Origin: Trueperaceae bacterium
GTDB taxonomy: Bacteria; Deinococcota; Deinococci; Deinococcales; Trueperaceae
NCBI GenBank assembly: GCA_965215565.1
Contig: CBDCDZ010000004.1
Coordinates: 960,001-1,024,000 of the forward strand
DNA: 64,000 nucleotides
Direction: 5' to 3'
Shown: positions 1-64,000 of the stretch, in pieces
How positions within the stretch are numbered: the stretch's first letter is position 1
Layout of the letters: each line of letters starts with the position of its first letter
The notes under the pieces: model-generated
What the model was told of the DNA's origin: nothing
Databases searched by the model: none
What the model saw: only the letters and a program-made list of their open reading frames with translations
Translations under genes and position numbers: made by a program

Positions 1-402
1 CATGTCCTTGTCGAACTGCGGCGGCGCGTCCGAAAGGGTCTCGACGCCGCCCGCGATGACGATGTCCGCTTGGCCGGTGCGGATGAGGTCCGCGCCGCTC
101 GCAATCGCCTGGTTCGCCGAAATACACGCCATCGTGACGGTGTGCGCGGGCACGCTGACGGGAAAGCCCGCGCCCAGCGCCGAATCTCTGGCGACGTTGC
201 TGGTGCGCACATTTTGTACGACGGTGCCCATGATGACGCGGTCTACCTTGTCGGCGTCCAACTCGCTCCGCGTCAAAAGCCCCTTTAGTACAGTGCGCCC
301 GAGGTCGTAGGAGATAAGGTCGAAGTATTCCGTGCCCGCCCGCATGAAAGGCGTGCGGCAGCCGTCTACGAGGACGACATTTCTGCCATTGTTATTTTTC
401 AT
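1..402 (-). CDS. Acetyl-CoA C-acyltransferase (thiolase, FadI-like), N-terminal part; runs off the window
   Basis: Manual translation MKNNNGRNVVLVDGCRTPFMRAG...PAHTVTMACISANQA...IAGGVE shows the thiolase RTPF and catalytic-Cys motifs. Confidence 0.9.
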   Translation of the reverse strand, partial: MKNNNGRNVVLVDGCRTPFMRAGTEYFDLISYDLGRTVLKGLLTRSELDADKVDRVIMGTVVQNVRTSNVARDSALGAGFPVSVPAHTVTMACISANQAIASGADLIRTGQADIVIAGGVETLSDAPPQFDKDM

Positions 403-406
403 GCTT

Positions 407-1039
407 CTATCGTACTTGGTTTAGCGGCTCAGCGGTGCGCTCGAAATCTTGTACTTCAACTGTGTTTCCCCTCAACCTCGTCACCACCGCGAGCGTCACG
501 ATAGGAACGCCAACCTCTTGCAGCGCCTCGCGTCCCCCTTCAAAGGATTTCTCAATCACACAGCCGATACCCAAGAGGTCCGCGCCGCACTGTTCGATGA
601 GGTCAACGAGGGCGACGAGCGTTTTCCCCGACGCTAAGAAGTCATCAATGAGCAGGACCCGGTCATCCTCAAACAGATATTCGGGCGAGATGATGAGCTT
701 GGTCACGCCGCCTTTGGTGTGGCTCGGGGCTTCGGCTTCGTACACGCCCCCATTTTCAACATTGCCAGCCATCGTGACGGGGCGCGTCTTTCGGGCGTAA
801 ACGACGGGAACGCCTAGCGCGATACCTGTGGCTAACGCCGGAGCGATGCCGCTGACTTCCGCCGTGACGATTTTGGTAACGCCCGTAACCTCTTCTTCGT
901 AAAAACGCTCCACGAAGGTTTTACCCATCTCGAGCGTCAAGTCGGGCTCGAGCCTATGGTTGATAAACCCGTCCACCTTGAGAATGCCGTTACCTAAATG
1001 CTGCCCCTCCGCCCGAATCCGTTCAACCAGCTTTTGCAT
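407..1039 (-). CDS. xpt: Xanthine phosphoribosyltransferase
   Basis: ILKVDGFINH N-terminal motif and PRPP-binding VLLIDDFLASG. Confidence 0.9.
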   Translation of the reverse strand: MQKLVERIRAEGQHLGNGILKVDGFINHRLEPDLTLEMGKTFVERFYEEEVTGVTKIVTAEVSGIAPALATGIALGVPVVYARKTRPVTMAGNVENGGVYEAEAPSHTKGGVTKLIISPEYLFEDDRVLLIDDFLASGKTLVALVDLIEQCGADLLGIGCVIEKSFEGGREALQEVGVPIVTLAVVTRLRGNTVEVQDFERTAEPLNQVR

Positions 1040-1170
1040 ACGCCCTCCTCATGACCTCTTCGCCCGAGCATCTTACCTCAGCGAAAGGCGTGGCAACCCC
1101 GCCTTTTAGCTTTTGGCCCAGTTCCTGTGAGACTTTTCGCGAGGTGAAGAATTTTCTCTAGCTAAACTCA

Positions 1171-1599
1171 ATGTCGATGATACGTGAGCGAATACCACAC
1201 AACTTAATCGTTTTAGTCTCGAGCCTGCTCATCCTGCTTGTAGGGTGTAGCGCGGAGCAGGTTAGTCGAAGTGCGGATGTTATCTCGAGCTTCCGAACGA
1301 CTAGGGGCAAAGACGCAACTTATCAGGTAGGCGACAACATCACGTTTTCTTTTAGGCTCGCTCGAGCGGGCTACACCGAACTCGAGATAAGAGACCCGGA
1401 CGGCGAGGTTTACATCCTGCAAAACCTTTCCGGGTACGCGCCAGCAGGTGAGCGCACCCTTCCCGAACCGGACTCACCCTATGCACTCGAGCTAGGCGAG
1501 CCTACAGGAGAGCACACCGTCACCCTCCACTACCGAAACGAGTCAGCGCGTCCTAGCGTCACGGATAGCGCAACGCTTACATTTGAAGTCGCACCGTAG
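1171..1599 (+). CDS. Small putative lipoprotein, beta-rich (DUF4384-like)
   Basis: Hydrophobic stretch ending in lipobox LVGC; YQVGDNITFSF motif. Confidence 0.55.
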   Translation: MSMIRERIPHNLIVLVSSLLILLVGCSAEQVSRSADVISSFRTTRGKDATYQVGDNITFSFRLARAGYTELEIRDPDGEVYILQNLSGYAPAGERTLPEPDSPYALELGEPTGEHTVTLHYRNESARPSVTDSATLTFEVAP

Positions 1600-1660
1600 C
1601 TCCTTACCGTGCTCCAGATAACAAACTGATGCAAACATAACTGTGGGTTTCACAATGACC

Positions 1661-1696
1661 AAACCACCGCAAGTCAAAAGCTTGCGGTGGTTTTTT
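1661..1696 (+). terminator. Rho-independent terminator
   Basis: AAACCACCGCAAG / CTTGCGGTGGTTT stem followed by a T run. Confidence 0.8.
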
Positions 1697-1874
1697 AGGT
1701 TTCCTCCTCTACAAAACGGAACGCTGACGAAACGCTCCCCCATAGAGAATAGCGGTAGTCGAACTCTCGAGGTCCGAATCCAAGGTCTCGAGAAAGGAGG
1801 CACGTCTCTACCGCTGTCCACCCCTCCGCTCTCTTAATTCAACGGCTCATAGAGCCACAAGGAGTTATCTTTAG

Positions 1875-3413
1875 ATGACAAGACGAAAACGTATGACGAA
1901 ACGCTTGAACGTTACAGCGCTGCTAGGACTCGCGCTCACTGTTCTGGCTGCCTGCACGCAAGGCGAAGAAGATTTCCGCACCTCCGACGAGGTGACGCTG
2001 CAAGTCGCCGCGATTCCGGCTCAGGTCACGAAAGTGACGCTCGAGGTTGACGGAAAAAGCTACGACGCTGCGCTGGGCGAGAACGCAGCCAGCCTCACGC
2101 TCAGCAACTTGGCGCTTAAAAATACCACGTTCACTACGCGCGGCTTAGACGCAAAGGGCATCGTGCTCTATAAGGGCGTCGAAACGAAAAGCGTTACGGA
2201 AGACACCGACACCATCGAGTTGACGATGGACCGCCTCACGAGCAACGTGAAAGTCAACCTCACGGGCGTAGTCGCGGGCGAAACGCTCAGGGCGACAGTT
2301 GGCGGCGTGGTGCAGGAGTTGGGCAACTCGCGCACCCTTGCAGGCGTTAAGACCGGCGCGGACCAGACCCTCATCGTTGAAGGTTATGACGGCGGCGCGC
2401 GTATGCGCCAAGGCAGCGCGAGCTTCAATCTCTCCGAAGGCACCGCAACGGTCAGCGTCACCCTCACCGCCCTCGGCACCGACAACGTCGCGCCGAACGC
2501 ACCCAGACTGAGCGCACCCGACACCGTCACCGAAGGCGAAGCCTTCACCCTGAGCGTTGACGCGAGCGACGCCGACGGCAACTTGGCGAGCATCAAGGTG
2601 GAGTGGGGCGACGGTAGCGACGCGAGCACCGCAACGATCAGTGGCAGCGCCGCTAAGAAGGACTTTACGCACACCTACGCCGCCGCAGGTCCGCAGAAAC
2701 CCACCGTCACCGTGACCGACGCGAAGGGTGTCTCAGCGCAAGCCAGCATGACCGTCGACGTCGAAGCGGTAGACGTACCCGACGACACCGACGTGAACAT
2801 CGAGACGGGCAAAGAGACGCGCCTCGTCACCGTGACGGCTACGGATGTGCCTGCAGGTACAGTCGGGGTTGAAGCCACCATAACAAACAGCGCAGGTGAA
2901 AAAACAGTCTTCGGTCTCGTTAAGAATGGTGCAACCTGGCGCGGCTCTGCGGAACTTCTCAATGACACGGCGTACAGCGTCGTTTTAGACTATGGCGGCG
3001 CGAAGAGCGACGCTAAAACCTTCAATTTGGATGACGGCACAGGTGACTTCAACGTCACCGTGTCGCTCGGCGCAACCGGCAACACTAACAGCGCCCCCGT
3101 TGCCGCAAACGACGTCGTGACGCTCTACACGAACGACGGCACCTGGACCTTCAACCCGGTGAACGCGAGCGGCACCGACACAACGCTCGGTAGCAGCGCG
3201 GATACCGATACGGACGGCGACAGCTTGACCATCATCAGCTTCACGCAGCCGGCTGTCGGCAGCCTCACCTTGAGCGGCAACACCTTCACCTACAATGTGC
3301 CGACGCGCGAAGCCAGAACCTCATTCACCTACGTCATCTCCGACGGTAAGGGCGGCGAAGCGACGGGGACGGTTAAGCTAGACGTCTTTACGGGTGTGGG
3401 TTTAGGCGGCTAA
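1875..3413 (+). CDS. Surface lipoprotein with PKD and C-terminal cadherin/Big_9-like domains
   Basis: Lipobox LAAC; PKD motif WGDG...HTY; APVAAND...DTDGDSLTI...SFTYVISDGKGG. Confidence 0.75.
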   Translation: MTRRKRMTKRLNVTALLGLALTVLAACTQGEEDFRTSDEVTLQVAAIPAQVTKVTLEVDGKSYDAALGENAASLTLSNLALKNTTFTTRGLDAKGIVLYKGVETKSVTEDTDTIELTMDRLTSNVKVNLTGVVAGETLRATVGGVVQELGNSRTLAGVKTGADQTLIVEGYDGGARMRQGSASFNLSEGTATVSVTLTALGTDNVAPNAPRLSAPDTVTEGEAFTLSVDASDADGNLASIKVEWGDGSDASTATISGSAAKKDFTHTYAAAGPQKPTVTVTDAKGVSAQASMTVDVEAVDVPDDTDVNIETGKETRLVTVTATDVPAGTVGVEATITNSAGEKTVFGLVKNGATWRGSAELLNDTAYSVVLDYGGAKSDAKTFNLDDGTGDFNVTVSLGATGNTNSAPVAANDVVTLYTNDGTWTFNPVNASGTDTTLGSSADTDTDGDSLTIISFTQPAVGSLTLSGNTFTYNVPTREARTSFTYVISDGKGGEATGTVKLDVFTGVGLGG

Positions 3414-3431
3414 ACCTCACCTCCAGCACAA

Positions 3432-3565
3432 TAGCAGGTATCATCTGGTCTGAGACACTCTCACTGTAGAAAACACTGTTTCACTGCGTGAAAACTTCGT
3501 AATTAGCACGCACTTTATGAGATGATATCTGCGGCACTCCGTCTCAGTATGTTTTGGAAGTGCTA
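3432..3565 (+). repeat. TAGCA-ended small dispersed repeat (MITE/SNR-like), copy 1
   Basis: TAGCAGGTATCATCTGG...CCGTCTCAGTATGTTTTGGAAGTGCTA, aligns with 32086-32218. Confidence 0.85.
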
Positions 3566-3733
3566 CAAGATGCTCTAGGACCGCTACACTTACGTGTGGC
3601 GGTCCTTCTTTGGGGCAAAAAGAGCAGGGACACAAGAGGCAGCTCGAGCCCATCCGTCAACGTCATTGACCACGTCTATCAGCAATTCCACGCCGTAACG
3701 CTCGAGGAATGCCCGGCACCTTAAACTCAACCT

Positions 3734-3919
3734 ATGCACCTACAGACCTCAGGCTTCGTCGTCCGCGTCCGCTGGTCAGATGACGCCCGGAACACGCCGC
3801 ACATCACCTTACAAAACGTCAGCACCAAAGAGGTGCTCACCCTGAGCAGTTGGTCCGCCTTGCTCGAGGCGATGCAGCAGCCACCCGCTCCTGCTACGCC
3901 AGTAGAGAAGCTCGACTAA
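3734..3919 (+). CDS. Small hypothetical protein, probably leaderless
   Basis: 61-aa ORF; TAAACT -10 box 6 nt before the ATG; hairpin downstream. Confidence 0.6.
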   Translation: MHLQTSGFVVRVRWSDDARNTPHITLQNVSTKEVLTLSSWSALLEAMQQPPAPATPVEKLD

Positions 3920-3942
3920 GACCTCCGCCAGCACTCATTTTC

Positions 3943-3974
3943 AAAAGGACGCGCAGCGAACCGCGCGTCCTTTT
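3943..3974. terminator. Bidirectional terminator-like hairpin
   Basis: AAAAGGACGCGC / GCGCGTCCTTTT. Confidence 0.75.
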
Positions 3975-4010
3975 CTTCGGACTCGCCACTGGAGGCGGAC
4001 TAAGGGTCAA

Positions 4011-4034
4011 AACAAGGGGTTTCAACCCCTTGTT
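4011..4034. repeat. REP-like palindrome CAAGGGGT-N4-ACCCCTTG
   Basis: Same palindrome at 17242-17261 and 29678-29697. Confidence 0.8.
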
Positions 4035-4237
4035 CATCCCACCGAGACAGCAGAAGGAGCGCACGGCGGCGTTTGGCTTAGAACCCTTGCTGAAAGGTGT
4101 AGGTGGATAGCGCGTCCTAGAGTCGGAACGCCTGCGTAACGCTCCAGTGCGCACAATACAACCCGGAGGCTTCGACTCATGACCCAACGACATCTTACCC
4201 CCTCTTCCTTCCCCGGCTCACACGCTTTAAGATACCT

Positions 4238-7200
4238 ATGAAAAAATTTCTTCTTTTATCTCTCCTTATCCTCGCCGCTTGCAACCAGGCGGCGCTGCCC
4301 GAAACGAAAGTCGGTAGTGAAACGCCCGAAGCGCGCACCAGCCGTCTGCTGAGCGACGAGACGCTCGAGGTCAACTTCCAGGTGGACCCAGCTAAGGATC
4401 AGCTCGCGACGCTGAGCACCTCACCCTTCAGCACGCAAGCGGTTGATATCGACTTGCAGTCCTCCTCTAAAGGGCTCGTGGATAAAGACGGGACGCGCTA
4501 CCTTTACGGCACGTTCGACATCACGAACACCTCCGGTGAGACCTTGGAGAACCTCTCGTTTTACGCGCTCTCCACGGCGCGCACGCTCGGCGGCACGGCG
4601 ATGTCGAACCTCTTGGACGCGAACAACCAAGCGGTCACGGACCCGGCGTTCGCCCGCACTATCTTACCAACGCACCGGACGCGCAACAACAGCGGCATGT
4701 TAGTCGTCAAGGCGGATGAGGCGGACTTTCAGGGCTACAGCGCCGCGCAGGTTGCGCAGGTCCAAGACCAACTCGGCGTGGGGCGCAACGTCTTGGACTA
4801 CGGCTTCACCGCGCGCAACGAAGCGGGCACGCGCCCTATCGCGCCCGGCAAAAAAGGCTCCGTGACCTTCGCCATCAAATTTCCTTACGAGCCGAGCGAT
4901 TCGGCGGACTACCCCTTCTCCTTCACGCTTTCCTTCACCATCGTGGACGACGCGGCGCGGCAAGTGACGAGAAGCGCCGAAGAGAACCCGAACAGCGCCC
5001 GTGACGTATGCAGACGGGCACAAGAGGTCGGTGCAGGGCGCGTCGTCGTCATTGGGAACGAGCCGAGCAGTGCACCTTGTGACCTGGTGCGCCTTAATGA
5101 CATCAAAGTCGCGACTGCGACGGGCACGCTCCCCGCGAAGTACCTCTTAGGAGAGGGTCCCGGCGCAGCCATCCCCGACTTGCAAGTGAGCGAAACGCGC
5201 TTGGTGTATACCGAGCAAAATGGCGGTGAGAGTGCGCAAACGCTCACCTTACGCAACTTCGGCAGCGGCGCACTCACCGTCAGCAGCTTAGACCTCTCAG
5301 GCAGCAACGCCGATCAGTTCAGCGTGGACGGCGCAGCATTCCCCCTCACCCTTCAGCCCGGAGGAACGAGCGACGTCACCGTGACCTTCGCGCCGAGCAG
5401 CTTAGGACCTCAGGGCGCACGCTTAGATATTCAGAGTAGCGACGCAGACAGCCCCAACATGAGCGTCTCGCTACGCGGCTTGAGCGTCAAAGGAACGGGC
5501 GGCAGCAATGAGCCCTCCTTGCAGTGGATTTTGGATACGTTAGAGATTGACATTGACGTGGGCGACCCCGATCCGAGCAACAACGTGATGCCGACGCGCG
5601 ACCTCTTAGGCGACGAAGTCAAGGCACAACGCTTCGCCAAGGCGGGCTCCGGTCCCGTCACAGCCGAAACGCTCGCCGTGTTCGGTCCTGACAGAGACAG
5701 CCCCGTCACCACCTTCGGCTGGTACGAAGCGGGCGACGCGAACAGCGTCACTAACCTCTTCAGCGTCACCAATTCGCCCAAGTCGAACGCGCAGCGCCTC
5801 TTACCTCCGGTTGAGGGCTCCACGAGCTTCGACCCCGGCAGCAAAGAATTCGGCATCGTCTCGAGCTGGCCCTTCTTCAATAACCGCAAGCTCTACAGCG
5901 AAGACGCGCTCAACACCTTTTCCGGCGCGGTTCCCCACCACGTGCGCGCCTACCCCTTGTCCGGTGAAGATAACGCCTTTGTTATCGCTACCGAAGAGCA
6001 CGTCAGCGGCTTCGACTACCAGGACATCGTCGTCATCTTGCGCAACGTCACACCTGTCGCCCTGCCCGAGCCCGTGGGCTGCGCGCCCATCTCCGCGCTC
6101 CTCTGTAACGAAGTCGCCGTGAGCTTGCCCTACAACCTCACCTTTGACGGCAACGAAGGCAAGTTGGCGGACAAGAACGGCGTTGGCACTGGCTTCACAA
6201 TGGTGGACGCGCCCTCCTCGCCTCTTACCACCCCAAGCAACCCGCAGCTTCCCGGCTACGAGCCGAGCAAACTGAGCGCCGTGAACGGCAGCCTCACATT
6301 CACTACGACGAAAGGCATCCAGTACGTGGAGCCGAGCACGAGCAGCGAGACCAACTCGCAGGTCAACGCGCTAGGTGTCGGTGTGGACGGGGGCGCGAAG
6401 CTCCGCATCGAAACCACCCTCACGGACCTCAGCTTCCCGAACAACAACCAGTATCAGCAAGCGGGTCTCTGGTTCGGCTTGGACGAAGACAACTACGCCA
6501 AGCTTGTCGTGCTGAACCGGGGCAACGGGCAAGCGGGTATCCAACTCGCTAGGGAGGAGAACGCTGTTCTTGGCGGTGACGACCAGCTAAACTCGGCGCT
6601 CCTCAATTTGAACGGCAAAAACGTTAAGCTCATCCTCGAGCTAGATCCCGTGACTCGTCAAGCCACCGCGTCTTACGGCGTAGACGGCGGCGCAGAAACG
6701 GTATTTGCGAACCTCGAGCTGCCCGAAACGCTCTTCGTAGGTCAAACCATCGGCGGCGACACGGTTAGCTTTGCGGGACTTTTCGCCACGCACCGCCGCG
6801 CGTCAAGTGCCATGACCTTCACCTTTGCCGACTTCAGCGTCGAGCAGCCCAAGACCTTAGCCCCCAGCGGCACGCTCAGCTTAGAGAACCGTGACTGGAC
6901 CTCTGAGCAGATTTCCGCCGAGGCGAAGGGGCACTTCGACAACTGGCTCGCTTTTAACCGCATCACCAGCGATAAGGATGCTCCCCGCACGCACGACACG
7001 GTCACGCTGCGCCTCAACAACCCCTCGGATGAGGTCTTGAAGGTCTCGAGCTTGACCCTCGTCAACAACACGAACAACGCCGCAGGTCTAGCGGCGTATA
7101 GCCTTCTAAACGGCGAAGCGCCCAGCGTAGAGAATCCTTTAGAGATCGCCACAGGCAGCTTCCACGACCTCAGTGTGGCGTTCACCTACCCGCGCGCGAG

Positions 7201-7897
7201 CGGCAGAAACGAAGTCGTGAGGGCGCAGCTTTTGATCGGCTCGAGCGACGCGGATACGCCTACACGCACCGTTCAGCTCGGCGGCTCCTGGCAGATTCAG
7301 GAGGAGGGCGGCAACGAGCCTAACGTAGCGGAGATCGTCCGCGCCTTTGGCTTCGGCACCACCATCTTGAACCCTGGCGAAAAGCTCAACAACCAAGGAC
7401 GTATCGAAACTATTGGCGAAGAGGTGCTCTCGCCCTTCTGGAGCCGCGCCGACGAGAGTAGACCCGTCTACATCCGCCAGCTCGCGGCGTACCACACCTG
7501 CTGCAGCAACACAGCTAACGTCTTCTTGCAACCCGATATCAACTCAGGCAGCACCACCAAGTTCTTCACCCACAATGGCAAAGACGCCCAGTCCTTCTTG
7601 CCGCTCATCAGCGGTAGCAGCAGCGAGCCTGCCGAGGGTACGCTCACCCCGCCGAACGCCCTCTTCGGCTTCAAGAGCGATCCCGAATGGAGCGACCCGA
7701 GCCGCAACCGCGTCGGACCGGACGACTGCTCAGCCGGACGCGACACCTGCGGTCATCACATGCGCTTCTGGCCCGTACGCGACCTCAACGGTACCCTCGT
7801 CCCGAACGCCTATCTCATGGTGATGGACTACGCGGGCATCAACTACGACTTCAACGACAACGTCTACTTCATCAGCAACGTCAAGCCTGCGCAATAG
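4238..7897 (+). CDS. Large multidomain surface lipoprotein (two ASH/choice-of-anchor-D Ig modules, central lectin-like domain)
   Basis: Lipobox LAAC; internal duplication GGSNEPS...DYQDIVVILRNV and EGGNEPN...DFNDNVYFISNV. Confidence 0.75.
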   Translation: MKKFLLLSLLILAACNQAALPETKVGSETPEARTSRLLSDETLEVNFQVDPAKDQLATLSTSPFSTQAVDIDLQSSSKGLVDKDGTRYLYGTFDITNTSGETLENLSFYALSTARTLGGTAMSNLLDANNQAVTDPAFARTILPTHRTRNNSGMLVVKADEADFQGYSAAQVAQVQDQLGVGRNVLDYGFTARNEAGTRPIAPGKKGSVTFAIKFPYEPSDSADYPFSFTLSFTIVDDAARQVTRSAEENPNSARDVCRRAQEVGAGRVVVIGNEPSSAPCDLVRLNDIKVATATGTLPAKYLLGEGPGAAIPDLQVSETRLVYTEQNGGESAQTLTLRNFGSGALTVSSLDLSGSNADQFSVDGAAFPLTLQPGGTSDVTVTFAPSSLGPQGARLDIQSSDADSPNMSVSLRGLSVKGTGGSNEPSLQWILDTLEIDIDVGDPDPSNNVMPTRDLLGDEVKAQRFAKAGSGPVTAETLAVFGPDRDSPVTTFGWYEAGDANSVTNLFSVTNSPKSNAQRLLPPVEGSTSFDPGSKEFGIVSSWPFFNNRKLYSEDALNTFSGAVPHHVRAYPLSGEDNAFVIATEEHVSGFDYQDIVVILRNVTPVALPEPVGCAPISALLCNEVAVSLPYNLTFDGNEGKLADKNGVGTGFTMVDAPSSPLTTPSNPQLPGYEPSKLSAVNGSLTFTTTKGIQYVEPSTSSETNSQVNALGVGVDGGAKLRIETTLTDLSFPNNNQYQQAGLWFGLDEDNYAKLVVLNRGNGQAGIQLAREENAVLGGDDQLNSALLNLNGKNVKLILELDPVTRQATASYGVDGGAETVFANLELPETLFVGQTIGGDTVSFAGLFATHRRASSAMTFTFADFSVEQPKTLAPSGTLSLENRDWTSEQISAEAKGHFDNWLAFNRITSDKDAPRTHDTVTLRLNNPSDEVLKVSSLTLVNNTNNAAGLAAYSLLNGEAPSVENPLEIATGSFHDLSVAFTYPRASGRNEVVRAQLLIGSSDADTPTRTVQLGGSWQIQEEGGNEPNVAEIVRAFGFGTTILNPGEKLNNQGRIETIGEEVLSPFWSRADESRPVYIRQLAAYHTCCSNTANVFLQPDINSGSTTKFFTHNGKDAQSFLPLISGSSSEPAEGTLTPPNALFGFKSDPEWSDPSRNRVGPDDCSAGRDTCGHHMRFWPVRDLNGTLVPNAYLMVMDYAGINYDFNDNVYFISNVKPAQ

Positions 7898-7976
7898 CGT
7901 TTTTGTAACGCCGACGTAACGCCCAGCCCTACATTCTATAGAGGCGGTGAGCACACCTCATCGCCAAGGAGTTCTG

Positions 7977-10900
7977 ATGAATCACACGCAACGAACGAAA
8001 CTCATCCTTTTCACCGCGCTGCTGTTCACGCTAGCCGCGTGTAACCTGAGCGGGACCCAACCTCCCCAACCCAGCGTCACCCTCTTGAACGAAAACATCA
8101 GCATCCTCTTCGAGATCGGTGAGAACAACACGATCGAAACCTCGGCTATACCAAACGGTCTCACCTCACAAGCGTTAGATTTCAGCCTCGTCGGTACTTC
8201 GAAAGGGCTGACCGATAAGGGCGGAATGCGCTACCTCTACGGTACCTTTGAAGTCACCAACACCTCTAATGAGACCTTCGACAACCTCTCCTTCTACGCG
8301 CTTACGACGGGACGCGCTCTAGGCGGCACGGCGCTCGGCTCCTTAAAGAACGCGCGCAACGAAGCCATCACTGACGCGACGTTTGCCCGCACCATCCTCC
8401 CGACGCACCGCATGGAGAGTAACAGCGGACGCTTAGAGGTCAAGGCGGACGAGGCGGACTTTCAAGGTCTGAGCGACGCGCAGGTGAGCGCGGCGCAGCG
8501 CCAGTTATCCGCCGGGAGCACCGTCTTGGGCTACGGCTTCACCGCTCGCAACGCGGGCGGCGGACGCGCCATTGCGCCGGGACAGACGGGCTTTGTCACC
8601 TTCGCCGTCAAATTCCCCTTCGATCCGAACAGCTCCGCCGAGTACCCCTTCGCCTTTACGCTCTCGTTTGCCGCGGTAGATGACAGCGTCCGTCAGGTCA
8701 CTCGTAGCGCCGAAGAAAGCGCCAACAGTGCGCGCGACGTGTGCGCAAGAGGCGACGCCATCAATGCTGAGCGCGTCGTCGTGATCAGTCAGCACCCGAA
8801 CAGCGCGCCTTGTAACCTGACCCTCCTAACCAATGTCAAAACTGCTATTGCAACAAACGGCGAAGAGACTGTCTATTTGCTCCCAGACGCGCCCACTACG
8901 TCTGATATCGACGTCAAAATCAACTTTCAGTTGGATTCCGCGCCCGTACCGAACGGCTTTGTGAAAGACAGCGGTCAAGCATACGGCGCACAAGCAAACG
9001 GCACTTACGGTTGGCTCAAACTGAAAGACGATCAGCCCGTCGACGCCTCCGGCGCAGCCCGCGACCGCAACCGCGCTGGCGTCGCCCAAGAACGCGATAC
9101 CGTCATACACCTGCAGCGCGGCGACTGCTGCGACAGCGGCTTCACCGATGAAGTTTACTGGGAGTACGCGCTGCCGAACGGCACCTATCAAGTGACGGTG
9201 AGTGCAGGCGATGAGCCGGCAAAAGAGGTCAGAGCGGGCTTTCCCAATGCGTACGACAGCAAGCACACCCTCAACGTCGAAAGTGTCCCCGCACTTTCTA
9301 AGTTTCAGGCGGACAGTGATAACGAGTTCGAGCAGAGCACCGTCATCGTCCAAGTCGAAGACGGCAAGCTCACCATCGACGCAGTCGGCGGTATCAACAC
9401 AAAAATCAATTATGTTTTCATCACCTCTACGGACGCCAGTGCAGCCCAGCACCCCTTTGTCACGAGCATTGATCCCGCGAACGGCGCAACTGACCTCTCA
9501 CCCAACACCGCCACCATCACCGCAGGGCTCAGCCTTCCTAATGGCGGCGTGGCACTCTCGACCTTGGACGGCAACGTCACGCTGACCAACCTTGACAGCG
9601 GGGCAAATGTCAGCGGCACGCCCGACACGAGCGGCGGCGCGGACACCATCAGCTTTAAGATCAGCGAGCCTTTAGAAGAGAATACTAGTTACCGCTTTGA
9701 GGTCTCGAGCGGCGCAGAAGACGAGTCGGGCGCGTCGTTCTTGCCCTTCGCAAGCACCTTTACTACAGGCACGCTCAACACGAACGCCGGTCCGGTTGCC
9801 TTCACCAAAACCGTCGTGGACGAGGGACAGAAGTTCACCAGCGTCACCATCGGTCCCGACAGCAAGCTCTACGCCAGCACTGCCTTCGGCTCTATCTACC
9901 GCTATCAGATTGAGCGTGACGGTAACTTGACCGAAGAGCGCGTCATCGACACGGTCAAAAAAGCGAACGGCGGCGCACCCCGCACCATCATCGGCTTGAC
10001 CTTCGACCCTATCGCAACAGCGGACAACCTCATCCTGTGGGTCTCGGATAACGTCACCTACATGGGCTCTCCTGACGTACCTGACTGGACGGGCAAAATC
10101 GCCAAGCTCACCGGCTCGAATTTGCAAAACTACGAAGCGGTCATCGAAGGTCTACCCCGCTCGGTGCGCGACCACGAAACGAACTCTATCGCCTTCGGTC
10201 CTGACGGCGCACTCTACGTAAGCCAAGGCAGTAACAACGCGATGGGCGCACCTGACAGCGCGTGGGGAAACCGCGAAGAGCGTCTCCTAAGCGCGGCGGT
10301 GCTCAGACTCGATTTGGATAAACTTCCCTCGAGCCTCCCTTTGAACGTCAAAACCAACGAGGGCGGCTCCTATAACCCCTTCGCGAAAGACGCCCCCCTC
10401 ACTGTCTACGCCTCGGGTATCCGCAACGCCTACGACCTCGTCTGGCACTCCAACGGACGCCTCTACGTCCCGACCAACGGCTCCGCCCCCGGCGGCAACG
10501 CGCCCGCCACGCCGAGCACGCTCCCCGCATCTTGTAACAACCGCATCGACGCTGACCGCTTCGGCGCGTACACCCGCACAAACGTTCCTCGTATCGACAA
10601 CAACTCCCAGCGCGAGTTGGACTACCTCTTCCGCGTCTCTGAAGGGCGCTATTATGGGCACCCCAATCCGGCACGCTGTGAATGGGTCCTAAACGCAGGG
10701 AACGTCAAGTCCTCGAACGACCCCTTCGAAGCGAACGACTACCCCTTGGGCACGCAGCCCGACCGCAACTACGACGCAGACGGTGTCTTCAACGCAGGCT
10801 TGAGCGCCTCCGCGAACGGCGTCATCGAGTACATGAGCGGCACGTTTGGCGGCGCGCTCAAGGGCCAACTCCTCAACGTGCGCTACAGCAAAGAGCGCGA

Positions 10901-11105
10901 CATCCAGACCTTTTCATTGGATAGCAGCGGCAGCGTCACGAAGCGCGTTACGGGTACAGACTCCAACATCGACGGCTTCAGCGGCTTCAACGGTCCCTTG
11001 GACATCGTCGAAGACCTGAATAACGGCAACCTCTACGTCGCCGACTTCGGTCCGCAGTCGCTGGACGTCGCGGGTAGAATCGTCCTGCTCACGCCAAGAA
11101 AGTAA
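7977..11105 (+). CDS. Large surface lipoprotein: shared N-terminal domain, malectin/CBM-like domain, Big_5 domain, glucose/sorbosone-dehydrogenase-like beta-propeller
   Basis: AAGGAG before ATG 7977; lipobox LAAC; IAFGPDGALYVSQG and YASGIRNAYDLVW propeller motifs. Confidence 0.75.
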   Translation: MNHTQRTKLILFTALLFTLAACNLSGTQPPQPSVTLLNENISILFEIGENNTIETSAIPNGLTSQALDFSLVGTSKGLTDKGGMRYLYGTFEVTNTSNETFDNLSFYALTTGRALGGTALGSLKNARNEAITDATFARTILPTHRMESNSGRLEVKADEADFQGLSDAQVSAAQRQLSAGSTVLGYGFTARNAGGGRAIAPGQTGFVTFAVKFPFDPNSSAEYPFAFTLSFAAVDDSVRQVTRSAEESANSARDVCARGDAINAERVVVISQHPNSAPCNLTLLTNVKTAIATNGEETVYLLPDAPTTSDIDVKINFQLDSAPVPNGFVKDSGQAYGAQANGTYGWLKLKDDQPVDASGAARDRNRAGVAQERDTVIHLQRGDCCDSGFTDEVYWEYALPNGTYQVTVSAGDEPAKEVRAGFPNAYDSKHTLNVESVPALSKFQADSDNEFEQSTVIVQVEDGKLTIDAVGGINTKINYVFITSTDASAAQHPFVTSIDPANGATDLSPNTATITAGLSLPNGGVALSTLDGNVTLTNLDSGANVSGTPDTSGGADTISFKISEPLEENTSYRFEVSSGAEDESGASFLPFASTFTTGTLNTNAGPVAFTKTVVDEGQKFTSVTIGPDSKLYASTAFGSIYRYQIERDGNLTEERVIDTVKKANGGAPRTIIGLTFDPIATADNLILWVSDNVTYMGSPDVPDWTGKIAKLTGSNLQNYEAVIEGLPRSVRDHETNSIAFGPDGALYVSQGSNNAMGAPDSAWGNREERLLSAAVLRLDLDKLPSSLPLNVKTNEGGSYNPFAKDAPLTVYASGIRNAYDLVWHSNGRLYVPTNGSAPGGNAPATPSTLPASCNNRIDADRFGAYTRTNVPRIDNNSQRELDYLFRVSEGRYYGHPNPARCEWVLNAGNVKSSNDPFEANDYPLGTQPDRNYDADGVFNAGLSASANGVIEYMSGTFGGALKGQLLNVRYSKERDIQTFSLDSSGSVTKRVTGTDSNIDGFSGFNGPLDIVEDLNNGNLYVADFGPQSLDVAGRIVLLTPRK

Positions 11106-11175
11106 GGCTAAAGGGACGCCCAAGTCTTCTTGAGCGTCCTCTCACCTTCTCATCTGTAATTTTCCTTACAATTGG

Positions 11176-11697
11176 ATGCAAAGGAGCAACGCAATGATTC
11201 AAACCCTCTTCATCGCAGCTTTAACCATGCTTCCTGCGTTCGGGTATATAGGCAGTACAAACGCTAGCACCCTGAACGACAACCCGAGCACCGAGATGGT
11301 CCTCACCCTCGCCGAGATGCTGAGCGGGCGAGAGGTCGACGGCGGCGCAGACACTCAGGCGGACAACGCGAGAATCTTCTTGTGGGAGATGCAGCGCCCC
11401 GGCGTCCTGTCAAGCTGCGTCTTCCTCCGCATGGACGACGCGGTTGAGAATGCGACGTTGGACCGCGAAACCGCCGTTCTCTTCCTAGCCGACCTCGTAG
11501 ATGGCACCGACAGCCTCACCTCTTGCGGCGCGGCTGAAGTGGCGACGGCTGAAGCGCACTTAGAAGCGTTGGGGCTCGAGCTACCCGCCGCCGACGCCCT
11601 CACTACCCAAGGCACCTTTGACGTAGACAGCCTTCTTGGTGAAGCCAAAGACCAGCGCGGCAGCTTAAAGAACGCCTTCGAGCGCAATAACCGCTAG
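11176..11697 (+). CDS. Hypothetical exported protein
   Basis: 173-aa ORF with an N-terminal hydrophobic segment; the true start may be ATG 11194 after AAGGAG. Confidence 0.6.
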   Translation: MQRSNAMIQTLFIAALTMLPAFGYIGSTNASTLNDNPSTEMVLTLAEMLSGREVDGGADTQADNARIFLWEMQRPGVLSSCVFLRMDDAVENATLDRETAVLFLADLVDGTDSLTSCGAAEVATAEAHLEALGLELPAADALTTQGTFDVDSLLGEAKDQRGSLKNAFERNNR

Positions 11698-11700
11698 CTT

Positions 11701-11728
11701 GTAGGGGCGATTCATGAATCGCCCCTAC
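11701..11728. repeat. GTAG-type REP palindrome
   Basis: Perfect palindrome GTAGGGGCGATTCATGAATCGCCCCTAC. Confidence 0.8.
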
Positions 11729-11775
11729 GCAACTCCAATCTCTCTACTCTTGAAACTTGCAAGGAGACCATCATC

Positions 11776-11874
11776 ATGAAAAAGTCCAAAAAACTCCTCG
11801 CCTTTTTGTTTTTCACCGCCGCGCTATTAACCGTCTGTGCGCAGCTTAGTATGGCGAACGCAGGAATCTTCTAA
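11776..11874 (+). CDS. 32-aa signal-peptide-like small protein MKKSKKLLAFLFFTAALLTVCAQLSMANAGIF
   Basis: AAGGAG RBS, basic N-region, hydrophobic core, and a hairpin plus T run at about 11896-11922. Confidence 0.65.
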   Translation: MKKSKKLLAFLFFTAALLTVCAQLSMANAGIF

Positions 11875-11964
11875 AAACGTTCACCAAATTTGCTCCCCCT
11901 ACCTTAGCGTAGGGGACTTTTTGGCTCGAGCCCCTTTCCTCCATAACTTGTTAGACTACCCTTC

Positions 11965-12513
11965 ATGAGTATCAAACCCGACTGGTGGATTCGCGAAAAA
12001 GCTTTAGAGGGCATGATTGAGCCCTTCGAAGACCGCCTTGTGCGCGAAGGCGTCATCTCGTACGGACTCTCTTCCTTCGGCTACGACTTACGCGCCGCCC
12101 CCGAATGGCGCATTTTCGTGAACGCCTTCAACACGCTCGTTGACCCCAAAACCTTCGATGTGAAGAGCCTAGTCGAAACTGAAGAGGACTTTTGTATCAT
12201 CCCGCCTAACTCCTTCGTGCTGACACGCTCGGTGGAGTATTTGCGCATCCCTACCGACGTGATGGTGGTGGCGCTCGGTAAGTCGAGCTACGCGCGGTGC
12301 GGCATCGTCGCGAACGTAACGCCTTTGGAGCCGGGCTGGGAAGGGCACGTGACACTGGAATTGTCCAATACGACGCCCCTGCCCGCCAAGGTCTATGCAA
12401 ACGAGGGCATCGTGCAGCTTCTATTCTTTCAGGGGGAGCAACCCGAGGTGACGTACGCCGATAGGAAAGGGAAGTATCAGGGGCAGCGGGGGGTGACGCT
12501 GCCTAAGCTGTAG
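11965..12513 (+). CDS. dcd: dCTP deaminase
   Basis: [29 protein letters not shown] and GKYQGQ motifs. Confidence 0.95.
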
Positions 12514-12601
12514 CGCCTAAACTGTAGCGTTTGAGTTGCGGATTGGGATTCGAGTCCTAGCTCCTCTCGATAAAGTTCTAATGATGAGCGCTGCTTACGC
12601 T

Positions 12602-13180
12602 CTAGGACGCGCCGTAGCGCTGCAACCGAACCCGCCTCAATCTATAGATAAGCGCGACAAGCACCAGCAAAGCGAACGGCAAGCCGAAATTGATCACGCT
12701 AAACACCCTGCTCGTCTCGGGTTTAGGCGGATAGATGTAGAAGCCCGTACCCCCTTGCCCTTCGCCTGCGGGTCCGTCAATCAAGAGGTCAAGCTCGAGC
12801 CAGCCGCCACTCTCCCACCCCCAGGTCTCTGCGCCAGGCAGCTCGAGCGGGTCAATCACAAAAAGCCCGTCTCGCGCTTCGGGCGTGTAGCGCGTTCTAT
12901 GCACTTCGCCCTGATATTGGAGCGTCGCATCAACTTGCACATCGCTACTCGGCGGGATGCGCTCGCCCTCAGAGCGGATGTCGAGCTTGAGGTACGGGTT
13001 GCCGATGAGGCGCTGCCCGTCGCCGCTAACGAGGTAAGGTCCGACCTCTTCGCGGTGGATGAGGTGCTCCTCGGTGTTGACGATGCGCCCTAACCAGTCC
13101 GTAGGGAGCCAGCTTGTAAGGGGAGCGGAAGACGCATAAGCGCAGCTAATCGCGAGGGCTAAGCTGAGAAGGTATTTCAC
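12602..13180 (-). CDS. Exported beta-rich protein with C-terminal TM anchor; paralog of its upstream neighbour
   Basis: GTG start after AAGGAG; signal peptide MKYLLSLALAISCAYA; C-terminal hydrophobic helix plus basic tail. Confidence 0.7.
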   Translation of the reverse strand: MKYLLSLALAISCAYASSAPLTSWLPTDWLGRIVNTEEHLIHREEVGPYLVSGDGQRLIGNPYLKLDIRSEGERIPPSSDVQVDATLQYQGEVHRTRYTPEARDGLFVIDPLELPGAETWGWESGGWLELDLLIDGPAGEGQGGTGFYIYPPKPETSRVFSVINFGLPFALLVLVALIYRLRRVRLQRYGAS

Positions 13181-13730
13181 GGGACTCCTTTCGGGCGTCC
13201 TCATTCTGGCGTTTGAGCGGGACGAAGAGGAGCGCGGTGCCGCCCAAGACGATAGCGAGGATGAGCACGCTGGGGAGAACCTCGAGCACCGAAGGTCCGC
13301 CCTGCTGCGTGTGAACGGCGTAGGTTCGGCGCACCGTGCCGAGCGGACCTGAGAGGGTCAGCTCGAGCCCGTACGCTCCCTCTTGGCGTAGGGGAATATC
13401 CAAGAGGTAGCCCGCATAAGAGGTCTCGCCGTCCGCGCTGCTCTCCGAGAGGTAGGGCACGGCTCCTTCATATAAGGTGTCACCCTCGTACCGAATCACC
13501 GCGTCCACCTGGGTTGAGGCTGGCGCGGCCTCTCCCCCGTTCGAAAGTTGGACGAAGAGTTGCACCTTACCCTGACCTGTACCCGCCACGTGAAAGTCTT
13601 CTAAAACGCTCACGGTATATGCGTCCCAAGCCTCACGCCACGCGAGCGTATTGAAGCCGCTATGAGCGTAGACGGCGTAGCCGCAGAGAATGAAGAGGAG
13701 CGTGGTAGCGAGAGGGCGCAGTACGTTCAT
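13146..13730 (-). CDS. Exported YtkA/FixH-like protein with predicted N-terminal His and C-terminal TM anchor
   Basis: ATG 2 nt after the upstream stop; signal peptide ending AVYA then HSG; GxYxLxLTLSGPLG; C-terminal TM. Confidence 0.7.
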   Translation of the reverse strand: MNVLRPLATTLLFILCGYAVYAHSGFNTLAWREAWDAYTVSVLEDFHVAGTGQGKVQLFVQLSNGGEAAPASTQVDAVIRYEGDTLYEGAVPYLSESSADGETSYAGYLLDIPLRQEGAYGLELTLSGPLGTVRRTYAVHTQQGGPSVLEVLPSVLILAIVLGGTALLFVPLKRQNEDARKESREIPSQLSPRD

Positions 13731-13732
13731 GC

Positions 13733-14851
13733 TCAACCTTGAGTGGACGCGCCCTGAGTCTCGCAAGGCGCAGAAGTGGACAAGAGCGAGACGAGCAGCG
13801 CGACCGCCAGAGCTTGCGCGACGCTACCCGTCCAGATATAGGGCGTGTACCAGACGCCGCCGCCATAGTCCGTGAGAAGGACGAACACATAGAACGTCGT
13901 CCACAAACTGAGCGCGACGAGCACGTTGAAGAGGTGAAACCTAATACGCCTACGTGCGTTCGGCTTCAGAAGCGCGTAGAGCGCGTCGCAGAGAGTGCCG
14001 ACGACGAAGAATACAGGAACGAGCGAGACGTCTAGCTCCAAAACCGAGCCGTAGAGCCCGTAGAGCGAGAAGAAAAGGGTGAACGCGCCCGCTGGCAATC
14101 TGAAGCGCAGCGTCAACCAGGCGAGCACACCTACCGTCGTCGCGGTCTGGATGATGATGCCTGAAATGCCTAGCGTCTCCCCTAGGTAGTCGCTACGCGC
14201 GCGGTTCTCGCTCAGCATAAAGCCCGCGCTCGTGCCGAAGAGGTCCATCGCGACAAACGCCAAGATGTTAAAAAAACTCGCCCAGGCGACCAGCGCGGGC
14301 AAGAGGTTGAGGAACGAGGTCCACCATGAGGTCTCCTGTAATGTCCCCTGCTCGAGCCCAGTCACCTCTCGCCTTCTGTACGCAGCTTTGGCAGGTCCCA
14401 CGCTGAGGAGCGCCCAGCCGAGGAAGAGCCCCAGATGCGTCGGGCTGTAGAGCGCCTCGTTATCGACCTCGAAGCCGAAGAGCGCGTGCCCGCCGAGGTC
14501 AAACACGCCCGTTACGCCAAAGATAAAGAGCCCCAGCGCCGAGAGCTTGTAGCCCGCCGGTAGCGCGTTCAGCCCATCAAACCCCGCGCGCCGGTTGCCA
14601 AACGCCGTGCCGAACAGCCATAGCCCTAACGCCATAAGGCTCGCGTAGAAGAGCAGGTGGTACTCGCTCAGCACCGACTGGTCCGGTCCGAACGAGGCGT
14701 GCGACCAGCCGTCCATATAGACGCCTATTGTGACTAAAAACACGAAGAGCGTGTAGACCCAGTCGAACGCGAGCGTGCTGAGCGGGGTCAGGTGAGCGGC
14801 TTGGGTTGCGGCGCTGCGCCGGTTTACATCTGCTTTTGTACGAGCGATCAT
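13733..14851 (-). CDS. Polytopic membrane protein with two DxxxH...H putative metal sites
   Basis: About 9 hydrophobic segments; DGWSH-x13-H and DLGGH-x16-H; GGAGGAGG RBS. Confidence 0.75.
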   Translation of the reverse strand: MIARTKADVNRRSAATQAAHLTPLSTLAFDWVYTLFVFLVTIGVYMDGWSHASFGPDQSVLSEYHLLFYASLMALGLWLFGTAFGNRRAGFDGLNALPAGYKLSALGLFIFGVTGVFDLGGHALFGFEVDNEALYSPTHLGLFLGWALLSVGPAKAAYRRREVTGLEQGTLQETSWWTSFLNLLPALVAWASFFNILAFVAMDLFGTSAGFMLSENRARSDYLGETLGISGIIIQTATTVGVLAWLTLRFRLPAGAFTLFFSLYGLYGSVLELDVSLVPVFFVVGTLCDALYALLKPNARRRIRFHLFNVLVALSLWTTFYVFVLLTDYGGGVWYTPYIWTGSVAQALAVALLVSLLSTSAPCETQGASTQG

Positions 14852-14987
14852 AGGACCTCCTCCGAACTTCCGCGTAATGAATCTCAGCGTGTCACCTTAG
14901 CGTGTCGTAAGTCGATGTTTGGAGATAGCTCGAGAACACTGCAGGAACAAACGCGCGGTTTCGCTCCGTCAGCAGTGACACAACAAT

Positions 14988-15181
14988 CAGCAGTTACATA
15001 GTAGTGACGAAGTGCCGCTTACGAAGTTTTGCCTTTTGCATCCGCAAAGATTTCATAACCGGTAAGGGCATCATCACCAGATGTGCGTGTTTGTCGGTGC
15101 TCTCTGAAGTGAGAGCGTTGCTTCGCCCAGCGGGAGCACGGCGACTTTACTTCGTGCACCGTGACCCGATGATACCTGCTA
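14988..15181 (-). repeat. Degenerate TAGCA-family repeat
   Basis: Ends in GATGATACCTGCTA; internal ATGTGCGTG and GTGAGAGCG blocks; left end uncertain. Confidence 0.5.
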
Positions 15182-15194
15182 AGTCAAAAGTATG

Positions 15195-15303
15195 ACACGA
15201 ATTCCGGTTGGTTCTTTATCCATCTGAGCAAAGATATGGACAGAATGTATGGACTATCGCTGAGGCTTTCTCCCGGTGATAGGGAATTGAACGGAATCCG
15301 TAT
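15195..15303 (-). repeat. Deinococcus SRE-like small repeat
   Basis: Terminal inverted repeats ACACGAATTCCG / CGGAATCCGTAT; related to 58698-58833. Confidence 0.7.
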
Positions 15304-15351
15304 GAGCCACGTTTGGCACTCCGCTGATGGGAAGCAAAGTCCCTCCCCTAT

Positions 15352-17109
15352 TCAAGCGCGAGGTTCCAGCCCTACCTTGTCCATCTCCTCTTTAAGCGCC
15401 CGCAGCCGCTTGTGACGCTCGCGCAGCTCCCACACGTACGCCTCCCAGTCATCCACCTGACCGAGCATGTCGCAGAGGTCTTGCACGCGCAAGAGGTGTT
15501 GCGCGGCTTCGGCGTAGTTGGCGCGCCCTCTCACCTCAATGAGCCTGTCAATTTCAGCGCGGAGGAGACGAATCGCCTCTGCGGGTCTCGAGCGTTCAGC
15601 AGCCCGCGCTACTGCCAAACTGAGCCGATTGGACGAGCGCCCGGTGCGCTCAAGGAGCCCCAAACTTCCGAGCGCCGCGTCCACCGCGCCGTGCAAGAGG
15701 TAGATTTCGGTGAGGAGCGCGTAGTGTTCTCGCTGGTTGAGCTTCGTTAGAACGGTTTCGCGCCGAGCTTGCCACCCGGACGTCCGCTCACCGAGCCGCC
15801 GCATCTCCTTGTAAGATTCGGTATACGGGCGCTGCCAGAAGAGGGTCACGCTGTACTCGAACGCCTCCCCAAATTCGCCGCGCCGCTCGTGCCAGTCTTT
15901 GAGCCACGCCAAAACGCTACTGCTGTCACCCTTGCGGCTACGCTCCAAAACGAGTCGGTAAGCCTCTTTGGTATGTCCCGCCTCGGCGAAGAGGTTCACG
16001 AGGTTGAGAAACCTATAGTCCTCGGCGGTTTTAACCTCTTGGGTGGCGTCGCCTAAACGGTTTAGCTCCAACAACCTCTTCACCAAATCCTCTAGACGCC
16101 CCGTCTCGCGGCTGACACGCAAAAAGGTCTCGTCGTCTAACGTGTCGGCTTGGAGTTGGAGCAGAAACTGTCCTAAATGTTCACGCTGAAACCGCTTGCT
16201 CCAGCCGTCGTCTTTGGGGATGACCCCTTCCACCCACCGCGTCACCTCTCGCCGCTCCTCCTGCGTGGTGTGCTCGACAATTGCCTCAGGTATGCCGTCG
16301 CCGATGCCGTAACCACCCAAACCCAAGTCTTCGCGGTAGATTTCAAATAGAGAGGTGAGGATGACTTCACGCAGGCTCACCTCTTCTTCGTCAGCCTGCG
16401 TCAAACACGCTATTAACCCTTCAGCGCAGTTTTGCGCCACGCTCGCCAAGCTGCCCTCTTCATCCTCGAAGTCAAAGTAGTTGCGCAAAACCTCATCGGC
16501 GATGGTTTGATACGCGGTGGCGGCGCTGCCCAGTTGTCCGCTCTCCAAGTAGCGGTCTGCGATGTGGGTAAGGTCATCTAGCTCGCCCTGAGTGTGGTAG
16601 CCGCCGTAACCGTCCCAGCCGTAGTCGCGCTCGTAGTTCCCAAGGACGCCGCGCACCTGCGCCTGAATTGCCTCGGCGCTCACAGGTTGCTCGGTAAAGT
16701 TGGGGGCAGAAGTTTCGACGAGCGTTTCCAAGTCGGGATAGCGCTCGACCATCTTGCTCACCAAAGCGACGAGGTCATCTTTGCTGCACGCCTCTAAGCT
16801 CGCCGCGAGCACTTCGACTTCGGTGAAAAGCTCGGGAGAGTCTATCCACGTAAGGAGCAGCGCGGCGACGTGCTTGCAGCGTCCGCCGTCTCCGACGGGG
16901 CAGGAGCAGTGGGCGCGTTGAATGGTGCCGTTTTTGAGCGTCACTTCGGCGCGGTAAGGGCGGGGGCTACTGCCCAAACAGTCCCCCTTGACGACGCCAC
17001 CTTGCACCTGCAGCCGCAAGAGCGCACCGCGTTGCGCGTACGGACGCCCCTTGTCGATCTCCTTTTGCCCGAGCCAGGCACGCACGTCGTCTTTGCTGAG
17101 GGAGGTCAT
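15352..17109 (-). CDS. SWIM zinc-finger protein with helical C-terminal region
   Basis: CSCP...CKHVAALL SWIM motif. Confidence 0.85.
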   Translation of the reverse strand: MTSLSKDDVRAWLGQKEIDKGRPYAQRGALLRLQVQGGVVKGDCLGSSPRPYRAEVTLKNGTIQRAHCSCPVGDGGRCKHVAALLLTWIDSPELFTEVEVLAASLEACSKDDLVALVSKMVERYPDLETLVETSAPNFTEQPVSAEAIQAQVRGVLGNYERDYGWDGYGGYHTQGELDDLTHIADRYLESGQLGSAATAYQTIADEVLRNYFDFEDEEGSLASVAQNCAEGLIACLTQADEEEVSLREVILTSLFEIYREDLGLGGYGIGDGIPEAIVEHTTQEERREVTRWVEGVIPKDDGWSKRFQREHLGQFLLQLQADTLDDETFLRVSRETGRLEDLVKRLLELNRLGDATQEVKTAEDYRFLNLVNLFAEAGHTKEAYRLVLERSRKGDSSSVLAWLKDWHERRGEFGEAFEYSVTLFWQRPYTESYKEMRRLGERTSGWQARRETVLTKLNQREHYALLTEIYLLHGAVDAALGSLGLLERTGRSSNRLSLAVARAAERSRPAEAIRLLRAEIDRLIEVRGRANYAEAAQHLLRVQDLCDMLGQVDDWEAYVWELRERHKRLRALKEEMDKVGLEPRA

Positions 17110-17241
17110 GACTTTAACTATAGAGCAAAAGTTTTGATGAGGAGATGAGCAGGAAAAGCGCTGCGACCTCTTCTCATCTCGTGGTAGGGATTCTAAAACA
17201 GATACTGCCGCGCGCTCCTTCTGCCGTCTTCACGCAATGAA

Positions 17242-17261
17242 CAAGGGGTTGAAACCCCTTG
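17242..17261. repeat. REP-like palindrome
   Basis: CAAGGGGTTGAAACCCCTTG followed by partial half-repeats. Confidence 0.75.
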
Positions 17262-17309
17262 CTTTGACACCTCTTGATACCCCTTGTTTTGACACCCCTG
17301 TCATTCCAG

Positions 17310-17517
17310 TAGCACTTCCAAAATACGCTGAGACAGATGAACGCCGATCTCAGTTCGAAGAACTAGCGGGATTTCATCTCATAACGTGCGTGCTACGTTT
17401 CTGAAAGCTGCTCCGCGGAGGCGAGCAGTCTGAAAGCCCGTAGGGACGCAAGTTTACTGCCTAGCAACACCACTTATTACAGTAAGAGTATTTCAGACCA
17501 GATGAAAGTGCCCTGCT
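17310..17517 (-). repeat. Degenerate, expanded TAGCA-family repeat
   Basis: TAGCACTTCCAAAATACGCTGAGAC...TCAGACCAGATGA...CCTGCT. Confidence 0.65.
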
Positions 17518-17572
17518 TTAGCGGGTATACCTGCTACAGATAGAGCCACTACCCATCTCGCTATCTTCCAAA

Positions 17573-19849
17573 GTGAGAACCTTGTCAAGCCAGCGTCGCC
17601 AGAATCGCTACACTACCTCTATGGTCGCACGCCTCCGCAGCCTCTTTTCAAAACCGCCCTCGCTGGGTACCAGGCTCCTCCTCATCGCCTCAGCTTCGAC
17701 GCTCGTTCCCTTTGTGGTCATGCTTTTTAGCGCAACCTTGCAGCGTCAGTCGCTGGAGGCGTACGCCAAAGAGGAGGCGCTCAGGAGCGTGCGGCTCATC
17801 TCGGCAGAGCAGCACCAGCATATCGAATTAGCGGAGGAACTCTTGGCGGTGCTGTCGCACGTACCGGCAGTCAGCGAGAGGGACCCCGAAGCGTGCCCCG
17901 CGCTCTTGCAAGACATCATGCTGCAGTTTCCTATCTACACCATGATGGGTGTGCTGGAGCGTAATGGCGATATGTCGTGTAGCGCACTCCCGCTAGAAAG
18001 ACCCGTCAACGCCGCAGACCGCGTCTGGTTTCAAGACGCAGTCGGCACGAGAGGTTTCGTCGTGAGCGACTACATCATCGGGCGCGTCTCGGGTAAGCCG
18101 GCGCTCTCGCTCGGCTATCCACTTTTAGACGCGGCAGGCGAGACCGAAGCCGTCGCTTTCATCGGGCTCAACCTGCGTTGGCTCGACACGCTCATCGGGG
18201 GCGCGCAGCTCCCGGAGGGGGCGTCGCTCACGCTCATCGACGCTGAAGGCACGGTGCTCGCCAGCCGAGGTCCATTGGGGGAAACCTATATGATCGGGGA
18301 GAGCCTCGAGGAGACGCCTCTGGTGCAGCAGGTGCTCGCCGAGCAGACGGGCGTCGTGCAGCGCAAGCTAGAGGGGCAAACGGAGATTATCGGCTTCGCG
18401 CCCCTAGACCCGAACCTCACGGCGGGCTCGGTGATCGTGAGCATCCCTAGAGCCGTCGCCTTCGCTGAAGCTGACGACATCTTCTACCGCAGCACGCTGA
18501 CCCTGCTTAGCGTCTGCGTGAGCCTCCTCGCCGCTACTTGGTGGACGCTTCACCACTACGTGGGGCGTCCGGCGCAGGTGCTCTTGCAGACGACGCGGCG
18601 GCTGCGCGATGGCGACTTGGACGCCCGCACCGAGCTGCCTGCAAAGGGCGAACTCGGTCAGCTCGCTCGCCACTTCGACGCGATGGCGGCGTCCTTGCAA
18701 GCGAGAGAGCGGGAGGCCGGACGGGCAAAAACGCAGCTCCAGACGGCGAACGACAAGCTCTCGCGCTCCGTGCAGACCCTCGCCGTGCGCAACCGCGAGA
18801 TGACGCTCCTAACCCACTTCGGCGAACTGCTCCAGGCGAGCCTCTCGGTGCACGAGGCGTACCGCATTTTAGAGCAACTCGCCGTCGGTCTCTTCCCAGA
18901 CCTTTCCGGCGAGGTCTACGTCTTTGATACGAACAAAGAGTACGCCGTGCGCAGGGCGAGTTGGACTGGAGGAGAGGCCAACATAACGGTATCAGCGGAG
19001 ACGTTCGCGCTCACCGACTGCTGGGCGCTGCGCCGCACGCAGCCGCACCTCTACACGAAAGGAAAAGCGGACGTGCTCTGTTCTCACCTCGGGACGGGGC
19101 CCCAGACACACATTAAAGACGCCGCCCACCTGTGCATCCCCCTCATCGCTCAGGGCGAAGTCTTCGGCGTGCTCCATCTACAAGGAGACGCCGCCGCGCT
19201 GCAAAAAGACATGCAGCGCTTTAGCCGCACCGCCGCCGAGCAGTTCGCGCTCTCGCTCGCGGGGCTCACGCTCAAAGAGGAGCTGCACTACCAGTCCACC
19301 CGTGACCCGCTCACGGGGCTCTTCAACCGCCGTTACTTGGAGGAAACCTTGGAGCGCGAACTCGCTCGCGCCGCGCGTAACGGGACCTCTTTGGGCGTCG
19401 TCATGATCGACATCGACCACTTCAAAACCTTTAACGACACCTTCGGGCACCGCGCGGGCGACCTGGTCTTGCGCGAAGTCGCCGCGCTCTTGCAGCGGAG
19501 CGTGCGCTCGAGCGACATCTGCTGCCGCTACGGGGGCGAAGAGCTTACGCTCGTGCTGCTCGACGCCTCCTTGGAGAATACCTGTAAGCGGGCGGAGTAT
19601 ATCCGCGAGGCGTTAGAAGCGCTCACCCTCACGCATGAAGGGCGCTCGCTCGGCAAACTCACGGCGTCGTTCGGCGTGGTCAGTGCACCGCAGCACGGCG
19701 AGCGCATAGGCGACCTCTTGGAAAAGGCGGATTTGGCGCTCTACAAGGCGAAGCACAGAGGGCGCAACCGTGTCGAAGCGGCAGGGATTGAAGAGGTTAC
19801 TCAGAGTGATGCAGACCGGAGTGAAGAGGTCCCCATAGAGAACGGTTAG
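17573..19849 (+). CDS. Membrane sensor diguanylate cyclase (Cache-HAMP-GAF-GGDEF)
   Basis: Two TMs flanking a Cache-like domain, HAMP, DPLTGLFNRR, DIDHFK, RSSD I-site and GGEEL; start may be ATG 17621. Confidence 0.92.
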   Translation: MRTLSSQRRQNRYTTSMVARLRSLFSKPPSLGTRLLLIASASTLVPFVVMLFSATLQRQSLEAYAKEEALRSVRLISAEQHQHIELAEELLAVLSHVPAVSERDPEACPALLQDIMLQFPIYTMMGVLERNGDMSCSALPLERPVNAADRVWFQDAVGTRGFVVSDYIIGRVSGKPALSLGYPLLDAAGETEAVAFIGLNLRWLDTLIGGAQLPEGASLTLIDAEGTVLASRGPLGETYMIGESLEETPLVQQVLAEQTGVVQRKLEGQTEIIGFAPLDPNLTAGSVIVSIPRAVAFAEADDIFYRSTLTLLSVCVSLLAATWWTLHHYVGRPAQVLLQTTRRLRDGDLDARTELPAKGELGQLARHFDAMAASLQAREREAGRAKTQLQTANDKLSRSVQTLAVRNREMTLLTHFGELLQASLSVHEAYRILEQLAVGLFPDLSGEVYVFDTNKEYAVRRASWTGGEANITVSAETFALTDCWALRRTQPHLYTKGKADVLCSHLGTGPQTHIKDAAHLCIPLIAQGEVFGVLHLQGDAAALQKDMQRFSRTAAEQFALSLAGLTLKEELHYQSTRDPLTGLFNRRYLEETLERELARAARNGTSLGVVMIDIDHFKTFNDTFGHRAGDLVLREVAALLQRSVRSSDICCRYGGEELTLVLLDASLENTCKRAEYIREALEALTLTHEGRSLGKLTASFGVVSAPQHGERIGDLLEKADLALYKAKHRGRNRVEAAGIEEVTQSDADRSEEVPIENG

Positions 19850-19932
19850 GTTATCCTTCGCAAACACCTCTTGATGGTTTGAGGTCCCAGATGTGATTCA
19901 ATAGCGTTACATTCGCGTGAGGAGAACCTTAT

Positions 19933-20817
19933 GTGCGCACCCATAACGCTAAAACTAGAACTCCCCCGCAGCGCCAAAACGCAGTGAGCGCAGAGCACGC
20001 TAAATTCTGGCGCGACAAGGCGTTAGGCTTCGACTTGCTTCACGCCACTTACGTCAAACACAGCTTCGCGCCGCACACGCACGAAGGGTACGTCATCGGC
20101 GTCGTTGACAGGGGCGTTCAGACCTTTCGCTATAGAGGTGCCGCGCACTACGCGCCGCCAGGTCACGTCATTTTGGTCAACCCTGGTGAGGTACATACGG
20201 GCTCCGCCGCGCACGAAGCGGGCTGGACGTACCGTCCATGTTATCCACCTGCTCGGGCACTTAGAGCGGTTCACGAAGAATTGGGACGCAGGGATGCGCC
20301 TTACTTTCCCGACGCCGTCGTCCATGACCCGCTGCTCGCTAAGAAGCTGCGAGCGTTTCACCGCGCCTCGGAAGACGACGCCTCACTCCTGACGCGGAGC
20401 ACCGCGCTTTTTGAAATGCTCACGGTGCTGATTCAGCGGCACGCGGACGTGCGCCCGACCTCTCTACAAGGGGGTTCCTTACTACAAAAGGGTTCAGGGC
20501 ACCGCAAAGTGGACGAGGCTAGAGACTATCTGGACGCTTACGCCGAGCACGAAATCCGCTTGGAACGTCTCGCCGATCTGGTTGAACTAAGCCCTTGGTA
20601 CTTGCTGCGCACCTTTCGCCGCGAAACCGGGCTCACGCCGCACACCTATCAATTACAGAAGAGGCTCGAGAGGGCTAAAGTGTTACTTGCCCGGGGTGAA
20701 ACACCCGCACAAGTCGCCTTCCAAGTCGGTTTTTACGACCAGAGTCACCTGGGTAAACACTTCAAGAGGTTCGTCGGGGTGACGCCCGCGCAGTTTGCGA
20801 GGGGTGTCGCGCCGTAG
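19933..20817 (+). CDS. AraC-family transcriptional regulator
   Basis: FAPHTHEGY ligand domain; GFYDQSHLGKHFKRFVGVTP HTH. Confidence 0.92.
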   Translation: MRTHNAKTRTPPQRQNAVSAEHAKFWRDKALGFDLLHATYVKHSFAPHTHEGYVIGVVDRGVQTFRYRGAAHYAPPGHVILVNPGEVHTGSAAHEAGWTYRPCYPPARALRAVHEELGRRDAPYFPDAVVHDPLLAKKLRAFHRASEDDASLLTRSTALFEMLTVLIQRHADVRPTSLQGGSLLQKGSGHRKVDEARDYLDAYAEHEIRLERLADLVELSPWYLLRTFRRETGLTPHTYQLQKRLERAKVLLARGETPAQVAFQVGFYDQSHLGKHFKRFVGVTPAQFARGVAP

Positions 20818-20894
20818 GTCGCAGTGAGTCTTAGAGAGTCTCGGGCGCAATTTCTTCCTAGCATCTCCGAACTGAGAGGGTATACCCTCTCTAC

Positions 20895-21617
20895 GTGCCC
20901 CCGAGCTTCACGAACTCCAAAGCAGACGCCAAGCCAAATTTCAGCGCGAACTTGAGCGCGGGTTTTAGGGCGATGCTGCCCCTCTGGACAGGGCTCATCC
21001 CCTTCGGCTTAGCGTACGCCCTCTCCGCACGTACAGCCGGGCTGAGCCCTTTTGACACGCAACTGATGAGCGCCTTTGTCCTTGCCGGGAGCGCTCAGTT
21101 TAGCGCCGCCGGGCTCTTCGGTCTCGGCGCGTCGGGCGCGTCCATCGTGCTGACTACTTTCGTGATCAATCTGCGCCACCTGCTCTACACCTTGACGCTG
21201 GGTCAGCGGCTCGAGCTGCGCTGGTCACAGAAACTCTTAGCCGCGCACCTCACCACCGACGAAGCCTTCGGCGTAACGATTGCCAGTGAGAACGTCACTT
21301 ACCCTTTTTTCTTGGGTGCAGCGCTGAGCCTCTTCACCTCATGGAACGCGAGCACGTTAGCGGGTATCCTTCTCAGCACCACTATTCCCAACCCCGCCGC
21401 GCTCGGTATCGACTTCATCTTTCCGCTCGCTTTTTTAGCGCTCCTCATTCCCTTGCTCAGAAGCTGGACGGAGGTAGGTACCGCTACGCTTGCGGGCGTC
21501 AGCGCTCTTTTGGTGACGGACCTTGTCGGTGGCGGCTTGACAATTTTTTTAGTAGGGACGCTCGGCGCACTTTTGGGTGCGTGGTGGACGCAGCCGAAAG
21601 AGGAGAAGAGCGTATGA
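20895..21617 (+). CDS. azlC: AzlC-family branched-chain amino acid exporter permease
   Basis: AGSAQF, INLRHLLY, TDEAF motifs. Confidence 0.88.
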   Translation: MPPSFTNSKADAKPNFSANLSAGFRAMLPLWTGLIPFGLAYALSARTAGLSPFDTQLMSAFVLAGSAQFSAAGLFGLGASGASIVLTTFVINLRHLLYTLTLGQRLELRWSQKLLAAHLTTDEAFGVTIASENVTYPFFLGAALSLFTSWNASTLAGILLSTTIPNPAALGIDFIFPLAFLALLIPLLRSWTEVGTATLAGVSALLVTDLVGGGLTIFLVGTLGALLGAWWTQPKEEKSV

Positions 21618-21910
21618 GCGCCACCCTGATTATCCTCCTGATGGCGCTCGTCACGTACGGACCGCGCCTCGCAGGGTTCGCCCTCTCGGGCGTGCGCTTG
21701 CCCAGCTTCTGGCTGCGCTTCTTGCACTTCGTTCCTATTACAGTGTTTGCTGCGCTGATCGTACCCGCACTGCCCGGTGACGAGGGTGAGGTCAGTATCC
21801 GCCTGGTTGCGGCAACGCTCGCCGCGCTCGCGCTTTGGCGCGCGAAACAACTGTGGTTAGGTATCACCGTAGGGATGGGCGTCTTCTGGCTACTCCGCGC
21901 CCTGCTCTAA
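21614..21910 (+). CDS. azlD: AzlD-domain protein
   Basis: ATGA overlap with the azlC stop; MALVTYGPR...FLHFVP..VFAALI. Confidence 0.85.
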   Translation: MSATLIILLMALVTYGPRLAGFALSGVRLPSFWLRFLHFVPITVFAALIVPALPGDEGEVSIRLVAATLAALALWRAKQLWLGITVGMGVFWLLRALL

Positions 21911-21913
21911 CGC

Positions 21914-22285
21914 TCAGTTCAAAACGCGCATGGCGGGCAACGTGTCGCCTTCTAAAATGCGCAACCAGTGACTCAGCACGTAGACGCTCACGCTTAAAAG
22001 GTTGACAAAGGTGTCCACGTATTGGGGCGTCTCGAGCAGGACCGATTCGGGCGCGTTCTTCGAGAGGATCACCGCTTGCCACGCTTCGGCGGCGACGAGC
22101 GAGGAGCGTTTTATCCCCGCCTCGGCTGCGGGGTAGTCGCGTAAAATGGTTTCAAAATCGGGATGAACCTCGACGGCTTTTTTCACGATATCGAAGTCTA
22201 AGAGTAACCGCTCCAAACGTTGCATCTCATCTTGGCTGTAGGACGTTGTTAAGGTGTTCACGCTTGCCTCCATGTTGCTTATCAA
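21914..22285 (-). CDS. Hypothetical protein
   Basis: 123-aa ORF filling the gap; start uncertain (TTG 22285 or ATG 22273). Confidence 0.55.
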   Translation of the reverse strand: MISNMEASVNTLTTSYSQDEMQRLERLLLDFDIVKKAVEVHPDFETILRDYPAAEAGIKRSSLVAAEAWQAVILSKNAPESVLLETPQYVDTFVNLLSVSVYVLSHWLRILEGDTLPAMRVLN

Positions 22286-22358
22286 GGTAGCGCTTAGAGC
22301 GTTCTATGAGCGTTCCACCTCGAAGAGGTTGAGCCGGAACGCTCGCTATATCTGAAGG

Positions 22359-22386
22359 CAAAAAATAACAGGTCCGAAGACCTGTT
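22359..22386 (-). terminator. Terminator of the small peptide gene
   Basis: AACAGGTC/GACCTGTT stem, then ATTTTTT on the minus strand. Confidence 0.75.
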
Positions 22387-22403
22387 GTGGGGTAAAAGGT
22401 GAG

Positions 22404-22532
22404 TTAGTTGCTGATCTTGAAACCGTTGCTAATCTTAAAGCCGTCGCTTGATTTGCTGGACGAACCCGCAAAGGTGGTGGAAGAAAGCGACACGGTAAAA
22501 ATAAGAAGGAGGGCTAACGCAATTTTTTTCAT
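22404..22532 (-). CDS. 42-aa secreted peptide precursor MKKIALALLLIFTVSLSSTTFAGSSSKSSDGFKISNGFKISN
   Basis: AAGGGAG RBS 6 nt upstream; Sec-type signal peptide; repeats differ only at synonymous positions; own terminator. Confidence 0.8.
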   Translation of the reverse strand: MKKIALALLLIFTVSLSSTTFAGSSSKSSDGFKISNGFKISN

Positions 22533-22598
22533 TTTTATCTCCCTTGTAGTCGGTCTTAATTGGATGAGGTTGCTTCCTCTTCCTCTTGACCTGAAATC

Positions 22599-22708
22599 AG
22601 TCTAAAGGACAAAGGTTGCCAAAAGGTTGCCAAAAAGAGGCTAAAAGGTTGCCGCTCAAACAAGAGGTAAGATTGCGAGTTAAAGAAAGTTTTAACAAGG
22701 CAACCTTT
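22599..22708 (-). promoter_or_regulatory. Putative promoter with phased GGCAACCTTT operator repeats
   Basis: AAAGGTTGCC at 22611, 22622 and 22644; inverted copy at 22699-22708; minus-strand TAGACT -10 box at 22599-22604. Confidence 0.65.
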
Positions 22709-22771
22709 CGCTTTGTCCTCCGGTAGCCGTTCCGCGAACTATGTAATGGACGCTTTCCAACGAAAGATATC

Positions 22772-23719
22772 CTAAGCAGCTTTCCCGCTGACAGCGAGTT
22801 GTGTCACCGCGTTAAAAAAGGCTTCGACGACCTCGACAGGGTAGTGAACGCCCGCAAATTTGCGGATTTCTGCGAACGCGGTCTCGGCGGAGAGTGCTTT
22901 GCGGTAAGGTCTATCGGTAGTCATGGCGTCGAAGGTATCCGCCACAGCCACGATATACGCTTCGGTGAGGATTTCGTCTCCTTTAAGACCATAGGGGTAG
23001 CCCGAACCGTCGAAACGCTCGTGATGTTGTTCCACAATTTTTCCGGCTATGGAGGGATAGGTTCCCTCTAGCGCCTCACGCCCGAACCGCGGGTGCTGTT
23101 CTATCACGCGCCACTCCTCGGGTGTGAGCTTACCGGGCTTATTCAGTATCTCCTCTGGCACTTTCGTCTTACCGATATCGTGAAAGTACGCGCCGTAATC
23201 AAGCCGATGAAGCCTTTCTGCTGAAAGACCGAGTTGCTCACCTGTCGCGTAGGAGAGACGTTGGATGCGGTAGCAGTGGTCCGACGTATATCCGTCTTTA
23301 CGCTCGACTTCGACCGCGAGTTCTCGCAGTTGGCGTATGTCTTCGCTGATCTCATGGAACTGGGGCACCGAGGAGACGAACAGGAAGCGAACTTCGTTCA
23401 GTGCAGAAAAGGTTGTTACGGCAGAAAGTGACTGAACGACGAAGTGATCGCCCGCTCGGAGCGTTTCCCCCTCAGGAGTGCTGAGTTCGCCGGAGAGGAC
23501 GTAGTAGGTTTCTACAGCCCCCTCAAAAGGCGTGAGCGTAAGACGCTGCCCTGCGCGCAACGTTCCCTCGACGACCTCCGCCGTGGCTGAGGACGACAGC
23601 AAGCGAACTTCGATGGAAAGCGAGCTAACGCGCTCTAAGCATTCTCCTGCACGTTGAACAGTAACGCCTTGTACTTTACTCTCAACCGGTCTCTCTGCGA
23701 TCATTCGGTATCTCCTCAA
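22772..23719 (-). CDS. HD-GYP phosphodiesterase with N-terminal cupin-like domain
   Basis: HDIGK, HHERFDGSGYP, DRPYR; ETYYVLSGEL cupin-like strand. Confidence 0.9.
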   Translation of the reverse strand: MRRYRMIAERPVESKVQGVTVQRAGECLERVSSLSIEVRLLSSSATAEVVEGTLRAGQRLTLTPFEGAVETYYVLSGELSTPEGETLRAGDHFVVQSLSAVTTFSALNEVRFLFVSSVPQFHEISEDIRQLRELAVEVERKDGYTSDHCYRIQRLSYATGEQLGLSAERLHRLDYGAYFHDIGKTKVPEEILNKPGKLTPEEWRVIEQHPRFGREALEGTYPSIAGKIVEQHHERFDGSGYPYGLKGDEILTEAYIVAVADTFDAMTTDRPYRKALSAETAFAEIRKFAGVHYPVEVVEAFFNAVTQLAVSGKAA

Positions 23720-23885
23720 GTACCTACTATGCAGCGCACTCCCTTACAGAATTCTTACGCTTATCCGTGTATTTATGAGCTTCGCCAAGCAGCCTACACA
23801 CATGAGCTTGCGCAAACGTGTAGCATCAGGGCAAGTAAAGCTGGAGACGGACAGAGTAGCAAGAGACAGTCCGGGGAGGTTGTTC

Positions 23886-24821
23886 ATGAAACTAGGCATG
23901 GTGGGGCTCGGCAAGATGGGCGGCGATATGACGCGGCGGCTCATGCAGCGTGGTCACGAGGTGGTCGTTTTCGACATCTCCGAGGGCGCAGTGAAGCACT
24001 TGGCAGACGAGGGCGCGACGGCGTCGGAGAGCATCGAGGATATGGTGAGCAAGTTGGAGCCGCCACGTACGGTTTGGCTCTCACTACCTTCGGGTGAGAT
24101 CACGGAGCAGAGCGTAACGCAGACGCTCGAGCTGCTGGAGCCTGAAGACGTGCTCGTAGACAGCGCCAACAGCGACTGGCGCGACACCTTAGCGCGCGAT
24201 AAGAAGGCGGAGGAAGCGGGCGTGCACTACGTTGACGCGGGCGTTTCGGGTGGCATTTGGGGACTGCGCGAGGGCTACAACCTCATGGTCGGCGGCAGCG
24301 ACAAGGCGTTTAGTGATATCGAGCCCGCTCTGCAAGCCTTAGCCCCTGAAGGCGGCTACGCCCACGTCGGACCGGCAGGCAGCGGTCACTTTGTTAAGAT
24401 GGTCCATAACGGCGTCGAGTACGCGCTGATGCAGTCTTATGGGGAGGGGTTCGAGGTGCTCGCGTCCTTTGAACATGCAGAACTTGACCTGCACCAGATC
24501 GCCAAGCTCTGGACGAACGGCTCGGTGATCCGCTCGTGGCTTTTAGAACTCAGTATCAGCGCGCTGAAAGAGGACAAGCGCTTGGAGAATATCGAGGCGT
24601 TTGTCAACGACTCGGGCATGGGGCGCTGGACGGTGGAGTATGGTGTGAACCACGCGGTGCCGACGCCCGCGATTGCAGCGGCGCTCTACGCGCGGTTCTC
24701 GAGCCGTCAACAAGACTCCTTCGCCGCCAAAGTCGCCGCCGCCCTGCGCAACGAGTTCGGCGGTCACAGCGTCAAAAGGCGCGAGCCAGCCGGGGAAGAA
24801 GACCCAGGGAAAGAGCAGTGA
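23886..24821 (+). CDS. gnd: 6-phosphogluconate dehydrogenase (short, decarboxylating)
   Basis: GGAGG RBS; GLGKMG, VSGG, GHFVKMVHNGVEY, LRNEFGGH. Confidence 0.93.
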   Translation: MKLGMVGLGKMGGDMTRRLMQRGHEVVVFDISEGAVKHLADEGATASESIEDMVSKLEPPRTVWLSLPSGEITEQSVTQTLELLEPEDVLVDSANSDWRDTLARDKKAEEAGVHYVDAGVSGGIWGLREGYNLMVGGSDKAFSDIEPALQALAPEGGYAHVGPAGSGHFVKMVHNGVEYALMQSYGEGFEVLASFEHAELDLHQIAKLWTNGSVIRSWLLELSISALKEDKRLENIEAFVNDSGMGRWTVEYGVNHAVPTPAIAAALYARFSSRQQDSFAAKVAAALRNEFGGHSVKRREPAGEEDPGKEQ

Positions 24822-24948
24822 TGGCCTTTGAAGTGCGCGGATATCACGCAACGTGTAAACTAAGGGACTTTTTGTACAGCGAGTACGTTTGTAACCAACG
24901 GCTACCTGCTAGCCACGACCCGATGTTACCTGCTACTGAGGAGGCTTA

Positions 24949-26391
24949 ATGGACGTTCCACCTTGCGCATTTGTGATTTTTGGCATTACCGGCGACCTCG
25001 CCGCCCGCAAACTCATGCCCGCTTTGTACGCCCTGCACCGCACGGGCGCACTTAACAAAGATACCCAGATCGTGGGATTCTCTCGCCGCGACTGGTCCGA
25101 CGACGACTTGCGCGAGGAGATGAAAGGGGCGCTCCAAGAGTACGACGCGGACAACTTCGACGAGGAGAGCTGGGGCGAACTCGCGCCGCGCTTCTCCTTC
25201 GTGTCGGGCTCGTACACCGAAGTCGAGACCTTCAAGAAGCTCAAAGAGCACCTAGACGAGTTGGGGCTCAAAGACCGCATCTTCTACACCTCGACGCCAC
25301 CCGGCACCTACGAAGCGATTGTCGAGAACTTGGGCGCGGCGGGTCTCAACAAAGCTGAAGGCTCCGCGCGGCTGGTGATCGAAAAGCCGTTCGGTCACGA
25401 CTTGGAGAGCGCGAAGAAGCTCAACGACATCGTGCAGGCGAACTTCGAAGAGACGCAAATCTACCGCATCGATCACTATTTAGCGAAAGAGACCGCGCAG
25501 AACATCGCCGCCTTGCGCTTCGCCAACACGATTTTCGAGCCCACCTGGAGTTCGCAGTATGTGGACCACGTGCAGGTCACGATGGCGGAGCCTATCGGCA
25601 TCGGCGGGCGCGGCTCCTTTTACGAAGACGCGGGCGTTATCCGCGACGTGTTTCAAAACCACCTCTTGCAGCTCGTCGCGCTGACCGCTACCGAGCCCCC
25701 CTCGCGCTACGACGCCAAGAGCGTCCGCGACGAGAAGGTCAAGGTCTTCCAGGCGATGTCGTGCGTGAACCCGTCACAGGCGGTTATCGGGCAGTATGCA
25801 GGCAACGGCGAGGCGAAGGCGTACCGGAGCGAAGAGGGCGTGGCGGAGGATTCGCGCCAGGGCACCTACGCCGCCGTCGAACTCCGCATCGAAAACTGGC
25901 GCTGGGCGAACGTCCCCTTCTTCGTGCGCTGCGGCAAGCGCCTCAAGTCCAAGTCGAGCGAGATCGTAGTCGTTTACAAAAGACCGCCGCACGTTCCTTT
26001 TGACTTAGAGAAACCCGTCAAGCAAGACCGGATGATCCTGCGCCTCGTCCCGAATGAGGGCATCACCTTGCGCTTCGACGCCAAACGTCCGGGGCAAGGC
26101 ATCAACCTGACGAAAGCCAGCATGGACTTCTACTACGACCAGGAGTTCAACCGGGGCAACCCCGACGCCTATGAGACGCTCATCCAAGACGCCATGATGG
26201 GCGACCCGACGCTTTTCATGCGCGCAGATGAGGTCGAGGCGCAGTGGCGCATCGTCAAGCCCTTGTTGGAAAACTGGGAAAATTCTACTGAAGACCCCGC
26301 CTTCTACGAGCCGGGCAGTTGGGGACCGGACGAAGCGAACGAGCTGTTAGCGAAAGAAGGCAGGGCGTGGCACGCGCCCGCGACGCAGTAA
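24949..26391 (+). CDS. zwf: Glucose-6-phosphate 1-dehydrogenase
   Basis: GITGDLA, EKPFG, RIDHYLAKE. Confidence 0.95.
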   Translation: MDVPPCAFVIFGITGDLAARKLMPALYALHRTGALNKDTQIVGFSRRDWSDDDLREEMKGALQEYDADNFDEESWGELAPRFSFVSGSYTEVETFKKLKEHLDELGLKDRIFYTSTPPGTYEAIVENLGAAGLNKAEGSARLVIEKPFGHDLESAKKLNDIVQANFEETQIYRIDHYLAKETAQNIAALRFANTIFEPTWSSQYVDHVQVTMAEPIGIGGRGSFYEDAGVIRDVFQNHLLQLVALTATEPPSRYDAKSVRDEKVKVFQAMSCVNPSQAVIGQYAGNGEAKAYRSEEGVAEDSRQGTYAAVELRIENWRWANVPFFVRCGKRLKSKSSEIVVVYKRPPHVPFDLEKPVKQDRMILRLVPNEGITLRFDAKRPGQGINLTKASMDFYYDQEFNRGNPDAYETLIQDAMMGDPTLFMRADEVEAQWRIVKPLLENWENSTEDPAFYEPGSWGPDEANELLAKEGRAWHAPATQ

Positions 26392-26535
26392 GTCTCTGTA
26401 GGGATTGAAAGCAGATTCACGTAGCGAGAAGAGGAGGGAGGATGCATCGTAGTATTCTCCCTCTCACTTCGCGTATTCTCAGCAACTCCACAGTATTAGC
26501 CTCAGCACCAACTTTGACGCAAGAAAGGCTACTCC

Positions 26536-26694
26536 ATGAATGACGAAAGACCCAAACGCGAACGCCCGACCCTGACCGAGCTTAACTTGCTCGTCGAGGA
26601 GCACGAGAAGGAGAGTGACCCCGAGCGCAAGGAAGAGCTTCGGCAGCAGTTAGAGAAGATGGAGAAAGAAGTGGCGGAGGCAAATCAGTCTTAG
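26536..26694 (+). CDS. 52-aa charged, coiled-coil-like hypothetical protein
   Basis: AAGAAAGG RBS; MNDERPKRERPTLTELNLLVEEHEKESDPERKEELRQQLEKMEKEVAEANQS. Confidence 0.55.
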   Translation: MNDERPKRERPTLTELNLLVEEHEKESDPERKEELRQQLEKMEKEVAEANQS

Positions 26695-26805
26695 CATCTG
26701 CCTGTCTTAGCGTTTACGAAGTAGAGAGGCTCGAGTTCCCTCCCCATCCTTCACGTCTTCAGGTTCGAACCCTTCAGTAGGTAGAGTCACGTGGGAACAC
26801 CGCCC

Positions 26806-28197
26806 TCAGCTATTCGGCACCGGTGACGCGCCCCTTCCAACATCTACCGCCAACCTCTTCCAGCGCCCCGAACGAAAGCGCAGCAAGTAGACGAGCGCGA
26901 GTCCTGCCAGATATACCATCGCCCCCGCCCACGCCCCTCTGACCCCGTAGCCTAGCGGAAACGCCAAAAGGTACGCCAGCGGGATAAACATCCCCCAAGC
27001 GAAAAAGAGGCGCATCAGCATGGTGTAGGTCGTGTCGCCTGCGCCGTTGAGCGAGCCTCCCAAGACGATCGCAGCCGCGTCGAAAATTTGGTAGAGCGCG
27101 ACGAGGCGCAAAATTGCAACGCCTGCCGCGATGACCTGCGGGTCATCGCTAAAGACGCGCATTAAAAAAGTCGGGGCGATGAGGTAGCTAAGCCCGATGA
27201 GGCCCATCAGCCCCATCCCTAAAAAGGTGGCGCGGTAGCCGACGCGCTCGGCTTGCTCCGGTTCCTGTGCGCCCAGATGCTGAGCGACGAGGCTCGAGCT
27301 TGCCTGCGCCACCGCAATCCCCGCCGTAAACGAGAGGCTCATGAACTGTAAGGCGATGTTATTCGCCGCCAACACTTCCGTGCCGAGCCGCCCAATGAGC
27401 GCGAAAAAGGCGGTGAACGACGCGACCTCGACGAAGTCGCCCACGCCCATCGGCAGCCCCGTCGCGAGCACGCGGCGCAGTTGCGGCGAGGATGAGCGGC
27501 GGGCGCGTCTCGTCGCAAAACGCGCGTGCGCCGCTGGACGCCACAAGAGCCACGCGCTCACCAGCGTGACAACCGCGTTCGCTGCGACGGTTGCAACCGC
27601 AGCGCCAGAGACCCCCCAAGCGGGAAAGCCGAGGTTACCTAGGACCAAAAGCCAGTCGAGTGCGATGTTGACCAACACCTGCACCCACGCCAGCAGCATC
27701 GGCGTACGCGAATCGCCGCGTCCGACCAAAAAGCCCCACACCACGCCGTTGAACATCGCTAAAGGAACCTCGAACGCCCGAATCTGCAAGTACTGCGTGC
27801 CGAGCGCCAGCACCGACGCATCGTTGGGAGCCGCGAACTGAAACAAGAAGGTGAAAACCCAAGGCAGCGTCAGGGCTAAAAGCGTGAGGAGCGCGATCAT
27901 ATTGAGCACCTGCCACACCGCCTCGCCGACTTGCGCATCATCCTTCGCGCCGTGCGCCCGTCCGACGAAGACGACGCTGCTCGCCGCCGTCGAGCGAAAG
28001 AGGAGCATGAGCGAGAAAAAGAGCACGCCCGCTAAGCCCACCGCACCCACGGCTTCGGTGCTGACGCGAGAGACGAAGAACGTGTCCGTCACACCTAAGA
28101 GCGTGTAGGAGAGGTTTTGCAAGATCAAAGGCCCCGCGAGCAGCGCAACTTTGTGGGTCAGACCTGTTTGGGTAAAAAAGCGTGAGCGACTGCGCAC
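26806..28197 (-). CDS. MATE-family efflux transporter
   Basis: About 12 TMs; DTFFVSRV, GDSRTP, GVSGAAVAT, GAGDT. Confidence 0.92.
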   Translation of the reverse strand: MRSRSRFFTQTGLTHKVALLAGPLILQNLSYTLLGVTDTFFVSRVSTEAVGAVGLAGVLFFSLMLLFRSTAASSVVFVGRAHGAKDDAQVGEAVWQVLNMIALLTLLALTLPWVFTFLFQFAAPNDASVLALGTQYLQIRAFEVPLAMFNGVVWGFLVGRGDSRTPMLLAWVQVLVNIALDWLLVLGNLGFPAWGVSGAAVATVAANAVVTLVSAWLLWRPAAHARFATRRARRSSSPQLRRVLATGLPMGVGDFVEVASFTAFFALIGRLGTEVLAANNIALQFMSLSFTAGIAVAQASSSLVAQHLGAQEPEQAERVGYRATFLGMGLMGLIGLSYLIAPTFLMRVFSDDPQVIAAGVAILRLVALYQIFDAAAIVLGGSLNGAGDTTYTMLMRLFFAWGMFIPLAYLLAFPLGYGVRGAWAGAMVYLAGLALVYLLRFRSGRWKRLAVDVGRGASPVPNS

Positions 28198-28335
28198 GGT
28201 AGCCTCCAGGAGAGCCAGTGTACACCCCTCTTATCATGCGAATGTCCGTCAAGCGTCAAACGGTCTCGCGCCGCACCTTCCCCCAGCGCTATACACCTAA
28301 GTTTGGCGTTCCAAAAGCTCGAGTCTTACATCTAT

Positions 28336-28446
28336 TAGCAGTTCCAAGACATACTGAGACGGATGAGCGCAGATATCATCTCCGAATGTACGTGCTAAAC
28401 ACCGCTTTGCATAGTGAGAGTGTCTCAAACCAGATGATACCTGCTA
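28336..28446 (-). repeat. TAGCA-family repeat, short 111-bp form
   Basis: Reverse complement of the 32086 element lacking an internal segment of about 22 bp. Confidence 0.85.
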
Positions 28447-28592
28447 TAGGACACGTGTCACAGGGCATGAGTCTCATGCAGTTTCAAAGCGGTTTGCTGG
28501 CGCACTCAACCAAGCAGCTAGCGGTGCCGCATACTGACCTGCTGTTAGATAGCGCTTCGCCGCGCCCCAGGGCGCTGTTGTAGGCTACGCTT

Positions 28593-29573
28593 ATGAACAT
28601 TCTCGTTACGGGCGGCGCAGGGTTTATCGGCAGCGTCACCACCGAATCGCTCATCCAAAGAGGTCACACCGTCACGGTGCTCGACAACTTGGTCACGGGA
28701 CACCGCGCCGCCGTTCACCCCGATGCGGCATTTGTACAAGCGGACATCGCCGACGCGCAAGAGGTCGCGCAGGCGGTCCAAGCGCACGACATCGAGGCGG
28801 TTTTGCACTTTGCGGCGTACTCGCTCGTCGGTGAGTCGATGGCGCAGCCCGCCAAGTATTTTCAGAACAACAGCGCGGGGACCCTCAAGTTGCTCGAGAC
28901 CCTCCTGGCGCAAGGCGTCAAAAAGTTTGTCCTCTCCTCTACTGCCGCGCTCTTCGGCACTCCCGAGCAGCTCCCCATCTCCGAGCACGCCGCCATCCAG
29001 CCGGGCAGCGTCTACGGCGAGTCGAAGTACCTCACCGAACGGATGCTGGCGTGGCTCAACGAGACGCAGGGCTTAGGCTTTATGGCGCTACGCTACTTCA
29101 ACGCGGCGGGCGCGTCCGAAACCTACGGCGAGGACCACCGCCCCGAGAGTCACCTCATCCCCATCACCTTGCAGGTGGCGCAGGGCAAGCGCGACTTCAT
29201 TGGGATTTTCGGCGACGACTACGACACGAGAGACGGCACCTGCGTGCGCGACTACGTCCACGTGCGCGACTTGGCGCAGGCGCATATTTTAGCGCTGGAA
29301 AGCCTCGAGGCGGGCGAAGCGCGGCGCTACAACTTGGGCAACGGTCAGGGCTTTTCGGTGCGAGAGGTTGTAGACGTGTGCCGCGAGGTCTCCGGGCGCG
29401 AGATACCCGAAGAGGTGCAGCCGCGTCGCCCCGGCGACCCAGCAGCGTTAGTCGCAGACTCAAGCCTCATCAAACGCGAGCTTGGCTGGCAGCCGGAGCA
29501 CGAATCCTTGAAAGAGATGGTGGCGTCGGCGTGGGCTTGGTTCGAGGCGCATCCTGACGGGTACGGAAACTGA
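28593..29573 (+). CDS. galE: UDP-glucose 4-epimerase
   Basis: TGGAGFIGS, HFAA, YGESK, LRYFNAAGA, DGTCVRDYVHV. Confidence 0.95.
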   Translation: MNILVTGGAGFIGSVTTESLIQRGHTVTVLDNLVTGHRAAVHPDAAFVQADIADAQEVAQAVQAHDIEAVLHFAAYSLVGESMAQPAKYFQNNSAGTLKLLETLLAQGVKKFVLSSTAALFGTPEQLPISEHAAIQPGSVYGESKYLTERMLAWLNETQGLGFMALRYFNAAGASETYGEDHRPESHLIPITLQVAQGKRDFIGIFGDDYDTRDGTCVRDYVHVRDLAQAHILALESLEAGEARRYNLGNGQGFSVREVVDVCREVSGREIPEEVQPRRPGDPAALVADSSLIKRELGWQPEHESLKEMVASAWAWFEAHPDGYGN

Positions 29574-29677
29574 ACCGTCGACAGCTACGTCTGCCGCGTA
29601 TCTCGACTGCCGCTGAGACATTTATATCGTGTAAGCTTACGGTAACGGCTCTGTACGGAATGACGCGGATGTCAGAG

Positions 29678-29697
29678 CAAGGGGTTTTAACCCCTTG
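29678..29697. repeat. REP-like palindrome
   Basis: CAAGGGGTTTTAACCCCTTG. Confidence 0.75.
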
Positions 29698-29801
29698 TCC
29701 ATCGTAATAGAAGTAGCGTGGGCGGCACCCGACTCGGAACCACTACCTCTTCACAACCTCTTCACAGCGCGTTCAAAGTTGCGCCCGAAACTGCCTACTG
29801 T

Positions 29802-29957
29802 TAGCATTTCCACGACATACTGAGGCAAAGTGTCGCAGATTTCAGCTCGCAGAGCTAACGGAACCTCATCCTATAATGTGCGTGCTAAGCACTATCTCTT
29901 ACGGTTAGAGTGTCTCTGACTAGATGATTACGCGAAGCTTTGCGAAGTAACCTGCTA
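29802..29957 (-). repeat. TAGCA-family repeat, diverged
   Basis: TAGCATTTCCACGACATACTGAG...GAGTGTCTC...AGATGA...ACCTGCTA. Confidence 0.75.
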
Positions 29958-30147
29958 TGTGAAGAAGATGAACGCTTAGCGGCGCGATAATGAAGCGTGA
30001 GTGAGCACACCGTGATGGGCGTTTTCAGGGAGCTATGTTAAGCTACCAGCGATTCACGCGCCCTGCGCGTAGACGTTTTATCATCTCGGTGCGCGCTTTG
30101 TAGGCGTCGCGCCACAAACGACTGATACAAACGATTGAGGAGCAACC

Positions 30148-30753
30148 ATGAAGGTACTGATTCAGATTTTACTGACGAGCGTTCTGAGCGTCGCTTTTGC
30201 GCAGCAAGTCACCGTTAGCGGGCTCGTCCAGACCGAGGGCGAACTGCCCGAAGCGGCGAGAGTCGGCGTGCACGTCATCAGCTTAGAGGGCGTGTGGGGC
30301 GACGAAATCGCCACCGCAACGCCGGACGGCGGCAGCTTCAGCGTCAGCGTAGGTGAAGCGGTCCCGGCGGGCGCACTCACGCCGTTCGAGGGAGGCGTCG
30401 TCCCGCTGCCCGGTTTACAGAGCGAATATAGCGTCGCGCCAGGAGACGTCAACTTCACCCGCGCCCAGACGAACGTCTACCTCGACGAAAATGGCAACGG
30501 CACCTTTGACCGCGATACCGACGTACCCTACTTAGGCGTCGTCAACTTGGAGGAGCCGAGCGGCTTCTTCGTCGTACTTTACGTCGACAAAGACGCGACA
30601 CTTTCGGCGCAGGGGCAGTCTCTAGCGCTATCCCAGGGCTGGAACCTCTTCACGGTGCGCTTTTCAGAGGAGGGCGAGGCGAGCTATGAGATCGTCCCCG
30701 CGGTAGAGGACGTCGTTCTCGACGTGTTCTCGCCCGAGCCGCCTTCAAACTAA
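30148..30753 (+). CDS. Hypothetical secreted protein
   Basis: GAGGAG RBS; signal peptide ending AFA-Q; DENGNG acidic loop; LSQGWN. Confidence 0.75.
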   Translation: MKVLIQILLTSVLSVAFAQQVTVSGLVQTEGELPEAARVGVHVISLEGVWGDEIATATPDGGSFSVSVGEAVPAGALTPFEGGVVPLPGLQSEYSVAPGDVNFTRAQTNVYLDENGNGTFDRDTDVPYLGVVNLEEPSGFFVVLYVDKDATLSAQGQSLALSQGWNLFTVRFSEEGEASYEIVPAVEDVVLDVFSPEPPSN

Positions 30754-30854
30754 GCGCACTACACGCCATCACTGCACCGTCGCTATAACAAAAGGTGGAC
30801 TTCGCGTCCACCTCTTCGTTTTGCGTTACTGATGTGGCAAAATCCTAGTATAGC

Positions 30855-31283
30855 TCAAGGTGCGGGCCAAAGCTCACGGACGCGCTCGTTGAGCATATCC
30901 CGCGTCTTATCAGCTTGACCCTTGCTCACGAACTTGTTGACCGTACTGAAAACCGCGACTGCGAGCTTCTCCAAATCAACCTCTTTGTTGTGGTACATCT
31001 GCGCGATGCGCTCTAAAAAATCGTCTTTCGTGCGGTCTTTGATAGGCGTTTGGCTCGGCACGTAGCCCTCGTAGTAGAAGCCGCGTACGAGCATCGGCAG
31101 TTGCGCGCCAAACTCAGCAGCGACGTCCGTTGGGATGCGGTCGCGTAGCGCGTGTAAAGTAGCGCGTAAGCCGGAGTAGGCGAGCTGCGAGTCGCCGTGC
31201 CCTAGCTCTTCGGTGACGGTGTTGAGCCATTGATTCGTCTCTTGAACGGTGTTGTCGAAAACATCTAAACCGGTGGTGCTCAT
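30855..31283 (-). CDS. DUF2267 domain protein
   Basis: GLDVFDNTVQETNQWL, LHALRDR, AQLPMLVRGFYYEG. Confidence 0.85.
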   Translation of the reverse strand: MSTTGLDVFDNTVQETNQWLNTVTEELGHGDSQLAYSGLRATLHALRDRIPTDVAAEFGAQLPMLVRGFYYEGYVPSQTPIKDRTKDDFLERIAQMYHNKEVDLEKLAVAVFSTVNKFVSKGQADKTRDMLNERVRELWPAP

Positions 31284-31493
31284 CGTGACCCCCTCGAGTC
31301 TAAAGGTAAGGTTTCGCCCGATATTCGGGCGTCTTTACCCTTTGTAACAGATAGCGCGAGCGGGGCAACGTAAGCGGGCACGCCGTCTTCGGCAGATTAC
31401 AAGGCGCTTAGAAAGCGCACGCGGCGTCCACGGGGGCTTGTAGTCTCTCCGCTTCTTCTGTATACTTTAGAACGCTGCATATGCAGCGCGCGT

Positions 31494-31570
<77 letters not shown>

Positions 31571-31694
31571 TGAGGGTCTTAACAGATAGCTTTGTAAAGA
31601 CTCGAGGTAGAGTAACACAGGACGCTAAACCAGTTAGATGAGTGGCTGGTTGTTCACCGAGTGATAGCGTTCGTTGCCAGATGATACCTGCCTT

Positions 31695-31771
<77 letters not shown>

Positions 31772-31963
31772 TTATTATCCCTAGTTCGTTGACCTTTCTA
31801 GCATTCATTTAAGTCAAATGCGGTGAATAGTTATAGCGTCCATTGATTGATGATTGTGCGAAGCTTACGAAGTAACCAATCTCAAAAACAGGTATTATTC
31901 TTTGTGGATGATACCTTTTCTGCGAAAAACAGGTATTATTTGTTGACTGATGATACCGCCCGT

Positions 31964-32037
31964 GCACCAGTAGCTCAGCTGGATAGAGCAGTCGCCTTCT
32001 AAGCGATAGGTCGAGGGTTCGAGTCCTTCCTGGTGCG
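31964..32037 (+). tRNA. tRNA-Arg(TCT), CCA not encoded
   Basis: GCACCAG/CTGGTGC acceptor stem, CT-TCT-AA loop, GGTTCGAGTCC. Confidence 0.96.
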
Positions 32038-32048
32038 TTTCATAGAGA

Positions 32049-32086
32049 ATGACCTCTTCACCTTGCGAAGAGGTCATCTTTGTTTT
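32049..32086 (+). terminator. Terminator after tRNA-Arg
   Basis: ATGACCTCTTC / GAAGAGGTCAT then CTTTGTTTT. Confidence 0.75.
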
Positions 32087-32218
32087 AGCAGGTATCATCT
32101 GGTTTGAGTGTACGTAAGTTTTGCGAAGCAACACTCTCACTATGCAAAGCAGTGTCTAGCGCGCACATTCGATGATGATACCTGCGCTTATCCGTCTCAG
32201 TATGTCTTGGAACTGCTA
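32086..32218 (+). repeat. TAGCA-family repeat, 133 bp
   Basis: One visible mismatch to 33243-33375; ends TAGCAG / CTGCTA. Confidence 0.92.
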
Positions 32219-32537
32219 TTTCATTTAGAAAGCTTCCCCCTCGCGCCTGAACAGTGCGCTCGGCTGGAACTCGAGCTTGACATAGGGGCGTCGTGGCAGG
32301 GTACGTTTTGTACGTTCCGCCGTAACTACGGCGCATTGAGAAATTCTTCATGGAAGCGAGCCGGCGTGAGCGCTGTAAGACTTTTGTGACAGCCCGTCCT
32401 CTAAAGTACAGTCAGGCAGGGCAATACCGTGAACCAACCTGCATTACGTCGTGCATCACCACCTACGCCCTGCCTCTCACCAAACCCCCTCGTCCTCCTC
32501 TCCGAGGGGGTTTTTCATGGCCTCAATCATTCCGCTG

Positions 32538-33113
32538 CTACTGACTTCGTCCCTGCTGAGGCTGCCGCCGCAACCGCGCCACGCGCCGCGCCGCGAAGAT
32601 GACAAACGCGATAAGCCCGGCGACGGCGATGAGAGGCAGTGCAAAGGCTAAGAGGGAGAAAAAGACGGCGAGGACGTTCTCTATGGTGGAGAAGACCGGG
32701 TTGCCGACGCCCCCCGTCGTCGTCGTCGAAGCGAGCCGCGTCACGCTCGTGAGCGCCTGAACGCCGCCTGCCGCCCCACCGCCCAAAATACCCGCCATTG
32801 TCCAGCGCAAGACCGGATCGAGTTCGGGTACGAACGAGCTTGTAATGAGCGTGCCTGCGACGACAGCGGCGGGCGCAGCGATAGTGTCGAGTAAGTTGTC
32901 CACCCAGGGAACGTAAAAGCCCGCAACTTCGGCGAGCGTGGCTGCGCCCAAAGCGGCGAAGGCGGCGTTCGTTTCCATCCAGTCAGCGCTGGGGGGCAAG
33001 TCCACGCCGCCAAAAATCGCGCTGGCGCTCATAACGAAAGGCGGGATAAAGACGCGGAAGCCGCACGCGGCGCTGAGCGCGACCCCCAAGCAGATAGCGA
33101 GTAACGTGTCCAC
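32538..33113 (-). CDS. DUF4126 membrane protein
   Basis: LSAACGFRVFIP, YVPWVDNLLD, TTGGVGNP..STIE. Confidence 0.85.
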   Translation of the reverse strand: MDTLLAICLGVALSAACGFRVFIPPFVMSASAIFGGVDLPPSADWMETNAAFAALGAATLAEVAGFYVPWVDNLLDTIAAPAAVVAGTLITSSFVPELDPVLRWTMAGILGGGAAGGVQALTSVTRLASTTTTGGVGNPVFSTIENVLAVFFSLLAFALPLIAVAGLIAFVIFAARRVARLRRQPQQGRSQ

Positions 33114-33242
33114 CTCTCAATTTTAACTCTTTTTGAGTAGAACAGAAATATACGTGACGAGTAGAGCGACTTATGTTTGGCTCGAGCGCCCTCTAGCCGC
33201 AGGCGCTCGAGCCGCAGTTTTACCAGTCTAGGTCTGTACATT

Positions 33243-33375
33243 TAGCAGGTATCATCTGGTTTGAGTGTACGTAAGTTTTGCGAAGCAACACTCTCACTAT
33301 GCAAAGCAGTGTCTAGCACGCACATTCGATGATGATACCTGCGCTTATCCGTCTCAGTATGTCTTGGAACTGCTA
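33243..33375 (+). repeat. TAGCA-family repeat, 133 bp
   Basis: Near-identical direct copy of 32086-32218. Confidence 0.92.
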
Positions 33376-33466
33376 ATTGAGGTTTTTAGTGACCTACCCA
33401 AACGACCAGTCCAGCCCTAGCTGTTCGGCGGATGCGGAAGCTAAAGGCAATCCTTAAACTGAAAGC

Positions 33467-34342
33467 GTGAACTTATCAGACCTATCCGAATCTTTAGCCG
33501 ATACCTTGGAAACCTTTTCCCCCTCACTCGTCGGCGTCGAAGCGCGGCGTAGATACGGCGTGAGCGGCGTTGTGTGGACGGATGACATGGTTGTCACCAC
33601 GCATCACACGACCGAGCGCGACGAGGACATCACCGTCAGAACGCACGGCGGCGAAACGCATTCGGCAACGCTTGTCGGACGCGACCCTACGACCGACCTC
33701 GCCTTGCTGCGCGTCGAAGGGGGCAACCTTGGCGCTCCGACTTGGAGTAGTGGCAACGTGCGCGTCGGACAACTCGTTTTTATGGCAGGGCGGCGCAGCG
33801 AAAACGTGCGGGCAAGCTTGGGCATCGTGAGCGCGTTAGGCGAGGGTTGGCATACGCGCTCGGGTGGACATATCGCAAAGGACCTCCGCACCGACGCCCA
33901 ACCCTTCAGAGGCTTTTCCGGCGGACCGCTTGTGAGCGCGTCAGGAGAGGTTTTAGGCGTGAACACGTCGGCGCTCTCGAGGCAAGGGAGCACCACCATC
34001 CCCACCAAAACGGTTGAACGAGTCGCCCAAACCCTCCTAGAACACGGCAGGATGCGCCGCCCCTACTTGGGCGTCGGCGTGCAGCCTGTGAGACTGCCAG
34101 AAGCGTATAAAGAACAAAAAACGGGACTGCTTCTCACCTCCGTCGCACCGGAAAGCTCAGGTGCTAAGGCAGGGCTCGTATTGGGGGATACGCTGCTCGA
34201 GCTTGCTGGAACACCATTACGCCACTTCGACGACCTTCAAGCCGCCTTGCACGAAGACTTGATCAACCAAGAGGTCACGTTCAAAGTGCTGCGCGGTGGT
34301 GAAGTGAGAGAGGTCAACGTCACCCTGAGTGAACGTTCGTAA
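33467..34342 (+). CDS. S1C (HtrA-like) serine protease with PDZ domain
   Basis: TTHH, DPTTDLALL, GFSGGPL, RPYLGV followed by PDZ. Confidence 0.9.
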   Translation: MNLSDLSESLADTLETFSPSLVGVEARRRYGVSGVVWTDDMVVTTHHTTERDEDITVRTHGGETHSATLVGRDPTTDLALLRVEGGNLGAPTWSSGNVRVGQLVFMAGRRSENVRASLGIVSALGEGWHTRSGGHIAKDLRTDAQPFRGFSGGPLVSASGEVLGVNTSALSRQGSTTIPTKTVERVAQTLLEHGRMRRPYLGVGVQPVRLPEAYKEQKTGLLLTSVAPESSGAKAGLVLGDTLLELAGTPLRHFDDLQAALHEDLINQEVTFKVLRGGEVREVNVTLSERS

Positions 34343-34456
34343 GAGCAGGGCGCATAAGATGAGGAGAAGGAGTTACAAAATAAATATAAATATGCTTAGA
34401 ACTTATAGAATCTATCAGACACGAGGTCAGCGCTGAGGGCGGCGTTAGCGGGAGGG

Positions 34457-36274
34457 TTGGGGTCCTGGCGCGTCATGCGCCGCGACCTCGCAGAGACCTC
34501 ACAACTCGTCTGGCAAGCAAGCCCTCTACAAACCTCGCTACTCGCCGTGTTCGGCTTGCTCGCCGCCGCCATCACTCCGGCGAGCTTGTGGGTCACGAAG
34601 CTGCTCGTGGACGCCATTGCCAGAGCAATCAATGGTGACGGCGCGTTCAGCGAGTTGGTCAACCTCTTGATCCTCCAAGTCGCTATCGGCGCGGCGGGCG
34701 CGATCCTTACGGCGGGGCAGAGCGCGGTGCGTGACCTCTTGGGTGACGCGCTGCAAAACCGCATCAGCAAGCGGATTTTGGAAAAAGCGGCGGGCTTAGA
34801 GGTTGCCCAGTTCGAAGACCCAGCGACTTACGACGCTCTGCGCAATGCTTACCGAGAGGTCGGCACGCGGCCCTTGGGCGTGGTGACGCAGCTTCTCGGG
34901 CTCGCGCAAGCGGTTCTCACCCTCTCTGCCATCGGCGCACTCTTAGCCAACTTAGGCGCAGATGTCGTACCGCTCATTCTCCTAGCGACGATTCCCACCG
35001 TCTGGGTTTCGAACCGCTTCGGGCGGCAGAGCTACCGGATGATTCGGCGGCAGGCGGCGGACTCACGGATTCAGAACTACCTGGGAAGTTTGCTGACCTC
35101 AGATACCTTAGTCAAAGAGGTGCGGCTCTTCGGCTTTGAACATTACCTCTTGTCGGGCTGGCAGCACTACTACGAGAAGTTTAGAGCGCAGCTCGTTTCG
35201 CTGGTGCTGCGGCGTAGTGGGTGGGGGCTCGGGGCATCGCTGCTCTCGTCGGGCTTGGTTGCACTCGCAACGCTCTCAGTCTTACGGCGAGCGGCAGCGG
35301 GGCTCATCACGATTGGCGACTTCACGCTGTTTGCGCAAGGCATCGTGCAGGTGCAAGCGCAGTTCTCACAGCTCCTCTCAGGCTTCTCGGGGATTTACCA
35401 GAACCTCTTGTACATGCGCAACCTCTTCGAGTTTTTAGAGCTTCCCGCGCAAGACCCGGATGAAGGCGAAGAGTGGGTAGGGAAGATTGACACGCTCGAG
35501 TTCCAAAACGTCAGCTTCCGCTATCCGCTGACTGAGCGCGACGTGCTCAAAGATGTCTCGTTCACCTTGCGGCGCGGTCAGAGCGTCGCGTTAGTTGGTG
35601 AGAACGGGGCAGGCAAGACGACGCTGATTAAGCTCATGACGCGGCTTTACGAGCCGACCTCGGGGCGGATTTTGCTCAATGGGCTGGACTCGAGCCGCTT
35701 TAGCCCCCGCAGCATCCAGCGGGAGATGAGCAGCGTCTTTCAGGACTTCGGGCAGTACCAGATGAGTGCGAAGGAGAACATCGCGCTGAGCCGCACGGAC
35801 GCGCTGGACGACGAGGCGGCGATTCGTGGGGCGGGCGAGCGCTCTGGGGCGGAAGAGGTCATCAAAACGCTCCCCGAAGGCTACGACACCATGCTCGGGC
35901 GACTCTTCGAGGGCGGCGTCGGTCTCTCCGGCGGACAGTGGCAGCGCCTCGCCTTGGGGCGGCTCTACTTTCGCGGTGGCTCTGTTCTCATCTTCGACGA
36001 GCCGACCTCGGCGCTGGACGCGCGGGCGGAGTTTGAGACAATTGAGGCGCTCAGAAAACAAGCTGTCGGACGTTTAACCATCATCATCTCGCACCGCTTC
36101 AGCACGGTACGTCTGGCGGATAAGATCATCGTCTTGGAGGAGGGTGTCATCTCGGAGACGGGTTCGCATGAGGAGTTGTTGGCGCAAAACGGCACGTACG
36201 CGACGCTCTTCAAATTGCAGGCGAGTGGGTATGTAGATTTAGTGGATAATGAGGTCATGGAGGTACGAAAATGA
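34457..36274 (+). CDS. ABC exporter, fused permease/ATPase
   Basis: GENGAGKTT, LSGGQWQR, FDEPTS, SHRFST; start codon uncertain. Confidence 0.92.
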   Translation: MGSWRVMRRDLAETSQLVWQASPLQTSLLAVFGLLAAAITPASLWVTKLLVDAIARAINGDGAFSELVNLLILQVAIGAAGAILTAGQSAVRDLLGDALQNRISKRILEKAAGLEVAQFEDPATYDALRNAYREVGTRPLGVVTQLLGLAQAVLTLSAIGALLANLGADVVPLILLATIPTVWVSNRFGRQSYRMIRRQAADSRIQNYLGSLLTSDTLVKEVRLFGFEHYLLSGWQHYYEKFRAQLVSLVLRRSGWGLGASLLSSGLVALATLSVLRRAAAGLITIGDFTLFAQGIVQVQAQFSQLLSGFSGIYQNLLYMRNLFEFLELPAQDPDEGEEWVGKIDTLEFQNVSFRYPLTERDVLKDVSFTLRRGQSVALVGENGAGKTTLIKLMTRLYEPTSGRILLNGLDSSRFSPRSIQREMSSVFQDFGQYQMSAKENIALSRTDALDDEAAIRGAGERSGAEEVIKTLPEGYDTMLGRLFEGGVGLSGGQWQRLALGRLYFRGGSVLIFDEPTSALDARAEFETIEALRKQAVGRLTIIISHRFSTVRLADKIIVLEEGVISETGSHEELLAQNGTYATLFKLQASGYVDLVDNEVMEVRK

Positions 36275-36735
36275 GCGCAGCAGATGAAGTGAAAGAGATT
36301 GTCGGGTCATGGGACGGGGTGAGCGTCGAGGCGCACCGCTTCGGCGGCTTGGAGTATCAACTGTCAGGCATTGAACTTGGACATCTACACGGGAGCCGCT
36401 TGCTCGACGTACCCTTTACCAAAAAGGTGCGCGACCTCTTGATTGAGCAAGATTTAGCGGCGGAGCATCATATCCTCAAAGATTCAGGTTGGATTTCTTT
36501 TTACCTCAAGAAACCGGAGGACACGGCGCACGCGCTCTGGCTGCTCAACGTGTCCTACCTCTACCGCGCTGTGACGCTCATCGGCAAGAAAAATAAGGAC
36601 GCGCCGCTGTCACTCGAAGAGGTTGAGCGAGAGGTCAAGGGGCTCGACTTAACGCCCGACTTAGCTGAGCTTTTCGCAGATTTGCTAGAGCGCCGCAAAG
36701 CGAACGCGAGCAGGGCTGACGCCGCAAAATCGTAG
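36271..36735 (+). CDS. Luciferase-like/DUF5519 family protein
   Basis: HRFGG.E...ELGHLHG..LLDVPF...HHIL.DSGW. Confidence 0.75.
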   Translation: MSAADEVKEIVGSWDGVSVEAHRFGGLEYQLSGIELGHLHGSRLLDVPFTKKVRDLLIEQDLAAEHHILKDSGWISFYLKKPEDTAHALWLLNVSYLYRAVTLIGKKNKDAPLSLEEVEREVKGLDLTPDLAELFADLLERRKANASRADAAKS

Positions 36736-36795
36736 CTGCGTATCTCAAAAAAGCTACGTTGAAGAGATGCTAAAATAGACGCACCAGAGGTGATT

Positions 36796-37402
36796 ATGAC
36801 TATCAAATCCGTGTCCTCCAAAAGCGAATATCCCTACGTTGTCATGCGTCTTGACTCGGTGCTCACACTCGACGCCGACACCTTCTTCGACCTCGCCCAA
36901 GCCAACAGAGACCTCCGCATGGAACTCAGCGCCGAAGGAGACCTTATCGTCATGCCGCCTGCTGGAGGAAATACAGGAAACCGCAACGCGAAACTCACCG
37001 CTCGATTCGTCGTTTGGAACGAGCAACATGGACCGGGGTGACGTGTTCGACTCCTCTACAGGCTTCCGTTTGCCCAATAGCGCAGTGCGTTCACCCGATG
37101 TGTCGTGGGTGAGCCGCGAGCGGCTAGCAGACCTCACCCAAGCACAGATGGACAAGTTCCCCCCCTTGTGTCCCGAGTTTGTCTTGGAGCTTCGTTCGCC
37201 AACCGACCGTCTCAACGTTGCGAAGGAAAAGATGCAAGAGTACATAGAGAACGGCGCGGAACTAGGCTGGCTCATCGACCCACAAGAGAAAAAGGTCTAT
37301 ATATACACCGCTGATGGGGTAGAAGAACTCGAGCACCCTCAAGAGGTTGCAGGAACTGGCGTGTTGGAGGGGTTTGTGCTCGAGCTTAGTGATATCTGGT
37401 AA
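36796..37402 (+). pseudogene. Uma2 (DUF820) family endonuclease with a frameshift
   Basis: N-half ...GDLIVMPP.G stops at 37041; C-half FDSSTGFRLP..RSPDVSW..PEFVLELRSP is in another frame; extra G in GGGG 37035-37038. Confidence 0.85.
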
Positions 37403-37733
37403 ACGTAGAAATGCTCGAGCGTCAAAGCTGACACCTCCGTAGGGTCTAAGGACGACGCGCTACACGCCAACTTCAACCACCCGATAGGTGTTGCAAATAC
37501 GTCCATAGGTTTTTGAAAGACAGGTCAACCCTGCAACGTAAGCTAAGTGACGTCGCCAACGCAGGTGTACGCGCTAAAAAGGTAGAGAAAACACTTTTCT
37601 TCGACCCAGGACCTCTATCTTTAACCCTTCTTACGCGCCGTAACCTCTCAACTTGTAGAAAGTGGCCCCTTATGAAGACATCTGTAACGGTGAAGTTTAG
37701 CCTTGAGCCTCTCCACATTCAAGCTAAGGCGCG

Positions 37734-38954
37734 ATGACCCAAGCCGCCATCCAAGTGGACACCGCCGTCTACGGCACGCAAAGCTGCCCGCTCACAAGAG
37801 GGATTCGCGAGTGGTTGGGCGAACACGAAGTTCCTTACGACTTCTTTGACATTGAAAATGACGCCGACGCCGAAGAGCGCGTGCGGCAAATGAACAGTGG
37901 TCAGCTCAAGTATCCGATGGTCACGGTGGGCGACAGGGTCATGAAAAACCCGTCAGATGATGAGCTTAGAGACGCGCTTAGTGCGTCGGATATCGCGTTT
38001 ACAGACCCGGAAGAGGATTCGGAGGACATGGGCGTGCGCGGCGCACTCGACCGCTCGGCGTCGGGCGCACCAGCGGCGGGCAAAGCGGTGCGCGACATGT
38101 TCTCCACCGATGAGATTTTTCAGCGCATCACGGCGACGGCGGACGAGGAGTTTTCGCGCAGCAACCGCCTTTTGTTTCTGAGCGGTATCGCGGCGGGGCT
38201 TTCCATCGGCTTGACCTTTCTTGCGAGAGCCGCGCTGACGGGGCTCACGCCCTGGGACTCGAGCGGCTTAGTCGGCAACATACTCTATCCGGTGGGCTTC
38301 TTGCTCATCGTCATGGGGCGCTATCAGCTCTTTACGGAGAATACCCTCACGCCTGTGACGCTCGTCTTGACGCGCATCGCCTCGCTGCCGACGCTCCTCA
38401 GGGTGTGGGGCATCGTTTTGCTCGCCAACGTGCTCGGCGCGGCGCTCGTCGCACTCGTGTTAGCGACGACAGGCGTTCTAACGTCCGAAGGGGCAGAGGC
38501 GGCGCGGGGCTTTGCGTTGCACGGTCTCGAGACGCCCTGGTGGGATTTGTTCTGGAAGGGGCTCTTTGCGGGCTGGATCGTAGCGAGCATGGTCTGGCTG
38601 ACGCACGCGGCGCGGGACTCCATGACGCGCTTTTTCACCGTCTTCGTGTTGATGTTCATGATTCCGTCCGCCGACCTCTTTCACTGCATCATCGGCTCGA
38701 GTGAAGCGCTCTATTTGGTCTTTCAGGGCGAAGCGAGTTTGGCGGCGTCGGCGTTCGGCTTCTTTTTACCCGTCCTCTTAGGCAACACGCTCGGCGGCGT
38801 GCTCTTGGTTGGCATCCTCAACTACTCGCAGACGAGAGACGTGCGCTACCCGGACCGCGATTGCAGCACCTTGGAGCTGTCGTGGAGAGAGTGGTTGTTA
38901 GGAAATCATAAGGGGAGACCGCGGGCGCTGTCTCGTTCGTCTTCGGGGGATTAG
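37734..38954 (+). CDS. Glutaredoxin-like domain fused to a formate/nitrite transporter
   Basis: YGTQSCP...FFDIE...YPMVTVG, then QLFTENT, LFHCI, GNTLGG. Confidence 0.85.
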   Translation: MTQAAIQVDTAVYGTQSCPLTRGIREWLGEHEVPYDFFDIENDADAEERVRQMNSGQLKYPMVTVGDRVMKNPSDDELRDALSASDIAFTDPEEDSEDMGVRGALDRSASGAPAAGKAVRDMFSTDEIFQRITATADEEFSRSNRLLFLSGIAAGLSIGLTFLARAALTGLTPWDSSGLVGNILYPVGFLLIVMGRYQLFTENTLTPVTLVLTRIASLPTLLRVWGIVLLANVLGAALVALVLATTGVLTSEGAEAARGFALHGLETPWWDLFWKGLFAGWIVASMVWLTHAARDSMTRFFTVFVLMFMIPSADLFHCIIGSSEALYLVFQGEASLAASAFGFFLPVLLGNTLGGVLLVGILNYSQTRDVRYPDRDCSTLELSWREWLLGNHKGRPRALSRSSSGD

Positions 38955-39122
38955 GAAGAAGCTGTTAGCTCTTAGCGCAGTCAAAAGCCAAGGGCTCGAG
39001 TAAAAGAAAGGCAAGATAGCCTACGAGTGCGGCGTCAGCTTATCATTAAACTTCATCAAGCCGTGAAGATTTTGGACTAAAGTAAAGTGAGCGAATAAGG
39101 GCAGCGGAGAAAGAGGTCTCAA

Positions 39123-39407
39123 ATGGCTGAATGTCGAGATTTCGAAGGGCTAAGTCCGGTGACGCCGAGTGATGCAGGGTGTAAAGAATGCTTGGAGACG
39201 GGGGACTCGTGGGTGCATCTGCGCATCTGCTTGGCGTGTGGTCACGTCGGCTGCTGCGACTCGTCTAAAAACAAACATGCTACCAAGCACTTTCACGCTT
39301 CTGAGCACCCCGTCGTCCGCTCCTTCGAACCGGGCGAGGAGTGGGGCTACTGCTACGTTCACGAGCTGACCAAGCGTGAAGTGCCTGACTCGCTGGTCGA
39401 AGGCTAA
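39123..39407 (+). CDS. UBP-type zinc-finger protein
   Basis: CKECL...WVHLRICLACGHVGCCDSS..KHA..H. Confidence 0.9.
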   Translation: MAECRDFEGLSPVTPSDAGCKECLETGDSWVHLRICLACGHVGCCDSSKNKHATKHFHASEHPVVRSFEPGEEWGYCYVHELTKREVPDSLVEG

Positions 39408-39408
39408 G

Positions 39409-41031
39409 GTGGCGCACGCTCAGTATCCGTGCGACGAGGGCGTCGTTCGCGGGAGCCAAAAGAATATACCCTGCGCAGATAACGCCAAACCCTGGATTCT
39501 CGCCGCGACGATTTTGGGCTCCTCGATGGCGCAGATCAACTCCTCGACGGTCAACGTCGCGCTGCCCGCGCTGCAAGAGAGTTTGGGCGCGAACGTCGTG
39601 GATATTCAGTGGGTGGTGAACGCCTACACGCTCTTTTTGGCGGCGCTCATCCTCTTGGGTGGCTCCTTGGGGGACCACTTTGGGCGCAACCGTATCTTTA
39701 TGCTGGGCGTCGCGCTCTTCGCGGGTGCGGCGGTCTGGTGTGGGCTCGCGCCTAGTGTCACGCAGCTTATTGTCGCGAGAGGCGTGCAAGGTGTTGGCGG
39801 CGCACTCCTCGTTCCCGGCAGTTTGGCGATTATCAGCGCGTCCTTTCCCGAGGGTGAAAGAGGTCGCGCCATCGGGCTGTGGGCGGCGTTCTCTGCAATG
39901 ACTTCGGGGGCGGGTCCAGTTTTGGGGGGTTGGCTGATTGATACGCTCTCGTGGCGCTGGATTTTCTTTGTGAATATTCCGTTTGCCATCGCGGTGATTA
40001 CCATCGCCTGGTGGCGCGTGCCCGAAAGCCGCGACGATGAGGTCACGGGCGGGCTCGACTGGTGGGGCGCGGCTCTGGCGACGATTGGTTTGGGCGGCGT
40101 CACCTACGGCTTTTTGGAATCCTCGAACCGGGGCTTCGGCAACCTCTCCGTCATCGCGGCGTTCGTTATCGGCGTACTTGCCGTCGTTGCCTTCATCGTC
40201 GTAGAGCGGCGACTCAAAGCGCCGATGGTTCCCCTCAAGCTCTTCACCTCCAAAACGTTCAGCGGCGCGAACCTCTTGACCGTTTTGCTCTACGCGGCGC
40301 TGGGCGGCGCACTCTTCTTTTTACCCCTCAACCTCATTCAAGTGCAGGGCTACTCAGCGACGGCGGCGGGCGCAGCCTTACTCCCTTTTATCGTGCTGAT
40401 GTCGCTCCTCTCGAGCTGGTCCGGCGGTCTCATCGCTCGTTTCGGGGCGAGGCTGCCCCTCACGATTGGTCCTGTGATTGTCGCCGCAGGCTTTTTGCTC
40501 TTCACCCTGCCGGGGACGAGCGGTTCGTACTGGACGACGTTCTTTCCGGCGATTTCGGTGATGGGCTTCGGGATGGCGATTAGCGTTGCGCCCCTCACCA
40601 CAGCCGTGATGAACGCGGTGGCGACGCACTACGCGGGCACAGCCTCGGGCATTAACAATGCAGCTTCGAGGGTCGCGGGTCTCTTAGCCGTCGCCATCTT
40701 CGGCGTCGTGATGGTCATTGCCTTTGGCAGTGCGCTAAGAGGTCAGTTAGAGCCGCTCAACCTGAGCGAAGAGGTCAGGAGCACGATTCTCAGCAACCGG
40801 GCGGATTTGGCGAGTATCCAAGTTCCCGAAGAGGTCGCGGACACGGCAGCCGTTCAAACCGCGATCAACGAGGCGTTCGTCTACGGCTTTCGCGTGGTGA
40901 TGTTTATCTCGGCGGCGCTCGCGGCGCTGAGTGCGCTTATCGCTTGGGTGATGATCGAAGGGAAAGTGGCGGAGCAGGATGAGGCGCAAGGTGAGGCAGG
41001 GCAAACGACGGGAGAGGTGTCGGCGGCATAA
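39409..41031 (+). CDS. DHA2-family MFS transporter
   Basis: VNVALP, QWVVNAY, LGDHFGR, GPVLGG; GTG 1 nt after the upstream stop. Confidence 0.9.
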   Translation: MAHAQYPCDEGVVRGSQKNIPCADNAKPWILAATILGSSMAQINSSTVNVALPALQESLGANVVDIQWVVNAYTLFLAALILLGGSLGDHFGRNRIFMLGVALFAGAAVWCGLAPSVTQLIVARGVQGVGGALLVPGSLAIISASFPEGERGRAIGLWAAFSAMTSGAGPVLGGWLIDTLSWRWIFFVNIPFAIAVITIAWWRVPESRDDEVTGGLDWWGAALATIGLGGVTYGFLESSNRGFGNLSVIAAFVIGVLAVVAFIVVERRLKAPMVPLKLFTSKTFSGANLLTVLLYAALGGALFFLPLNLIQVQGYSATAAGAALLPFIVLMSLLSSWSGGLIARFGARLPLTIGPVIVAAGFLLFTLPGTSGSYWTTFFPAISVMGFGMAISVAPLTTAVMNAVATHYAGTASGINNAASRVAGLLAVAIFGVVMVIAFGSALRGQLEPLNLSEEVRSTILSNRADLASIQVPEEVADTAAVQTAINEAFVYGFRVVMFISAALAALSALIAWVMIEGKVAEQDEAQGEAGQTTGEVSAA

Positions 41032-41071
41032 AGTATTAGCATTTTTGTCACCCCCGCGTCATACCCACTTC

Positions 41072-41108
41072 GGGGTAAGTTACGAAATCAAGTTTCGTAA
41101 CTTACCCC
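41072..41108. terminator. 16-bp perfect hairpin between convergent genes
   Basis: GGGGTAAGTTACGAAA / TTTCGTAACTTACCCC. Confidence 0.7.
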
Positions 41109-41114
41109 AAATAT

Positions 41115-41744
41115 TCACCCCAAAAGGGTATCATCTCCTGCTAGCGGTTCCATGTGCCGCGCGTCATTCACCCGCTCAATCACCATCTCCCCGTTCCGAC
41201 AAATCACGCGGGTCAGGCTCGTATGGCGCAGAAAGATACGCTTGCGCCATCTCGGGTGCTCCACGCCCATGATGTGGCTGAGGAGCATCTGAATCGTGCC
41301 GGAGTGGGTGAAGGCGACGGTGTGCCCGTCGGATAAATTCATGAGCCAATCCACCACCCTGAGCCGCAAGTCCTCGTAGGACTCGCCCTCTGGCGTGCGG
41401 TGCCTGAAGGGGTCTTGGTACCAGGTGTTCCACGCGCTCGAGGCGACGTTCTGCGCCAAGGTGCGCCCCTCGAACGCGCCAAAGTTCAACTCTTTAAGAC
41501 GTTCATCCCGCTGAATCTCGCGCCCCGGCAACGCGATTTGCGCAGTTTGATAGGCGCGTTTGAGGGGACTCGAGACCACCCTACCGGTAGTTAGCCCGTT
41601 TTGCTCCAAGGTTTCGAGCCGTGCGCGCAACGCCTCCGCTTGCGCCCTACCCTCTTCGGAAAGCTCGATATCGCTGTGCCCTTGAAATTTGCCCGCTGTA
41701 TTCCATTCGGTAAGTCCGTGACGGATAAGAAGAAGCTGTCGCAT
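41115..41744 (-). CDS. Histidine phosphatase (phosphoglycerate mutase family)
   Basis: LIRHG, SSPLKRA, ELNFG.FEG, GES. Confidence 0.9.
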   Translation of the reverse strand: MRQLLLIRHGLTEWNTAGKFQGHSDIELSEEGRAQAEALRARLETLEQNGLTTGRVVSSPLKRAYQTAQIALPGREIQRDERLKELNFGAFEGRTLAQNVASSAWNTWYQDPFRHRTPEGESYEDLRLRVVDWLMNLSDGHTVAFTHSGTIQMLLSHIMGVEHPRWRKRIFLRHTSLTRVICRNGEMVIERVNDARHMEPLAGDDTLLG

Positions 41745-41792
41745 GGATAAGAGCAAGTGTAACAGATTCCACATCCAACTGTCATGGTTTTG

Positions 41793-42584
41793 TCACGCCG
41801 CATCCAACTTCGTCGCCATGAAAAGCGCCGCCTCGTGGACGAGCGCGTGGAGTACACCCTCTTGTTCCTCAACCTTGAAGTAACGCTTGTAGGTTTCGGG
41901 CAAGCTGAGGATATACGCCTCGAGCACGTCCCCATTCGGCTCGGAGGTTTGCGCCCTACGCAGCCACTCCCTGAAATCTTTGCGGGTTTCCCACCTCGAG
42001 AAGTGCAGGAGTTCTAAGCGCGTCTCGGCGAACCAGTTCAGCCAGGTTGCCACGCTGTACGCCTCAGCGTGGCTAGGGTCCCTGACCCTTTCGATGTGGT
42101 TCATGACCCGCGCCAACTCGCTCGGCGTCGGCGCGACGTTGTCAACGAGCAGGAAGCGTCCGCCAGGCTTGAGCACCCTTGCGCTCTCTTTAAGAAACAC
42201 TACAGGGTCCGCGAAGTGGTGCGCGGCGATGCGGCACGTGACGATGTCGAAGGAAGCGCTCCCAAAAGGGAGGTCTTCGGCGGCGGCAGAAGCGAAGGTC
42301 ACGCTCGCCCTCACCTCAGCGGCTTCCTCTTTGGAGGAGGCTTCGGCGGCCCTTAACATCTCTGGCGTCAGGTCGGTTGCGACGACGTCTGCACCCGCCC
42401 TGGCAAAAGCGAGCGCGGTGTGCCCGCCGCCCGTCGCGATGTCGAGGACGCGCGCTCCCGAAACGTCACCCGCAAGCTCTACCATGAGTGCCAGCTCTGC
42501 CCCCTTAGCGTGCCCCTCGCTATGAACATAGCCCTCGGCGCTCTTGCCGAACTGCGCTCTAACTTTGCTATACGTATCGGTCAT
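41793..42584 (-). CDS. Class I SAM-dependent methyltransferase
   Basis: VLDIATGGG, AEDLPF, RIAAHHF, RVLKPGG. Confidence 0.9.
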   Translation of the reverse strand: MTDTYSKVRAQFGKSAEGYVHSEGHAKGAELALMVELAGDVSGARVLDIATGGGHTALAFARAGADVVATDLTPEMLRAAEASSKEEAAEVRASVTFASAAAEDLPFGSASFDIVTCRIAAHHFADPVVFLKESARVLKPGGRFLLVDNVAPTPSELARVMNHIERVRDPSHAEAYSVATWLNWFAETRLELLHFSRWETRKDFREWLRRAQTSEPNGDVLEAYILSLPETYKRYFKVEEQEGVLHALVHEAALFMATKLDAA

Positions 42585-42751
42585 AAGTCCCACGTTGAAC
42601 CTCTTATCTCATCTTAGCACCATGTCTCTCATACGGTCGGGTTATTCGTCAGGTGGGCTTATTTTGTAGGTATCAGCGTCAGCAAGGTTGAGCGTCCAAC
42701 GGTCATTCCGCGTGAGGAAGGGCTCGAGCCTCACAACCCGCACGACTTCGC

Positions 42752-44587
42752 CTACAGCGGGACCAAACCTGCTTTTTGCAACACGCCGAACGTCTCATCT
42801 AATACCTTTTCGGGCGGCACAAAGACCACGAATCCGTCGCGCCCCCGGCTCAGCAGCACCCGGTACGCATTGAGCCGCAAACGGTGCGGGTCTTTAGCTT
42901 TCGAACGCGGCGACGCCTTGGACCACCACGCGCCCTCTTGTGCGCGCAAGTCGCTCCCCCAACAGACGACGGGGAAGTCGAGTTCTAACCCCTGACACGC
43001 GAACTCGGTGGCGACAGCGTCTAGAGCGCAGCACGAGTTAGGCGAGTCGGGTGCGTCGATGTACCAGGGTCCGACTTTGAGGCGTTTGGTAGATTGATAG
43101 TCGTTATACACGCCGTGCTTAGGGAGGTTGCTCCCTTTGGAGGAGGCGAGCAGACCGTAACGCTTTTCCTGATTGCCCTCGTAGCGCTCGAGGCAATAGG
43201 TTTTGGCAGCCTCTAAATCTCGGGTCAAATACATCGCGAAGCCTTGGTTTTGGATACTCGAGGCCAAACCTTCAGCCCCCGCTACGTCCCCAGCTAACAG
43301 CCGCGCTACCCAGCGCTGCACATCTTCGGCTAGGTGCGTCCGCAAAGAGGTCGTGAGGTCTAAGAAGGACTGGGGCTCCAAATCCAACGACGGATTGAAT
43401 TCTGGCTCGAGCCTTTCGGGAAGGTGCACCGTCCAGGCTTCACTAGCGCCCTGTACCGCATCACTCCACTGCTCGACGCCCTCTTCTTCGCCGATATGAA
43501 TCTCTTGGCCCTCCCCGATGAGCGCTAGCATCACGCAGTATTCAGGGATGCGCTCGGCAACCTCGAACATGAGTTGCGGGTTCGTCACCTCGACGCCGTA
43601 CTTCTCGCTCATGCGCTCCTTGTCCCAAGCGCGCTGCGCCTCGTCAAACACAATAAGGTGCTCGGGCGGCGCAGACTGATTTTTGACGGCATGTTGAATG
43701 AAGAAGTTGCGAATCGGCTGCACGAAGACGCGGCTCTTGAGCGCATATTGCAACACTTGGACAAGAGGTCCGTTGCCCGAGAGAAGCACGGCGTTCGCCT
43801 CGTGCTCCTCTTTATAGGTTTGGTGGACGAACTGCAAGCCAACCAGCGTTTTACCCGCTCCCGGAACCCCTGTGACTAACATAAGATGACGCTCGCCGCA
43901 CCTTTTCGCCCGCTCGACGATCTCGCTGAGATAATTCATCACCTCGGGAATCCCTGCGCTCTGCGCCCGCCGCACGGAAGGAAGAGGTTCATTCGCGAAG
44001 ATGTGGCGGGCGGCTTGGATAACGGAGGGAAGTGGGGCGTAGTCGGCAGTGAGCCAAGCATCCGCGTCGATGGGGGAAGAGGGCTCTATCTCTAACCCTT
44101 GCAACCACCCCGCCAAGCTACGAGGCGCAATCACCTGCACCGCTCTAACCTCTTCCGATTCCTCCCGCTGTGTCGGGATGAGCACGGGAATAACAGGACG
44201 CTCGTGCGACGCCTCGTGATAGTTCGCCAAATCCCGCGCGTACGCCGCCACTTGGTCTACGTCCGCTGTGAGGAGACCGGACTTCTCTTTGAACTCTAAG
44301 ACCACTACGTTCCCCTTAGCGAGGAGCACCACGTCAGGACGCCGCCCGCCCTCTCTCGGCAGTTCATACTCAAAAACGAGCGTCCAACTTTTAGCGCTTT
44401 CGTCCGCTTCTATGACCTCTTTAAGCGCGTCTTGCAATACCTCAAACGAGCCTTTCCACGCCGTCACTTGCTGCTGGCTCGGTCTCTGACGAGTCATCGC
44501 GTCAAAGTTCTGCGCCACCTCTTGCAGCCAAAACTCGTAAGGGATGTTGAGAAAGTCTGCGACATCGCTTGCCCAGCAGTAATTCAT
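42752..44587 (-). CDS. PD-(D/E)XK nuclease fused to a DUF2075 (Schlafen group 3-like) helicase
   Basis: RRPDVVL...VLEFK; Walker A GVPGAGKT; DEAQR; CQGLELD; YRVLLSRGR. Confidence 0.85.
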   Translation of the reverse strand: MNYCWASDVADFLNIPYEFWLQEVAQNFDAMTRQRPSQQQVTAWKGSFEVLQDALKEVIEADESAKSWTLVFEYELPREGGRRPDVVLLAKGNVVVLEFKEKSGLLTADVDQVAAYARDLANYHEASHERPVIPVLIPTQREESEEVRAVQVIAPRSLAGWLQGLEIEPSSPIDADAWLTADYAPLPSVIQAARHIFANEPLPSVRRAQSAGIPEVMNYLSEIVERAKRCGERHLMLVTGVPGAGKTLVGLQFVHQTYKEEHEANAVLLSGNGPLVQVLQYALKSRVFVQPIRNFFIQHAVKNQSAPPEHLIVFDEAQRAWDKERMSEKYGVEVTNPQLMFEVAERIPEYCVMLALIGEGQEIHIGEEEGVEQWSDAVQGASEAWTVHLPERLEPEFNPSLDLEPQSFLDLTTSLRTHLAEDVQRWVARLLAGDVAGAEGLASSIQNQGFAMYLTRDLEAAKTYCLERYEGNQEKRYGLLASSKGSNLPKHGVYNDYQSTKRLKVGPWYIDAPDSPNSCCALDAVATEFACQGLELDFPVVCWGSDLRAQEGAWWSKASPRSKAKDPHRLRLNAYRVLLSRGRDGFVVFVPPEKVLDETFGVLQKAGLVPL

Positions 44588-44627
44588 AGGGTCATCGTTA
44601 CCTAATTGGTGAGAGGTAAAATAGCGG

Positions 44628-44704
44628 GCGGACTGCAATAAAAAAGTTGAAAGCAATAAGCAACGAGTAATGAGTGAAACCCTTTAGACTCATTGCTCAT
44701 TGCT
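44628..44704 (+). repeat. 77-bp heptamer-based hairpin repeat, copy 1
   Basis: Direct repeat of 46653-46729. Confidence 0.85.
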
Positions 44705-44767
44705 ACTTTTATCATCTCTTCCATGTACTTAGGTACAAGGTGTTTCAACCGTCTAGCGCGGTTCCTT

Positions 44768-46531
44768 TTAGATGAGCGCCTCGAGCCTCAACGCCACCTC
44801 GAACGTTTCCCCGTCACGTTCTAGGCTCAATGTTCTCGAACTGCCCGCTTCCGTCAAAAGCTCGCGAACGTCGTTGAGGGTGTAATCGTTAGCGGGCGTT
44901 CCGTCTACCTTCCCCAACACATCCCCCATTTGCAGACCTGCTCGCTCAGCAGGCGAGTCAGCGAGAACTGCTTGTACCGTGACGCGCTCTAAATTCTCTG
45001 CCACGAGCCGCAACCCGCTCGCGTCGTAGACGAAAGGCGCGCCGAATTCGGCGTTGGGCTCTAAAATCATCTCCTGAGCGCTGTAGTCAAAGAAGACCCG
45101 AAAGCGCTTCAAGAGGTCGCCGCCGATGAGCCCTGCTAAAGCGTCGGTCTCGAGCGAACCCGAGGTGCTTTCGGATAAGGTTGTGACGATGTCGGTAAAT
45201 TCATACGCGCCTAAGCGCATACCGGGCAGACGCGCCACCGACTCCCGCGACGCGCCGCCGACGCCGCTGACTTGTTCGGGCAGCTCGAGCACCTTAGGAA
45301 CGGCGCTTTTGACGCCGTGACGTTCGGTGAAGAGGCGGTTGAGGTAAAGCGCCATGCGTGCGCCTGTATCAACTAAGAAGGTACCACTGGCGCGTTCTCC
45401 CTCCCCAAGCAAAACGTCCGCGTGAATATGTGGATGGTTGTTTTGCAGCGTAAAAGGGATATGCTCGCCAGGACCTTCATATACAAATATTTCAGGTGAA
45501 TGAAAGGTGACCTCTTTAGCTGCGTAGTCCACCTCGAGCACCGCTCGCCCGAGTATGTCGTAGCCCAAGATGAGGTCGATCGTGCGCCCCTCGAGCGGCT
45601 CTAAAGGCGTGAGGTCGATTGTGGCGAACGAGGTCTCTTCCAGGGCGTGACCGCCGAGCTTGAGGTTGACCCCTTTGACGTGACCCAAGTCTTGAGAGCC
45701 TTCACCGCCGCCTCTCACCTCGAGCTTGCCCGTCTCCTCTAGCCCTAAGTCATCAACCAAACTGCTGTTAAGGACCGAGCCGCCCGCGCCCGTATCGACG
45801 ATGATATTGAGCGGACGCGAGTTTCCAATCTGCCCCTCTATATAAATGTGGTTAGAGACAAGATCAAAGGGAAGCGTCACCTGGGGGTCTTCAAAAAGGG
45901 GCGCAGCATCGGCGGGCAGCTTGGCGAAGAGGTCGTCATTTAGAGGTTCGCCGAGCCGCACCGCTTCGACGTGAAACAGAGCGTCGTACTTGGCGTCGCC
46001 CGTACCCTGCCGCGACGCGAACGCAAACATGACGCCTTCCACCTCGCGCCAATCCGAGAACGTCGTCGTTTCGGTGCGATTATGAATGACCTCTTCTTGC
46101 TTGACGGGCAAAAAGGTGTCGCCCGCCAGATAGACTTTGACGGCGCGTCCACCCTGGGGGTGCAGCTCGAGCGCGTGCGCCCCCTCCTCTTCTCCCAAAT
46201 AAACCGCTTCTCCCGGCAAACGCTCCGCGATGAGGTGGGAAAAACTTCCTAAGTAGGCTTGCGTTCGTTCGGCCTCGAGTTCTGAGTCCGCAAGCTCGCG
46301 CACCAAGCCGTTTTGGTCCTTGACCCAACCCCGCTCGCCGTCATAAACACGAAGCTCGCTGTAAACGTCGCCCAAGTTGAACGACGCTCTGCGCTCGCCG
46401 CCCGGTTGCTGCCAAATCTCATACGTCCCGCTCAGCCCGCCCGTCTCCAAGGTCATGCGCTGGTACACGCTGCCAACGGCAACGTGACCCAACGCTCGCC
46501 GCCAATTATGCAGTAAGTCCGCAATGTTCAT
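44768..46531 (-). CDS. Tandem retropepsin-like aspartyl protease with PDZ domain
   Basis: Two DTGA motifs, ILGYD and GLIGGD, C-terminal SPAERAGL..GD; GGAGG RBS. Confidence 0.85.
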   Translation of the reverse strand: MNIADLLHNWRRALGHVAVGSVYQRMTLETGGLSGTYEIWQQPGGERRASFNLGDVYSELRVYDGERGWVKDQNGLVRELADSELEAERTQAYLGSFSHLIAERLPGEAVYLGEEEGAHALELHPQGGRAVKVYLAGDTFLPVKQEEVIHNRTETTTFSDWREVEGVMFAFASRQGTGDAKYDALFHVEAVRLGEPLNDDLFAKLPADAAPLFEDPQVTLPFDLVSNHIYIEGQIGNSRPLNIIVDTGAGGSVLNSSLVDDLGLEETGKLEVRGGGEGSQDLGHVKGVNLKLGGHALEETSFATIDLTPLEPLEGRTIDLILGYDILGRAVLEVDYAAKEVTFHSPEIFVYEGPGEHIPFTLQNNHPHIHADVLLGEGERASGTFLVDTGARMALYLNRLFTERHGVKSAVPKVLELPEQVSGVGGASRESVARLPGMRLGAYEFTDIVTTLSESTSGSLETDALAGLIGGDLLKRFRVFFDYSAQEMILEPNAEFGAPFVYDASGLRLVAENLERVTVQAVLADSPAERAGLQMGDVLGKVDGTPANDYTLNDVRELLTEAGSSRTLSLERDGETFEVALRLEALI

Positions 46532-46652
46532 AACGCCTCCCACAAAGTTCACGCCGCGCCGCTCATGCTAATCTTTAGAGATAAGGTAGCACTTTGTAGG
46601 GGCTGCGCGTTCTAAAACGAAAAGCGTAGGGCGATGAAGAGGTGAGGTAGGA

Positions 46653-46729
46653 GCGGACTGCAATGAAAAAGTTGAAAGCAATGAGCAACGAGCAATGAGT
46701 GAAAACCTTTAGACTCATTGCTCATTGCT
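46653..46729 (+). repeat. 77-bp heptamer-based hairpin repeat, copy 2
   Basis: GCGGACTGCAATGAAAAAGTTGAA-AGCAATG-AGCAACG-AGCAATG...CTCATTG-CTCATTG. Confidence 0.85.
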
Positions 46730-46784
46730 GCCTTTTGTCACCCCCCTTCCAGAGCCCCCGCCACTTTCCTGCTAAGTTCGCCAC

Positions 46785-47501
46785 ATGGACATTCAAGGAA
46801 AAACCGCATTTATTACAGGTGGAAGTAAAGGTATTGGCTACGGCGTGGCGGAAGCATTGGTCAAGGAGGGCGCGAACGTCGCTATCACCTCTCGGCATAA
46901 AGATGAGGTCGAAGAGGCGGCGCAGAAGCTGACCGATATGGGACCGGGGAAGGCGTTGGGTTTAGAGTGCAACGTCCGCAACTTGGATGAGCAACAAGAG
47001 GCTGCTAAGAAAACGGTGGACGAGTTCGGCAGCCTGGACATTCTCATCGCCAACGCGGGCGTCGGACGCTTCGCCCCGATTGACGAGATGGAGCCGAGCG
47101 ACTGGCACGACATGATCGACACAAATCTCACGGGCGTCTTCTACAGCGTCAAGGCGACGGTGGAGGCGCTTAAAAAGTCCGAAGGCTACATCATCACGAT
47201 TTCGTCATTGGCAGGGAAAAATCCCATGGCGGGCGGCTCCGGTTACAACGCGAGCAAGTTCGGGCTGGACGGCTTTAGCGAGGCGATCATGCTGGATTTA
47301 CGGCAAAAAGGCATCAAGGTTTCAACGATTATGCCAGGTTCTGTGGCGACGTACTTTGGCGGTCAGACGCCCACGGAAGAGGACGCTTGGAAGATTCAGT
47401 CGGAGGACATTGCCAAGCTCTGCGTTGACCTCTTGACGATGCATGAGCGCACGCTGCCGAGCCGGGTGGAGGTGCGTCCGAGTCAGCCGCCTAGCAGCTA
47501 A
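46785..47501 (+). CDS. SDR family oxidoreductase
   Basis: TGGSKGIG, NAG, YNASK. Confidence 0.93.
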   Translation: MDIQGKTAFITGGSKGIGYGVAEALVKEGANVAITSRHKDEVEEAAQKLTDMGPGKALGLECNVRNLDEQQEAAKKTVDEFGSLDILIANAGVGRFAPIDEMEPSDWHDMIDTNLTGVFYSVKATVEALKKSEGYIITISSLAGKNPMAGGSGYNASKFGLDGFSEAIMLDLRQKGIKVSTIMPGSVATYFGGQTPTEEDAWKIQSEDIAKLCVDLLTMHERTLPSRVEVRPSQPPSS

Positions 47502-47578
47502 GAGAGGAAGAGGTAGAAATAGGGAGACCCGTCGCGGTGCTCCCTATTCTTTGAAAAACTGTGCCGTACCTATCTAGT

Positions 47579-49189
47579 TCAATGTACATCGCCATTACAA
47601 AGCCGTTCAATGTATCTCGTTATCAAAGCAGCTCTGTTTCTCAAAAAACTCTCATAATTTGCATTTTCGTAATTGAATTCACCTGGTGAAGGCATAAGAT
47701 TGGAACTCAGAACTACTGCTGAAGATTCTGCATGGTTTTGGATACACTCAGGTAGGTATTCATGAGGATCGCGGTCGCTAATAGCGTTATTCTCTGAAGC
47801 CGTAAGCATACAGATGTTCATAATGGAGTTATGCTCTTGAACTGCATCTACTCTTTTCAGATAACCACGAGGATATATGTGATGAAACTGCTTACGATTG
47901 TAACTCGATAATGCTTCTGTAGTGTCAATGAGTGCTCCGTTCGTTAAGTTGCGAGGCTTTTGAATCGCCAAAGCAAGAATAAATGCTCGAGCCCGCGAGT
48001 TGTTTATGCGAAATAGCGTGTTTGTCAACTGTGACTCTGTCGGGGTTGAGCCAATGTCGTTCACATCGCCGGTTTCCTCAATAACAAACTGATTGATAAA
48101 TTCTAAGTCTTTCGAGATGAAATTTTCACCGCCAACACGGTAACGCTCGCTAAAAGATGCTCGCCAAAACCACTGGCGCACACGAACAATCTTCTCTTTC
48201 GTAAGATTTTTTGTATTTGCGAATATATAGCATAGAACAATTACCAAAGCTTCGTAAGGGAGGAATTCCCAGCTATAAATCTTGAATTCCGTAGTTAATA
48301 GATCAATAGCTTTAAGTAAGGCATCACTCGTTCTTTGAACGAGGTCATCCATTTCTTCTACGCGCAAGTCACGAAGCGCAAGAACTTGATCCTTCTTAGT
48401 ACCGCCAAATTGAACAGCAGCAAGACATTTAAGAATGGTATTAGGCTCGACATCTCCAAAACCTTTTGGTTCTAACTTTGTTGCTATTTTGCTAGTTTCT
48501 TCATTCAAATCGAAATTTCGAGACCAAGTGGCAGCCACCATGAGGTCGTACATCGAGAGTTTTGTTCCGGAGCTATTGATACGTTCAAAAATTGGACAGA
48601 CTTCTTCTAAGGATAGGTCTTTAAGAGTAACAACGGGTATTTTGTAGTTCGTAAAAGCGCTAATTAAAGTGTCTAGGCTTGCCTGGTATTCTTCGTGCTT
48701 TGGAAAACTCTGCAAGCTCGTACGAAAGTTAAGCATCTTCGTGGTTTCGTAAAGCCATCGCAAAGGAAATAATATAGGATTGTGTTGTAGAGGTGCAGGA
48801 ACAAATTGACGACTATCTAAATCGTATGCCACTGCAAATCCTTCTTCGGAATCGGGTGCACCTAAGCATGAATATATTACAGTTATTCGCTGTTGACCAT
48901 CGAGCACGTAGTCTGTTGGGGTTAAGTCATCCGTTTCAGGAAGTTTGAAGTTGCCAATATTTCGTTCGGTAGCAAGCTTGGTTGGTGTGCGCCACAAAAG
49001 CAAACTTCCGATCGGATAATTGTTAGCGATGCTATCAATAAGCTCAATTGCTTGTTGCTCTTTCCATACAAATTTCCGTTGAAATTGCGGGATTTTCACC
49101 TCTCCCTTTTTAATATCGTCAGTGAGATTCTTGATGTATGTAGTATCCGTGTCAAGCCGGCTCAAGATGTTGGGGCTCATTGTATTCAT
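47579..49189 (-). CDS. DUF262 plus HNH-like protein (GmrSD-type restriction candidate)
   Basis: PQFQRKFVW, DGQQR, FERINSSG; HHIYP...NI..L..SEN; markedly AT-rich. Confidence 0.85.
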   Translation of the reverse strand: MNTMSPNILSRLDTDTTYIKNLTDDIKKGEVKIPQFQRKFVWKEQQAIELIDSIANNYPIGSLLLWRTPTKLATERNIGNFKLPETDDLTPTDYVLDGQQRITVIYSCLGAPDSEEGFAVAYDLDSRQFVPAPLQHNPILFPLRWLYETTKMLNFRTSLQSFPKHEEYQASLDTLISAFTNYKIPVVTLKDLSLEEVCPIFERINSSGTKLSMYDLMVAATWSRNFDLNEETSKIATKLEPKGFGDVEPNTILKCLAAVQFGGTKKDQVLALRDLRVEEMDDLVQRTSDALLKAIDLLTTEFKIYSWEFLPYEALVIVLCYIFANTKNLTKEKIVRVRQWFWRASFSERYRVGGENFISKDLEFINQFVIEETGDVNDIGSTPTESQLTNTLFRINNSRARAFILALAIQKPRNLTNGALIDTTEALSSYNRKQFHHIYPRGYLKRVDAVQEHNSIMNICMLTASENNAISDRDPHEYLPECIQNHAESSAVVLSSNLMPSPGEFNYENANYESFLRNRAALITRYIERLCNGDVH

Positions 49190-49251
49190 CCGAAAATTCT
49201 ATAACGAAATCTCGTTCGTAAGGAAATAGTATAGTAATATCTCCCGACACT

Positions 49252-50553
49252 TCACACTTCTACTTCCGACAACTCCACAAACGACTCCCGCCCCGCCTCC
49301 ACCATCCGCACAATATCCTCTTCCGTATGCGCGTAGGAGAGAAACGCCGCCTCGTAGTTGCTGGCGGGCCAGTAGATACCCCTCGAGAGCAACCCATGAA
49401 ACCAGCGTTTGAAGAGGTCGGTATCCGTCGTGCTGGCGCTCTCAAAGTCCGTGACCTTTTGGTCGGTAAAGAAAACCGTAATCATCGAGCCGATGCGGTT
49501 GATAGTTGTCGTGAGTCCTGCCTCGCTCGCACCTTCTCGAAGACCATCCTCTAGCTGAGCGGTCCGCGCCTCCAACACGTCATAAAGATCGGGCGTCTCG
49601 TTCATCGCTTCAAAGGTGGCGATACCCGCCGCCATCGCTAGAGGATTTCCCGAGAGCGTCCCTGCCTGGTAGACCTTGCCGAGCGGCGAGACGTTGTCCA
49701 TCACGGAGGCTTTGCCGCCATATGCGCCTACAGGCAAGCCGCCGCCGATAATCTTGCCCCAACAGATGAGGTCGGCGTCGATACCCAAGCGTTCGGTTGC
49801 GCCGCCGGGTGCTAAGCGGAAGCCGGTCATCACCTCATCCACGATGAGGAGTGCGCCGTATTCGTGCGTGAGGTCGCGCAAGCCTTGTAAAAACTCTTGG
49901 GTCGGAATCACGACGCCCATGTTGCCGACGACGGGCTCTAAGATGACCGCCGCAATCTCCTCCGGCTTCGCCTCGAACAGTTCGCGCACTGAGTCCAAGT
50001 TGTTGTACTGCGCGACGAGCGTGGTCTTGGCGGTGTCTGCCGGGACGCCTGCCGAGGAGGGCACGCCCGTCGTCATCGCACCGGAGCCTGCCGCAACCAA
50101 GAGCGCGTCGGCGTGACCGTGATAGTTGCCCGCGAACTTCACGATGTAGTCGCGCCCTGTCGCGCCTCTCGCCACTCTGAGGGCGCTCATTGTCGCTTCG
50201 GTTCCTGAATTCACAAAGCGGATGCGCTCGCACGTTTTGTAGCGGTCTAAAACCAACTCGGCGAGTTTGATTTCGCGCTCAGTCGGTGCGCCGAAGCTCA
50301 AGCCGTCCACAGACGCTTGCTGGATGGCGTCCAACACTCTCGGGTGCGCGTGACCTAAAATCATCGGTCCCCACGAGCCGATAGCGTCGATGTATTCGTT
50401 GCCGTCGGCGTCATAAAGGCGCGTGCCTTTAGCCGATTTGATAAAGCGCGGCGTACCGCCCACCGAGCCAAAGGCGCGAACGGGCGAGTTGACGCCGCCA
50501 GGGATGAGCAGAGAGGCGCGTTCGAAGAGCGTTTGTGAGGTAGAGGTGTTCAT
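49252..50553 (-). CDS. hemL: Glutamate-1-semialdehyde 2,1-aminomutase
   Basis: IPGGVNSPVRAF, NSGTEATM, DEVMTGFR, GKIIGGGLP. Confidence 0.96.
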   Translation of the reverse strand: MNTSTSQTLFERASLLIPGGVNSPVRAFGSVGGTPRFIKSAKGTRLYDADGNEYIDAIGSWGPMILGHAHPRVLDAIQQASVDGLSFGAPTEREIKLAELVLDRYKTCERIRFVNSGTEATMSALRVARGATGRDYIVKFAGNYHGHADALLVAAGSGAMTTGVPSSAGVPADTAKTTLVAQYNNLDSVRELFEAKPEEIAAVILEPVVGNMGVVIPTQEFLQGLRDLTHEYGALLIVDEVMTGFRLAPGGATERLGIDADLICWGKIIGGGLPVGAYGGKASVMDNVSPLGKVYQAGTLSGNPLAMAAGIATFEAMNETPDLYDVLEARTAQLEDGLREGASEAGLTTTINRIGSMITVFFTDQKVTDFESASTTDTDLFKRWFHGLLSRGIYWPASNYEAAFLSYAHTEEDIVRMVEAGRESFVELSEVEV

Positions 50554-50833
50554 GCCCTCATGGTGGCACGGAAGAGATTGGGGTACAAGAATGTGGCTTA
50601 CGAGGTAGGGAGCAGGTCAGTATCTCAGCCTGATTCGTTCCGCCTGCGCGGAAACTGCGTAAGTCTGAAAACTTCGTCTCCGCCCTTCGGCCGAAGCCTA
50701 CGGAAACAGGAACCTCTTCTTTCTCAGCGCCAAACAAGCGTTCTTAGGATTCGGGGGACAACTCCACAGCCAACCCAACCTCTTGTTGCGAGTGGTGATG
50801 TCCCTGTAGCGCAGACTCGGTAGACTGGAGGCA

Positions 50834-52075
50834 ATGTCAGAGATCACGCGCCGTAAAACCGTCACGACGTGGGTGGGAGGCGTGCCTGTCGGCTCGGCGC
50901 ACCCCATCGTCGTCCAATCCATGACCAACACCGACACCGCCGATGCGGAGGCTACCGCGCAGCAGGTCGCGCAACTTCACCGCGCAGGCTCCGAAATCGT
51001 GCGCATCACGGTAAACAACAAAGAGGCGGCGAAAGCCGTGCCGGAGATTCAGGAGCGGCTGGCGGACGCTGGGCTCGAGGTCCCTCTCGTTGGCGACTTC
51101 CACTACAACGGGCACATCTTATTAAAAGAGTTTCCGCAAGCGGCGCACATTTTGGCGAAGTACCGCATCAATCCCGGCAACGTCGGCGCGGGGCGCAACT
51201 TCGACAAGAACTTCCTCACGATGATCGACGTGGCTAAAGAATTCGACAAGCCCGTACGCATCGGTGTGAATTGGGGCTCGCTGGACCAGCAGCTCCTCAC
51301 CAAGCTGATGGACGAAAACGCCGCCTTGACGCAGCCCAAAGAGGCGCGGGACGTGATGATCGAGGCAATGCTCCAATCTGCACTCCTTTCAGCGGAGATG
51401 GCGGAGGAGCACGGGCTGGGTCACGACAAGATCATCATCAGCGCGAAGGTCTCGAACGCGAGGGACTTGTGGGAGGTCTACCGCTTGCTCGCTAAGCGTT
51501 GCGACTATCCCTTGCACCTCGGGCTGACCGAAGCGGGCATGGGCGTCAAGGGCGCGGTCTCGAGCACCGCAGGTTTGGCACCTCTTTTAGCCGAAGGCAT
51601 CGGCGACACGATTCGCGTCTCGCTCACGCCTGACCCCGGCGCACCTCGCGAGAAAGAGGTCGAAATCGCCCAAGAGATTCTGCAAGCTTTAGACCTGCGC
51701 TCCTTTGCGCCAACTGTGACCGCGTGTCCTGGCTGCGGACGCACCACCAGTACGCTCTTTCAGGAGATGGCGCGGGATATTCAGGCGTACCTCAAGATGC
51801 AGATGCCCGCCTGGAAAGAGCGCTACCCCGGCGTCGAAACGCTCAAGGTGGCGGTGATGGGCTGCGTCGTGAACGGTCCCGGCGAGTCCAAGCACGCCGA
51901 CATCGGTATCTCGCTGCCCGGTACGGGCGAAGACCCCAAAGCGCCCGTCTACCGCGACGGGAAGTTCGTCAAGACGTTGCAGGGTCCGGGGATTGTCGAG
52001 GACTTTAACGAGATGCTAGATGAGTACGTGGCGTCGCGGTACGGGGCAGCGCGGGGGGAGCAGGTGGCATCTTAG
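50834..52075 (+). CDS. ispG: 4-hydroxy-3-methylbut-2-en-1-yl diphosphate synthase
   Basis: [38 protein letters not shown]. Confidence 0.96.
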
Positions 52076-52106
52076 GGGTTGTGTTTTGTCTGCTGGGTTG
52101 GAAGGG

Positions 52107-52220
52107 GCAGGTATTATCTATAGAATGTGCGCGCTAAAGTAATGCGTTCTCGAGCGAGAGCATTTGTGACCAGATAAGGTTCCACTAGCCTAGCGGCTGA
52201 GACCTGCTAGTGATACCTAC
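52107..52220. repeat. Degenerate TAGCA-family fragment
   Basis: GCAGGTATTATCT...ATGTGCGCGCTAAA...ACCAGAT...ACCTGCTA. Confidence 0.5.
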
Positions 52221-52443
52221 CTTCTGATTGTAGGATGCGGCAACGTCGTCTTCTCCAAACCTTCATAGCATTAGTGAAGAATTTACTTTATGACTACCAG
52301 ACCCTATTTCAGTGACGCTCGCGCAATTTTAGCGCTGAGGGTGCGCTTTCTCAACATGGACGTCGAAGCTGGACTCGCTGAGATACATTTGAGACACGTT
52401 GTAGTCAGATGATTCCTGCCTGTCCCTGTCCCCCGGAGGTGAC

Positions 52444-53313
52444 ATGACCTTAGAGCAAGCTGTCGAGCACTGCACCGAACTGACAAAAGTACATTCGAGT
52501 ACTTTTTATATGGGCTCGAGGCTCTTTCCAAACGCTCAGCGCCGCGCCGTGAGCGTGATTTACGCCGTGTGTCGCAGTGGGGACGACGCTGTAGACGAAG
52601 CTGCAACAACCGAAGCGGGGCGGGAGCGCTTAGAACGCTGGTGGGAACACGTGTCGCGGGCGTATGCGGGGACCCCTCGAGGTGACGAACCCTTGGAAAT
52701 CGGGCTCGCGTGGGTGCTGGAAAACCACGACGTGCCCAAGAGCGCCTTTGATGAGCTTTATCTGGGGCTGAGGTCCGACCTAGGGCACAACCCTTGCTAT
52801 GAAACGATGGACGAGTTGATGCTCTACTGCCGCCGCGTGGCGGGCGTGGTTGGGCTGCTCATCGCGCCGATTCCGGGCTACCGAGGCGGCGACGAGACGC
52901 TAAAGTGCGCTGTCGCGCTCGGTCAAGCGATGCAACTCACGAACATCTTGCGCGACGTAGGCGAAGACTTAGCGATGGAGCGCTGCTACATTCCGAACGA
53001 ACTGCTTAATAAATACAACGTCGCTTTAGGAGATCTCCGCGACGGTGAGGTGAGTGAGGGCTACGTGGCACTTTTAGAGGAACTCTTCGACTTAACGCAC
53101 ACGCTCTACCGCCAAGGTTGGCAAGGGATTCCTAAACTCAAGGGGTTCTCGGCGACGGCGGTGGGCGTAGCCGCTCTAAACTACGAAGGCATCTTGCGCA
53201 AAGTCAAACAGAACCACTACGACAACCTGACACGGCGGGCATACCTCAAGCCGGTGGAGCGGATTGTGCTGATACCGAGAGCGGTGGCGGGGGTGTATGG
53301 GGGTTTTCTGTAA
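52444..53313 (+). CDS. crtB: Phytoene synthase
   Basis: HSSTFY, DDAVD, YCRRVAGVVG, QLTNILRDVGED. Confidence 0.9.
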   Translation: MTLEQAVEHCTELTKVHSSTFYMGSRLFPNAQRRAVSVIYAVCRSGDDAVDEAATTEAGRERLERWWEHVSRAYAGTPRGDEPLEIGLAWVLENHDVPKSAFDELYLGLRSDLGHNPCYETMDELMLYCRRVAGVVGLLIAPIPGYRGGDETLKCAVALGQAMQLTNILRDVGEDLAMERCYIPNELLNKYNVALGDLRDGEVSEGYVALLEELFDLTHTLYRQGWQGIPKLKGFSATAVGVAALNYEGILRKVKQNHYDNLTRRAYLKPVERIVLIPRAVAGVYGGFL

Positions 53314-53322
53314 AAAAGCGAT

Positions 53323-53571
53323 CTATTTTGGATGAGAGATGATGTCGAGAATAATGACTACATCATCCTCAATGAGGAAGTAGAAGCGGTAGTTTCGGTC
53401 TATGCGCCCCTGCCACACGTCCTTGCCACGCTGGGGAAACTTCTACGCGTTGAGTGAGGGGTGACGTAAATCCTCGAGCAAAAACCTTAACTGTTTATCC
53501 ACCTGTTTTTGAAGATGTGAATCCAAACCTTTGTAGTTCTTGAACGCTCGTCTGGTAAAGTCAAGCCTCAT
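53323..53571 (-). pseudogene. RelE/ParE-like toxin with an in-frame TAG at codon 43
   Basis: MRLDFTRRAFKNYKGL...LRHPSLNA*KFPQRGKDVWQGRIDRNYRFYF...HPK; stop at 53443-53445. Confidence 0.8.
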
Positions 53572-53616
53572 AATAGGGCAATTCTTACGCTTCCTCGACT
53601 AAGATAACGATTACAG

Positions 53617-53871
53617 TTAGGAAGTTTTCAGATGTTCCTTAAAGGCTTCTACGCTGTCAAAAGGTCCAACTGTCTCGCCCGCTTCAACCTCGTCTAATGC
53701 TTCGTCTAATGCAGCAATGCTCTCACGATCTAAAACAATTTTGGGTGTGAAGATGAGTTTGCCATCTTGCACCTCAATCTCGAGCATATCTCCTTCCTCT
53801 AGCTCGAGAGCGTTTCTGATTCCGGTTGGGATAGTAACCTGATACTTACCCTTAATACGTACGAGCGCCAT
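53617..53871 (-). CDS. AbrB/MazE-family antitoxin
   Basis: KYQVTIP..IR..LELEEGD motif; GGAGG RBS and TATAAT upstream. Confidence 0.85.
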   Translation of the reverse strand: MALVRIKGKYQVTIPTGIRNALELEEGDMLEIEVQDGKLIFTPKIVLDRESIAALDEALDEVEAGETVGPFDSVEAFKEHLKTS

Positions 53872-53929
53872 ACAAACCTCCGACTTTCCAACATTATACT
53901 TGAGGTTCGAACGCATTAGCTCGTCTGAT

Positions 53930-55165
53930 TTACCGCCGTTTGAAGCGGGCGATGTAAAACCCGTCCAACCCATCAAGCGGCAAGATATAAGACCCCTCTG
54001 AAGTATTTTCAGACGGCAAGTCGAACAGAAAAGACTCGGCGCTAAAGCCGGGGTGATTCGCCAAAAACCACTCGGTCATCCCCTGCCCTTCAGCGTGGGT
54101 GAGCGCGCACACCGCGTAGACGAGGATGCCGCCGGGCGCGGTAAGTTGAGCCGCCGTGTCCAGCAAGTTGCGTTGCAGCGCGGTGAGGTCTTTCACGCTC
54201 TCGGGAGTAACCTTCGTGCGGAGTTCGGGGTTACCGCGCAATGTACCCGTCCCGGTGCAAGGTGCGTCGAGCAGGACTTTCTGCGCAGGTGGAACGTCGG
54301 GGACGGTTCTCAGGTCATGCTCCAACCCCTCCCCCACTAACCCAAGCCGCGCAAAGTTCTTCTCTGCTCTTTCGAGCTTGTCCGCATGAAGCTCAATACT
54401 CAAGGGACACGCCCCCGCCGCCGCGAGCTGCGCCGCTTTGATTCCATTGCCGCTAGCGAGGTCCAAGACGCGCTCGCCGCGCTCCGCTTCTAAGAGGCGC
54501 ACGGGCAGCGTCGAAGCGGGATTTTGCGGCTGCACCCAACCGCGCTTGTAGGCGCTGAGTTCAGCGAGGGGTCTACTTGGGCGCACCGCCAGCGTACCGT
54601 CCACTTGACCGAGGGTGACTTCGCAACCCTCTTCGATAAGCGAATGCGTCGCTTGAGGATGATACGAGGTGAGCCAGAGGGGTTCGGGCGTGAGCATCCC
54701 CTGCGCCACCGCTTCCGCCCGCTGTGCGCCGAAGAGGTCTTCCCACTGCGCAAAGAGCCAGTCGGGGACGCCGTAGCGGGTAGCGAGAGGTAGCTCGAGC
54801 GGTTCAACCTTGCGCAGCACGGCGTTGACCAAACCGGAGAGCTTTTTGGAGCGTTTCTTGACGACCTCCACCCACTCGTTCACAGCGGCGCGGCGCGGCG
54901 TCTCTCTGTAGAGAATTTCGTACGCACCCAACCTCAAAGCGTCGCGCACCTCTAAAGGGAGTTTGTCGGGGCGCTCAAGATAGGGCGCGAGACACGCATC
55001 TAAAGCAAGCTCATACCGCAAGGTTCCGTAAACCAAGCTCGTCACGAAGCCTCTGTCTTGGGCGCTGAGCGAAGAGGTCTCTAAGGCTACATTTAAGGTA
55101 GGCGCAGAGAAAGCGCCGCGGTGGACGCGGCGCAGGGTCTCTAAAGCTGTCTGTCTAGCGGTGAT
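53930..55165 (-). CDS. rsmB: RsmB/Sun-family RNA m5C methyltransferase with NusB-like N-terminus; probable ATC start
   Basis: LVYGTLR, LVNAVLR, LLDAPCTGTG; frame open upstream to ATC-TARQTALETL. Confidence 0.8.
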   Translation of the reverse strand: MTARQTALETLRRVHRGAFSAPTLNVALETSSLSAQDRGFVTSLVYGTLRYELALDACLAPYLERPDKLPLEVRDALRLGAYEILYRETPRRAAVNEWVEVVKKRSKKLSGLVNAVLRKVEPLELPLATRYGVPDWLFAQWEDLFGAQRAEAVAQGMLTPEPLWLTSYHPQATHSLIEEGCEVTLGQVDGTLAVRPSRPLAELSAYKRGWVQPQNPASTLPVRLLEAERGERVLDLASGNGIKAAQLAAAGACPLSIELHADKLERAEKNFARLGLVGEGLEHDLRTVPDVPPAQKVLLDAPCTGTGTLRGNPELRTKVTPESVKDLTALQRNLLDTAAQLTAPGGILVYAVCALTHAEGQGMTEWFLANHPGFSAESFLFDLPSENTSEGSYILPLDGLDGFYIARFKRR

Positions 55166-55168
55166 AAC

Positions 55169-55825
55169 TTACCGGCGGCTCGCCAGGATGAAGTAGACGA
55201 GGTAAGCGATGGAGGTCGCGGCAGCAGCGACGTAGGTCATCGCGGCAGCGGTGAGCACGCTTCTCGCACCGCCTTGGTCGCGCGGAGTCACAATACCAAG
55301 CTCTTTAACTTGCACCAGAGCGCGTCTACTAGCGTCAAATTCAACAGGTAGGGTAACGAGGTGAAAGAGCACAGCGGCGCTAAAGAGGATGATACCAATC
55401 TGCAAGAGCCCACTAGCGCCAAGAATAAGCCCGAACATCGCGGCGTAAATGCCGAACTGCGAGCCGATATTTGCTGCGGGCGCGAGCGCCGAACGCCATA
55501 CGAGCGGCGAATACGACTTAGCGTGTTGAATCGCGTGACCGACCTCATGGGCTGCTACAGCCATACCTGCAACACTAGGGCGGTTGTAATTATCTTCTGA
55601 AAGGCGCACGACGCGCTTTGTGGGGTCATAGTGGTCACTTAGCTGCCCTGGCACTGACTCGACCTTGACGTTGTCAATGCCGTTCGCGCGCAAAATAGCT
55701 CTGGCGACCTCAGCCCCGGTTAGTCCGGAAGCATTTTGCACTTTGGACCACTTACCGTAGGTCATGCGCAGCCAACCACTGATAGCCAGTGACACGACAA
55801 AACCAACAATACCAATTAAAAGCAT
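55169..55825 (-). CDS. Neutral zinc metallopeptidase (YugP-like)
   Basis: DHYDP, AAHEVGHAIQ, TLPVEFDASRRA, AAAMTYVA. Confidence 0.92.
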   Translation of the reverse strand: MLLIGIVGFVVSLAISGWLRMTYGKWSKVQNASGLTGAEVARAILRANGIDNVKVESVPGQLSDHYDPTKRVVRLSEDNYNRPSVAGMAVAAHEVGHAIQHAKSYSPLVWRSALAPAANIGSQFGIYAAMFGLILGASGLLQIGIILFSAAVLFHLVTLPVEFDASRRALVQVKELGIVTPRDQGGARSVLTAAAMTYVAAAATSIAYLVYFILASRR

Positions 55826-56138
55826 ATTCCCTCCTGAGGATGTCTCTACCTAATGCTTATGATATAGGAGAGGAGCGCAGCAAGGTGTCCACTGCGCGTA
55901 TTTGAGTTAAGTATACTCAGATTTTCTTAAATCAGCGTGAGGGGCGCGACATCGTTAGAGCGACGGCGCAAGTTCTGGGGCGGCTAAAATCGCATCCTAT
56001 AGACGCTATCTACTAACGTATGCGCTCACAAGCGCTTTCTTTGTAGGACGGTGTTCGTGAGCAGAAGAGGCTCCGCTAGCCGACCCGCCAGGCTTCGCCT
56101 GAGAACGACCGAGACCCGCTGCAAACTCGAGGATGACC

Positions 56139-56414
56139 TTAATCATCCTCGAGTTGTTCGCTGCGCACCGTGAAACGCACGGCAGTGCGCTCCTCATTTT
56201 GCAGCTCGAGCTTGACGAACGAGGGCTGCGTGAAGAGGTCGAGTCCGTCGGGCTCGATGTAGCTTCTCGCGATAGCGATCGCCTTGACCGCCTGATTCAC
56301 AGCTTGCGGGCCGATCGCTTGCACCTCCACCTCCTGTTCGCTCCTTAAAAGTGCAGCGATGGCACCTGCGACAGAGTTGGGACGGGAGCTTCCCGAGACA
56401 CGTAGAGTTTCGAT
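56139..56414 (-). CDS. spoVS: Stage V sporulation protein S family; ATC start
   Basis: ETLRVSGSSRPNSVAGAIA...QAIGPQAVNQAVKAIAIAR; AAGGAGG 7 nt before ATC. Confidence 0.9.
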   Translation of the reverse strand: METLRVSGSSRPNSVAGAIAALLRSEQEVEVQAIGPQAVNQAVKAIAIARSYIEPDGLDLFTQPSFVKLELQNEERTAVRFTVRSEQLEDD

Positions 56415-56705
56415 AGCGGAACCTCCTTAAACCGAGCAAACGGTCCTTACGCCAAGATACCCAGGGGGACAACTGGGAAGAATTAGAGGAAGCAAGAGTT
56501 GACGAAATGTAACACCCGCCCCTTCTAACGTCACTTGTAACACAAAAATGAACCGCAAGGCGGAATGTGGTAGCGCACTGCTACTCACACTGCCACCTAT
56601 GCGCGCGTGACTCAATCCTATCTGGATATATTTGGCAGACTGGAAAACTCTATTCATGGTTCAAAGTGTAGCTTCAACGTGCGGCTTTTCGCATCACGAC
56701 GCTGC

Positions 56706-56734
56706 TTGACAGCCTCCTTCCCCCTTTGTATACT
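56706..56734 (+). promoter_or_regulatory. Sigma-A promoter of the ilv-leu operon
   Basis: TTGACA-17 bp-TATACT. Confidence 0.85.
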
Positions 56735-56742
56735 CCGTTCAG

Positions 56743-56850
56743 ATGTTCCATGTCCACTTCACATTTGCGTCTCCTACGAAATTAGCTGCACGGTCATTCG
56801 TTACCGCTACGAAGGGCGTTCTAATTCTAGGAAGTTGGGGCGTCGTTTAG
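56743..56850 (+). CDS. Putative ilv leader peptide MFHVHFTFASPTKLAARSFVTATKGVLILGSWGVV
   Basis: Begins at or near the predicted TSS; V-L-I-L and V-V codons overlap the antiterminator arm. Confidence 0.7.
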   Translation: MFHVHFTFASPTKLAARSFVTATKGVLILGSWGVV

Positions 56851-56868
56851 CGTTTTTTAGACCGACGT

Positions 56869-56905
56869 TGCCCCGCCGAAATCCCTTCGGCGGGGCATTT
56901 TTATT
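56869..56905 (+). terminator. Attenuator terminator
   Basis: TGCCCCGCCGAA / TTCGGCGGGGCA then TTTTTATT. Confidence 0.88.
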
Positions 56906-57006
56906 GGGCGTACCCGCGTCAGTTTAGGCGTAAGTTGATTTAGGCGTATCGGTTAGACTGAGTTTAAGACAGGGGCTCAACGCTCGCGAGCCTACAAGGA
57001 GGAAAG

Positions 57007-58698
57007 ATGAACGGTGCAGCAGCATTACTCGAGGCGCTCACGCGCGAGGGCGTCCATACCGTCTTCGGGCATCCGGGGGGCGCAATCATGCCCACCTACG
57101 ACGCGCTTTACGATTCACCCATCAAGCACGTTTTGGTACGCCACGAACAAGCCGGGGCGCACGCCGCCGATGCGTACTACCGGGCGAGCGGCAGAGTCGG
57201 CGTCTGTTTCGCGACTTCTGGACCCGGCGCGACGAACCTCGTTACAGGCTTAGCGACGGCGCACATGGACTCCTCTGCCGTCGTCGCAGTCACGGGCAAC
57301 GTTCCCTCCTCGCTCATCGGCACGGACGCCTTTCAAGAGGCGGACGTCTACGGCATCACTGGGCCGATCACCAAGCACAACTATCTCGTCAAAGAGGTCA
57401 ACGACATCCCTAAAGTTGTCAAAGAAGCCTTTCACATCGCCTCCACCGGACGTCCCGGACCCGTGCTGATCGACATTCCCAAAGATATTCAGCAAGCCGA
57501 GTTCACCGGACACTTCAATCACGAGGTTGACCTGCCGGGATACAAGCCCACTGTTACCGGGCATAAAGGTCAAATTAAACGCGCCGCCAAAGCGATTAAA
57601 GCCGCCAAAAAACCGATCATGATGGTGGGCGGCGGCGGGCAAGTCGCCTCGCAAGTCGTGGCGGACTTCGCTTCGAAGACGAACATTCCGGTCATCACCA
57701 CCCTCATGGGCATCGGCGCGTACCCCGCCGGCATGGAGAACGCCCTCGGAATGCCAGGGATGCACGGCACCGTTACGGCGAACCGCGCCATCACCCACTG
57801 CGACCTCATCATCGGCGCGGGTTTGCGTTTCGACGACCGCGTGACAGGCAAAATAAGCCGCTTCGCGCCGAACGCAACGATCGTCCATATCGACATCGAC
57901 CCCGCCGAGATTTCCAAGCTCGTCAAGGCGCACGTGCCCGTCGTGGGCGACTTGCGCGATGTGCTGCCGCGCTTGGGGGAGCTTTTGGATGAACTCGACA
58001 TCCCCGAGTGGTGGGAAACGCTCCGCGAGTGGAAAGGGATGTATTACGAGCGCTACAAAAAAGAGAAGCCTTTAGTCTCCCAAGAGGTCATCCAGATGCT
58101 CCAGCGCGAGACGGGCGGCGACTGCGTCGTGACTACTGAAGTCGGGCAGCACCAGATGTTCGCCGCGCGCCTCTTCCCCACTAACAAGCCGCGCACCTGG
58201 CTCACCTCGGGCGGTCTAGGGACGATGGGTTTTGGGCTGCCCGCCGCCATCGGCGCGGCGTTCGCGCGTCCCGGCGAGCAAGTGGTCTGCGTCGCAGGCG
58301 ACGGCTCCGTGCAGATGAACATTCAAGAACTCGCGACGATTTACAAGCACCAACTCCCCATCATCATCGCCATCTGCAACAACGGGATGCTCGGCATGGT
58401 GCGGCAGTGGCAGGAGATGTTCCACGCGCAGCGCTACAGCGAGGTCTTCTTGGCTGACTCCAACCCCGACTTCGCCAAGCTCGCGGAAGCCTACGGGATT
58501 GACGGCTACAACATCTTCGATAGAGAAGAAGCCGCGCGGCTCATCCCCGAAGTCTTAGCGAAGGGCAAACCAGCGGTGATGAACTTCGTCGTGTACGAAG
58601 CCGAAAAGGTCTTCCCGATGATTCCGGCGGGTGCGGGTGTGGACCAGATGCTTTTAGGCGATCAAGATCCCGAAGAACTTGAAGAGGTTAGGGCGTGA
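57007..58698 (+). CDS. ilvB: Acetolactate synthase large subunit
   Basis: GHPGGAI, RHEQ, TSGPGATN, GTMGFGLP, GDGS, GMVRQWQ. Confidence 0.96.
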   Translation: MNGAAALLEALTREGVHTVFGHPGGAIMPTYDALYDSPIKHVLVRHEQAGAHAADAYYRASGRVGVCFATSGPGATNLVTGLATAHMDSSAVVAVTGNVPSSLIGTDAFQEADVYGITGPITKHNYLVKEVNDIPKVVKEAFHIASTGRPGPVLIDIPKDIQQAEFTGHFNHEVDLPGYKPTVTGHKGQIKRAAKAIKAAKKPIMMVGGGGQVASQVVADFASKTNIPVITTLMGIGAYPAGMENALGMPGMHGTVTANRAITHCDLIIGAGLRFDDRVTGKISRFAPNATIVHIDIDPAEISKLVKAHVPVVGDLRDVLPRLGELLDELDIPEWWETLREWKGMYYERYKKEKPLVSQEVIQMLQRETGGDCVVTTEVGQHQMFAARLFPTNKPRTWLTSGGLGTMGFGLPAAIGAAFARPGEQVVCVAGDGSVQMNIQELATIYKHQLPIIIAICNNGMLGMVRQWQEMFHAQRYSEVFLADSNPDFAKLAEAYGIDGYNIFDREEAARLIPEVLAKGKPAVMNFVVYEAEKVFPMIPAGAGVDQMLLGDQDPEELEEVRA

Positions 58699-58833
58699 TG
58701 CAGACTCCGCTATATTCCGCATCACCGAGAAAGAGCTTCGGCGATGCTCCATACCACTCCGTCCGCACCTTCGTTCCTACTCGCTACGCTCGGATTGATC
58801 CGCGCATATTAGCGAATCAATCGGAATTTTTAT
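58698..58833 (+). repeat. Deinococcus SRE-like repeat between ilvB and ilvN
   Basis: ATGCAGACTCCG...TCCTACTCGCTACGCTCGGATTGA...TCAATCGGAATTTTTAT. Confidence 0.75.
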
Positions 58834-59356
58834 GAGCACGCATAAGCACGTCATGAGCGTGACCGTGCGTGACAAGCCAGGCGTCTTGGTGCGCATCGCC
58901 AGCCTCTTCGCGCGGCGCGGCTTTAATATCGAGTCGCTCTCCGTTGCTCAATCTGAAACGCCAGGGATTTCTCGCACCACCTTCGTCGTTCGGGGTGAGG
59001 ACGACACCATCGAGCAGGTTGAGAAGCAGCTTCAGAAGCTCATCGAGGTCATTAAGGTTGTAGACCACTCTGAAGCCGCCTTCGTAGACCGCGAACTGAT
59101 GCTCCTCAAAGTCGCAGTCAAAACACCCGAAGACCGCGTGGACATCCGCCAGATGGCCCAAGACTTCCGCGCCCGCATCGTGGACGTGCACCGCGACGCC
59201 CTGACCTTTGAAATCACGGGCGACGAGGGCAAGATGGGCGCGTTCATCGAGCAGATGAGACCGTATGGCATCCTAGAACTCATCCGCACGGGACGCATTG
59301 CGCTGACGCGGAGCGCGGCGGACCCGAGATTACCGAAGCAGTTGGAAGTAGCTTAA
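58832..59356 (+). CDS. ilvN: Acetolactate synthase small subunit
   Basis: DKPGVL.RI..LFARRGFNIESLSV; RELML.KV; RTG. Confidence 0.95.
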   Translation: MSTHKHVMSVTVRDKPGVLVRIASLFARRGFNIESLSVAQSETPGISRTTFVVRGEDDTIEQVEKQLQKLIEVIKVVDHSEAAFVDRELMLLKVAVKTPEDRVDIRQMAQDFRARIVDVHRDALTFEITGDEGKMGAFIEQMRPYGILELIRTGRIALTRSAADPRLPKQLEVA

Positions 59357-59454
59357 AGAGAAAAGGGATGAGAGGAAAGTAAAATTCTCCTTCCTCTCAT
59401 CCCTTTTCTCTTCCTTCACTAATTCAATCATCTTTACAGGAGACATCAAACATC

Positions 59455-60453
59455 ATGGCAAATATCTATTACGACAGCGACGCGAATCTAGAGCACCTAC
59501 AAGACAAGACTATCGCCATTATCGGCTACGGCTCGCAAGGGCACGCACATGCTTTGAACGCCAAAGACTCGGGCTGTGAGGTCGTCGTTGGCTTGCGCAA
59601 AGGCTCAGCGTCGTGGATGGAGGCGGAGGAACATGGCTTAAAGGTCATGGAGGTTGCCGAAGCCGCCAAAGCAGGCGACTTAGTGATGATTCTCCTGCCC
59701 GATGAGGTGCAGGGGCGCGTGTACGCGGAGCAGATTGCGCCAAACTTAGAAGCAGAGAACGCCCTCTTGTTCGCGCACGGCTTCAACATCCAATTCGGAC
59801 AGATCACGCCGCCTCATGAGGTGGATGTCTTCATGGTCGCGCCGAAAGGTCCGGGGCACTTAGTTCGTCGGACGTATACGGAAGGTGGCGGCGTGCCTTG
59901 CCTCATGGCAATTCAGCAGGACGCGACGGGCACGGCGAAGCAGCGGGCGCTTGCTTACGCTAAAGCGATTGGCGGAACAAAGGGCGGCGTTTTAGAGACC
60001 ACCTTCAAAGAGGAGACCGAAACCGACCTCTTCGGTGAACAAGCGGTCTTATGCGGCGGCGTTACCGAACTCATGCGCTCGGGCTTCGAGACGCTCGTCG
60101 AGGCGGGCTATCAGCCCGAAATCGCCTACTTCGAGTGCGTCCACGAGATGAAACTCATTGTGGACCTCATCTACGAGGGCGGCTTCGAGCGGATGCGCTA
60201 CAGCATCTCGAACACGGCGGAGTACGGCGACTACGTGACGGGTCCGCGCATGGTCACCGATGAGACCAGAGCCGAGATGAAGCGCGTCTTAAAAGAGATT
60301 CAGTCGGGCAAGTTTGCGCGGGAGTTTTTACTCGAGAACCAAGTCGGTCAGCCCACCTTAAAAGCGGGACGCAAAGCGACGGGTGAAACGCAAGTGGCGA
60401 GAGTCGGACAAGGCTTGCGGAAGATGATGCCGTTTATCAAAGGAAGCGATTAG
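59455..60453 (+). CDS. ilvC: Ketol-acid reductoisomerase
   Basis: [33 protein letters not shown]. Confidence 0.96.
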
Positions 60454-60487
60454 CCGTTAGCTTTTAGGTATTAGCCAAGCCCTTGTT

Positions 60488-60612
60488 TGTCATTCTGAAC
60501 GTAGTGAAACGAAGTGAAGAATCTCTGCATTTGCTTCCTCCCCTGATTGAGATTGCAGGGCGAGACCCTTCACATTCGTAAGGCTACGCCAGACTTCGTG
60601 AACAGGGTGACA
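60488..60612. repeat. REPIN-like inverted pair
   Basis: TGTCATTCTGAAC...GTGAAGAATCTC and GAGACCCTTCAC...CAGGGTGACA. Confidence 0.6.
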
Positions 60613-60781
60613 TTCAAGTCCTTTCGGGTAAGAGGTTGTACGATGTTTGAAACGAAACAAGTCATGTGGCTCGAGTCGCTAGGACGCAGGCTCGGCAACA
60701 ACCAGCGACTATGCCTTTAGCTATTCACTCATCGCTCACCTCTTCAAACACCTAAACACCTCTTCTCGAAAGGACTCAAAC

Positions 60782-62362
60782 ATGGCTTACATCAACATCT
60801 TCGACACCACCCTCCGCGACGGCGAACAGTCTCCGGGCGTTGCGCTCAATACAGTGCAGAAGCTCGAGATCGCCCACGCCTTAGCCCGGCTCGGCGTGGA
60901 CATCATCGAGGCGGGCTTCCCCATCGCCAGCGACGGCGACTTCGACTGTGTTTATCAAATCGCCAAACAGGTCAAAGGCCCGGTCATCTGCGGCTTGGCG
61001 CGGACGCACAAGCTCGACATCGAACGGGCGGCGCAAGCCATCGAACCAGCGGAAAAGGGGCGGATTCACACCTTTACCAGTGCGTCGAAAGTTCACCTTG
61101 AATACATCCTCAAGAAGACGGAGGAGGAGGTGCTTACGTTGTCCGACGAGATGGTGCGCTACGCCAAGAGGTTTACCGACGACGTGGAGTTCTCCGCGCA
61201 GGACTGTATGCGGGCGAGCCCGGATTTTGTCTACAGACTTGTGCGCACCGCCATCGAAGCGGGCGCGACGACGGTCAACATCCCCGACACGACGGGCTAC
61301 GGTACGCCCGAGGAATACGGCGCACTCATCAAAAGTATCTTCGAGCACGTCCCCGAAGCGAAAGAGGTTGCGATTTCGACGCACTGCCACGACGACTTGG
61401 GGATGGCGGTGGCGAACTCCTTGGCTGCCGTCGAGAACGGCGCGACGCAGATTGAATGCACCATTAACGGCATCGGCGAAAGGGCGGGCAACACCTCTTT
61501 GGAAGAGTGCGTGATGGCACTCTATACGCGCAAAGACCACTACGGCGCGGACATCGGCATCCACACGCAGGAGATTTACAACGTCTCGAGACTCGTCCAA
61601 CGTCACACCGGGATGAGCGTCCCGCCGAACAAAGCCATCGTCGGCGATAACGCCTTTGCGCACGAATCCGGCATCCACCAAGACGGCGTTTTGAAGCACA
61701 AAGACACCTACGAAATCATGAACGCCGAACTCGTCGGGCGCGAGGCGGGCGTGCTGGTGATGGGCAAGCACTCCGGGCGGCACGCCTTCAAAAAGGCGCT
61801 CATGGACATGGGCTATGACTTGGAGAACGAAGTCCCCGACCACGGCATCAGCGCGGACTCGGTGGACGTTTTGTTCAAACGCTTCAAGGATTTGGCGGAC
61901 CGCAAAGGGGCGGTGGACGCGAACGACATCCGCGCGTTGGTTGAGAACGAAGTGATGAAGGTGGCGGAAACATATAAGCTCGAGCACGTCCAGTTCCAGT
62001 CCGGTACGGGCGGGATGACGCCCTCCGCGTTGGTGCGTCTCGGCACGCCCGAAGGCGTTATGGAAGAGACCTCTTTGGGGGACGGTCCCGTAGACGCCTC
62101 GTTCAAGGCGCTCGCTAAGCTGACGCCTATTCCTTTTAGCCTCGAGTCCTATGACCTCAAAGCCATCGGCAAAGGGACGGACGCGCTCGGTGAAGTCTCC
62201 ATTCGTGTAAATAGCGACGGGCAGATTGTGACGGGACGCGCGGTGTCTACCGATGTGGTTCACGCTTCGGTGCTCGCGTATGTGGACGTTTTGAACAAGT
62301 TGGCGGCGGGGATTGGGCGGAATAAGGAGGCGGCGAACCGGATTACGATGACAACGCCGTGA
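60782..62362 (+). CDS. leuA: 2-isopropylmalate synthase
   Basis: [44 protein letters not shown]. Confidence 0.96.
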
Positions 62363-62365
62363 ATT

Positions 62366-62536
62366 ATGGATAAGGATGAGAGGTTGGGAGATGTGCGAGC
62401 GTCCAGTATTTCTAAAGCTAGGACGCTCGAGGCAATAGGTAAATTCTGGAATGAGCACGATTTTACGGAGTTTGATACGGATGCGCCGGATATTGATTTC
62501 GACATTAATCCTGATCTTCGTATAAGGACGGAGTGA
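62366..62536 (+). CDS. Short CopG/BrnA-like antitoxin fragment
   Basis: SSISKARTLEAIGKFWNEHDFTEFD; no RHH tail evident. Confidence 0.5.
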   Translation: MDKDERLGDVRASSISKARTLEAIGKFWNEHDFTEFDTDAPDIDFDINPDLRIRTE

Positions 62537-62544
62537 GGTGAGGA

Positions 62545-62700
62545 ATGAACACCTATACAGCTGCCGTTAAGCAGCATGATGAATGGTGGATTGGTTGGAT
62601 TGAAGAGGTTCCTGGGGTGAACGCGCAGGAGCGGACGAGAGAAGAACTCCTAGCAAGTCTCAAAGAGGTTTTTGAAGAGGCGCTCGAGTTCTCAAGGTAA
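62545..62700 (+). CDS. HicB-family antitoxin, short, no HicA visible
   Basis: YTAAVKQHDEWWIGWIEEVPGVNAQERTREELL. Confidence 0.75.
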   Translation: MNTYTAAVKQHDEWWIGWIEEVPGVNAQERTREELLASLKEVFEEALEFSR

Positions 62701-63513
62701 ATGAACTGGTTTTATAACGAACTCCAACAAATCGGCGTGGACTTTTCAAGCCAAGCTGAGGTTGAAGCGTATGACCAAAAGCAGGGCTCGAACTCGCCCG
62801 AAGCGTGCCGTGAACTGCTGGCGAGGTTAGGCGTCGGCGCAGAGGATAGGGTACTCGAGTTCGGTACGGCGACAGGCAACCTCACGGTTGAAGCGGCGAA
62901 GCGGTGTCAGCACGCTTACGGGGTGGATGTGTCTTTGCCGATGCTCGAGTACGCGAGGGTGAAAGCTAAAAGAGAGGGAATAGATAACGCGACCTTTGTT
63001 CACGCTGGATTTCTGAGCTACGAGCATACCGCACCACCTGTTGACTTTGTGATGACGAAGTTTGCCCTTCACCACCTCTCCGACTTCTGGAAAGCGAAAG
63101 CGCTACTCAACATCGCGTCTTCACTCAAAATGGGTGGACGCTTGCATATGCAAGACGTTATCTTTTCTTTTGAACCTCGAGAAGCTGAGCGAGAGGTTGA
63201 GGCGTGGATTCGAGAGGTGACAGACTATAGCGGGTTTTCTCGAGCCGAATTTGAGACGCACATTCGCGATGAGTTCAGCACCTTTGATTGGATTGTGGAC
63301 GGGTTACTGAAAAAAACAGGTTTTGAAATTTTAGAGAAAAATGTAGAATCACCTACTTACGCTTCGTACCTTTGTGAGAGAGTGAGCCAACCATGCCCAC
63401 CGAAATTTACGACACCACTCACAACAACCTCTTTAAGCTCAACTTCTCAAACCACTGATCCTGTAGATGGCAAAGGACACCTTCCACAACCTAGTGCGAG
63501 ACGCACTTATTAA
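62701..63513 (+). CDS. Class I SAM-dependent methyltransferase
   Basis: VLEFGTATG, GVDVS, FALHHL, LKMGG. Confidence 0.88.
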   Translation: MNWFYNELQQIGVDFSSQAEVEAYDQKQGSNSPEACRELLARLGVGAEDRVLEFGTATGNLTVEAAKRCQHAYGVDVSLPMLEYARVKAKREGIDNATFVHAGFLSYEHTAPPVDFVMTKFALHHLSDFWKAKALLNIASSLKMGGRLHMQDVIFSFEPREAEREVEAWIREVTDYSGFSRAEFETHIRDEFSTFDWIVDGLLKKTGFEILEKNVESPTYASYLCERVSQPCPPKFTTPLTTTSLSSTSQTTDPVDGKGHLPQPSARRTY

Positions 63514-63883
63514 AGACGGCTGGGAAATAACCCATGACCCTTTAGCCGTTGAGTTCGATACCTTGCGGCAGGTTTTTGTTGACCTCGGGGCTGAGAAAAT
63601 CATCACCGCGCAGAAGGGGAAGCGGAAGATAGCGGTGGAGATTAAGAGTTTTATCGGCGTGTCGCTTCTTCAAGACCTCTACGGAGCATTGGGGCAGTTC
63701 ATGGCGTATCGAACGCTTCTCAAAGAACAAGAGCCTGATACAAAGTTGTATTTAGCCGTACCAAAGGGCGCTTATGAAGGATTTCTAATTCTCCCTTCAG
63801 TTCAGCGCATCCTCAAAGACGCGCAAACACCCCTCATCGTTTACGATGTGGAAAAGGAGACTGTGGCGACGTGGCTCGAGTAG
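63467..63883 (+). CDS. xisH: XisH family protein
   Basis: AKDTFH..V..ALIKDGWEITHDP, DLGAE, AVEIKSF, ALGQF. Confidence 0.92.
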   Translation: MAKDTFHNLVRDALIKDGWEITHDPLAVEFDTLRQVFVDLGAEKIITAQKGKRKIAVEIKSFIGVSLLQDLYGALGQFMAYRTLLKEQEPDTKLYLAVPKGAYEGFLILPSVQRILKDAQTPLIVYDVEKETVATWLE

Positions 63884-64000
63884 AGATTTACAGAAATATT
63901 ATCAAAGAGGTGCTAACGAAGTACAGTGATGATGCGTCGTTTTTTGGCGTTGAGAACCAGCTCATTTTCGATACCGAGCATGACCATTATCAACTGGCTA
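63871..64000 (+). CDS. xisI: XisI family protein, runs off the window
   Basis: GTG start overlapping the xisH end; YRNIIKEVL...QLIFDTEHDHYQL. Confidence 0.88.
   Translation, partial: MARVEIYRNIIKEVLTKYSDDASFFGVENQLIFDTEHDHYQLA

Follow-up and report, generated by a model that had tools for sequence, protein, structure and literature searches.

A predicted secreted-peptide gene paired with a cupin-HD-GYP gene in Deinococcota and Bacillota

The window (the whole stretch of 64,000 nucleotides analyzed here, C4:960001-1024000 of the Trueperaceae source genome G000) contains a 42-codon open reading frame (ORF) located 239 nt from a gene for a cupin-HD-GYP protein, which lies upstream on the same strand. 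An earlier note on this DNA had proposed the ORF as a candidate precursor of a secreted hexapeptide signal. The locus raises the questions of whether so short an ORF is a gene, whether it belongs with its neighbor, and which protein would read its product.

The peptide gene and its promoter

The ORF, its ribosome-binding site, the linker, the tandem GFKISN sequence and the terminator-like hairpin described in the earlier note are all present (Table 1). The two GFKISN copies show three nucleotide differences, all at third codon positions, as the note had pointed out. The N-terminus is composed of a basic n-region, a hydrophobic core and T-F-A, and was judged a signal peptide heuristically only. 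Because the number of terminator-like elements in the region (four) matches that in shuffled sequences (3.2), the hairpin scan alone is little proof of a terminator.

Table 1 Positions of the cassette features within the window
Feature	Position	Strand	Basis or remark
Whole cassette (HD-GYP gene, promoter-like module, peptide gene, terminator)	22303..23782	-	Present or absent as one unit
Cupin-HD-GYP protein, 310 aa, predicted cytoplasmic c-di-GMP phosphodiesterase, likely receptor	22772..23704	-	Pfam HD_5, PmGH ligand mapping, model, fold matches
Cupin barrel, residues about 14-114	23363..23665	-	VIA-align fold matches, conservation over 150 homologues
HD-GYP domain	22796..23347	-	PmGH mapping, conservation, VIA-align
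Promoter-like module of the peptide gene	22599..22708	-	Recurrence at other sites
AAGGGAG ribosome-binding site of the peptide ORF	22545-22539	-	Sequence
Peptide ORF, 42 aa	22532-22404	-	Reads MKKIALALLLIFTVSLSSTTFAGSSSKSSDGFKISNGFKISN-stop
Predicted Sec signal peptide, residues 1-22, end T-F-A	22467..22532	-	Sequence, heuristic only
Ser-rich linker GSSSKSSD, residues 23-30	22443..22466	-	Sequence
G-FKISN copy 1, residues 31-36	22425..22442	-	Sequence
G-FKISN copy 2 and stop	22404..22424	-	FKISN fits the family tail F/Y-x-hydrophobic-N/S-x
Terminator-like hairpin (22386-22367) and U tract	22360..22386	-	Terminator scan

Sequence comparisons argue for a genuine gene. In G000, scanning the whole genome for small signal-type ORFs gave 35 matches, 34 of them on the main contig. 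Four of these 34 have their start no more than 1 kb from one of the five cupin-HD-GYP genes, and none is near the six other HD-GYP genes of the genome; random placement brings a mean of 0.11 near the cupin-HD-GYP genes (P(≥3) = 0.00016). Among the best-supported rows listed, contigs of related strains carry at least eight differences in seven codons of the ORF; six of these codons vary silently, the seventh gives I4V within the signal peptide, and the core shows no change. Moreover, G056, a genome of the same genus, has an orthologue of the peptide that ends ITVDGPRFTR and is preceded by the same promoter. That the ORF arose by chance or is non-coding could be argued from its shortness and from the failure to find an exact homologue (a back-translated GFKISNGFKI pattern gave no exact match in the genome contigs); in view of the silent-site bias, the orthologue with its promoter, the clustering and the family context described below, such an artefact is hardly credible. 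The missing pattern match and the different end of the orthologue do tell against the hexapeptide proposed in the earlier note, as GFKISN is not conserved. What survives of that proposal is a C-terminal tail of five residues shared across the family.

In the promoter-like module, three direct GCAACCTT repeats follow one another at start-to-start distances of 22 and 11 nt; an inverted copy lies upstream of them, and TAGACT (22604-22599) resembles a -10 box. The module recurs at two further sites of G000 and at orthologous sites in G056 and in G035, another genome of the same genus. Across these sites the repeats and the -10-like box are conserved and the spacing sequence is not, which suggests that the peptide gene may be under its own regulator-controlled promoter; a sigma-70 scan found no promoter. 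The leader in the window folds into a long hairpin (z -2.45), which was set aside as an RNA element, the same conservation pattern favoring a DNA promoter module.

Other loci of G000 carry the module or resemble the peptide gene. At C4:1214298-1216240 (L328), a 42-aa secreted-type peptide ending GRSNVWAG is divergent from a subtilase (PF00082) containing four GRSNVWAG repeats, split over two frames; peptide and subtilase share the promoter module of the window peptide, and the G035 counterpart of this peptide ends GRSSAWGG. At C4:4392650-4392860 (L327), the GCAACCTT module occurs once more, before an ATG that meets a stop at codon 3; with signal-like sequence in another frame, this is likely the remnant of a peptide gene. 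In the window, a 32-aa ORF (11776-11874, plus strand) with a ribosome site and a signal-like sequence ending ANAGIF is preceded by three large Ig-domain genes and a secreted-type ORF of 173 aa. Elsewhere, signal-type ORFs of 32, 38 and 59 aa (C4:2808488, 1578198 and 1422816) are located near large genes (640, 811 and 972 aa) with N-termini that resemble, by eye, those of NTPase- or SARP-type regulators. The three pairs may be additional peptide-regulator cassettes; G035 and G056 both conserve the 38-aa ORF.

A two-gene pairing in two phyla

The pairing was examined with a scan blind to the tail, which looked for a signal-type ORF of 28-260 aa with a ribosome site no more than 1.1 kb from an HD-GYP gene at de-duplicated loci. 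Such an ORF adjoins 136 of 157 cupin-HD-GYP loci versus 10 of 93 other HD-GYP loci, a comparison given no P value because many loci are close kin. Among loci with at least 600 nt of flank, the counts are 129 of 147 and 9 of 70. The scan missed nine visible partners, counted a few non-partners (L011, L049, L208 and L228), and sorted L015, a cupin locus interrupted by a stop, into the control group. In the reciprocal direction, 45 of 46 loci of the Bacillota long partner, five of them seeds, have a cupin-HD-GYP gene directly upstream, the miss lying at a contig edge, and 27 of 30 loci of the Trueperaceae-type (family f1) long partner lie beside one, with all three misses at contig edges. Of the five cupin-HD-GYP paralogues in G000, all but one have a partner of their own. 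No partner was found at seven Trueperaceae-type tree loci (L008-L011, L039, L040 and the C4:1575155 paralogue) or at the double-cupin loci L029 and L030, and no third gene recurs across the inspected loci. The synteny with cupin-HD-GYP genes, for which the earlier note had suggested looking, thus holds in both directions. We conclude from these gene neighborhoods that the predicted peptide gene and the cupin-HD-GYP gene belong to a conserved two-gene cassette, present in the distant phyla Deinococcota and Bacillota.

The two genes also come and go together. In a relative (runs X1/X2), a contig joint skips 22303-23782, and in G035 the flanks of the cassette directly adjoin, both genes being absent. 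In G056 the orthologous cassette is split by rearrangement (L035 at C2:2007975, L325 at C8:773931): the HD-GYP orthologue is truncated near residue 238 and lies beside gnd, and the peptide gene persists with its promoter apart from it, beside azlCD. Downstream of the cassette in the window, an ORF of 118-123 aa with no known family (21914-22285, minus strand) is kept in G035 and G056 with or without the cassette.

The partners are peptides of about 42 aa, proteins of about 100 aa, or helical proteins of 140-190 aa (139-189), and have a short C-terminal tail in common. The short partners (41-65 aa) end FKISN, FRVNR, YRVNR, FRVNC, FEVNK, FEFNR, FWPSK, FRFSR, FRFDN or FRPEQ, and 19 of 26 have F/Y at position -5 (exceptions L005, L007, L017, L023, L044, L249 and L325). 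Partners of 93-118 aa, some of them lipoprotein-like, end with HYY[IV]W...DP and the tail, which comprises five residues after DP in family f1 (DP-FRFSN, DP-INFSR) and five or six in Bacillaceae (DP-PVPMF, DP-PHPMF). A model of the carrier of about 100 aa has a beta-alpha-alpha-beta-beta arrangement with the tail predicted to be unstructured (pLDDT 65). Searches with the long carrier gave no Pfam or NCBIfam family common to its members, no PDB match above Z 3.0, and only unnamed Atlas matches (at most 0.85), which does not show a new fold. In Planococcus, Halobacillus, Jeotgalibacillus and a Clostridia MAG, the upstream protein has 139-189 aa and ends DP-[ILV]xV[VI]Gx. The same position in Indiicoccus (L249) holds a 41-aa signal-plus-tail peptide ending NAPLIVVGW; in a quick tree of 77 of the loci, this one nests within the clade with helical carriers (SH-aLRT 97), so this lineage independently lost all but signal and tail, and the short form has arisen more than once. 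Asp-Pro self-cleavage was rejected as a general mechanism, as the short forms are without Asp-Pro.

In a profile comparison of short and long partners only the signal parts aligned; the common tail was recognized by inspecting the C-termini, not by a profile score. Tandem tail copies occur elsewhere (GFTVST twice, GFTVTN twice, VTNPFRFS twice, GAIATK seven times), and most short partners have a single copy. Since the tail common to the partners spans five residues, mostly with F/Y at -5, and the repeat unit is G plus FKISN, the likely signal is the pentapeptide FKISN with G as a spacer, rather than a conserved hexapeptide. The tails vary between close relatives, and their differences appear to follow those of the cupin somewhat more closely than those of the HD domain, which is suggestive only: the partial correlation of tail divergence is 0.31 with the cupin versus 0.18 with the HD domain in 45 Bacillaceae-type pairs, and 0.30 versus 0.02 in 52 Planococcus-type pairs, kin not being independent in either set.

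Above-threshold Rfam matches place c-di-GMP riboswitches at 11 of 60 cupin loci (8/20, 2/20 and 1/20) versus 0 of 20 controls. They belong to RF01786 (c-di-GMP-II), RF03169 (II-GAG) and RF03167 (I-GGC), occur in both phyla, and are all located on the partner strand, 17-84 nt before the partner start. The usual targets of such riboswitches are pilins or adhesins; in contrast, those found here, at related and paralogous loci, precede the candidate signal gene of a neighboring phosphodiesterase. At 21500-24500 of the window, no riboswitch matched at E ≤ 5. G000 has seven RF01786 matches, two of which are at peptide leaders, both under the RF01786 cut-off and one passing RF03169. The remaining five lie before genes for ordinary surface-type secreted proteins or for a subtilase; the presence of a riboswitch is thus a sign of c-di-GMP control and not of a ligand role. 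In leader folding with the aptamer strand taken, accessibility of the ribosome site was lower in nine of ten leaders, by at least 0.15 in only three; this hints at OFF switches, by which c-di-GMP would switch the peptide off, but too weakly to settle the sign of regulation. At C4:2483145-2487465 of G000, three c-di-GMP-II riboswitches, two of them in tandem, lie before a cluster of secreted pilin-like proteins. Together, the riboswitches before partner genes in relatives, the two-way linkage and the joint gain and loss lend good support to the connection with c-di-GMP and HD-GYP put forward in the earlier note.

The cupin-HD-GYP protein

The start of the HD-GYP gene is more likely the ATG at 23704, behind GAGGAG at 23717-23712, than the TTG at 23719. 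Pfam reports only HD/HD_5 for the protein (HD_5, E 3e-33); the cupin is weak (Cupin_3, E 0.03), with Cupin_2 recognized in 7 of 17 homologues. A model built from 17 sequences (pLDDT 87) is composed of an eight-strand barrel (residues 24-111), a linker helix and the HD-GYP domain. In VIA-align, the barrel matches the CENP-C cupin 7x85 (Z 13.4, rmsd 2.7, 110 aligned), KdgF 5fpx (Z 13.0, rmsd 2.0, 96 aligned) and XRE-cupin regulators (Z 10.8), with which it shares the double-stranded beta-helix. The usual cupin metal motif is His-x-His...Glu plus a second His. Unlike those proteins, the neighbor lacks a conserved His metal motif: over 150 homologues E24, E43, P59, E65 and G72 are kept, no histidine is conserved inside the barrel, and only the Glu of the motif (E65) remains. 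Because of this lack of a conserved histidine, the barrel is more likely a ligand pocket.

The HD-GYP part resembles known structures, PA4781 (4r8z; Z 23.3, rmsd 2.9, 195 aligned) and PmGH (4mcw; Z 23.1), in fold, metal ligands, GYP and RxY[K/R]. Its characteristic residues are D137, H143, H175, D176, K179, H204, H227, H228, GYP 235-237, D256, D259 and R265-x-Y-R268, of which H143, H175, D176, H204, H227, H228, D256 and GYP are 100% conserved in the 150 homologues. All catalytic and metal residues of PmGH map onto the protein except E185, which is replaced by Y139 (96% conserved). Y139 places the enzyme in the Y/F subfamily, likely binuclear, and not in the trinuclear E/D-T-G group; the accessible text of PMC4159591 describes Y/F at this position as a likely binuclear HD-GYP subfamily. 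In addition, R265-P-Y267-R268 fits the RxY[K/R] guanine-recognition motif for c-di-GMP, as given for HD-GYP domains in the main text of bioRxiv 10.1101/2021.11.05.467447. The neighbor is thus predicted to be a c-di-GMP phosphodiesterase with intact catalytic ligands. It differs from PmGH and PA4781 in having an N-terminal cupin in place of GAF or REC, as well as Y139 in place of E185.

A cupin profile search gave 230 representatives at E ≤ 0.001. Thirty carriers, picked for varied lengths from 150 listed, were scanned; all have an HD domain and nine also GGDEF. Outside family f1, a phylum search found only five weak cupin matches, in f2, and an Atlas search with the cupin gave nothing usable. 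The cupin-HD-GYP unit also occurs fused, in TPR-GGDEF-cupin-HD-GYP and cupin-HD-GYP-GAF-GGDEF proteins (L024, L027, P0014, P0016, P0069 and P0079), and the fusion loci L024 and L027 retain riboswitch and partner. Double-cupin HD-GYP forms of 410-430 aa are found at L029, L030, L049, L050, L315 and L316; in G037, the partner upstream of the double-cupin forms ends DPPKFVRF(K). A dCache-HAMP-GAF-GGDEF diguanylate cyclase is encoded in the window at 17573-19849 (plus strand), 2.5 kb from the cassette, and G000 has 33 GGDEF-like matches.

A candidate reader of the peptide

Since the pairing of peptide and enzyme occurs in two phyla, often with a c-di-GMP riboswitch, the last five residues are likely a cell-to-cell signal read by the enzyme. 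The precursor would be exported via Sec and cut after A22, then trimmed to FKISN, two copies per precursor. The pentapeptide may be taken up through a family-5 peptide ABC transporter (G000 has six SBP_bac_5 genes, encoding family-5 binding proteins) and would bind the cupin domain, thereby changing c-di-GMP hydrolysis by the HD-GYP domain; in relatives, riboswitches may feed back on peptide synthesis. That a re-imported C-terminal pentapeptide tunes c-di-GMP breakdown with cell density in this way is, in our judgment, fairly probable. The cupin domain of the neighbor is the likely sensor. The earlier note had expected a receptor that is atypical or encoded elsewhere; the candidate is indeed non-TPR, and it need not lie elsewhere. 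Counted against this re-import reading are the loci without a partner, the separation of the two genes in G056, the 7 of 26 short tails without F/Y at -5, and the absence of a riboswitch at this locus. Moreover, Deinococcota are diderm, so a released peptide would need to cross an outer layer, and the long partners that look like lipoproteins fit release between cells less simply.

These last points suit a reading in which the cupin reads the tail inside one cell and the partner reports export or envelope proteolysis, either because the free C-terminus of unexported precursor binds the cupin in the cytoplasm or because periplasmic fragments are re-imported by the same cell. It also explains linkage, tail conservation and covariation, and accommodates folded or lipid-anchored carriers with a free tail after the invariant Asp-Pro. 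We nevertheless regard it as rather unlikely: internal tandem copies, up to seven, are of use only when cut out, and the fast divergence of tails, together with the presence of several paralogous pairs with distinct tails in one genome, looks like signal specificity. The tails and repeats also alternate in hydrophobicity, as a beta-strand-forming repeat peptide of surface or matrix would. Such a partner would be regulated by c-di-GMP and merely co-regulated with a cupin that senses an unrelated metabolite. Cupins commonly bind small molecules, and five of the seven c-di-GMP-II switches of G000 serve surface-type secreted proteins or a subtilase. However, the near-exclusive two-way linkage across phyla, the restriction of what three dissimilar carriers share to a tail of 5-6 residues, and the single copy in most short forms, too short for a structural subunit, make a structural role improbable. 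Lastly, the receptor could be a membrane sensor or a TPR/BTAD regulator elsewhere, with the HD-GYP protein as downstream effector. The promoter module before a 42-aa secreted peptide without a cupin-HD-GYP neighbor (C4:1216112) points this way, as do the L024 and L027 partners, beside longer fusions with a TPR-like N-terminus, and the domain order of P0014 (TPR-GGDEF-cupin-HD-GYP). Such a separate receptor is very unlikely, since the inspected loci share no third gene and the cupin is the constant non-catalytic domain.

With the cupin of the neighbor as preferred sensor, the cassette can be compared with the RRNPP(A) systems (Rap-Phr, NprR-NprX, PlcR-PapR and AimR-AimP), in which a small propeptide with a C-terminal core lies beside a cytoplasmic protein of 250-500 aa. 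According to the accessible text of PMC10075063, RRNPP members have a propeptide of 10-100 aa with a Sec signal and, as direct neighbor, a receptor of 250-500 aa with TPRs; that of PMC9765709 adds that the core of RRNPPA propeptides is sometimes repeated in tandem. The RRNPP-like layout noted earlier stands as regards size and adjacency (42 aa and 310 aa, 239 nt apart), many relatives having partners of 93-189 aa. It fails for the TPRs: Pfam and the model give only HD/HD_5 and a beta barrel with HD-GYP, and the cassette is therefore not an RRNPP member. The statement that the window holds no TPR receptor is borne out for its 31 ORFs of at least 230 aa, none of which has a TPR match among the best five families listed per protein. 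A faint match of the peptide to PhrK (13 bits, cut-off 35) covers the signal part. Unlike RRNPP(A), the cassette has a cupin sensor, a c-di-GMP phosphodiesterase output, folded carriers of 100-190 aa among its partners and c-di-GMP riboswitches before partner genes, and occurs in both Deinococcota and Bacillota. In the accessible text of PMC10075063 and PMC9765709, all imported-peptide systems have TPR receptors and belong to Bacillota, and neither HD-GYP nor cupin is mentioned. The main text of the HD-GYP survey (bioRxiv 10.1101/2021.11.05.467447) mentions cupin, peptide and Deinococcus nowhere; domain tables in its supplement may list cupin fusions. We found neither a peptide-pheromone-binding cupin nor a cupin-HD-GYP peptide cassette in the literature covered, to which subscription journals mostly do not belong, and the conserved cassette is apparently undescribed so far.

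The widest version of the proposal is peptide communication across phyla, in which a metal-free cupin pheromone receptor gates a c-di-GMP phosphodiesterase, with carriers that can replace one another (a bare propeptide, a helical protein, or a small beta/alpha protein or lipoprotein), a riboswitch feedback loop, and, in one Deinococcota cell, four separate peptide channels leading to its c-di-GMP pool. We give this an even chance. Most HD-GYP enzymes have, to our knowledge, no known signal; if the proposal is true, an HD-GYP enzyme would gain a defined, synthesizable ligand, and imported peptides would have a second, unrelated receptor fold. TPR-based detectors miss cupin-receptor cassettes by design. 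The cassette is cheaply testable, as the peptides have only five residues, the 310-aa protein is soluble, cognate and non-cognate pairs exist in nature, and hosts are in culture (Metabacillus, Cytobacillus and Planococcus). If the proposal holds, peptide signaling would extend to Deinococcota, and the choice between attached and free life that is made through c-di-GMP would be tied directly to population sensing.
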